Source: the human T2T-CHM13v2.0 reference genome, Homo sapiens. From it: 64,000 nt of DNA. The DNA is taken from the NCBI RefSeq assembly GCF_009914755.1, contig NC_060940.1; one strand, 5' to 3'. The position numbers were made by a program, and so were the translations under genes. Positions 1 to 64,000 of this stretch are shown one piece after another; the stretch's first letter is position 1, and every line of letters begins with the position of its first letter. Below the pieces are notes generated by a model. It searched no databases. It was not told the origin of the DNA and saw only the letters and a program-made list of their open reading frames with translations.

Positions 1-510
1 CCCTGCTCCCAGACCCCCGCTGAGGGTGGTAAACACCCCAGCCGCGCCCTTGGCAGGGGTTCCGTCCCAGGGGCCTCCCTGTTCTCACTGTGAGGGTGGG
101 CATGATGGGCAGCTTTGCGGAGCCTCCTCAGCACAGAGCCGCACATGACGGGGGTGGACAGACTGTGGCCCCACAGCCGTCCATCACTTTCATCCTGTAT
201 TGGGGGAGAACGGGGCTTGCTTGAGGTCTGTCCTGGATATTCGTAATGCTGGCATTGACGGGGCCAGTGAAGGCTCTGATTGGTGCGGGTGACGAGGACA
301 CAGTCGCAGCAGGCGTAGACCACCAGAGCAGGGTGTCCACGTGGCTGGCCACGTTTAGTTGATAAAAGTGGCATCTATAAATGGGTGGTGGTGCGGAATG
401 GGTGGTTGATTAAATGGTATTGGGCCGCTCAGGTGGCCATTGGGGAAAGGTAAAGCTGGATCCCTACCTCATACCAAAATTATTCTAGGTGGATAAAAAG
501 TTTAAATGTA

Positions 511-805
<295 letters not shown>

Positions 806-1174
806 GTTTAAATGTAAAACATAATAAAAGCTGGTTTCCTTACTGCATAAAACACTTCTACAAATCGACAAGAAAAAAAAATCAACCGCACTCTTAATAA
901 CAGAAATGTAAATTAAAACTACAAGGAGATAATGCTGGGTTTCACTTGTCTTGGGAGAGATTTAAAAAAAAAAACTGATCTACTGAATTACAGAAGATGC
1001 GAGGAAACAGACCCCCTCGTGCTTTGCTCGTGGGGGTGTAAATGTCCTCCCTGGAGAGAAAATTGTGAATCTCTAGCAAAGTTCAGACCCCAGGAACATT
1101 TAAACTGCAGCTTTAATTCAACAGCGGCACTTCTGGAAGTATCTTCTGAAGATGGATTTGTGTGTGAAATATCA

Positions 1175-1620
<446 letters not shown>

Positions 1621-1698
1621 TAGAATAAGAAAGCTGTGTTTGCTGATATGGAACAATCTCCAAGATACAGTGTTAAGTTAAAAAAAAAAACAAAAACA

Positions 1699-2179
<481 letters not shown>

Positions 2180-2331
2180 TCACAGGAAAAAATATGTAGA
2201 GCATAACCCCATTTGTGCGGCAAAAATAAGGTGTGTATGTCGATCACTGCATGGGAGAGGAAGCGAAAGAGAACCACTCAGAATGAAGAGTCATTTTCTG
2301 TGGGAAGCTGGACACATGTGGAAGGGTTTGA

Positions 2332-2750
<419 letters not shown>

Positions 2751-4098
2751 TGAGAATAGCTAGGCAGTGGAAGGATGATTTCTACCACCCCATGCCCCAC
2801 CCCCCAGCTGGCAGAAGCTTTCACCCCCCGCCCCTCCCCCGCCGTTTCCCCGACTCGCTGACCCCTCCTCTGCCCCTGGGCCTTTTGCATCCTGGAGCTC
2901 TCTTCCCCTTGCCAACTCCTCCTGCCTCCCAGGCCTCAGCCACGCCTGCTTCCTTTGGGCTGATGCTGAGCACCAACCCAGAGTGTCGGTGCTGCTCATT
3001 GCTCCAGTGACCCCGTCCAGACCAGCCTCCCCGTCCAGCCTTCCTCTTGCTCCTGGGCAGGACCTGCCCTGTGCTTTGAGGCCCTGGGGCCTGCACATAT
3101 CCAGCATGTGGGTGTGCCCTGTCTGTGTGTACCAGGTAAGCGGGCAGATGAGCCCAGCAGACACTGCTGCAGCCGGAGGCTGCCGGCAGCCCGCAGTGGC
3201 ACAGCCGTGCTGTGGGAGGGCCTTTCTGTGTCTGGGGCTGTGTTTTCCACACTCCCCCTCTGGCTTTTACTGTTTTGCTCCGGGAGTGTGGCTTTCTAGA
3301 GTTTTGTCTGATTTTATAGCAGAGTTTCTGTTAACTCAAAAAGGGACTCCACAGTGAAGGTTTAAAGGTGGTCCCAGCTGCAGCAGGAAGCAGGTGTGGG
3401 GTGCCTGCTGCCCAGGCCCTGTTCCCCAGCACTGCTTCTGACCCAGGAGGGGCTGGGGAGAGGACCACTATTCCTCACCTTTCATACACCCACTCCCATC
3501 CTATTTCGCACCCCTTCCTCCAGGCTGCCTGCACCTCTGCCCTGCTGGCCTTTCGCTCTGTAATTCCTTTCTGAAAGAAATGTTTTCCATGAAACAACAA
3601 CAGCAAGAAGAAAGCAGATCAGCTGTTGGCAGGAGCTGGGAGGAGGGATGGGGAGGGCAGCTGATGGATATGGGGTTTCTGTCGCAGGCGACGAAAGTGC
3701 TGTAAAGTTAGATCACGATGGTGGTGACCCGCCTCAGTAAATGTGCTAAAAACCAGTGAATTATACTCTCAACAGGAGTGTAATTGCTGTCTTCTTAGAA
3801 CGTGTGGCCATGGAAATGTGCTCTTTTTATGTGTTTACCTTTGTATCAGCCGTCTTCTCAATGAGACCAGAATCCCTATCAGAGCAAGGACCTTGTTTGT
3901 GTCTCCCTTTTCCTCTATGTCCTAATATACAACAGTGTGTTTAGCTTGTAGCAGACACTCAATTTAACAACATCTTTTTGAACGAGTGGATCCATAAATG
4001 CATTAAGTGGCTCTGTGACTTCAGACTCTTCTTCAGGTTTACGGTATATAAATATATCATTTACGGTACCTTCATTTATGGTATATAGGTGATATTTT

Positions 4099-5170
<1,072 letters not shown>

Positions 5171-5615
5171 CTACAAGGGTCCTCCTTACTAAACCCCCTG
5201 CACAGGTGAGGAAACTGAGGCCCAGAGATTATGCAGCCTGCCCAGGTAAAGCAGCTGGTGAACGTGGACAGCGTGGCCCCCGTCATACCTTCTCGCCAGC
5301 TGACGGTGCTGTCCAGGGAGTCTGGAAAGCAGAGATCCAAAGGAATTGGCTGGGCTGGAAGGCTCCTTACAGAAGAGCTCGCTTGCCCATTCACTCATTC
5401 ATTTGTTCAGCTGAACACCCACCTACGAGTGTGTACCAGGCAGACCCGCTCCTGTCTCCACGAACCACAATCACAGAATTGTGTAAACGAGGTAAAGCCG
5501 GAGGCCTGAGATTGTGGGGATGGGGATTGAGGTCAGGACTGTCTTACCAAGGAGTGACATTTGGCCTGGGATTGAAAAGTCACGAAGGAACTGAACATTA
5601 AGACCCTGTATGTAA

Positions 5616-5891
5616 GGCTGGGTGTGGTGGCTCCCACTGTAATCCCAGCACTTTGGGAGGCCAAGGTGGAGGAATGCTTGAGGCCATGAGTTCGGAATCA
5701 GCCTGGGCAACATAGTGAGACCCCATCTCTACAAAAATAAACAAAATTAGCCAGGCGTAGTGTCTTCCTGCCCACTTGGGTGGCTGAAGTGGAAGGACTG
5801 CTTGAGCCCAGGAGTTCAAGACTGTGGTGAGCAGTGATTGTGCCACTGCACTCCAGCCTGGGTGACAAAGGGAGACCCTGTCTCTAAAAAA
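5616..5891 (+). mobile_element. AluJ
   Basis: Diverged Alu with gcccaggagttcaag/gagaccctgtctc. Confidence 0.88.
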
Positions 5892-5905
5892 TAAGATTAT
5901 AAACC

Positions 5906-6682
<777 letters not shown>

Positions 6683-8734
6683 GAACTTCAGACCTCAAAT
6701 CCTCCCCATCTTGCAGCCCCAGGCGCAGACCTGGGCAGTGGGGCCCCCGTGTGCCCATCCCCCAGCTGGCCAGGCTCAGCTGAGAGCTCCTCGACCTCCT
6801 GCCTGTCCCTGCCACCCTTAGGAGTCCGAGAAACTGGACCTGCCCGTGGCCTGGACACCACTTCCTTTATTGCTTAGGGTTTCTCTCTTTCTTTCTTTAA
6901 AAATTTTTTAAATGAAAAATGGGGCTGAGGGAAGACTCGGTCTAAAGATAAAGAGAGGGGTCACCTGGATCTGGAATGTTCTCTGGCTTTCCAGGCTGCT
7001 CTGATCGCAGACCTCCTGTCTTTAACAACCCAGCCTGGGTCAGGTCTGATGAAATGCACTTTCCAGGGAATGAGGCTGGTTTGGGCTCTGCAGAAGCTTC
7101 CCTCTTCCATCCTGGCACCGGCAGAAAAGCCCATTAAAATAATTGCAGGGAGAGACTGTTACCTAAGTTTCCTCCCCTTGAGCTGTTGGAGCTCTTCTTT
7201 GACCTTTATGGTTTTTAAAACCCTGCCAATCCTTGCCTTGTCCCCCGGACGCATTCATCCAGTGGGTTGGGAAGCTGGTGTTCGCTGTCCGGGCTGGGTC
7301 GTGCCGGCTCTCCGTGTGTGCACGTGTGGGTCTGGGCTGGGTGTTGACCTGCTCCTGGGCCAGGGCCCACCAGAGCCTTAGTCCGGGTGGCCACCATCTG
7401 GGAGGCCCGGCCGTGTCCTCTCTTACCCCAGTTCTCCAGGCACTGGCCAGGGGCCCCCTCAGCACACATGTCATAGTTGGTCCCTCCCTGCCCATGGCCC
7501 TTCAGAGGCCCCCAGCTGGTCTTGGGAGGAGGGTGCCTGTGTGGGCCAGCTTTCAGCACAGCCCCCGCCCTCTGCTCCAGCCTTGGGTGCACCCCAACCC
7601 CACCCAGCTGACCAGCCTGTTGGGGGGCCTGTGGACCCCGCCTCTAAGCCTGGGTCTTCCTCTGGGCACCCGTTGGGGACAGGGCAGCCACACACCCAGC
7701 CCAGGGTGTGGTCTCCCCACCCAGCTGCCTCCCTTGCAAAGGCAGGGTTGCCTTGGCAATGACACCTGAGGAGGAGACGCTTGCCCTGGGTGCGCTGTTT
7801 CCCTGTCTTCAGTAAGGGAGGAGGCTGGCTTCCTCTGGCGGAGGGAGGCAGCAGCTCTCCTTTGCCTTGGAACCCGCTTTGCTCCAGTGATCCCTGAGCC
7901 ACCACATTGGTAAGACTGGCTGGAGCTGAAGGTCCGAGTGTGGCTTCAGGACTGGTGACGATGGCCAGGGATGAAGGGCTGCGGCGTGTGGAGGGGCTGC
8001 GCCCGGAAGGAAGCGGTGTGGACCCAGAAGGAAGCGGAGCCCTGGTGGGCAGCCTGGCTGTGCTCTGGCCCAGGAACCGGGCCTTTTCTTGCCTCTTGCC
8101 TCTGACTCAGAGCGGCTTGTGGGAGCCTCGCATGCAGGGCCAGGCAGGGCAAGAACGATCGCGACCTTTTCCTCCAGGGAAGGTTGCAAGAAAGGCGGGA
8201 TCTGTAACGTGACTAGGTGGAGGCACTACGGAGCCATGGTGCAGGGGTGGGGGGCCCCAGGTGAGCTCAGATGCCCTCCCTGCCTGTGCCACCGTGGCCT
8301 GACCCTCCACAGGTGGGAGCCATAGGCGTCAGGAGCCATTACCCCTTGGAGAACTGGGTGCCAGGCCGAGACCTGGTGTCTCATTTATGACAAACCGCTG
8401 CAGTGCGTTTGGGAGTCTCCTCCTCCATGACGTGCTTGTCTGGATTGGTTTTATTTTAGTGCAGGCACCACGTCGTCTTTTTATATACGTGTGAACGTAT
8501 ATATGTAAACACACGTATGATGTTGGTGAGTTCATGTTGGTGGTATTTTTACTAAGCAAAGATGTGGGAACCAAATGGGCCCATCCGGGGAGTTTCCCAT
8601 TTGGTCCCTCGTGCTGTGTGTGGTGGGGGGCATTGTGGTCGAGGTCTGAACAGCCGGGGAAGTGAAAGACCCCGTCCTCTCCGGGAGCTTACGGGAGTGG
8701 GAGAGACATTGACGAAATATTACCCATCGCAGGA

Positions 8735-9390
8735 GTCAGGTGCACACAGTGATGATAGTTCCGGGAGGTCAGGTGCGCGCGGTGATGACAGTTCCGGAAG
8801 GTCAGGTGCACGCGGTGATGACAGTTCCGGGAGGTCAGGTGCACGCGGTGATGACAGTTCCGGGAGGTCAGGTGCGCGCGGTGATGACAGTTCCAGAAGG
8901 TCACGTGCGCGCGGTCGTGACAGTTCCAGAAGGTCAGGTGCGCACGGTGATGACAGTTCCGGGAGGTCAGGTGCGCGCGGTCGTGACAGTTCCGGGAGGT
9001 CAGGTGCGCGCGGTGGTGACAGTTCCGGGAGGTCAGGTGCGCGCGGTCGTGACAGTGCCGGGAGGTCAGGTGCGCGCGGTGGTGACAGTGCCGGGAGGTC
9101 AGGTGCGCGCGGTGGTGACAGTGCCGGGAGGTCAGGTGCGCGCGGTGGTGACAGTGCCGGGAGGTCAGGTGCGCGCGGTCGTGACAGTGCCGGGAGGTCA
9201 GGTGCGCCTGGTGATGACAGTTCCGGGAGGTCAGGTGCGCGCGGTGATGACAGTGCCGGGAGGTCAGGTGCGCGCGGTCGTGACAGTGCCGGGAGGTCAG
9301 GTGCGCGCGGTGGTGACAGTTCCGGGAGGTCAGGTGCATGCGGTGATTGTTCCGGAAGGTCAAGTGCATGTGGTCATAGTTCCAGAAGGT
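8735..9390. repeat. 33-bp CpG-rich minisatellite, ~20 copies (ggtgatgacagttccgggaggtcaggtgcgcgc)
   Basis: Direct inspection; 11-aa periodicity in the ORFs. Confidence 0.95.
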
Positions 9391-10009
9391 GTCCCCGGGG
9401 CAGGATATGTTTTCCTATTTTCCTTGGCTTCCGGGGAGCTTGGAGCCTGCTTTCCTTTGGGTCCTGGGCTGATTTTCGGGCAGGTGCTGGGATGCAGTGT
9501 CCTGGGTGCTGCAGCATGGCTGAGCCTCGGATTCTCTGTCCAGGGCTAGCTGTGTTCAGGCCGCGCATCTTTAGTTTTGGGGCATCGCAAATCCTCCTGG
9601 AATCTGATGAAAGCTGTGGACCCTCTGCTTGTGGCGGGGGGTCATGCAGAAAACTTTGAGTACAGTTTCAGGAGATGCACGGACCACCCAAGGGCCTGGA
9701 ATCGGAGCCCCCACAAGACAGGGGGTGTGCTCTCTGGGCCAGCGTTTGGAGCACTCTCTGGCTCTTGGAGCCCTGGTGGGGCATTCCCAGCAGCTTGCTT
9801 CATTTCCTGGACACGTGTTCTTGGCTGTGGTTTATATTACTCTCTGTATGTAAATGTCATAGGTTTTTTTTCTTCTAGTAAAATTGTTCCTAGTTAGCAC
9901 AGTGGAATCTTGAAACAAGAAAGCCATCTTTCATGAACAGTGTGTGGTTTCCAGGCTTAGCCCATGGAGTTGGAGTGACAGGTATGGCAGAGATGGGGGG
10001 TCAGGCTGC

Positions 10010-10358
10010 GTAGAAGGTGTTTGCGCCCCCTAGGTGCAGGTGTTAATCCTCACCACCAGGGCGATGGTGCTAGGATGTGGGGCCTTTGGGAGGTGATGGG
10101 GCTGAGGACTGAGCCTCATAGTGGGGATTAGTGCCCTGATGAAAGAGGCCTCAGAGAGCACCCTCGCTTCTTCTACCATGTGAGCACCCAGCAGGAAGGT
10201 GCTGTCCAGGACCCAGAAAGTGGGTCCTCTGCAGACACCAAATCTGCTGGCACCTTGATCTTGGACTTCCAGCCTCCGGAACTGGGGGAAAGCAATGTCT
10301 GCTATTGATGAGCCGCCCAAGCTGCGGTGCTTTGTTGCAGCCCCAACAGGCTAAGTCA
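10010..10358 (+). mobile_element. MaLR solo LTR (MLT1A/MST-like)
   Basis: ggggcctttgggaggtga...gggattagtgccct...ctgctggcaccttgatcttggacttccagcctcc. Confidence 0.8.
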
Positions 10359-10922
10359 GGAACCGTGAACAGGAGACCTCCCAGGGAGTCTGCTCGGAGG
10401 GGGGATTTGTCGTGGGGGAATTGGTCATTGTGCCTCAGTTTCCCCATTGTTGGGGAAGTGGTGCCCATGGCCACTGGCAGGCCCCCCCGGGGGCCAGCAC
10501 ACCAGGTAGGAAGAAATGCAAGCCCCAGGCTGCTGAGATGCACAGAGCCCCACATTCTGCCTTCGGGACGTCTGTCTAGTCCCTTGTCTTACAAAGGGTG
10601 GGCAGGTCCCCTGCAGGACTCAGCAGAGGGAGAGACACAGTCAGGGAGCGGCCAGAGGGGTGACGTGCCCGGCTGCCCACAGGTACAATGGCTCCTTCGT
10701 GTCACACATGGGTGTCGGCGTCATCTTTCGGCTGGGTGAGGGAACTGCCCAGCTGCCCAAGCCCTGGGTTCCCAAGTCAGAGTTGCTGGGATTACTGGGC
10801 AGGGAGGTGGTCCCGCAACCCACACCGGGGCAGTGGCAGGAAGCACAGACACACACAGCACAGCGGGCCGGCACCGCCGGGGTGGGTTGTCTGGGCTTGG
10901 ACTCTTTCTGTGCACATGCTGA

Positions 10923-11551
<629 letters not shown>

Positions 11552-11786
11552 AGAGGTGTTTTCAAGCATGTCCTGTGCACTGGGCCTGGTTGGTTGATGC
11601 TCAGTGATGTTTATTGAATGAATGAATGAATGAACGAACAAGATCCAGAAGTCTGAGGGTAAACATGGGGTGCCAGCATCTTGTCTTAGCCCAGCCCGTT
11701 GTTGGGGGGTTGGCAGAGTACCTCAACCCAGACCCCTGTCACCTGTGCCCCCTGCCCCCCCTCACGCTCCTCCCTGTCTCCCCCAG

Positions 11787-11911
11787 GACCTCCCACTCTC
11801 GGGCAAAGGCCGAGGCAGCCCTCACAGCAGCTCAGAAAGCCCAGGAGGAGGCGCGGATCGCCAGGATCACTGCCAAAGAGTTCTCCCCTTCCTTCCAGCA
11901 CCGGGAAAACG
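11787..11911 (+). CDS. JPH3: Junctophilin-3 exon 3 (125 nt), (R)TSHSRAKAEAALTAAQKAQEEARIARITAKEFSPSFQHREN(G)
   Basis: Pyrimidine tract ...ctccccag|G acceptor, AACG|gtgagt donor; junctophilin alpha-helical region; phase matches the next exon. Confidence 0.97.
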
Positions 11912-12235
11912 GTGAGTCTCGCCGGGCCTGATACTGGCATCGTGGGGAGGGGGTGCGTGGATGGCTGGGCAGTCCTGGCAGCAGATGTGTCCTCCAGAGC
12001 GGGTAGGCTTAGATGGGCTCAGCCCCAGCTGCTCCCCTGCCCGGTGTCTTCCTCTCCCGCCGAAGGTGCTTGTTTGTGCCAAGGCCTGGCCTGGCTCCCC
12101 GGGACACAGGACATGTGTCTTGGCAGGTCTCTCCCATTCCCACAGTCCTTGGGGCACTGCGTGTTGCTTGCCGGCTGTCCCTGACGGTGAATTCCCACCT
12201 GCCCAGCCTGTGCTGTCTGCTGCCCGCCCTCCCCC

Positions 12236-12392
12236 AGTGTTGTTCTAGAACCTTCTGGGATGATGGAACTATCTGCTGGGTCCAGCGTGGCAGCCATTAG
12301 CTGGGTGTGTCTGCGGTCCTGGCTCTTGACCTGCCTCTGATGTGAACTAACTTACGATTAAACACACCCAGTGGCTGCTGGGTTGGACAGCG
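12236..12392 (+). mobile_element. MER3-like hAT MITE
   Basis: tagaaccttctgggatgatggaa...gtccagcgtggcagccattagc...agtggctgctgggttggacagcg palindromic layout. Confidence 0.65.
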
Positions 12393-13494
12393 TCACAAAT
12401 GGCAGCTCCCGCTGTGCCCCTCGGAAAGAGCTGGAAGCTGCTGCCTGATTTAGGAACCTCGTCCTCCCTTCGAGGGGGGGATCATGGGTGATACGGCCCA
12501 GTGACAGTGGCGGGGGCGTGGAGGGTGTGGGGTGGGTGGCGGAGAGGCCGTGGCCAGCTGCCTCCCATCTCCTACCTCATCTTGGAGGAAGCTTCCTCTG
12601 CACCAGGAGGCCCCAGAGAATGGGGTTAGGAGCGCGCCCCCTCAACCCGAGCTCTGACCGGTGAGCGGTATTCGGATGAGGCTCTGCGCGCTGGAGGTCC
12701 GCACCTGACACCACAGCCCTGAACTTGCTCGCAACGCCTGCCACTCTGGCCACCAGGACAGGATGAGGAGCCCAGCCTGGGGGCTGCGGGGCTGGGCGCT
12801 CCCCTGACTGGAACGCGAGACCACATCATCTCTAGAGGTGACCGTCCGCCACCACTCCAAGACCTTGCCTTCACTGGGCGAGTGCCGGGCCCTGCAGAGC
12901 CTGCAGCTGCAGCCTGGAGGTCAGGAGGACGAGCCCCCGCACCCCCACCGCCTTGGGCAGCTTCTATTCCACTGCGTCCCCTCCACTCTCCTGGCCCCTC
13001 CAGACACACGCACCCCAAAGTGTCCAAGTGGGAGGGCAATGGGCCACGTGCCCCTGTGGCCATTGGCATCCTCCATGGTCTCGCCCTCAGGCCCTGAGTT
13101 TCCTTCTCCCTGGGGCCCCTCCTTGCCTCGCCCACGACCAGCTGCCTGGGCTGGGAGGCGGTGGGGCGCACACTTGGGGGCACACGTGTAGCGTGCACGT
13201 GCATGTGGGGAGTGGGTGCAGTGCTGCGGGATGGACGAACGGAACAGGGATGCTGGAGAGGAAGCCAGTGCCGTCGGGGGCACCTGCCAGAACCCTGGCT
13301 GGGCCACTCCACGCAGAATGCACGTAGGACGGCATGGGATTCCACGTACCAACCCTGGCCCATGGTCGCCTCAGCTCCAGCCCTGCCTGCGACTCACATT
13401 CCACTGCCTGCGGCCTGTTTTGTTTCCTCTCAGAGCCTCAGTTCCATGTGTGAAAGGAAGGGGACCAGACAGGGAACATTGAAGCCTCCATCCT

Positions 13495-13862
13495 GTGCCA
13501 AATCCCCCAAGAGACGCATCCACCGGAAGCTCCCAACGTGACTTATTTGGGAGGAGGGTCTGTGCAGGTGTCATTATGGAACAGACTTTGAGACAAGATC
13601 AGCCTGGATTGGGGTGAGTCCTAGATCCACGCGGCGTCCTTAGAAGAGACAGAAGAGGAGGAGACAGGGGCGGATGGAGTGATGTCAGAGATCACTGGAG
13701 ACTCCGTGGCTGGAGGGTGGCTGGAGCGGAGACCCTGGAAGGAAGCAGCACTCCCGACACCTGGATCACGGCTTCTAACTTCCAGAAACACGAGTTTGCC
13801 TTTTGGGTGTTTCTACCCCCACCCCCGCGTGGTGCTTTACTGCTCCAGTCCCAAGAAATGGG
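13495..13862 (+). mobile_element. MaLR LTR (MLT1-like)
   Basis: gtgacttatttggg...gggtctgtgcaggtgtcatta...gtccttagaagagacagaagagg pattern. Confidence 0.7.
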
Positions 13863-13908
13863 TGCAGGCTCCCCCACCCTGAGAATTCCAGTTAAGACTC
13901 TGGAGTCG

Positions 13909-14390
13909 GAGATGCTTCCTGGAGGGCTCAGTCCTGGAGTCAGAGGAGATGCTTCCTGGAGGGCTCAGTCCTGGAGTCAGAGATACTTCCTGGAGGGCTC
14001 AGTTCTGGATTCAGAGGAGATGCTTCCCAGAGGGCTCAGTCCTGGAGTCAGAGATGCTTCCTGGAGGGCTCAGTTCTGGATTCAGAGGAGATGCTTCCCA
14101 GAGGGCTCAGTCCTGGAGTCAGAGATGCTTCCTGGAGGGCTCAATCCTGGAGTCAGAGATGTTTCCCGGAGGGCTCAGTCCTGGAGTCAGAGATGCTTCC
14201 TCGAGGGCTCAGTCCTGGAGTCAGAGATGCTTCCTGGAGGGCTCAGTCCTGGACTTGGAGATACTTCCTGGAGGGCTCAGTCCTGGATTCAGAGGAGATG
14301 CTTCCCAGAGGGCTCAGTCCTGGAGTCAGAGATGCTTCCTGGAGGGCTCAGTCCTGGATTCAGAGGAGATGCTTCCTGGAGGGCTCAGGT
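13909..14390. repeat. 34/37-bp minisatellite, ~14 copies (gagatgcttcctggagggctcagtcctggagtca[gag])
   Basis: Direct inspection. Confidence 0.95.
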
Positions 14391-17290
14391 CCCTGCAGGA
14401 GGGGCCTTGGGCTGACCTTTTAAGTCCTGAAGCTGCCTCCTCCGACAGTTCTTGTCTTCATGATACAGATGCGGGCCCCTGTGGGGGCCGCTGTGATGGA
14501 GAGACGGGGCCGCTGCTGCCTCACTGGTGGGAGTCCAGTCCTCGAGGGTCTGGCCAAGTTGGCCTCACCTCCTGCTGCTGCACCTTGGAGCCTGGCTCAC
14601 TCTGAGCACCTCGGTCCGATCTGCCACCTCTTTGGGTGGCGCCCCGGAGCCTTCTCTGAGCAGCATCTTCCCTGGAGGGGGCGTTGGGACCGTGTGTTTT
14701 TTACAAGCGCTGGGACTGGCATGAGATTTGATCCAAGCATTTCTTGTTTCCGCCTTGGATGCATTCAGGATCAGTGTTCCCAGACCAGGCACCCCGGGGC
14801 CTTCTCGGCTGCTGGGGAGGGGTGGGGCTGGGGGAAGCTGTCCAGGTCCTTCCTCAGTCGTCCTCACAGCCAGGAGCTGAGGTCACCAATGACAGATGAC
14901 AGAACAGAGCCTCCAAGAGGGGAACAGGGTTGCCAGAGCGCTCAGGCAGGATGTGGTGGAATCAGGATTTAAAACGAGGCTCTGAAGCCTGGGCCATGCC
15001 GGCTTCTAGAGAAGCAAACCATCCAGCGCTTCGGCTGCAGAGAGTGGCTGGCGCCAGCCTCTTGCTGCCTGTCTGGGAGGTCCCTGGCAGCCTCCCAGCC
15101 CGAGAACTCTGACCGTCAGGGTTCTGCCCAAGGCCACGTGAAGGCAGGACCATGAAGGAGCCTGGCCATGCGGTGTCCAGTGCCCAGGCCACTTCCGGTG
15201 CCATCCGCCCCCGCCCCAGAGGCAGGAGGACTGAGCGTCGGAGGCTGCAGGACGCAGGTGGCTTGAAGGCACAGGAAGGAGCTGCAGGGGCTTCACGAGG
15301 ACCCGCCCTGCATCCTCACCACGAGGCTTCTAGGAACGTTACCTGCTCAGCAGCTCATTCTAGCTGAGGGTGCCCTCCTGCTGGTGGTGCTGGGAGTCGG
15401 GGCCCCTCTAGCGTGGGGTCTCCTGGGCCAGCCAGGCCTGATCTCGGCAGCAGTGGGTGGACGACCTGGTGGGAAAGGCCGGGGCGCCATCGGGGGATGG
15501 GGGGGGCCTTGATCCCAGCCTGCTAGGTCCATAGCGTCTAAGGCACAGGAATGCCAGCCCCTTGGAAGTCCCATCCTGGCCAAGGAGGAGGTACGATGTG
15601 GGTGATCCGTGGGCATGATTGGGGGCCTCTGATGGGGCCAGGGCTGCCCTCCACACAGGACCCTCACGGGGAGAGAGGTGGTGGGGCTGGGCGTCAGGTG
15701 GGTACGTGGATGTCAGCACAGTTCTACACAGACCTTCTCTGGCCCATTCCCTGCTCTGCTCGGGGGACACCCAACCAGCCCAGCCCTGTTTCTGGGGAGT
15801 GACCACAGAGAAGCAGTCATTGAGACCTCAGAGTGGCCCACCCACACCCCCGTGTGACAGGAACTCAGACTTGGGAGGGCTGGCCACCCACCCAGAGCTA
15901 CCCAGCTGTGCCCCAAGCCCCAGGCCAGGGCCATGGCCTCGCTCTGCTCAGCACTGCCTCTTAGACCAGCAAGGAGGAGGACACAGCAGCCCAGCCTGGT
16001 GGCGTCGCAGCGTGCCCCGAATCTGCTTGCTAACGTCTCTTTACAAACGGAGGGACTATCTGGTGCCACACCGAGGGTAGCCATGTCTCCCAGACCTTCT
16101 CCTGCCAAAAGGTCAGACTGGGGTACAGGCGTCTCCCAGACCTTCTCCTGCCAAAAGGTCAGACTGGGGTACAGGCCAGGAGAATGTCCGAGCGTGAGAG
16201 ACTCTAAGATGGGCAGTGGCTCTTGGTGTCCGAGCTGGTCTCATGAGGTGGCCGCCCCGGGTAGAGCTCTGAGACCTCCGTCCTCAGAGGGAAGACTCCC
16301 CAAATTCCCACAGAGCTCTGCACCATTTTGGCTCGGGCAGGACGGGGATGCTGGGGGCGGGGGTCCCACTGTTCTGTGCTGAGCCTAGGACGCTACTTGA
16401 GATGAACGTGTAACTGTTCCCCGGAGGGTAAGAAGCGCCGCGTTCTTGGGTTTCTCCTAATGGAATAAAGTCGGGCATGGCTCCCGTGTCCCTGCGTTGG
16501 CAGGAAATGAGATCCCAGTCAATGTTCTTGGTTCTCACCTCCTGCTGGGGGCTCACGGAGCTCCGGAGAAGTCTCGGGGCTAGTCCTACAATGCTGCCCC
16601 TCCCTATCCAGGCCTCCGGGTGGGGGCTGATGGGGACTGAGCCACCGGCAGACGACAGGGACTCTGCTGGCTGCAGAGCTGGCCCCTGGGTCCTGTGGTG
16701 ACCTCCCCTTCCGGGGAGCCCCGCCCTAGGACTTGAAGCCCCAGCAGCCTCGAAAGGTGGGGAGGGAAGTCGGCTCCTGGGCTCTCACGCTGGCCCCGGC
16801 ACTGGCTGTTTCTCAGCAAGACTGTCCCAGCACCCTGAGACACAGTCCCAGGCGGGTAGGGGTGTTGGCGGCCTTGCTGTGACAGCTCGGCCTCCCCAGA
16901 CAGGTGGTCAGCTAGGGTGAGGGGCTTCCTCTTACCCTCAGGACAGGCGAGTCAGGGTTGGTGGGACCTGAGTCCACACCCCAGCGTCCTCACGCACTTT
17001 CCGAGCCTTGGGTCTCCCTTGTAGCCTGGGAGCTGCTGTCCGCCCTTCCTGTGGTGCCTGGGCCTAGCCAGTCTCCCTCCAAGTGTCTGTGGGGTGGGGA
17101 CCACGGGGGTCCCACAGAGGGCTTTGGGAGCCACGGTCCCCACTCCCCTCCCTTGCCTGCAGCCTTTCGGTGAGTGGGAAGCGCCTCTGCTGCCCTGAGG
17201 TTCCCTCTGGCGCCCTGGCCCGGGGACTGCGGCCTCGCTGTGGAATGTGCTGGGTAACGCCGTCTGGCGTCGTCTTGTGTCCCCATACAG

Positions 17291-18171
17291 GGCTGGAGTA
17301 CCAGAGGCCGAAGCGTCAGACCTCCTGTGACGACATCGAGGTGCTGTCCACCGGGACACCCCTGCAGCAGGAGAGCCCCGAGCTGTACCGCAAGGGCACC
17401 ACTCCCTCCGACCTGACCCCCGACGACAGCCCCCTGCAGAGCTTCCCCACCAGCCCCGCGGCCACCCCGCCGCCCGCGCCCGCCGCCAGGAACAAGGTCG
17501 CCCACTTCTCGAGGCAGGTGTCGGTGGACGAGGAGCGGGGCGGGGACATCCAGATGCTCCTGGAGGGCCGGGCCGGGGACTGCGCCCGCAGCAGCTGGGG
17601 CGAGGAGCAGGCCGGGGGCTCCAGGGGTGTCCGCAGCGGTGCCCTGCGCGGCGGCCTGCTCGTGGATGACTTCCGCACCCGAGGTTCGGGCCGCAAGCAG
17701 CCCGGGAACCCCAAGCCGCGGGAGCGGCGGACGGAGTCACCCCCCGTGTTCACGTGGACTTCCCACCACCGGGCCAGCAACCACAGCCCCGGAGGCTCCA
17801 GGCTGCTGGAGCTGCAGGAGGAGAAGCTGAGCAACTACCGGATGGAGATGAAACCCTTGCTGAGGATGGAGACGCATCCCCAGAAAAGACGCTACAGCAA
17901 GGGCGGCGCCTGCCGGGGCTTGGGGGACGACCACCGCCCCGAGGACCGGGGCTTCGGGGTGCAGAGACTGCGGTCCAAGGCCCAGAACAAGGAGAACTTC
18001 AGGCCGGCCTCCTCCGCGGAGCCCGCCGTGCAGAAACTGGCGAGCCTGCGGCTGGGCGGGGCCGAGCCCCGGTTGCTGCGTTGGGACTTGACCTTCTCCC
18101 CGCCCCAGAAATCCTTGCCTGTCGCTCTAGAGTCCGACGAGGAGAATGGGGATGAGCTCAAGTCCAGTACG
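17291..18171 (+). CDS. JPH3: Junctophilin-3 exon 4 (881 nt), (G)LEYQRPKRQTSCDD...DEENGDELKSST, divergent region
   Basis: ccccatacag|GG acceptor, ACG|gtgagt donor, inside ORF 17083..18228, CpG-rich codon usage. Confidence 0.97.
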
Positions 18172-20996
18172 GTGAGTGGGCGGCCACCAGGCTGGTCCCA
18201 GTGGAGGCAACATCCACCTCTCTGCTGACCTGGTGTTTCCTGAGGGTTTCCAGCAAGGTCACTGCTCCCCTGTTCCTCTCCAGGGGTGGAGTAGGGTGGG
18301 GGTACAGCCGGGAGTGGTGGCCCTCAGGTCGCTGGGACCCTCCCCTAGGAAGCCAGGTGGGGCAGGTGTCATACCTCTTTCCGTGAGAGGCTGCCCCCAG
18401 GTTGTCCAGAAAGCACACGAAACTCCTGGTTTCCAGGCAGCATGGGATCCCTGCGCTCCCCGCAACGTGCTCAACCCCAGCTGCTCCAAGAGTCTGTGCC
18501 CCTGGTCAGTAGCCTTGGGCCGTGAGATGACCGCTTGAGTGTCCTGTGTCCTGGATAGGAACCCAGAGGCGAAACAGCTGGGGGCAAGGCTGGCCCTGGG
18601 GCTGGGAGTCAGGTCTGGGGTTGGGGGGAGCTGCCAGTCCAGGTTTCTCTCACCCATGGGGGGTGTTGGGGTTGGAGCCGGCTCCCACGTGAGGCCCGCT
18701 GTGTGCAACTCACCGTCAGCCTCACCCAGCACCCCCCCCCCAAATTCGTTCCTCCAGGGCAGGCAGCTTGGAGGGAAGAACAGCGTCCCCCTGGGCTAGA
18801 CTCGGCGCGAGGCTGGGGGTCCCAGGCTAGACTCGGTGTGCGAGGCTGGGGGTCCTGGTGCCTCACACAGGGCTGGCCTCCCCTTGAAGGGACCTTCACT
18901 CTGCAAATCCCACCCTGCTCCCTTGACCAGTGCTGCAGGAATGAAGGGCTTTGGGAATGAAGGGCTGTGGGACGGTGGCTACATAGGATCTGCGCACGGC
19001 CAGGCCCTCACCCCAGCAGGGCTCTGCTCGCTCGTGGCTGCCAGGCAGTGCGTGGTGCTGAACAGAAGTGCTGCAAGCCAGTCTGCCCCTCGGGTGTGAG
19101 GACGCAGGGGGGTGTCCGCAGGGGGCGCTCAGGGCGTGTGGGCCGGGCAGGGGGGACCATTGGTAGGTTTATTGTCGACGCTGCGGCAGGGGTCGGTGTC
19201 TGTCCCTGCCCCTGACCTAGGGGAGCTGTGGTTTTCTCCTCCTGCCAGCCCCACCCCCAGAGGGGTCACCGCGTGACACCCCTTTGAAGGGGCACGTCCT
19301 GCCGGGCGGCAATGCCTGTTTCTGCCTCTCCTTGGAACCACTGCGGACGTCTGTCTGTCCTGTTGGGTTCCTAAGATGCCTCCCCGTTCCCCAAAGCCCA
19401 CAGAGAACAGCCCCTATGCTCCTGCTGGGACCAAAATACCAGCTCACACTTACAACTTGATTTTCCCCATCGCAGCCGGAGATGTGTGCGTGGCTGTGCG
19501 CGCGCGGTTATTTTAGGAACAGCCAAGCAGTGGGCAGGGTGGGAGGTGTAGGGACGGGTTCTATTTTTAGCCTGCTTAATGCACTGACACTTTTGGGTGC
19601 TTTTAAATGAACCTCCCTGGGGGTCAATGCACAAGCTGGGGACAAGTGCCAAGCTGGCCTCTGGGATGAGTTAGCGACACGCAGGGTGCTACATGCTGCC
19701 CTGGTCCTGCCCGGTCTCCAGCTGGGGCTAATCTGGAGGTCCCGTCAGCTGCAGCATCATGTCCCACCCACCCTGGAGGATGCCAGCTGAGCTCCTTGGA
19801 AGTGGCCACCCTGGGGTACCTGGTGCTGGTGCAAACAAGGTTTCCCTCCCTGTCTCCCTCCCCGTCTCCCTCCCCACAGCTTTGGAGCTGTGTTTTCTGC
19901 CAGGTCTGTGAGGGGAGATGGTGTGTAGAGGCGCGGTCAATCCTAAGCACTGTTCCAGGCCCTGTTGGTGGGAAGCAGGAGGGGCCCGTGCCAGCCGGCA
20001 TCCATGTCAGGGGACAGGTGTCAGGGCAGTCGGGTGCCAGGCTGGGCTGAGTGCCTTCAGTGCCACCCCCTCACAGGGGTACAGCTCTCTGCAGTGTCTC
20101 CCCTGGGCCACCAGCAGGGTCTGGGGTGCTGTCTTCTGGCCATCCCCCTCCACCATTCCCAACATGCTGCAGAGCTCACACGCCAGAGGCCCTGGGTCCC
20201 ACTGGCCACAGATGGGCCTGGGATTCTAGCCCACATAGGGTCCCACTGGCCACAGATGGGCCTGGGATTCTGGCCCGTGTAGGGCCCTGGCAATTCAGGG
20301 TAAAGTCCCTTAGGATGGAAGCACAGGTTCTCCCTACCGCTCTACTGGTGAAGGAACTCTGGCCCTGGCTGTTTCCCTCTTGGTGAAATGATGGATATGA
20401 CCTGATGGTGGGGTCCAGGGTTGGAGGATGGCTGGGGAGACAGAAGCTTCCCTCCTGCGGGCAGCCACGCCCTCGCCCACAGCGTCCGTACCTGCTTCCC
20501 GGCCCAGAGCACGGGCTGGACTGTGGCAGAAGAGGTGCCACTGACCACCCCACTCTGTCCTGCTACCCCACTACAGGCTGACTAGCATCCGGCCCTTCCT
20601 CCTCGCTGGGGTGGGGGAACTTTGCACCAGGGGTGGCATCAGTGGGCAGGGCTGGGCCCTTGGCTGTTCTCTGCCCCCTGCAGGCTGGCCCGGCCCAACC
20701 AAGTTGTCATGGGGCCCAAGACTCACAATACACCTGCCTGAGGCCACGATGCCACGGAAAGCTGGGCTCAGGGCAGCTTGCTTTCTCTCTGGCTGAGTGG
20801 AGGCCCTTGCTGTGTCCACAACTCCACTTCCATCTGCGCCTCAGGTCCCTGATAGGCTGGGAGGTTGCGGAGGGTGTGGGCCTGGTGCTGCTGTGGCTGC
20901 AGGTGCCCCCTAGGCAGCACCTCACCCTCTGAGGACCCTCCTCTCTGAGCTGCATCCCAAGGACAGTTTACAAAGCCCTTTGCTGACTGGGGTTCA

Positions 20997-21325
<329 letters not shown>

Positions 21326-24224
21326 GTTTCTCAAGCCAGTGTCTCTAGGGCCTGAGGGCTCCAATCCCCAGTGTGAGGTGAGGCGCTCGGGCCTGGGAGC
21401 TGATGCCCAGCATACAGTCGGGGGTGCCCCTGCCAGGTGTGGTGCAGAGCACGGCGGGGGTGTGTGAGACCTGAGGATAGCGTCTGGATGTTTCTCTCAC
21501 GTTAACGGGAATGAGATAGGCTCATTGGCTGCTCATCCCCAAATCCAAATGGAAAACCGCCATTCGGGCCAGGCAGAGGCAAGTACTCCCACCCGTTGCC
21601 GCTGCCGTGTTGAGCCCACCGTGCCGAGTGGTGTTGGCAGGAGCCTCCCGAGGAAGCTGTGCCAACGCAGGAGTGGTCAGAGCCTGTCCAGGCCACAGAC
21701 GGGGCTACGATGAGCACTGCTGCCCAGGGCATGTTGGGGGCAGCTCCTGGAGACCACAGGGAGGGGAGGTGGGCACCCAGGTGTGGGCAGAACTGGACCA
21801 GGAGGAGGAGGGGCAGCAGCTTGCTCAAGGCACAGGGCCTCAGCCACAGGGTGGCGGGCTGGGAAGGGGCGAGGGTGTGGTGGGTTCTGAGTGCCCCATG
21901 CAACGGCTGTTTTGGGCCACGTGCTCAAGCAGGCACCCAGGGAAGACCAGCCTAGGTGCTGGCGTGAGGCCCTTCAACATCAGCTACGATGCTGCTTCAT
22001 CAGGAGCACAGCCTGGGGAAAGAATGAAACTGACCCAGGAGACAAAAGGGTCCCCGGGCCAGACGGTCAAGCAGGAGGCTGCTTCGCTGCCGCGGGATGT
22101 GGCATCCAGGCTAGGCAAGGGGACGGCAGGCTGCCATCCCCAGAGGGAGTTCTCCGGGCAAGGCCGTGACCCCACTGGGGCTCTGAGTTTGCATCCTTCC
22201 TGTGTGTCAAGAGCAGAGCCGGCCACTGCCAGCCCATAGCTCCCATGGTGCGGCCCTGGAGAGCTGACTTCATGCGGGATGTCTGCTGTTCTTTGCGTAG
22301 CTTTACTGAGACAGAAAGCGTGTACTGTTCACTTCAGGTGGCCACAGTGTACAAGTCAGGGATTTTAGTGTATTCCCAGTTATACAGCCATCACCCCCAA
22401 TTCTATCTAGATCAGCTCCATCACCTTAAACCTCAGGGCCATTGAGCAGGCACTTGCTGTCCCCTCCTCCCCCAGCTCCCGGACTCTGCTTTCTGCCTGG
22501 TGCCCAGCTTCTCACGCAGCATGCACTGCTCCTGCGCTTTCTCTGTGGCAGCCGCGGTTGCACGGCCCATGTCTTCCCCGCTGTGTGTTCATCCTCCACT
22601 GGACAGCTGGCTCTGCTTCCACTCCGTGGCTGTTGTGAATCCTGCTGCCGGGAGTGTGTGCACACACAAGGTTTTGAGTGGAGGCTTGACTTTGCCCTCT
22701 TAGATTTAGGCCTGGGAGTGGAACTGCTGGGTCCCCGGTGTTCTCATCAATTCTCTTCCAGTCTCTGGGAGAGGAGCCAGCAGCAGCTGCTTCGTTGTGG
22801 GTGGGGGGAAGGGGGAGGCCCGTTGTTCGGGCTCCCCTCCTTAATGCAGGCCTGAGCAGCCCTCACCTGGTGCCACATGAGCTACTCAGTCTTAACAGAC
22901 CACCCCATCATGTCTTTGAAATTTGACCAGAGGCCAGACTTGGGGGCTTAAAGGAGTCCATGGAAAACCAGTCTGTTAACAGGGAGGGGGAGGAGAGTAG
23001 CCATCCCTGAGGAATGTGCATCCTGGGACCTTCAGGACAAGCCCTGGTCCATCTGTGTCGCACAGCAGCAGGATGTCTGCGTGGTAGGAAGTGGAGGGCT
23101 CCGGGGGCTCTGAACAGCTCCTTACCACAGTGGGGTCTACATCTCCTTCCAGGTGGCTGCGAGATGCAGGGCGTGGTGGGGGTGGGGAGAGGCAGGGGCA
23201 AGTGTCCTCTGGAAGCAGACTGTGGGCAAGACTGGAGTGGGTGTCCCAGCCATTCCTGGGCTGGGGCCACCGTCCAGGAGGCGTCCATTCCCTGTGCAGC
23301 AGGTACTGTATCTGTAGGGCAGCACCCACCCCTGCCGTCCTGGGAGCTTCCCAGAGGGGCCACGCTCCCTCTCCCCCTGCCTGGTGTGAGCAGAACACAG
23401 CAGAGTGCAGGACTGCAAGAATCACTGCAGAAGGGCGCCCCCGGAAAAGGCTCTGTTGTGAGACGTGTCCTACCTGGCCCCGGCAAGCACAGGGAAGGTG
23501 GCAGCTTGGTCCGAGTGCCCAGGCTGTGCGGCTGAAGGGGGAGTCTGGCACTTGGGGCTCCGGCGGAGGCTGAGGACTTGTGAGCCACTTCAGGGAGGTG
23601 GTGGCAGCAGCATTCAGGACCATAACCTAAATCCAAGGCAGCTCGCAATTGGACACAGTCCTCCAGAGCCAGTTGGCGTGAGGGGTTTGTTGAGGAAGGT
23701 GTGGTGAGGGGGGGTTTTGTTGAGGACACTGTGCTCACGGACTTTGGGAGTCCTCTGAGTTCCAGGGCCTCTCTGCTGGGCTGCATCTGACACTGGCCAT
23801 GGCAGCCATGCGGGCCCTTCTGAGATTCTGAGGTCCCAGTTCCACAGGGCAGGAGAAGCCTGCTGACTGGCACAAAGGCCACACGCACCGAGACGTTTGC
23901 TTGCAGGGAGGCCTGGGTGGTTCTCTCCAAGGGGACCCTGGGAGAGCTGGTACTCAGGGTGTCGGGGCCACAAGGGAATTCCAAGGGAATTCCAGGACCA
24001 GCAACCTCAGACGTACAGGCAGCTGGGGCTTCTCTCCCGCGTCTGGACTTCACGGAGCTCAGGTTCTGGTGGGCCTTTGGTGTCCAAGCGTTTCTAACAT
24101 CCTCCCGTACGCTTCCACCCCCGAGGGTCTGCTAGCTTGGTGAAAAGACGTGGGTGGGAGGCGTGGTGGCCCAGGCAGAGCCCCCCGCAGCTGTCGCTCA
24201 CCTCTTCCCCTCGCTCTCTTCCAG

Positions 24225-24305
24225 GGCTCAGCGCCTATCCTGGTGGTCATGGTGATCTTGCTCAACATCGGAGTCGCCATTCTGTTTATTAACTTTTTCA
24301 TCTGA
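24225..24305 (+). CDS. JPH3: Junctophilin-3 exon 5 coding part, GSAPILVVMVILLNIGVAILFINFFI* (C-terminal ER/SR membrane anchor)
   Basis: ctctcttccag|GGC acceptor in phase 0; hydrophobic tail-anchor typical of junctophilins; tandem TGA TGA stop. Confidence 0.97.
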   Translation, partial: GSAPILVVMVILLNIGVAILFINFFI

Positions 24306-25795
24306 TGAGATGTCGCGGTAGCAAAAATAGAGAAAGGGTAGAAAAAAGGGACATTAAAATTAAAAGCAAAACCACAAGAAGGGAAAGACCGCAACTCGGA
24401 CAGCCCAGCGACTTCCAAGTCCTCTCACAGAAGAACCACACGATTGGGTATCACTCACAGTTTGCCTTTTTTTCTGGGTAATGTTTTTTGGATTTTAGCC
24501 AAAATTCTTTGCTTGTATAACACTCTGCTGTGTGGCATGGCAGAAGGAGGCCAGCACGCAGCCCCTCCAGCTCCACGTGGAGACAGAAGGGATCCCGGCA
24601 CATCAGTGGTAACAGCGGACGTTGTCCTCGTGGTCACACGTCCCGTCTTGGGTGTGGATGGAGGGCAGCCCGGGGCAGAGCCTCAGCCCCGCGGCCCCTG
24701 AGTGGCAGGGCTGACTCCCGTCGACACGAGCTTAGAAAGTGGATTCACTGCTTTCTCTGTCTAGAACAGACGGGTGACAAGTATGGGCAGGAGGCATGGG
24801 GCAGGGTGGCCCACCCCAGTGGGCAGTAGCCTGGCCTTTTTCTGTGTGAGATCTGTGCTGCACACCTGAGGGAGGGGGAGGGATCGGCCACCTCCTCCCT
24901 GTGAGACGGATGCAGGTCCTTCCCTCTTCTCGGCACTGCCCCCGGCCTTCCATGAGAAGCCGACTCCCCACACCGAGTTTTAAAGCAAAGCCCTTTTCTT
25001 CTGCTGCCCACTCACTGTGGGTCCCATTCGGCTGTTTCCCCCACCAGACCCCAGGGAAGCCGGGGCCCACTCCGATCCGCCTGGGCTCAGCTAAGCACGG
25101 AAGCCAAGGGGGCTGTGCCGTGGAGCTGGGCTCGCGCCGGGGCTCCGGGTGTGTGCGCTTGGCGTGCAGGGTGGACGCGTGGGGTTCCGTGTCCCCAGCA
25201 GTGAGGGCCCTAGAGGACGCCTTCTCCCATGGTTACTGATCTCCACGGGTTTTCACATCTCTGTACTGTGCCTGCCTCAACTTCCCCTAACAGATATGCA
25301 TATTCCTTCCAGATGCCTCAGTGCTACACCACAGTGGGCCTGGTCCCAGGACAGGAATGCGGTTCAAACCCAGTGGCTTGAAACTTCCTGAGAAACTGTA
25401 GCATATCCAGCCCCCTAAAATGTACAATGTAACTTGTTCAGTCCAACAAAAACAGGTTCCTTATGTTTCTGCCTTCTCCACCAGGGTCGCTCCATCACCC
25501 AAACAAAAGAACAAGGTTTGCCAGGATGTCCGAGTGCCCCCTGGCCCTGGCTCTCGTGTGCATGGACGTGCCTGAGGGGTCCGGGCACGGCCATACGCAG
25601 GACCCCTGTGCCCGGGGAGGCGCTGCAGGGATTCCCCATCCGGTCGTCTTGGGGCCAGCCCGTCTTATGGACTCTGCCTTGCTTTGCTTATGTTTAGCTG
25701 TTTCTCTGCTACCTTTCGAGCAGACTTCTTTACTACACTGCACTGGATTGCTATATTTTTAACCAGAAATAAACTAAAGATTAGAGCATGTTCCA
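24306..25795 (+). other. JPH3: JPH3 3'UTR (~1.5 kb)
   Basis: Between the stop codon and AATAAA plus U/GU-rich downstream element; cleavage position approximate. Confidence 0.85.
25768..25773 (+). terminator. JPH3: JPH3 polyadenylation signal AATAAA
   Basis: AATAAA followed ~30 nt later by ttcagttttattgttttcc; upstream TGTA motifs near 25421-25431. Confidence 0.9.
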
Positions 25796-26107
25796 GTTAA
25801 ATTCAGTTTTATTGTTTTCCGTTACATGTTCACTCCCTGTTCCTTCTCGCCGCCTGGTCTGGTGGGGGCATAGGAGAGGGAGGGAGGACTGAAGGTCATA
25901 CATTTCTGATAATGTCGCTTTCTAAAGGGCTGTGACATTTTTGTACATCTTTTCCATCTTTTAGTAGCAAGTGGTTGCTGCAGACCAGAAGTGAACCAAA
26001 TAAAGACTCCTGCTCTGTGCAGCTCTCAGACTCCTGCTCTGTGCAGCTCTCACAAAGATCACAGCTGCTTTTGTACATTCCAGTAACTGCATGACACAAA
26101 ACGGTAC
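25790..26107 (-). pseudogene. Candidate terminal exon of a minus-strand transcript or fossil gene
   Basis: tgtttcctgctcacag|G acceptor, ~70-codon open frame to TGA at 25896, then AATAAA at 25813-25808. Confidence 0.5.
25808..25813 (-). terminator. Minus-strand polyadenylation signal AATAAA, convergent with JPH3's
   Basis: tttatt on the + strand; its downstream region on - (tctttagtttatttctggtt) is U-rich; a good acceptor lies upstream at 26107. Confidence 0.6.
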
Positions 26108-26843
26108 CTGTGAGCAGGAAACACATTCACACCATGAGACATGCACAGAGGCAGGTGTCCCTGAGCGAAGTTGTGCAGAGATCTAGGCCTAGGGGCAGTC
26201 AGCTCCTGCCGCAACACAACCTAGAAAACCAAGGCGAGAACGGCCCCTTGCCTTCCAGCAGCGAGGGCAGAGGGCAAAGCCACTTCCCTGTGAATTCCAG
26301 GAGGATTCAACCAAGGCTAAAATGCCCCGGGTCTGAGAGAATCGAATCTTTAATTGGTTTCCACATGGGGTGATTAAGGAGAAGGCTGCTTCCCGCCTGT
26401 CCGGAGCCTCGGCCTTCCCTGACAGGCACGCAGTCCCTCCGCCCAGGCCCAGGGGACCTGCTTCCCTGCACACAGTCGGGCAGGGCAGGACAGCATGTGC
26501 CCGGCTGGCTGCTGCTGCATGGAGAATTTGACGAGTTTTCATTAACCCGAGAGCAGCCTGGTGAGAGCCATTTTCCGCCCCAATAGCTTCTTCATGTTTC
26601 ACCTGTGCACCCGAGGCCAGGAGGAAGTGGTGGCATCCCCTGCAGACAGCAGCGCGGTCTGCGGGGGGTGGGTGTGGACAGCCCATGGGCCAGGCTGGCG
26701 TCTCCCCACCCTTACAAGCCTGCAGACAGGTCCACCTCTGGCCCAGGAACAGATGAGCCCCGCCCTGGAAGAGCTGGAGAAGACCCTCTGCCCCGGGGCC
26801 TCTGGTGAAACTGTCTGTGCCCACGGCTGGCCTGTTTTACTTA

Positions 26844-27389
<546 letters not shown>

Positions 27390-28102
27390 TCAGCTCGCTC
27401 CCCTGTAAGGCCCCAAGCCAGGCCATGGGCCAGCGGTCCCCGGGACGTCCATACTCCAGGCTCTAACCACACTTGCTCCTTTTCACTTGTAGAAGCACAT
27501 GGCCACCGCGTCTCACGGAGGGCCATCAGTCACCCCCAAGGCGCTGCAGACCTAAAGTGTGGAGAACTCGAGGGAAATGAAATGTTTTTCATACTTTTGC
27601 AGTTCAGGTTCTTGGTTGTCCTTTACTCCTTCCCCGGGAGGTTTTATCGACAGCTGGACCCGTCGGACTGAAGAGACCCTGAGGCCTGTGGTGGTCCCCA
27701 AGCTGCTGGCGCTCCTGGGCCGTGTGCGGGTGGCAACTCCCCTCACAGTCTTCATGGGACAGTGCGGATTTCACCTCATACGTGCGACAGACGCTCTGCA
27801 GGAGACAGCGGAAGGACCGTCTCCCTCCTCTAGGTCATGCTCACTTTCTCTGACTCTTCCGAAGTTTGATCTGACTGTTCTTGCCTTTGGTCTTGGAAAC
27901 TTGACATCAAGGTGCCTATTAGATTTTCAGTCGTCGCCTTCCATAGCTGCAGGTGCTGTGACTGTTTCTGCCTTCAGCCGGCCGACAGCACCGGGCGCAA
28001 CAAGCTTCAGGACATCATGATGCCGCCCTCCTGCAGTACCTTTAACCTCGCCCGGGCCAGGGTCTGCCTCCAGCCCAGGACCAAGACCCCGATTCCAGAT
28101 AA

Positions 28103-28552
28103 GGCGGAGGGAGGAGGGCAGGGGGTAGAGGGAGGAGGGCAGAGGGTGGAGGGAGGAGGGAGGAAAGAGGGTGGAGGGAGGAGGGCAGAAGAAGAGGGCA
28201 GAGGGAAGAGGGTAGAAGGAAGAGGGTGGAGGGAGGAGAGAAGAGGTGGAGGGAGGAAACAGGGTGGAGGGAGGAGGGAGAACGCTGGAGGGCAGAGGGA
28301 GGAGGGCAGAGGGCGGAGGGAGGAGGTTGGAGGGCGGAGGGAGGAGGTTGGAGGGCGGAGGGAGGAGGTTGGAGGGCGGAGGGGAGGAGGATGCAGGGCA
28401 GAGGGAGGAGATTGGAGGGCGGAGGGAGGAGGTTGGAGGGCAGAGGGGAGGAGGTTGCAGGGCAGAGGGAGGAGGTTGGAGGGCGGAGGGAGGAGGTTGG
28501 AGGGTGGAGGGAGGAGGTTGGAGGGCGGAGGGAGGAAGCTGGAGGGCGGAAG
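28103..28552. repeat. Purine-rich ~21-bp minisatellite/low-complexity tract (ggagggaggaggttggagggc)
   Basis: Direct inspection; almost pure G/A strand. Confidence 0.9.
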
Positions 28553-31500
28553 GAGTCAGTCAACTCAGGCACCTGGTTGGCTTCTCTCGCGCCCAGGCCG
28601 CGTGTCAGGTGAGGCAGTCGGTACGCAGAAACTGAGGAAGCGACTGTCCCCAGGTGCCAAGGAGGTTGCTGGCTCAGCCTTCAAAACAAGCAAGGAAGAG
28701 TGCAGCTGCATTTGTTGAAAAAAAGCCAGGCTGTATTTTCACCATGTGCCCCCTGCCTTGAAAATGAACTACGGAATGCACAGCGCGTGGGGGGTGGGTG
28801 CTGGAAAGGGACAGAACAAGGGTCCGTGGCAACCACAAAGCACCTGCAGGCCAGCGCTTCCCGATGAGCAGAGGCGGGGGCTGGCACCTGGCGCTGGCTG
28901 CAGACGGGAAGTCAACGCCACCAAAGCAGAGGACCTCAGCCACCCAGGTTAGCAAGAGGGTAGCAGGGCGCTCAGGAACAGGTGAAGCCATACTGTGGAG
29001 AGAAGCTGAATGCTCCTCCCAAGCTTCAGCCCACCCATTAGGAACAAATGCTCTTTAAGTCTGTTTCTTCATGAAACCCAAAGTGGAAGTGCCTGAGCTG
29101 TGAATGCGGCCACAGCGTTCATGCCAGCTTGTTCCCAAGCCTAGGAGAAGCAAGCAGCCCCGTGACGGGCACAGGCCACAGTGTGGGCGTGAGCTCACCC
29201 CATGTGTAGCCGGGTGCTGGGCCCAGGCCGCTGGGTTTCTGGGGTCGGCAGAGTGGGCCAGGCAACAACCTCACATGCCTACCTCACTGCCACTCGTCCG
29301 CCTCGTCCACTCCTGGCATTTGGGATAAACATCCTGTCTCAGACACACCCTTCTCGTGCGCCCATGCCACCTGCTCAGGCCTATGCCGCCCGCCCGTCCT
29401 CCCAAGCGTGCACACCCGTCCGCCATCCTTCTCCCGTCTGTGCCCCATGGGACAGAGGCCTCCAGCTGCACCACCACTGCTCGTTAACAGCTGCCATCCA
29501 CACCGAGGAAGCCTCTTCGAGCCCAGGGAGTGGAGGATGGGGCTCTGCTGTGCACGTGCTCCCTCGGGCCCTCCCAGCAGTGGTAGATGGGGCTCTGCTC
29601 TGTCCTTCTTGGTCATCTTCCTGGGCCTGCAACAAAGCTCAGCCCAGCAGCCAGGCAGCTCCTTACAGAGGCTAACGCCGGGTCTGGTCCCTGGTGACCC
29701 CAGGCTGCTGTGAGAACTTGTGACCCCCGAGATCAGAACAGCCTTCGGGTCCCAGAGCTTCCCGCATGATCGTGTGTGGAACAGACCGGGAGATTCCAGC
29801 AGATATGGGTTCAACGTTGACCACCAACCTTGACAACCCAAGGGCTGCCTCCCCTGACCATGACAGCCAACTCCTCCTCCACAGTGGCTCTGCCAGGCGC
29901 CGAGTCCATAAAGGGCAGCCACTGTTTGGCAAGGAGGGCCGGTCTGCCGGGGGCTCCCAGGCCCTGGGGTCAGGCTGAGAGAGGAAGATGGGTGTGAGGG
30001 TGCAGGGGCAGGGGGGCGGGCCCTGCAGGGCAGTGCCTGGCCCGTCCTGCACCCCCAGCCTGGGAACCCCCGGCTTTCTCGCTTGGGCCTCTGGGGAGCC
30101 CGCGTCCCCAAATGTAGCCACATCAGAGCACACTTCTCCGGCAGCAACTTCCCAGGCATGTCCGTGGCCTCCTCGGGGGCAGGCGCCCCCTCCTGGACGC
30201 TGAGCTGACCTCTCTAGCAGGACTCTGCTCATCTGCACCATTTGCCATTTCCACAGAAACCCTGTCCCCAGAGCCCGGCGGAGAAAAAAACCACAGGGGC
30301 CTCTCTGCTCAGGGGAGCCACGCGGAAGAGGCACCCTCGCTCCAGCTGCCAAAGCAACTGAGCCTGCTGCAAACATCTCTGTGAACTCGGACAGGAAACA
30401 GTGTTAACCTGTGTTTCCTTCCAAGTCGGCCCTGGCGCATGTGAACTGCTTGCTAATACTGTGTACAATCACGCCGTGCAATGACAGAGAGAACTTTTCT
30501 TATTGATGAAGTGGTTTAAAAAGTTACCCTGAGCCTTTTTTCTTTGCTTTTAAGCTGGAAAGATAGCTTGATTACTTATGAAATGAAAAAAAGTTTTCCT
30601 AAATGAATGTAACAGTTTAAATCATACTGTTACGAAAACAACACTGTCAAGATTAAAAAGAAATTCTGCTCCTTTTAGTAATAAACAATGTCGTGTGACA
30701 CTTTGGAACGCTTCTCTCGTTACAAACCAGCGTCTTTACTGAAGGTCCTTCCGCTGCAGAGCTGCGCAATGGATGTGTGGACAGAGCTAGTCGGCACGTG
30801 GAGGCTCTCCTGGTTTTCGAGCAGGAAACGTGCTGTGAGCAGGAATCGCGAGTGAGTTCCATGGCGTCCCCGGGTCAGCGCGCGTGCAGGAATCGCGAGT
30901 GAGTTCCATGGCGTCCCCGGGTCAGCGCGCGTGGGGTCCTGTCTCGCTGGCTCACCACTGGTGGCCAGGGCATGTCTCCCCCAGCCCTGAGTCTCCGCAG
31001 TGGTGACCAGGGCATGTCTCCCCCAGCCCTGAGTCTCCCGGCAGTGGAGGCAGCGTGGGCACAGGGTTTGTCACAGCCTGTAAGTGAATGGAGGACACAA
31101 AAATAACCAGAGAGGCAGGCTCTGCCCTCCGGGAGTGCACAGGCGGTTTTTAAAATGTGTGCGTTCATGTAATTAAACGTCTCCGTTTGTTTCTCAGGGA
31201 GTGGTTACTCAATTTCTTCCCAGCCAGAGCTTTGTAAACCTGCGCTTCTCACCCCTCAGTGAAGCCTGAGTCCAGCCTCTAAAGGTGGGTCCCCTGGGTG
31301 GGCTGCAGCCAGTGGGGGCTTGGAAGGGCTCTGAAGGTTGAGACAAGGAAAACGGGCGTGAGCTGGACTCAGGGAAGCCGGGTCACCGTGGTACCTGCAC
31401 TGTGGCCCTTGGCCATGACAGTGTGTCAGCTTCCGGCAGGGACTGCTTGTGTGCCTCGGGACACCAGTGACCAGGTGTGGCCAGGCCCCAGATGGCATTG

Positions 31501-31852
31501 CTGCAGCTCTCTCGTGAAAGAGTAATGGAGGTGACTGCAACCTGCGCCGGGAGCCATCTGGGCTATGAAAACGAGACTGGCCTCCAGCGCCCCCGGCCTC
31601 CACACAACACTCTTACACTGCCCAGGAGAGCAGCGGTCACTAGCAAGTTCCTTCCATGCACAAAGGCAGGCAGGCTGAGGCCGTGATCACAGCTAGAGCT
31701 CGGCTCCTTTTCCTTCCGGGCTGGGGAACCACCATCCCCCGCTCCTTCTGGAGGAAGGCTGACTCTTCTCTGATGGAAACCATCAAGCACACGGCGCCGC
31801 CACCTCACTCCAACACCCGAGTGCCACGTCCAGCGCGGGGTCTCGCCTCGTC

Positions 31853-32274
31853 ACCTGAACGACACGTGGAAGGAGGCGCCTGTGGAGAGCCCTGGGGAGG
31901 GTCCTGAACGTCACGGGGAAGGAGGCGCCTGGGGAGGGTCCTGAACCACACGGGGAAGGAGGCGCCTGGGGAGGGCCCTGGGGAGGGTCTTGAATGTCAC
32001 AGGGAAGGAGGCGCCTGGGGAGGGTCCTGAACATGACAGGGAAGGAGGCGCCTGGGGAGGGTCCTGAACGTCACGGGGAAGGAGGCGCCTGGGGAGGGTC
32101 CTGAACATGACAGGGAAGGAGGCGCCTGGGGAGGGTCCTGAACGTCACGGGGAAGGAGGCGCCTGGGGAGGGCCCTGGGGAGGGGTCCTGAACGTCACGG
32201 GGAAGGAGGCGCCTGGGGAGGGTCCTGAACGTCACGGAGAAGGAGGCGCCTGGGGAGGGTCCTGGGGAGGGTCT
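31853..32274. repeat. 37-bp minisatellite, ~10 copies, some with a 12-bp extra block (ggggaaggaggcgcctggggagggtcctgaacgtcac)
   Basis: Direct inspection. Confidence 0.92.
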
Positions 32275-33584
32275 CTCTCACCAACGGGCATCTTGGTATT
32301 TGGTCCCCCAGTGACTTTGTCACCTAGCCAATGACATCCTGCTTGTACCAACTCAATTAAAAAAAAAATCAGATGTCAAACTGCAATCAACACTGCTCTC
32401 ATCTAAACACAAACACAAACCAACTGCCTGGCAAGAATTTCTAAGCTCAATGGGTGGTTCCCTTGATGTTCATTCCACCCAACACCCTCCCGACCCCAAA
32501 CACGAAAAAAGCCACCGCTCATGGCCAGTCCCTCCAATTCATCCTCACACAGAGCATGGCGCGCATGGGCGGCAGGGGGAGCATGGAGAACAAGACGATT
32601 CATCCTTTAAAATCCCACAAAGCCCTGCGAGGAGGAGCTGTGGCCCTGCTGCCAAGCGGGCCGGCCAGAGTGCCTCCCCTGGTACGCCCGCCCACCCTGC
32701 AGTCAGGGGTCTGGGGGCCGTGTGGGAGGGCCGCAGCCGAGGGAAAGGCTTCCTAACAGCCAGCAGCTCACCACAGCGAGGAACTGGGCAAGAACGTGGC
32801 ACCGAGTACGGCGTGTCCCAGCCGCGCCGCGCCAGCAGCTCCCGGGAGACAGAGGCCCTGGGCTTTCGTGCCGGCCGCTCACGCCCTACGGCGGCTATCT
32901 GGCCACCAAGTAGTTCGGTAAACTGGGCCCCGGCAGACAGAGCAGACCACAGGCCCGTGGGGCAGGCAGAGCTCCGCCCAGGAATCCACCACCCTGTGTT
33001 GTGTTCCGCGTCTCCCACGGTTCCACACTGAAGGGGCCCTGTTTTCATCACGGCCGTGACAGCCACTCCATGCTGGGAGCTTGTCTATCTGATCCCCATT
33101 GGTTCTGATCAGCATCTTTCATTCAAACCAAATCTTTAGCAACAAAAGCAAAATGCTTTCTGTGTAAGAAAGTGTACAAGAAGTTTCTTCCTCAGGGCTG
33201 CTGTCATCTTTCTTTCAACTGGGTTGATTCAAAAGTCTCTTTTTCCTTGGAATCCCACCTAATCAGTTACAAGCTCCTCTGAAAGAAAAACTGTCTCTCA
33301 TAACAGACAACTACATTGAAAGCCAACAAGATATTTCCTCTTCTTCCTCCAAGAGCAGGAGGGAAGAAAGAACCGGCCACACAATGGCGTCCATCTTCTG
33401 GACAAGGGCTGGAGCCGCAGAGCCGGGCAGGGCCTGGGCGGGGGCGGGGGCGGGGGCGCTGCTGCCTGCGCTCTGGCTTCTCAACCCTGTCCGAGCCTCT
33501 TCCAACCAGCTTAGCTGAGAGTGTGAGGAAAGGACCTTGATTGCCCAGCACTCAGACAAAGTGCCCAGACCGGCCGCCAAAGCC

Positions 33585-34146
33585 GGCGCAACGCAACACA
33601 AGCTGCAGCCCTGTGCGGGGTCGGTGCAACACAAACACAAGCTGCAGCTCTCAGGGGGTTGGCACAAGGCAACACAACCTGCAGCCTGAGGGGAGGAGGG
33701 GTCGGCGGAACGCAAACACAAGCTGTAGCCCTTGCGGGGGGCGGGCGGGCTGCCGGCGCAAAAGCAAACACAAGCTGCAGCCCTCGCGGGGGGGTCAGCG
33801 TAATGCAAACACAAGCTGCAGCCCTCGGGGGGGGGTCAGCGTAATGCAAACACAAGCTGCAGCCCTCGGGGGGGGGGTCAGCGCAATGCAAACACAAGCT
33901 GCAGCCCTTGAGGGGGTCGGTGGCGGGGAGGGGGGTGAGCTGGCACAACCCAAACACAAGCTGCAGCCCTCGGAGAGGGGGAAGTTGGCGCAATGCAAAC
34001 ACAAGCTGCAGCCCTTGGGGGGGTCGGCGTGGGGGGGTTGGTCGGCACAACACAACACAAGCTGCAGCCTCCAGGGGGGTCGGCGGAGGGGGCCGGCACA
34101 ACGCAAACACAAGCTGCAGCCCTCGAGGGGGGCGGCACCTGCAGCC
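33585..34146. repeat. Degenerate minisatellite: 12 conserved aacacaagctgcagccct cores separated by variable G tracts
   Basis: Direct inspection. Confidence 0.9.
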
Positions 34147-34486
34147 TCACTCCTGTCAGCACTGCCACCCACATCCAGACGCACCAGACAGGTGTCCCCA
34201 CCAGGGAAGAGGCAGTGCCCAGAGCCTTCCCCTTTCTGATCAGCATTCCCATCAAGTGTCAAGTGACAATGGAAGCCTGAAGTGAGGTCACACCGATGGC
34301 AGTGGGCGGGGCCCTTGGGGCCAGTTCAAGTGCCACCCACCGAGGCCTCCTGAACACCCGGCTGCACCAGGGAGCTCAGCACGTGCCCTGCTGTGCAAGA
34401 GCTGGCCGAGTGCCCCTGAGATGATCCTGAGAGGCGACACTTCTCAAGCCATCGCCCCAAGGTGACCTGGGTTTTCCTGGGCCCAC

Positions 34487-34829
34487 CTGGAGCCGTAAGG
34501 ATGAAGAGGCCAAGGGAGCGGGGAGGTGCTCACAGGGGCTCGCCACCAAGTCAGCTTCTAGCCCTCTCCCAGCGGTGCTTCCACCCGCCCAGCACCGGCT
34601 CCGCCAGGAGGGAAGTCTCCCCACCACCCTTGTTTTCAACTCCCAGATAAGAAATGGGACCATAGTGAATATGTCATCAGCCCCGTTATAGAAAACTAAG
34701 GATCCTATATTCCCACTGTTCAAAATATTTAAGATACACAAAAACTGCACCAGGTGTGGTTTCAATGCTCAACTTTTGACCCCAATTATGCAAATCCGAA
34801 TTGGCCTTCAGTCTTGGACTGGAGCAGGC
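34487..34829 (-). pseudogene. Candidate fossil exon with a helical-domain (Sld3/Treslin-domain-like) pattern
   Basis: gctaac branch-point, AG at 34830 or 34819, CAG|gtgggc donor; AT-rich coding-like island within ORF 34376..34765. Confidence 0.5.
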
Positions 34830-35474
34830 CTAGGTTGGGAGTTAGCGCACCACAGCCTTCGGGGGCAAGGAGGCCGCAGCGCTGAAGCCAGGAGGAGCTG
34901 GATGGGGACACCTGGTGGCAGCCATGTGGGGACGTTGGGAGCCCTCGCCCTCCAGCCTCCCTTCCTGTCGCTTTGCAAATGCTAATCCTAAACCCTAAAC
35001 CCGACTGGGACAGGGACAGGGATGGTCCCACCACAGCCTCCCAGAGACCACGCGGCGGCAGGTGGCTCCCAGGAGTGAGGCCGCTGCACACGAGGAGCCC
35101 CCACCACGAGACCCCCGTGTGCAGCCAGCCAGCGGTGCTTCACGTGAATGAGAACCGGGAAGGTGTGCACTGGCCCTGGTCTGCTTTTCAGTTTCAGGCA
35201 TCAGAGGCTGATCCCAAGTGTGAATATGGATGGGCAGTCAGGGCCCTCTTCTGGTTTTGCAGAAGGAAAGGCTCACAAAGCACAGCATATTCCGGGGTTT
35301 CGGGCACAGAAACCTGCTTCTCGAGGGTCCTTCGTGTCCAAGGTTCCACCCTCCAGTGTGGGGTGGTCTCGCCCTAGGCCCAGCCCTGGCCCGGGGCAGA
35401 GGCCCCGGGAAGACTGCGGTGTGCCTAGGGCCACACAGAAGACACCCTCCGCGGTGGTCTTGTTTCAAGTCCAA

Positions 35475-35480
35475 TTTATT
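35475..35480 (-). terminator. KLHDC4: KLHDC4 polyadenylation signal AATAAA
   Basis: tttatt on the + strand ~240 nt into the terminal exon; GU-rich sequence follows on -. Confidence 0.85.
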
Positions 35481-35559
35481 TCACACAACACACAGGCTGC
35501 TGAGGGAATCCACCTGCACTGCACTCAGTTGAACTTCCGGCCCAGTGCCGCGTCAGAGA

Positions 35560-35721
35560 CTAAACCATGGGAGAAAGTTCACACCCTGGCCTGGGCCACC
35601 CACCTTCAGCTCTCTCCTGTGCGTCAGGACGCACGCTGGCCCCAAGAGCTTCACTCAACACGGCTGGGTCCTGGGCGGACGTGGGCACAGCACTTGCCAG
35701 GCGCCCCTGGCAGGGGCTCTT
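35560..35721 (-). pseudogene. Decayed coding remnant (DUF4110-like KLHDC4 C-terminus) within the 3'UTR exon
   Basis: Successive frames read EEPLPGAPGK / RTQPC*VKL / ASVRPDAQER / VAQARV*TF, colinear with the recalled non-primate KLHDC4 tail. Confidence 0.7.
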
Positions 35722-35996
35722 CTGATACGCAAGGAGGAAGGAATGAGAGAGAAACACATTCAGCCGAGGGGGAGGCCCGTGCAGGAGGGGTAGAGAGAAC
35801 ACCGGGTTTTCAGGGAAGACCTCATCAAAGAGCCCACAGGCACACGGCACTCATTAGCAAGCTGCCCAAATTACTCCACACACCAACGTTTTTAAAAAAT
35901 TTACAAAGCTGAATTCCAATAAGCATCCGATAAACATGAAAAGCCTTTCACGAACACCCAGCAGCCGCGCCACCCGCCAGCCCGAGCCCGCTCACC

Positions 35997-36389
<393 letters not shown>

Positions 36390-36584
36390 TCACGGTGTTC
36401 TCACAAAACAGCAAACATCCTGTGCCAACAGTTCACCACCTTTCCCTAGATTTGTGGATTTTGCTTTAGTCTCAGATCTTTAAAAACTGCATGGTGACTC
36501 GATCCCAGCAGCAGTTGGGGTAAAGGGGACGTGTGACTACGGCAGCAGAGGGGCCCTGGGTCAGGCAGCAAGGCTGGAGGCTCA

Positions 36585-37313
<729 letters not shown>

Positions 37314-37811
37314 CTATTAATAGACCGAGGAAGCAGAGAGCAGCAGCTTCAGCGAGGCAGGGGTCATTCCTGCTATGCCCACAAGGCCAGGCAAGGGTTT
37401 GCGGGGACCACCCACAAGCGTGGGGAGTGTGTGACCCAGGAAGGCGCCATCCCTGACTGCCCTGGGTGCAGGCACTGGGCTGCAGGAGCACGCTCCTGTC
37501 TCCCACTAGCCTCGCCGTTCACTCCTGGGCTGGGGCAGAAAACCCCCCACTGCGTGTCCTCACTGAGGGGCCGCTCCACACCTCCACTGAGAGGTGGACA
37601 GGCCCACCAGACCCCACACACAGGGCACCAGCCCCACAGGCTCCGACGCTCACCCTGGGAAAACCCAATCACCCACAGTGCTGGCTCCCAGAAGGGCTGG
37701 GGAAGCCAGGCTGAGGGGCTTCCTCCCCTTTCCCAAGCAAGACAGACGGTCAGGCCCACAAGCCCAGCTCATTTACTACAAACGGCGAGCCAGAGAGGGG
37801 CCCTTCCTCAC

Positions 37812-38251
37812 CAAACGTTTTTAAAGGGGAGCTCTCAGGTCAGGCTGCCTCCTGCAGGACAGCTGTCCATCCCTCTCTGTCCCACTTCCCTGGCTGCGTC
37901 GCAGGGGTCAGTCTGGACCCTTCTGTCACAGCCTTTGTCATTTTGTCACAAAACGCTGCCAGCTCACGAGGTGACATTTGCCAGGTTATTTCCAAATTTT
38001 CCAAGGATCACTACCTCCAGATCAACCCAAAGTCAGCTTCACATTCTAGACTTCTAAGATCCACTTTGTGTCTGGACTCTGCAACAGTGAGTTTCAAAAG
38101 GGAAAGCTCTCTGAGGTCCTCCGTAATCCTGGGGAATGTCAACGGCCCTGAGATCACAGTGTGAGAACCGTGACACTAGCTGGGGTCAACACGCTCTCTG
38201 AAGAAAAGCCACAGGGGAAACCTGTGTAGACTCTGCTTGGAGCAATTCCTT
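37812..38251 (-). pseudogene. Candidate fossil exon in KLHDC4 intron 9 (...RITEDLRELSLLKLTVAESRHKVDLRSLECEADFG...)
   Basis: tcgctcttttactttag| acceptor and TTG|gtgagg donor. Confidence 0.45.
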
Positions 38252-38838
38252 CTAAAGTAAAAGAGCGAGGCGGACTGTGGGTCCAGAAACGAACCCGCGT
38301 GTTTTTCCAATTTCCAGCCCAGGTGCCACCACACGTCAAAAGCAGCTTCAGGAGTTTGCAACCAACAGCGACCAGCCCTCCTTGGCCCTTTCTGGGTCCG
38401 GCTGACCTGGTACACTCAGAGACCCTGAGGCCAACTGGGGGATCCCCTTCTGGGACTGTCACCCACTGCTGTGCCTGTGCTGGGCTGGCCCTGGACAGCA
38501 GCTATGCTCACGTGGACAGTAAAGATGGTGCCGGAAACCAGGGAAGCTCAAGGGTCATAACACAGGCTGGTCCACACCAGGACCTCCAGCAAACCCTTCT
38601 CACACAGAGGGCCGGGGAGGTCCCGGGCACCTCAGCCCAGGGCAACTGGCTTCTGAGGTAGCAGCCCCGCCAGCATCCAGGACAGACTAAGGGGACCGTG
38701 ACCAAGGGCTCTCCAAGCCTAGTCACCCAGGACAGTCAGAGACGGAACCCTCGCCCCTCTTGAGAGAGCTCATGGGCTTTGGGGGCCCCAATACCAAAAG
38801 GTGCTGGAGGAAGGCAGTGGTGGCAGGGACCCAAGTTA

Positions 38839-39159
<321 letters not shown>

Positions 39160-39427
39160 TCAGGACCCCAGGTGCCCCCCAGAATGGGGTAAATGAAAAC
39201 CGTGAGACTGTGGGCAAAAACTCTGCTCCCTCTGCAGAAAAACAGACACCATTCAACTCCCCTCGAGTTCCACCCTTTTCCTTAAGAGAGCTGGCATTCA
39301 ACAGCTTTCCACACACCCCCAAGCACCTCTAAACTAGGGGCAGCTACAAGCCGCAGTGGAAAGGCAGGGATTGGGCAGAAGCAGCACACACGCTAGACAC
39401 ACAGAGGGGCTTCTGTGGGGAGGCTGC

Positions 39428-39710
39428 CCTGCACAGGGACCCTCCGCCCGGCACGGGGACCCTTCGCCCAGGGGGCTGAGTGGCCTGCACCAGCCCCCCT
39501 TGGGCCTGCACGGGGACCCTCCACCCTGCACGGGGAACCTTCACCCAGGGGGCTGAATGCCTGTGCCAGCCCCCCTTGGGCCTGCACGGGGACCCTCCGC
39601 CCTGCAAGGGGACCCTTCGCCCAGGGGGCTGAATGCCTGTGCCAGCCGCCCTTGGGCCTGCACGGGGACCCTCCGCCCTGCACAGGGACCCTTCGCCCGG
39701 GGGCTGCAGT
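39428..39710. repeat. ~76-bp tandem repeat, ~3.7 copies
   Basis: Units start at ~39428, 39505, 39581 and 39657. Confidence 0.88.
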
Positions 39711-40676
39711 GTGGCCAGCGAGGAGCCTTCGCCTGGGGTCTGAGTGCCTGCACCAGCCCCACCTTGGGCTGCAGTGTGGCCAGCTCTACTTCAGGAAGGG
39801 TCTATGTTCTCTCTTGGCACGCGCCTATGTGATGTGCCAACCCTCAAACAGAGCCCAATGTGCAGATGTCTCCCCACCACTTCTAGGAGACAGAATGGAG
39901 ATTTTTTTCCTCCAATGAACATTTAAAAAAAAAAACAGAAGCAGCAAATGGACGTATTCTGTGTGGTGCTAGACGTCACCCGCCCATGCCCAGTGTGGGC
40001 GTGGCTCTGGGGCCCCCGCCTCATTCCCACCAGCACATGACTGTGTGAAGGAACAGGGAAGACCACCACAAGAACTCGCCACACAGGGCAGGACCCTCTC
40101 CGGTGACAGAAACCCACACACACAAGGTGTGTCGCTCCTCACCACGATGCTTTCCTCCTGGGGGCTGACGAGCAGAGCACACAGGCTCAGGGCCGCCCTG
40201 CGGGAAACAGTCCAGCATCCAGGTTCAAGTTCACTGGGGTGTAGGCTGGAAAGTGACTGAAAGAAGGCGTCTGTCCTATCAGCCAGGGTGCAGTAAGGCA
40301 GGGCCCTGGGAGAGGCACCTGGGCCTTTTGACAGGCAAATGGGTGTGGACTCAGATTAACCCTTCGGGTATTTCTGAGGCCTCAGCATGAGGAATTTTAG
40401 TGCAAGAAGGAGGTAAAAACACTTTGCACAATGGTCCCCTCTCCTGGGGAGGCTGGAGAACTTGCTGTGGGTCACAAAAGCAGACCTGGCCTAGGCATTG
40501 GGTCTCCTGGGTCTAGCCCAGCCCTCTGGTCCCAAGCCACAGCCTCCCATAAGAGAGCTGTCCCCTGGTTTCCTAACGGCACTGGGGACGCTAAACTCCA
40601 CGGCAAACACCCTTGATCTGTGCCTCCTGGCATCACTCTCTTGCTCTGGAGCAGAACAAATGCCATTGTCTCCTTC

Positions 40677-41192
<516 letters not shown>

Positions 41193-42051
41193 TAGCAGGC
41201 CACCCCCATCCCCCCGCCCATGCTCCACACAGGCACGGCTTCTTCCGCTTCAGAGGTCTGTGAGAACTGACGGGCAGCCACTGGCAGGAAACGCCGCCAA
41301 CAGTTCATCTCAGCACATGACCCACGCCCAGGAACATGAAACGTGCCATGTGTAGAAGGTGGTGAGAGTGGCTGACACATCCTGGGCCCTCTGGGTGCCA
41401 GAGCCATGTAAAGGGCTGTCCCCTAGGTCATCCCATGTCATCCTTTTAAAAAGTCCCAGAGAATGATGATTGTTCCCCTGTGCTTTAGTAAGAAAATTTT
41501 GATTCTTAGATCCCAGTTTAGCTAAAAGCTTTTAGAAATCTAGGCATTCTAACAGCCCCGAGTTCAGTAACTCAAGCTGACAGAGGCCACGGCCGTTCTT
41601 GGAGGCCGTCCCTGTGAGGGCCAATAGCAGTCTCGGTGATGACTTCTGAAGTTCTGTGCATGAGCAACACCGACCCCTGGCTGGGAAGCCCACACCCAGC
41701 CTGCCCAGCTGCTGCCCGCAACCACCCCAAGAGCGAGGCCCGTCACCACAGTGCCAGGCAGCCCCAGTGACTCCTGGTGGCTTGTACTCAAGGCCCAGGA
41801 TGGTTCTCCCTTCGAGAGCTCAAGACCCTTGGAGGGGCCCATCAGGAGCTGCTGAGGGGCACTGTGCTCACTGCTCCACAGAGGGCTGTCTGCAGGGTAA
41901 CAGCGCCCGTGCTTCTCAGTCAGTCCATCATCAATGCCCCCAAAGGTGATTGCCCAGCAGACACCAGGGCTATGGAGCCTGTCCCACCCGGCCCACCCCG
42001 AAATGAGCCATCTCGGCAGGCCCTCCGCTCCGGGCAGGGTGCAGGGGCTCA

Positions 42052-42369
<318 letters not shown>

Positions 42370-43449
42370 TCAGGGCTGGCACCACCTGACAGGCTTTATC
42401 CCCCAAATGGGTCCATCTGAAGAGGCCACCTTTCTAATGGCCGCGATCACACAGTACACTAGAGTTCCTGTCGGGGCACGCACAGCTTCCACAGCAGCCC
42501 TGGTCTGTGTGGAAACCACCACAGGGGCCTCTGATACCATTACAGAGTCACTCTTTGTTCCTGATCCCGGTGGATCCCCACCGCCTTCCAAATAACACGA
42601 CTCAGGCTTCACAGCAGAAATCAAGTTACTACTGTGTGCAGAGGGCAGGCACTGCCCACTGAAAGACTTCTCCAAGCTTCGAAAACAACGCGCTCCATGT
42701 CCCTTAGCCCTTAGTCTTCTGCCTCAAGTGAGCCTCAGCTGGACCAGGTGCACTGTTCCCCAGCACCCATGCCCTACAAGTCCTGGTGCCACACCCATTA
42801 CCTGGGACCTAAGGTTGTGAGGGAGATAGCCAGCAAAACGCTCACCCTGGGTGGAGGGCCCCCATCCATTTCCATCTCATCTTTGTATTTGTTTGCACTT
42901 TAATTCTCTATTTTTAATACACTATTTTAGAAGTTTTGTATTTGCAGAAAATTGAGACGATAGTACCGAGAGCTCTCACACGCCCACACCAATGTCCTCC
43001 CAGCATGAATACCTTCCTCTCCTTGGCGCCCTTGTGACGGATCAGGAACCGGCACTGACCCGTTACCGGGAGCGTGGCCCACACTTCATTCACTGCCCCA
43101 GTGCTCCGCAGCTCATCCTGCCCAGGGATCCCGTCGAGGGTCCCACTGGCCGTTTCGTCCTGTCGCCTCCTCAGGTTCCTCTGGGCCCTGAGCTTCTCCG
43201 ACTCTCCTTGTCTCTGAGGACCATGATAGCTGTGTGGATGGCTCAGGAGTTTTATAGAGTGCCCCTCTACTGGGACTGTCTGCTGTCTTTCTCATTAGAC
43301 TGGGGTTATGAATCATTAGGACGATCCCCGGGGTGAAGTGCCCATCTCATCACATCCCATCAAGGGTCCACACCATCAACAGGACTCATCACAGTGGATG
43401 CTGACATCGACCGCCTGGCTGAGGTCGTGTCTGACAGTTTCTCTTCAGC

Positions 43450-44045
43450 TCTATGTTCTCACAGATATTGACACAGACTTCGGCCACGCTACTGTGGTCG
43501 CAGGGGTAGTGACACAGACTTCAGGCATGCTCTGTGCCTCATGGATACTGACACAGACTTCAGGCACGCTCAGTGCCTCGTGGATATTGACACAGGCTTT
43601 GGGCACGCTCTGTGTCTCATGGATATTGACAGACTTTGGGCACATTCTAAGGTCTTGTGGATATTTATGCAGAATTTGGGTAGGCTCTATGTCTCGTAGA
43701 TATTGACACAGACTTCAGGTACGCTCTATGTCTCGTGGATACTGACGTAGACTTTGGGTACACACTATGGTCTTGTGGATATTTATGTAGACTTTGGGTA
43801 CGCGCTATGTCTCGTGGATATTGACGTAGACTTTGGGTACACGCTATGGTCTTGTGGATATTGACGTAGACTTTGGGTACGCGCTATGTCTCGTGGATAC
43901 TGACATAGACTTTGGGTACACGCTATGGTCTTGTAGATATTGACGTAGACTTTGGGTACACGCTATGGTCTTGTGGATATTGACGTAGACTCTGGGTACG
44001 CGCTATGTCTCGTGGATACTGACGCAGAGTTCGGCTATGCTCTAT
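43450..44045. repeat. 39/40-bp minisatellite, ~15 copies, inside L1M (ctatgtctcgtggatattgacgtagactttgggtacacg)
   Basis: Direct inspection; alternating 39/40 dimer at the 3' end. Confidence 0.9.
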
Positions 44046-44294
44046 CACTACCCATCTTTGTTGCTCGGGTTGTTCAACGACACACAGCTGCCACTAGGAG
44101 CCTTTACAGCTACTCTTGGGTCCCTGTGACTTGCACCATCTTTGTGGGTTCCTTTGAGCACCTCCTTAGGCTCTGGCACCACAAGATGCTCAATTCCTCC
44201 TATATACTCCCTGCTCGGCCCTACGATTCGCCATTTCTCAAGGGAGCCCTGGTTCCCTTTGTTGGAGAATAGTGTTAGAAACCAAGAAACCAGG

Positions 44295-44890
<596 letters not shown>

Positions 44891-45009
44891 AAGAGACCAA
44901 GATTTGGGCAATGGATGTGTAAACTGCTACCGGGTAGTATTGTTTCTAGGCCGTCCCATCTGGTAGAGCAAGGAAATATTTGTTTATGGTTATTTTTCTT
45001 ATAGCTAAC

Positions 45010-47432
45010 ATGTACTGTATTTACTATAATGGAAAAAAAACATTTTCCTTTTGAAACATGCAAATGATCCACTGTCCACAGAGACTTCATATTTCCACCT
45101 GGGCCTGAGTGTCCTAAAACTAAGAGGGCTCCACATTGGCCATATGGAGAGTGACCTGAATCTCAGGAAGTGAAAACTGAGTCTGGGTCTCTTTTGTTCT
45201 CCTTCTGGAAACATCTGTGCAATTCAAGTGATGCAGTTTCTGCACATTACAGACAGTGATTGAGACTAGTCTCTTTTTGTAACAGGTTGATAGAAAATGG
45301 CTGTCATTTCCATGCCTGCTTTTCCAAACCTAAGGGCCTAGCATTATTGTGAACTGAATTGACACCCAGAGACTTCATCTGCTGGGGGGACAAGGAAGGA
45401 ATTCAGTGACGTCTCTATTTGTCATCAGAAACTCAAATCGCTGCTTAGCTTCGGCAGGTCTCTGTCTCCTTGTAGTACCCTGCACCTGTCTATATGAACC
45501 GTCTTGTTTTGCTGACAGCAACATTGTCTTCTTAGAATTAACAGCCTATGGGGGAATGTTTTATGCTACAATATTTAAGTACTTCCCCTCCAGACCATGC
45601 AAGCCAGAGAGGTGGAGCACTTCACAAGGCCTGATCTGCTCACACGGGTCCACAGGTTCCTTCCGGCACACAGCTGGCTGGCCACACCCTCTAACAGGGC
45701 CCATGGTTCGACCTCCCCAACAGCTTCTAACTCCTCCTTCTACAGCAGTTTCTTTTCTTGAAGTGTTGTGACTTTTCCCAAAATCCAACCTGTCTGTCTT
45801 CAAAGAAAGTAACAGACAACGGCCTTGTTGCCCTCTGTTTTTCTGGATCACCTGTGCTCAAGCTCTATTAGCATACACCAAACCAGCTTTACATTCACGC
45901 AGTCTTTCCACAAAAACCGATTCGCTCTCGCTCTCCCTCTCCCTCTCCCTCCCCCTCTCCCTCCCCCTCCCTCTCCCTCCCCCTCTCCTCCCCCTCCCCC
46001 TCCCTCTCCCTCCACAGTCTCCCTCTCCCTCTCCCTCTCTCTCCACGGTCTCCCTCTGATGCCGAGCGGAGGCTGGACTGTACTGCCGCCATCTCGGCTC
46101 ACTGCAACCTCCCTGCCTGATTCTCCTGCCTCAGCCTGCTGAGTGCCTGGGATTGCAGGCACGCGCCGCCACGCCTGACTGGTTTTTGCTGGAGTGCAGT
46201 GGCGTGATCTCGGCTCGCTACAACCCCCACCTCCCAGCCACCTGCCTTGGCCTCCCAAAGTGCTGAGATTGCAGCCTCTGCCCGGCCGCCACCTCGTCTG
46301 GGAAGTGAGGAGCGTCTCTGCCTGGCCGCCCATCGTCTGGGATGTGAGGAGCCCCTCTGCCCGGCTGCCCAGCCTGGGAAGTGAGGAGCGCCTCTTCCCG
46401 GCCGCCATCCTGTCTGGGAACTGACGAGCGTCTCTGACCGGCCGCCCATCGTCTGAGATGTGGGGAGTGCCTCTGCCCCGCCGCCCCGTCTGGGATGTGA
46501 GGAGTGCCTCTATCCGGCCGCGACCCCGTCTGGGAACTGAGGAGTGTCTCTGCCCAGCCGCCACCCTGTCTGGGAGGTGAGGAGCGTCTCTGCCCGGCCG
46601 CCCGGTCTGAGAAGTGAGGAGCCCCTCCGCCCGGCAGCCGCCCCCTCCGGGAAGTGAGGAGCGTCTCCGCCCAGCAGCCACCCCATCCGGGAGGTGGGGG
46701 GCAGCCCCCGCCCGGCCAGCCGCCCCGTCTGGGAGGGAGGTGGTGGATGCCTCTGCCCGGCTGCCCCGTCTGGGAAGTGAGGATCTGCCCGGCCGCCACC
46801 CCGTCTGGGAGGAGTACCCAACAGCTCATTGAGAATGGGCCATGATGATGATGGTGGTTTTGTCAAATAGAAAAGGGGGAAATGTGGGGAAAAGAAAGAG
46901 AGATCAGATTGTTACTGTGTCTGTGTGCAAAGAGGTAGACATGGGAGACTCCATTTTGTTCTGTACTAAGAAAAATTCTTCTGCCTTGGGATGCTGTTAA
47001 TCTATAACCTTACCCCCAACCCTGTGCTCTCTGAAACATGTGCTGTGTCCACTCAGGGTTAAATGGATTAAGGGCGGTGCAAGATGTACTTTGTTAAACA
47101 GATGCTTGAAGGCAGCATACTCGTTAAGAGTCATCACCACTCCCTAATCTCAACTACCCAGGGACACAAACACACGGAAGGCTGCAGGGTCCTCTGCCTA
47201 GGAAAACCAGAGACCTTTGTTCACATGTTTATCTGCTGACCTTCCCTCCACTGTTGTCCTATGACCCAGCCAAATCCCCCTCTCCGAGAAACACCCAAGA
47301 ATGATCAATAAATACTAAAAAAAAAAAACAAAAAACTGATTCGGCTACGGTAAAGTAGTAAACAGAATCTGCATGAATTTTTGGAGAAGTTAGACTTCAT
47401 TCTAATACATTATTGCTGGAATGCAAAGACAT
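45010..47432 (-). pseudogene. Candidate fossil exon interrupted by the SVA
   Basis: ctctctctcag| acceptor at 47432; frame rejoins across the SVA target-site duplication; 3' boundary uncertain. Confidence 0.4.
45925..47330 (+). mobile_element. SVA retrotransposon, full-length architecture, older subfamily (SVA_A-C-like), antisense to KLHDC4
   Basis: (CCCTCT)n head, antisense Alu-like region, GC-rich VNTR, SINE-R, AATAAA and poly(A); TSD AAAAAC(C/T)GATTCG at 45912-45924 and 47331-47343. Confidence 0.95.
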
Positions 47433-48784
47433 CTGAGAGAGAGATCAAGTGTCAACATGGAGGGTGAGCGCAACAGGGCTGGCTCTGGAATTACTTAGCA
47501 TCCGGCTGAGACCCCAGAGCCCAGCAGAGCTGTGCCTGAACGTTTGGAGGCGCATCGGCCGCACACGCCAAGTCCCAACGGGCCCCCACCTCCCGCACAA
47601 TGTAGTACAGGCCACCTAGCTTAGCCTGCAGCCACATCCCCTGATGAGACCCCACCTCCCGCAGAAGTACAGGCCACTTAGCTTAGCCTGCAGTGAGTCC
47701 TCAATGCAGCTGCTTTGGCTCACCCGGCTGTCGGCTCAGACGCCGACCCATTTCAATCATCAGGAGAGGAGAAGACACACAGGGCCGCCCCAAGGACCCC
47801 GTCACCAGCTCAGGCCAGGTCACAGAATGGGCCGGCGGTGCAGTGGTAGGTAGATAAAGGCCGGGGAGCGTTTGTGGGAGAAGACGGCCAGACGACTGGT
47901 CCTGGGAGAAGACAGTGCTAACGGCAGCACTGATGTTCACCGAAATCACAATCAGGCAGGGATAGGGTGTCGGTTCCAAGCGGACGTGTGTGAACACAGA
48001 AACCATGGGGGCCGCTCCTTCCCACACCACTGAGACTGTCCATCCAGGCGCCCGAAGACGACTCCTAAACCACCTTTGCCAGACGCAGGTCCAGCAACCC
48101 ATCAAGAGCACAGCTCGGGCAAGCAGCGACCGCACGCACCGTGCCCTCCTCACCACACAACCACAGGTGATGAGCCCCTGCGGAGACGCCGCGCCCCTGG
48201 GGAGACGCCGCACCACATCAGTGCACAGGAGGCATCTCACGTTTTGCGGGGCTTGGGAGAGAGGGACCCATGACGAGAGGACCCCCGCCCAACCACGTGT
48301 CGCGAGAGCAGCATGAAGCCGCGCGCCCCCTCCAGGCAGAGCTGCTGCTAAAATGACACCCTGTCGGTTACGGTTAGCATCACTTCCATCAGCACCACTT
48401 CTAGTCAGCTTCCTTTTGAAAACTGCTTCAGGGAAGCTGCTCCAGAAGCCCATGCATGTGCCCTGCCACAGCCGCAGCCTCTTTGGGGACACTGCTGTCG
48501 CGATGGTTTCTGCAGAGCCAGCCCGGGGTCCCCACCGTGCCTGCCTCTCCAGTCACTCAGTCCTTTCTCCTGGAACCTGGTCAAGTCCCTCTGCGTGTCT
48601 GAACCGGGACAAGGCCCTGCCTGCTTCCATACCTGAAGCTGGGCCCCAGGGCACCTTCCCATCCACATCCGAGACCACCTTCTTAACGGCCAACGGCCAC
48701 TCAACCCCCCACAGCCAAGACTTCTACCTGTCGCTTTCCAAGACTGAACATTTTCAGCTTCGCCATTAAAAAATACACCCAGAA

Positions 48785-49085
<301 letters not shown>

Positions 49086-51389
49086 TACACCCAGAAACAG
49101 GTGTGGCCACAGGTCTGCGTGTGCTGGAACATGAGTAGAAGCCACTGTCGCGCCCAATTCCCCAGCACGAGACAAGCTGAGACAACCTGCAGCCAGTGAC
49201 CTGGGAGAGCTGGGCACGGACCTCAGGGGCCAGGTGAGCACGGAGCTCTGGCTCCGAGGTCAGCCGGGATCTCCCAAGTCACACAGTCCACACTCGCAAC
49301 AACTCTGTCTGCTTCTGGTATTCCAGGAGCTCAGCTCCCAAGTGGCAAATGAAAGGACGCTCTGGCCTCTGCCAGCATGCTCCACGGCCTCGCGGTAACA
49401 GTGGGGCGTGCAGAGAACAGCCCTCTCCTGGTTATGCATGGACGTTATCTCCTGACCTCCAGGCGCACAATGACAACTGAGGTCAAAACGCAGGCAGGAA
49501 GGAGGGCCCCGTCCTCAGCAGGACTCCGCCCCTCGCTGCCCATGTGTCCATGGAAACAGACCACTAGGTGATAAACCTTCCACCGTCGCGCCCCCACCCT
49601 CCCCATCCAAACACCATTTCCAAAGAGCTGTGCTGGTTCCCTGACTCTCTAAAGGAACGAGAACTCCCCCTCTCCAGAAGCTCCCACGACACCAGAAGCA
49701 CATACTAAGGACTGAGTCTTTGACACGTGAATGTTGCTGGGTCTAAGGACTGAGTCTTTGACACGTGAATGCTGCTGGGTCTGCTGTCCCACACGCTGCA
49801 TCTCTTTCGTTAGGATACAAGTCATCATAGTCAAAGCACTAGCTGGACCCAGACTGACTCGGAATTTATAAAACGTGGTTACGATACTGACCAAAGCTGC
49901 CGGTTCTTCGTGGCAGCGCAGAGCCTGGAGGGTGTTTAAAGTCCTCCCAAGGCTACTCAGATGCATCTCCTGAGGGAGCCTGGGACGGGATCTGGTTACA
50001 GGAGGAGGAAGGAGGGCAGGTGTCTGTGAGTTCCTCTTAATCTACAGGCAGGTCCAGCCCCAAGGTCAAGGCTCTGAGCACTACTGGCCACTTCATGAAC
50101 CCGAGCTCTTCACATGTCAAACTCTGGAGCCTTGCCATGCAGAACCACGGTCAGAATGCCTTCATCTGATCAAACACTGTCAAGCACGCCACTGTCCAGG
50201 CACCAGGCACGCAAGTGGACAGAAGACTGGCCCTGTGAGACTCTCTTCTCCGGGCTGAGAGACAATGGCCAAGTCTGTAACCAGCAGGGAGGATGGTGAG
50301 CAGAAGGACAAGGACACGCAGGGGGATGGAAACTGGGGCCGCCCTGCTGAGACGAGGACCATGGGGGTTCTGCATAGAGGAGACCTGGCCTGGCTTGCAT
50401 CTCTGCAGGTCACTCCAGCTGCTGCACTGTGGTGTGATCCTGAGGGCCCCGGGGAGGCGCCAGGTCTGGCAGGAGAGTGCAGTGCATGGCAGTGGGCAGG
50501 GGTCAGGCACTCTCCAAGCCACCTCTACTTGCTCAGTGAAATGTGAGGTGAGGGTGGGTGGCGGGTGGCAGGACCTCCTGGGAGCATGGACGGGGCCTGC
50601 GTCGGAGAGAGGCGTGTGCCCACAGTGTGTGGGGTCTTCTCTGGCCTGGGCCGCGCAGCAGCACAGCACAGCTGGGTCATGCCAAGAGGACAGAGCATGG
50701 CGGGTGAGGGTGTAATGGCGCCAGAGCAAGGACGAGCTTCCCCCAGCCCCAAGCTCAGGTACGGGCCATGTACCAAAGTTTCTATCAGTTCGTGCACACT
50801 GCCGCTTCAGCCATGGCGCAGCTGACCACCTGCTTAGGCTACCGACTTTTTTTTACACTCCAAACCATTCACAACTCAAATCTCTCGCTAATTCTGACAA
50901 ATCTCTCATGAATCCAAACAGACAAGCTTTTCACTGCAATTCCAAATGCCACAGGCTCAGAGCCAAGAGCTACTGAACTAAGTGGATTGAGATCACCCAC
51001 CGTCAGACTGAGGGCGGGTGCACGTGGCTGCAGACAGCAGCTGCTGAGAATGACACGCGACTCTGATGAAAGCGATACAGCTTAGCCGGTCTGGCTGTTC
51101 ACCGTCCTGCTGCACTCTACGACACATCTGCTGGGAGAAAGCACTAGACCGGGGCATCCTGCCTGGCTTTCAGCCAAGTCAGCCTGTTCTCAGTGCCCTC
51201 CCACATGCCAGAATATCTAGACAAGCCTGACCGATGCCAGCCACTACTCCAGAAAATAGGGTGATTTTCTCTGTGCAGAACAAAAGATGACCAAGAAAAA
51301 AATCGGGTCATTCCGATCAACTCGGTACAATCTCTGACCAACTGCCATTAAAAGGCTGAAATCCTTTATTGCCAAGGCAGCAGAATGAA

Positions 51390-52930
<1,541 letters not shown>

Positions 52931-52948
52931 CATAGGAAATTACCACCG

Positions 52949-53111
52949 ACTACAGGCGCCCGCCACCACGCCCGGCTAATTTTTTGTATTTTTAGTAGAG
53001 ACGGGGTTTCACAGTGTTAGCCAGGATGGTCTCGATCTCTTGACCTCGTGAGCCGCCCGCCTCGGCCTCCCAAAGTGCTGGGATTACAGGCGTGAGCCAC
53101 CGCGCCCAGCC
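52949..53111 (-). mobile_element. AluY 5' half, tail missing
   Basis: gtgttagccaggatggtctcgatctc diagnostic. Confidence 0.85.
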
Positions 53112-53813
53112 TAAGCATAGCAAAATCTTAATAGCAGGATCTAGGAGGAGTATACAGGTGTTCCCCGTAAAATTCTTTCAAAAGTTAGCTGTGGTTGAAA
53201 ATTTTCAAAATACAAAGGATTTTTTAAACCCCTACAGGGAGATACTACTTCATACCTCTCAGATTCACAGAAATGTAAAGGTTGGCAGAGTGTGAAATGG
53301 GAGTGAAGCAACAGGAACACTTGAGTTCCGAGGACAGAGCCTGTGCCAGCCGCCTCTGTGAAGCACACGCCCCACGAGCAGCAGGCACATGTGAGGAGCA
53401 CACACTCCACGAGCAGATGCCAGTACACGTGCAGAGCACACGCCCCAAGAGCAGGAGGCTCCGGGGTGGGCGCGAGAACATTCCTGTCAGCACTGTTCTC
53501 AGGTTACCAAAGAAACAAGCCCGTTAACAGGAGCGAGGAGAATTTCATTCCACAGAGACTACTACACAGTAGTGAGCGTCCATGGTGCAGGAAGGAGACC
53601 CTCAGAACACAGAATCGCTCACACTGCACTGCTGACAGGGGTGTGGAGAACAGAACAGGGCCCTAACACGGCACCAAGTTCACAGAGGAGCCGATTAACA
53701 CTATCTCTATTTCTAATTCTATACAAAGAACTGTTTATATTCAACCAATGAGTAATCCCATGTGAAAGCTTCAATGTTCATGAAACTGAAGAGACCACAG
53801 ACAGCAGCGCCTA

Positions 53814-54815
<1,002 letters not shown>

Positions 54816-55725
54816 TTAAAGGTAAATTTCCTACTGTTTGGGGAAAAACTCAAACCATTTTTCTCCTCTGCTCTTACACCAACACAACAATCAACACAGA
54901 AACGTGGCCGCTTTCCCTGCAACGAGCCAGAGACGCCAGTCAGGTCTCCTCAAACTCAATCTTGACGCAATCTACCTGGAGACAGGGCAACATTTTTACC
55001 AAGTCACCTGTTTAATTCAAGTTTGAATTTATATGAAAGGACCACAAGCACGTATGAGTTTGCATTTGAAAACCGGAAATAATGCTGGCCCACAGAGGCA
55101 GAGGAATTTAATCTGAAAGCCATACTGCGTTTTCTTACACAGTTAACACAATCAGAGACAATTCCATTAGGTTATTAGGTGTGCAACCGTAAGGGCAGCA
55201 GTGAATGGCGCCTCCAAAGGGATGATCAGAACGGAGGTGTGAGCAGCCTGGCAGCAAGGGTGGTAAGGCCCCACAGTGGACTGGAGGGGTGAGCGAGGGG
55301 ACTGGGCGCTCCAGGGAAACTGAAGACCACAGAAGCCGACCCTCTGTGCCCGAAATCACAGCGCGGCAAGGAGGCCCCGCAGCCTTGCCCTGCTCAGTGC
55401 CTGCCGGACCCAGCACGCAGACTGGGCTGAACAGGGAAGTGGCAGCTTTGCTGGAGGCATGGGGAGACTCGGAGGCGCACCCAGAAAGTCCTGTCCTAAT
55501 GTGGAACTTTGACACAATTATCGTGAAAGCGTAAGGGGCTGCTCTCCAGCTACTCAAAAAGGAGAGCCAAACTCATTTTTTAAGGAAAGCATGGAAGAGC
55601 AAGCAGCTCTAGCCCAAGTCTCAAGTGCCCGGTTTTCTCCTGTTTGTTCCTGTTTTGTGTGAAGCAGGAAAAGTCACAGGGCGTTTACCCAGCACCAGCT
55701 GCCACATCTGGTCTTAAGATAAACA

Positions 55726-56025
55726 GCCTGGGCACAGTGGCTCACACCTGCAATCCCAGCACTTTGGGAGTCTCAGGCAGGTAGATCACTTGAGGCGAGG
55801 AGTTCAGAAACAGCCTGGACAATATGGTGAAACCTTGTCTCTACTAAAAACACAAAAAATTAGCCAAGCATGGGGGCGGGTGCCTATAATCCCAGCTACT
55901 CAGGAGGCTGAGGCACGAGAATAGTTTGAACCTACGAGGTGGAGGCTACAGTGAGCTGATCACGCCACTGCACTCCAGCCTGGGCGATCGAGTGAGAATC
56001 TGTCTCAAAAAAAGAAGAAAGAAAA
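55726..56025 (+). mobile_element. Alu (J/S)
   Basis: Alu consensus. Confidence 0.88.
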
Positions 56026-56520
56026 GATAACCTGACCTTGCTGACTGCAACTCAGACTGACCACATCCTTCGCAGGACGATGGCTCTTAATATAGATAGA
56101 ATCTGAGGAATGTGGAAATGTGGAAGCGTGTAATCTTTAAAAGACTGCTACAGACCACTGTTTTTTTCAGATTTCACGTCGCAGATTTTTAGTACAAAGA
56201 TTCTACTTTGCACGTAAGATAAATACAGAATATTTTCTCTATAAATGCAGAATAGAGTTTAAGGAAAACTCCCAAGTTGGTATTTGAATAATTTTAAACA
56301 AGATAACAACAGCTTTGAAAAAAGTTCTGATTTTAAAATGGTTGCAAGTTAAAACAAACATGAAGCATGATTTGATTTATAACCTGTAAGTTCAAAGGAG
56401 GAAGGGGCTGTACAATCTCACTGTCCTACACATAGTAGGTAATGAATTAATGCTCTGACAAACTTATGTGTGCATTCTGACAATTATTTGTTTTAAAATA
56501 AATTTTAAGAATGAACATAA

Positions 56521-56898
56521 GGCTAGGCGCGGGGGCTCAAGCCTATAATCACAGCACTTTGGGAGGCCGAGGCATGTGGATCATGAGGTCAGGAGTTCGA
56601 GACCAGCCTGGCGAACATAGTGAAACCCCGTCTCTACTAAAAATACAAAAATTAGCTGGGCATGCGGCTCACTTCAACATCCGCCTCCCCAGTTCAAGCG
56701 ATTCTCTTGTATCAGCCTCCCGAGTGCCTGGGATTAAAGGTGTGCACCACCACACCTGGCTAATTTTTTGTATTTTTTAGTAGAGATGAGTTTTTGCCAT
56801 GTTGGCCAGGCTGGTCTCAAACTTCTGGCCTCAAGTGATCCACCCACCTCAGCCTCCCAAAGTGCTGAGATTACACATGTGAGCCACTGTACCCAGCC
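56521..56898. mobile_element. Fused inverted Alu pair (+ 56521-56664; - 56665-56898), both tail-less
   Basis: Junction attagctgggcatg|cggctcacttcaac. Confidence 0.88.
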
Positions 56899-57131
56899 TT
56901 AAATACTTTTTAGTTTGAATTACATTTTTAAATCTTTCCCCCTTGAAAAGTATTTAAGAATTTGGATCCCTTTTCCCCCCGAATTCACAAAATTAATGAG
57001 ACTATATCAGTGAAGAAAATCTGAAACCCGGCTGGGCGCGGTGGCTTACGCCTGTAATCCCAGCACTCTGGGAGGCTGTACAGACTTATCACGATGGATC
57101 AAGAATCACGAGAGGGTGCGACTGGACTCAC

Positions 57132-57435
57132 CATGTGACAAAGGTGTGAGTGGCACCTTCACATCAATCAATTGCCATGCTGGTTCCTGAGGGACCAGTA
57201 GAGAAAGAGGGCTTCAAATGAGGCCCCGGAGATACAGACAGCCACTGTCTCTGACACCACGATGCCAGCAGAGAGCCTTCAAAGATGACCTTCACCAGGG
57301 TTGCAGAGTCTGCGACACTTCACTCAGAACACAACTGCACTTATGACAGAAACAGGGATAACCAGCTCCCCTGTGTCTTGCTTTTCTGGACTGAACTAAG
57401 TAAGCTCAAGAAGATAACGTGAGCAGATAACAGGC
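57132..57435 (-). pseudogene. Candidate fossil exon (PVICSRYLLELT*FSPEKQDTGELVIPVSVISAVVF...)
   Basis: ctctctcattgttttag| acceptor and ATG|gtgagt donor; protein-like translation with stops. Confidence 0.5.
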
Positions 57436-57597
57436 CTAAAACAATGAGAGAGCCCGCAGCTCACCCTGGGCAGCCATGCCAGCTGCACGAACACCCACGT
57501 GACATCAAAAGAGAACCGCAGGCCTCTTCCGGCATCGCTGTGGAGAGTGTGCTATCACTGCTCTCCCGGACAGGAGTGTTTTGAAGTGATTACAGAC

Positions 57598-57763
57598 CCG
57601 TGGCTCTCAAAGTGAAGTCCCCTGGCCAGCAACGTCAACATCACCTGGGAGCTTGTTAAAATGCAGATTCCTGGGCCTCACTCCAGGCCTCTGACTCAGA
57701 GCTGCGATCAGCACTCTAACCAGCCCTCTAGGGTATTCTGAACCAGGCTAAGGTTTGAGAATC
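57598..57763 (+). mobile_element. MER5A
   Basis: gtggctctcaaagtg...catcacctgggagcttgttaaaatgcagattcctgggcc...aggtttgagaa. Confidence 0.8.
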
Positions 57764-57767
57764 CCAT

Positions 57768-58091
<324 letters not shown>

Positions 58092-58300
58092 TAGAACTAG
58101 CCACATCATTTGCAGGACCTGGTGTAAAATTAAAATGTGGGGTCCCTTGTTCAACAATGGTTAAGAATTTCAATAGGAATACAGCATGAAGCCAGTGTGA
58201 GGCCCGGTGTGAGGCCCTTTGGAGGGCAAGGCCCTGTGTGGCTGCCCAAAGCTCATGAAGCTGGATTTGGGAGGATGGGTGCGTCTTTCTTGTGTATTCA

Positions 58301-58519
<219 letters not shown>

Positions 58520-58729
58520 CTAAAGACGACAACAACAAACAAAATCCAATTTTTACACTGATTTCTGTTTTGTGAGCACTTACTGCTCACAAATTAAATA
58601 CCATTTAATCTGATCTATCAACTACCAAAACCATCCTGCTAAGAGCCCAGCTAGCTAAGCTCAAACCTCAAGAATAAAACAGGAGAACATCTCCAAGACC
58701 TTGGACTGCATAAAGATTTCCTAGGTAGA

Positions 58730-60305
<1,576 letters not shown>

Positions 60306-60542
60306 TATAAAAATACATGGCAATAAAAAAATACAAAAAGCAAATTTAAAACCTTAAAAATACACACAAATAATACAATCACACACAAATAACACATAAA
60401 TAACTACAATCAACCTCCCTAGTAATCAAAGAATTTCAAATAAAGCAGAGATACCATTTTATTCTATCAACTTGACAAAGATGTTTAAGAATTAGATTCT
60501 TTAAAATACTGCATGTCACGGGACAATGCTCGAAAAACAGCA

Positions 60543-61025
60543 CGTGAAAAGGCAGGTCCAAAGCAAATCCTATCCCAGCTTCTACAGGTAAAAAGGCAGG
60601 TGCAAAGCAAATCCTATCCCAGCTTCTACAGGTGAAAAGGCAGGTGCAAAGCAAATCCTATCCCAGCTTCTACAGGTGAAAAGGCAGGTGCAAAGCAAAT
60701 CCTATCCCAGCTTCTATAGGTGAAAAGGCAGGTGCAAAGCAAATCCTATCCCAGCTTCTATAGGTGAAAAGGCAGGTGCAAAGCAAATCCTATCCCAGCT
60801 TCTATAGGTGAAAAGGCAGGTGCAAAGCAAATCCTATCCCAGCTTCTATCGGTGAAAAGGCAGGTGCAAAGCAAATCCTATCCCAGCTTTTATCGGTGAA
60901 AAGGCAGGTGCAAAGCAAATCCTATCCCAGCTTCTATCGGTGAAAAGGCAGGTGCAAAGCAAATCCTATCCCAGCTTCTACAGGTGAAAAGGCAGGTGCA
61001 AAGCAAATCCTAACCCAGCTTCTAC
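60543..61025. repeat. 44-bp minisatellite, 11 copies (ggtgaaaaggcaggtgcaaagcaaatcctatcccagcttctaca)
   Basis: Direct inspection. Confidence 0.95.
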
Positions 61026-61373
61026 ATGGGTGGTTCTCAGTGGTTTTCTTGTCTTAATCGTTTCCTGCATCTCCCAGCAGTCCTCCAGTGAGCAGGCGTG
61101 ACTTTCACAACCAGAGAGAGGAGCAACAAAACAGACAGGGGTGGTGAGGAGGCGCTCGGGCAGCAGGTGCTCAGAAAGCTCGCAGAGGTGCTTACGCCGG
61201 CCACAGATGTGCAGGGCGCCCAGGCACAGAGGAGGCGGGGCACACAGGAATGGCTTTGGGCTGCAACATCAGGCTGAACAGGGTGCGTGTGCTGGGACTA
61301 CCCAGGGAATCTCCTAGAGCCGCAGGCACCAGGGCAGGGCCTTAAGGAGGGTTGCTGGGCACAGTCACTGCAG

Positions 61374-61595
61374 CCACTCCCTGGGATCCTCACTGATGAC
61401 CTGCCTCGCCTCCTACTTAGGAATCCACTCCCTGGGATCCTCACTGATGACCTGCCTCGCCTCCTACTTAGGAATCCACTCCCTGGGATCCTCACTGATG
61501 ACCTGCCTCTCCTCCTACTTAGGAATCCACTCCCTGGGATCCTCACTGATGACCTGCCTCGCCTCCTACTTAGGAATCCACTCCCTGGGATCCTC
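61374..61595. repeat. 51-bp tandem repeat, ~4.3 copies
   Basis: 17-aa periodicity NPLPGILTDDLPRLLLR. Confidence 0.93.
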
Positions 61596-61830
61596 CGTGG
61601 CTTTCACACCCACTCTCTGCCTGGCCCTCCCACCTCTCCACACAGGTCACAGCAACTCTGGGCTGCAAAGGATGGTTACAGCTTCAATCACGCAAGTCAG
61701 TGCCTATTTAGATAATGCATTCTTCCTCCATTTATTTTTTGTGCATGTTACACAGCTGTCCCCAAAACCCACTTACAGGGTTTTATGTAAAAGCCCAGAA
61801 ATGGGCAGGTACCCTAAAAAACACAAGAGG

Positions 61831-62122
61831 GCCGGGCGCGGTGGCTCACGCCTGTCATCCCCAGCACTTTGAGAGGCCAAGGTGGGCGGATCACGAGGTC
61901 AGGAGCTCAAGACCAGCCTCACCAACATGGTGAAACCCTGTCTATACTAAAAATACAGTAATTAGCTTGGCGTCGTGGAGGCACCTGTAATGCCAGCTAC
62001 TCAGGAGGCTGAGGCAGGAGAATTGCTTGAACCCAGGAGGTGGGAGCTGCAGTGAGCCGACACTGCGCCACTGCACTCCAGTCTGGGCGATAGAGCAAGA
62101 CTCCGTCTCAAGAAAAAAAAAA
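61831..62122 (+). mobile_element. AluS
   Basis: TSD aaaaaacacaaga. Confidence 0.9.
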
Positions 62123-62209
62123 CACAAGACATCAAGACATGGAATCTCAAACGTAAAAGGAAGCTTGAGTGATCTAATCCAAGTTTACTGAAGTTCAGAG
62201 ATAATTCAC

Positions 62210-62349
62210 CACATCATCAGGGTGACTGCCAGGAGTCTTCGCTTGCTCCAAGCTGGAGCGAATTCGGTTCTCACTGCTCAAACGCGGGATCCCACCAGCT
62301 TCTCTCCTCTAGCACCCTCCATCATATCAGCACCCCTTTCAATGTATCA
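62210..62349 (-). pseudogene. Candidate fossil exon (DTLKGVLI*WRVLEE...)
   Basis: gtcattttcag| acceptor and GTG|gtgaat donor around apparently non-repeat, coding-like sequence with stops. Confidence 0.35.
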
Positions 62350-62671
62350 CTGAAAATGACAACCACACCCCTCCATGGAATGTCAACCAGAAGCAATCAG
62401 TTCCTTTTTCTAGACACCAATTCTATTAATCCAACCCGGAGTTGGCATGAGCCTTTGGGGTGGCCTCTTCACATAGTGATACCCAGCAGGATCTCAGCTC
62501 ACTAAGTTTCTTTGGAGTCCTGCAAGCTGGCCTCACTTCACAGTTCCACAGACTCCACAGCAGCTCCATCCCCTCCGGGCTTGGCACCGCAGGGGACAGC
62601 ACCATCCAGCGGACACACTACACATGAGAGTCAATTGAGAAGAAAACCCCACACATGCGGAGCAAGAAAAG

Positions 62672-62795
62672 AACGCCCCTCCCCCTCCTGGCAAATTTCC
62701 CGATGCCCCCTCCCACTCCTGACGAATTGCCTGACGCCCCTCCCCCTCCTGACGAATTGCCCGACGCCCCCTCCCCCCCAGACGAATTTCCTGAT
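62672..62795. repeat. ~30-bp tandem repeat, ~4 copies
   Basis: gacgcccctccccctcctgacgaattgcc units. Confidence 0.8.
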
Positions 62796-62834
62796 GGATT
62801 ACTTTATAAGAACAATCTGAGGATCAGACCTTCA

Positions 62835-63286
<452 letters not shown>

Positions 63287-63783
63287 TCAATTAACTTTTT
63301 GTGGCAGTAGCCAAATATCACCGTTTTCTACCTAAAAGGGGAAAATTTTCTATAAAAAGATTCCACGTCCCTCTTTAGAAAAATAAAGCTACTTTAAAAA
63401 GCCCGTTTATATTTGAAACCCCAACAGGCTTCTCAAAACTGCTGTCATTCCTAAATACGAAGTCTTAAAAAATCCACATGTCCTCCTCAGCCAGAGGCCT
63501 ATGGACAGCACAAAATACAGGGGAATGTCGTGGTGGCGGCTGCCTCGAGGCTCAGCAGCTGCGTGCAGGATGGAGCTCCAAGCAGGGCAAGCTGCCAGGC
63601 AGTGTCACCACCAGGCCCCTCGACTGGGCCGCTGTGGTGACATTTACAGAAAACTCTACATGCTTAGGGTACAGTCAGAATTAAACACTCTGCATGCAAA
63701 CGCTTCTCTGAGTTAAGCACTCTGCATGCAAACGCTTCTCTGAGTGACTTTACAGTCTACACCTTACAAAATTATACAACATA

Positions 63784-64000
63784 CAGTCACGCACTGCTTA
63801 ATGACAGAGACGGGTTCTGGGAAACAACACATCATTAGGCGACCTTGTCATTGTGCTGTCCGAGTGCACGCACACACTTCTGGAAGGCACAGCCTGCCAC
63901 ACGCCTGCACTGACGGGAGAGCCCAATGCTTATAGGCTACAAACCTGGACAGCACAGTACTGTCCCAGACACTCTAAGCCACTGTAACACAATGGCAAGT
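63784..64000 (+). mobile_element. Tigger3/MER7-like DNA transposon (runs off the window end)
   Basis: cagtcacgcactgcttaatgac...ttaggcga...taggctacaaacctg...actgtaacacaatgg. Confidence 0.75.

What the first reader, a model, noticed from the sequence alone, without database searches (positions are those of the whole stretch)
35560..35999. KLHDC4 is C-terminally truncated: its 3'UTR exon is a fossil DUF4110-like domain
Seen: the stop TGA sits 1 nt before the last exon junction. Reading on through the splice gives EEPLPGAPGK..., then after three successive single-base shifts RTQPC*VKL, ASVRPDAQER and VAQARV*TF. Recalled knowledge (unverified): non-primate KLHDC4 ends ...HPEVAPGE..YLSRTEQHWLKLARSHMGPDAKEKKVLKVAQAMAKTF (DUF4110, also in yeast Kel3). 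Order and spacing match, including TGG->TGA at the conserved Trp. A stop this close to the final junction escapes NMD, which explains how the loss of an ancient domain was tolerated and why the gene has an intron in its 3'UTR.
Basis: partly seen in the sequence, partly recalled or inferred. Interest (0 to 1): 0.72.

Follow-up and report, generated by a model that had tools for sequence, protein, structure and literature searches.

The report
KLHDC4 tail domain lost repeatedly
The last exon of human KLHDC4 no longer codes for protein but still holds the decayed DNA of an ancient 56-residue end domain that mice, lemurs, birds and fish keep; monkeys and apes likely lost it in their common ancestor, and camels, toothed whales and guinea pigs likely lost it separately, so the human and mouse proteins are not equivalent.

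Summary
Confirmed and extended. The stop codon (35999-35997) ends 1 nt before the last splice junction. The last exon (35721-35558) is the best match in the 64-kb window to a DNA-level profile of the 56-residue C-terminal domain of other mammals' KLHDC4 (z = 12 against 500 shuffles). None of 23 simian records has the domain. Lemur, mouse, bats, horse, pig, hippo, elephant, platypus, birds, frogs and fish have it. It is a short form of DUF4110, predicted as a two-helix hairpin, and is found in 63 of 83 distant full-length orthologues.

Corrections: there are four indel sites (-1, -1, -5, +4), not three single-base shifts; a capuchin record suggests the Trp-to-TGA change is late, not causal; NMD escape explains why the mRNA survived, not why the domain was dispensable.

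New: different lesions in camelids (frameshift, 4 species), toothed whales (early stop, 2 species) and guinea pig point to at least four independent losses in placentals. The 4-nt duplication in the fossil likely created a splice donor used by annotated, probably NMD-prone transcripts. The domain's function is untested. Not found in 10 literature searches.

The parts
35996..36112 (-). Penultimate exon: acidic tract, now the last coding exon
   Evidence: RefSeq row in the task; translation
35997..35999 (-). Stop codon TGA, ending 1 nt before the last junction; a Gly codon in lemur, horse, cat and dog records, Arg in tarsier (inferred from peptides)
35722..35995 (-). 274-nt GT-AG intron, formerly inside the coding sequence, now in the 3' UTR
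35558..35721 (-). Fossil of the 56-codon C-terminal DUF4110-like domain
35681..35721 (-). Fossil segment 1, in the ancestral frame after the splice; a 1-nt deletion follows
35646..35675 (-). Fossil segment 2, keeps the near-invariant R-T; TGA at 35657-35655 replaces the near-invariant Trp
35611..35640 (-). Fossil segment 3 (loop and start of helix 2); a 5-nt deletion follows
35597..35604 (-). Tandem GGTG duplication; forms the alternative donor AAG|GTGGGT at 35604/35603 used by annotated transcripts
   Evidence: annotated exon 35604-35721
35558..35599 (-). Fossil segment 4 (end of helix 2), with a further TGA at 35581-35579
35475..35480 (-). AATAAA polyadenylation signal, 17 nt before the annotated end at 35458

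Best explanation
The last exon of human KLHDC4 is the decayed former coding exon of a 56-residue DUF4110-like end domain, which likely stopped being translated on the simian stem when a stop codon arose in the last full codon of the exon before it. Shown: stop position, homology of the exon, four indel sites and two more stops, absence of the domain in all simian records, presence in lemur and most vertebrates. Inferred: a stop 1 nt from the last junction escapes nonsense-mediated decay (established 50-55 nt rule, recalled), so the Kelch propeller plus acidic tail kept being made; the exon stayed because it carries the poly(A) signal, and its codons decayed neutrally. The domain is likely an accessory two-helix protein-binding module on a nucleolar, ribosome-biogenesis-linked scaffold (about 0.4 likely for this function). 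Selection on it probably relaxed in placentals, which let it be lost at least four times by different lesions.
For: Homology. Simians: 0 of 23 records have the domain and 22 of 23 end at the acidic stop; apes, Old World and New World monkeys are all represented. Timing: a Cebus record translates this exon off-frame at 74% identity to the human frame-0 reading (E 1e-12), crossing the first indel without a shift, so that indel is shared; its residues at the Trp site fit an intact TGG. Other losses: camelids switch frame near column 15 (31 bits in frame, then 72-73 bits off frame; best of 100 shuffles 19 or less; 4 of 4 species scored); porpoise and narwhal stop after column 21; guinea pig stops near column 42 and has lost the Trp. 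A tree built without the domain puts these four groups in separate places, whales as sister to hippo and guinea pig with degu and porcupine, all of which keep it. Relaxation: identity of the domain to platypus is 0.49-0.78 in 20 placentals against 0.62-0.80 in 7 other tetrapods, while the last Kelch blade stays at 0.75-0.87 in 19 of the 20. Fold: helices 14-33 and 39-57, mean pLDDT 87.8. Accessory: 20 of 83 distant full-length-like orthologues lack it. Function hints: nucleolar location (PMC12035522, passages); listed among genes with the ribosome-biogenesis-type promoter motif (PMC2570694, Table 1).
Against: Only the human DNA was read; all other species are predicted protein records clustered at 90%. 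Records can lack the domain for annotation reasons: horse P0039 and P0071 and rhino P0060 lack it though the same species have it in other records, and mouse lemur and Prolemur records lack it. The Cebus record is a partial model on a 4.6-kb contig. The order of the stop and the first frameshift is not resolved. Tarsier is unresolved, so the loss could be haplorhine. Protein-level tests alone do not single out the exon. The relaxation figures are raw identities, not dN/dS, and overlap (anole 0.62). Nothing here tests the domain's function.
Confidence: 0.88

Rival explanations
1. Adaptive loss: removing the domain changed the protein's partners or stability (the new end is an acidic tail) and was favoured several times in placentals.
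For: At least four independent losses; the domain is otherwise kept across eukaryotes with near-invariant E, R, T, W (0.89-0.98 of 91 rows); several distant orthologues also end at the acidic tract.
Against: Gradual decay with the frame still open in pangolin, ruminants and horse fits relaxation better than sweeps; the loss lineages share no obvious trait; lesions fall at scattered positions.
Confidence: 0.15
2. A frameshift inside the last exon came first and left a junk tail; the upstream stop was fixed afterwards because it removed that tail.
For: The first indel is shared with Cebus, so it is as old as the stop within the resolution here; camelids show this intermediate state today.
Against: No direct evidence for order; camelids have kept a frameshifted tail in all 4 species without an upstream stop, so such a tail is tolerated.
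Confidence: 0.35
3. The exon is kept because it now has an RNA-level job: the new donor sends part of the transcripts to a distant 5.3-kb exon, putting the stop 119 nt before a junction and so likely into NMD, which would tune KLHDC4 levels.
For: Annotated exon 35604-35721 and terminal exon 25791-31077; the donor reads AAG|GTGGGT with the duplication and AAG|GTGGCC without it.
Against: No expression or conservation data; new donors in neutral sequence are common noise; ancestral bases are inferred from protein records.
Confidence: 0.12
4. Chance resemblance: the UTR exon is unrelated to the domain.
For: tblastn and Pfam miss it; in-frame protein profile not top-ranked.
Against: Best of 424 tiles, z = 12, starts at the exon's first base, collinear over 56 codons; independent off-frame record ranks it first.
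Confidence: 0.02

Closest known systems
DUF4110 (Pfam PF13422)
   Same: Sits at the C-terminus of KLHDC4-type Kelch proteins after the acidic tract; vertebrate domains match model positions about 4-63; a profile seeded with vertebrate domains picks up the same segments that pass Pfam's cut-off in distant orthologues.
   Different: The vertebrate form lacks the last third of the 95-position model and scores 12.7-25.1 bits against a cut-off of 27; the human copy is non-coding and gives no Pfam match.
Unitary pseudogenes and gene losses on the primate lineage (PMC2864566, PMC2134963; search listing and abstract starts only)
   Same: Lineage-dated stop and frameshifts followed by neutral decay of once-conserved coding DNA.
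   Different: Only one terminal exon died; the gene still makes a protein, so whole-gene loss screens would likely call it intact. The listing shows 0 occurrences of KLHDC4 in both main texts.
Convergent molecular decay across placentals, such as ENAM (PMC2728479) and L1TD1 (PMC4161310); search listing and abstract starts only
   Same: Independent lesions in several placental orders.
   Different: Here a domain, not a gene, is lost, and no matching trait is known.
KLHDC2/3/10 C-degron receptors of CRL2
   Same: Same six-blade propeller class; among the top fold matches.
   Different: KLHDC4 is reported not to bind CUL2 or CUL3 (PMC12035522, passages); the lost domain has no clear match in the PDB.

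Membership tests
DUF4110 (PF13422), ancestral vertebrate domain | Score at or above Pfam's 27-bit cut-off | tested here: inconclusive
   Mammals and sturgeon 12.7-17.2 bits in 4 of 6 domain-bearing proteins, no match in 2; tarpon 25.1. Precomputed lists give PF13422 for 3 of 45 rows and a tinamou row.
DUF4110 (PF13422), ancestral vertebrate domain | C-terminal position in a Kelch protein | tested here: met
   Residues 522-571 of 577 in platypus, after the propeller and acidic tract.
DUF4110 (PF13422), ancestral vertebrate domain | Homology to segments that pass the cut-off in distant orthologues | tested here: met
   Iterated vertebrate-seeded HMM finds 84 of 148 unnamed proteins, best reversed-sequence E 0.23; 5 of 13 scanned pass 27 bits at 32.6-96.3.
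DUF4110 (PF13422), ancestral vertebrate domain | Covers the whole 95-position model | tested here: not met
   Vertebrate matches end at model position 58-63.
DUF4110 (PF13422), ancestral vertebrate domain | Present in yeast Kel3 | not tested
Decayed (pseudogenised) coding exon | Orthologous position and sequence homology to a coding exon of other species | tested here: met
Decayed (pseudogenised) coding exon | Disabling lesions | tested here: met
   Upstream stop, four indel sites, two internal stops.
Decayed (pseudogenised) coding exon | Neutral evolution after the loss | not testable with these tools
   Needs orthologous simian DNA.
NMD-escaping stop | Stop within 50-55 nt of the last junction | tested here: met
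   1 nt for NM_017566.4; 119 nt for transcripts using the 35604 donor. The rule itself is recalled.
NMD-escaping stop | mRNA level unaffected by NMD knock-down | not testable with these tools
   Needs expression data.

The most novel reading that the evidence does not exclude
A pan-eukaryotic binding module of an uncharacterised nucleolar scaffold has been shed at least four times in placental mammals, and possibly eight or more (carnivores, lagomorphs, squirrels and beaver, moles, armadillo), because its partner or binding surface changed in the same lineages; in humans the dead exon has also gained a splice donor that routes transcripts to decay. The loss pattern would then identify the partner by co-loss.
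Probability: 0.2. Interest if true: 0.75.

Novelty: new member of a known kind. Interest (0 to 1): 0.5.

Why it matters
Human and mouse KLHDC4 differ by a whole conserved domain, which bears on reading mouse Klhdc4 results (such as the ATF4 link in PMC8578388) across to the human cancer studies. It gives a datable origin for a 3' UTR intron and for a new splice donor. Repeated independent losses turn a domain of unknown function into a testable one: look for a partner lost or altered in the same lineages. It also shows a class of loss that tblastn and Pfam miss and whole-gene screens would likely pass over.

Tried and rejected
Plain tblastn of 8 intact domains against the window: no hit on the exon at E up to 10. 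Pfam on the three exon frames: 0 families. In-frame protein-profile scans: exon outside the top 6 with mammal or non-mammal profiles, rank 2-3 of 428 with softer penalties; the alpaca off-frame peptide ranked it 1 (tied) or 3. The higher-scoring site near 38581 was inspected and shows no convincing motif; it did not appear among the top DNA-profile hits. Runner-up DNA hits at 27905 and 28082 lie in tiles holding a purine-rich tandem repeat and are taken as composition effects.

Fold searches with the domain model: no Foldseek match at E 0.001, best VIA Z 5.0, a common helical hairpin; PDB sequence search best E 0.45; full-length model matches only Kelch propellers. Protein atlas: no usable hit. 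Complex prediction of domain with the rest of the protein gave no answer (0.12, mark 0.34), which says nothing either way.

Losses not claimed: 0 of 15 named carnivoran records have the domain and none of the lagomorph, squirrel, beaver, gopher, mole or armadillo tails scored above shuffles (38 of 45 records scored, 3 lacked the anchor, 4 had tails too short), but absence from a predicted record is unreliable. The mole-rat record is off-frame over the whole exon and may be a splice artefact. The tree tool's count of 3 changes ignores the intact rows and was not used.

Read-through or frameshifting that would restore the human domain was rejected: three stops and four indel sites. Earlier scan findings were not available. 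Supplements were not read; tables of gene-loss screens could list KLHDC4.

Full report
What is in the sequence. On the minus strand the annotated KLHDC4 exons splice into an open frame that ends in an acidic tract and a TGA at 35999-35997. One base follows, then a 274-nt GT-AG intron and a 264-nt last exon with AATAAA at 35480-35475.

What other species have. A search with the preceding exon found 327 relatives and listed 120. Of these 120, 40 carry a whole C-terminal domain, 6 a part and 74 none. The domain aligns almost without gaps over 56 columns from lemur to sturgeon. None of the 23 simian rows has it, and 22 end at the acidic stop; they cover apes, Old World and New World monkeys, and one is an unnamed record identical to the human query. 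A search with the domain found 132 proteins and listed 120: rodents, bats, horses, rhinos, pig, ruminants, hippo, elephants, lemur, bilby, platypus, birds, reptiles, amphibians, fish and a chimaera; no named simian, carnivoran, whale, camelid or lagomorph (candidates were capped, so absence is weak evidence).

Is the exon that domain? A nucleotide profile built from 26 non-simian mammal domains scored best at this exon among 424 tiles (61 bits; next 36) and 12 standard deviations above 500 dinucleotide shuffles, none of which reached it. The alignment starts at the exon's first base and runs to 35558. A blind mole-rat record that reads the exon off-frame, real sequence with no back-translation, has its best hit at 35717-35571 and ranks it 1 of 428. 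Against this, protein-level tests are weak: tblastn with 8 domains missed it, Pfam saw nothing, and in-frame profiles ranked it outside the top 6 or at 2-3. That is what a long-decayed exon broken into short frames would give, and it may be why the fossil went unnoticed.

Lesions and timing. The alignment needs a net 1-nt loss twice, then a 5-nt deletion and a 4-nt duplication. There are two internal TGA codons, one at the near-invariant Trp. A partial Cebus model translates this exon off-frame at 74% identity to the human reading and crosses the first indel without a shift, so that indel predates the split of New and Old World monkeys; its residues at the Trp site fit TGG, so that stop is likely later. 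The upstream stop codon is Gly in lemur, horse, cat and dog records and Arg in tarsier, judged from peptides. The loss therefore likely lies on the simian stem. Tarsier is unresolved, and the order of stop and first frameshift is unknown.

Other losses. Scoring 38 of 45 chosen tails in three frames showed a frame switch near column 15 in alpaca and three camels, a stop after column 21 in porpoise and narwhal, and a stop near column 42 in guinea pig. A tree on the region before the domain sets these groups and the simians in four places, with domain-bearing neighbours such as hippo, degu and porcupine. Different lesions in different clades mean independent events. Carnivores (0 of 15 named rows), lagomorphs, squirrels, beaver, moles and armadillo are candidates only, since horse and rhino also have records without the domain. 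Identity of the domain to platypus is 0.49-0.78 in 20 placentals and 0.62-0.80 in 7 other tetrapods, while the Kelch blades stay steadier, which suggests relaxed selection in placentals.

What the domain is. Pfam's DUF4110 matches it under the cut-off in mammals; distant orthologues pass at the homologous segment (5 of 13 scanned). Among 148 unnamed distant relatives, 83 look full-length and 63 of these hold the domain; E, R, T and W are nearly invariant. Many of the 20 without it end at the acidic tract, as the human protein does, though some may be incomplete models. It is predicted as a two-helix hairpin after a long flexible linker (pLDDT 87.8 alone; same helices in the full model). It is a short form of DUF4110, covering about the first 60 of 95 positions.

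How it likely works. A stop 1 nt from the last junction falls inside the 50-55 nt window that escapes NMD (established rule, recalled), so the shortened protein kept being made. The exon stayed because it ends the transcript. This explains the UTR intron and the survival of the mRNA; it does not explain dispensability, since the camelid, whale and guinea-pig lesions lie in the last exon and needed no such position. The function is inferred only: KLHDC4 is listed as nucleolar and of unknown function (PMC12035522, 12 of 16 passages), appears among genes with a ribosome-biogenesis-type promoter motif (PMC2570694, Table 1 passage), and lower mouse Klhdc4 induces the ATF4 pathway (PMC8578388, passages). 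An accessory binding module on such a scaffold is the best guess, at about 0.4.

A by-product. The 4-nt duplication turns AAG|GTGGCC into AAG|GTGGGT, exactly at the donor of the annotated exon 35604-35721. Transcripts using it place the stop 119 nt before a junction and would likely be NMD targets. Whether this is regulation or noise is open.

Novelty. Ten searches found no paper with DUF4110, none with KLHDC4 plus truncation plus orthologue, and no title on this loss among the 40 of 113 KLHDC4 papers listed. Passages of PMC4816273 and PMC12963635 do not mention it. The library lacks most subscription papers, no supplements were read, and the length difference between human and mouse is plain in public databases. 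Verdict: a real, apparently undescribed case of a known kind of event, made more interesting by its repetition. Interest 0.5.

Noticed in passing
window 25791-25801: The far alternative last exon of KLHDC4 (-) and the last exon of JPH3 (+) overlap tail to tail by 11 nt, each with its own AATAAA (25813-25808 on -, 25768-25773 on +).
   Followed up: partly
window 53818-54575: A 24-bp tandem array (31.6 copies, 96% matches) starts 3 bases after the donor of KLHDC4 exon 54579-54738; length variation could affect splicing.
   Followed up: no
window 45925-46810: A CT-rich hexamer run followed by a 40-bp GC-rich array inside a KLHDC4 intron; the layout resembles an SVA element (recalled).
   Followed up: no
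window 8735-9345, 13900-14388, 43464-44034, 60544-61024: Further long tandem arrays with 33-44 bp units.
   Followed up: no
window 35718-35721: Tandem CAG-AAG acceptors 3 nt apart at the last exon, both annotated; in the ancestral coding exon they would have added or removed one residue.
   Followed up: partly
P0027, P0094, P0368, P0036: Pangolin, ruminant and horse domains are still open but drifting (identity to platypus 0.49-0.60), possibly losses in progress.
   Followed up: partly
P0176, P0211, P0215, P0260, P0293 and others: Unnamed distant orthologues that end at the acidic tract like the human protein; the same truncation may recur outside vertebrates.
   Followed up: partly
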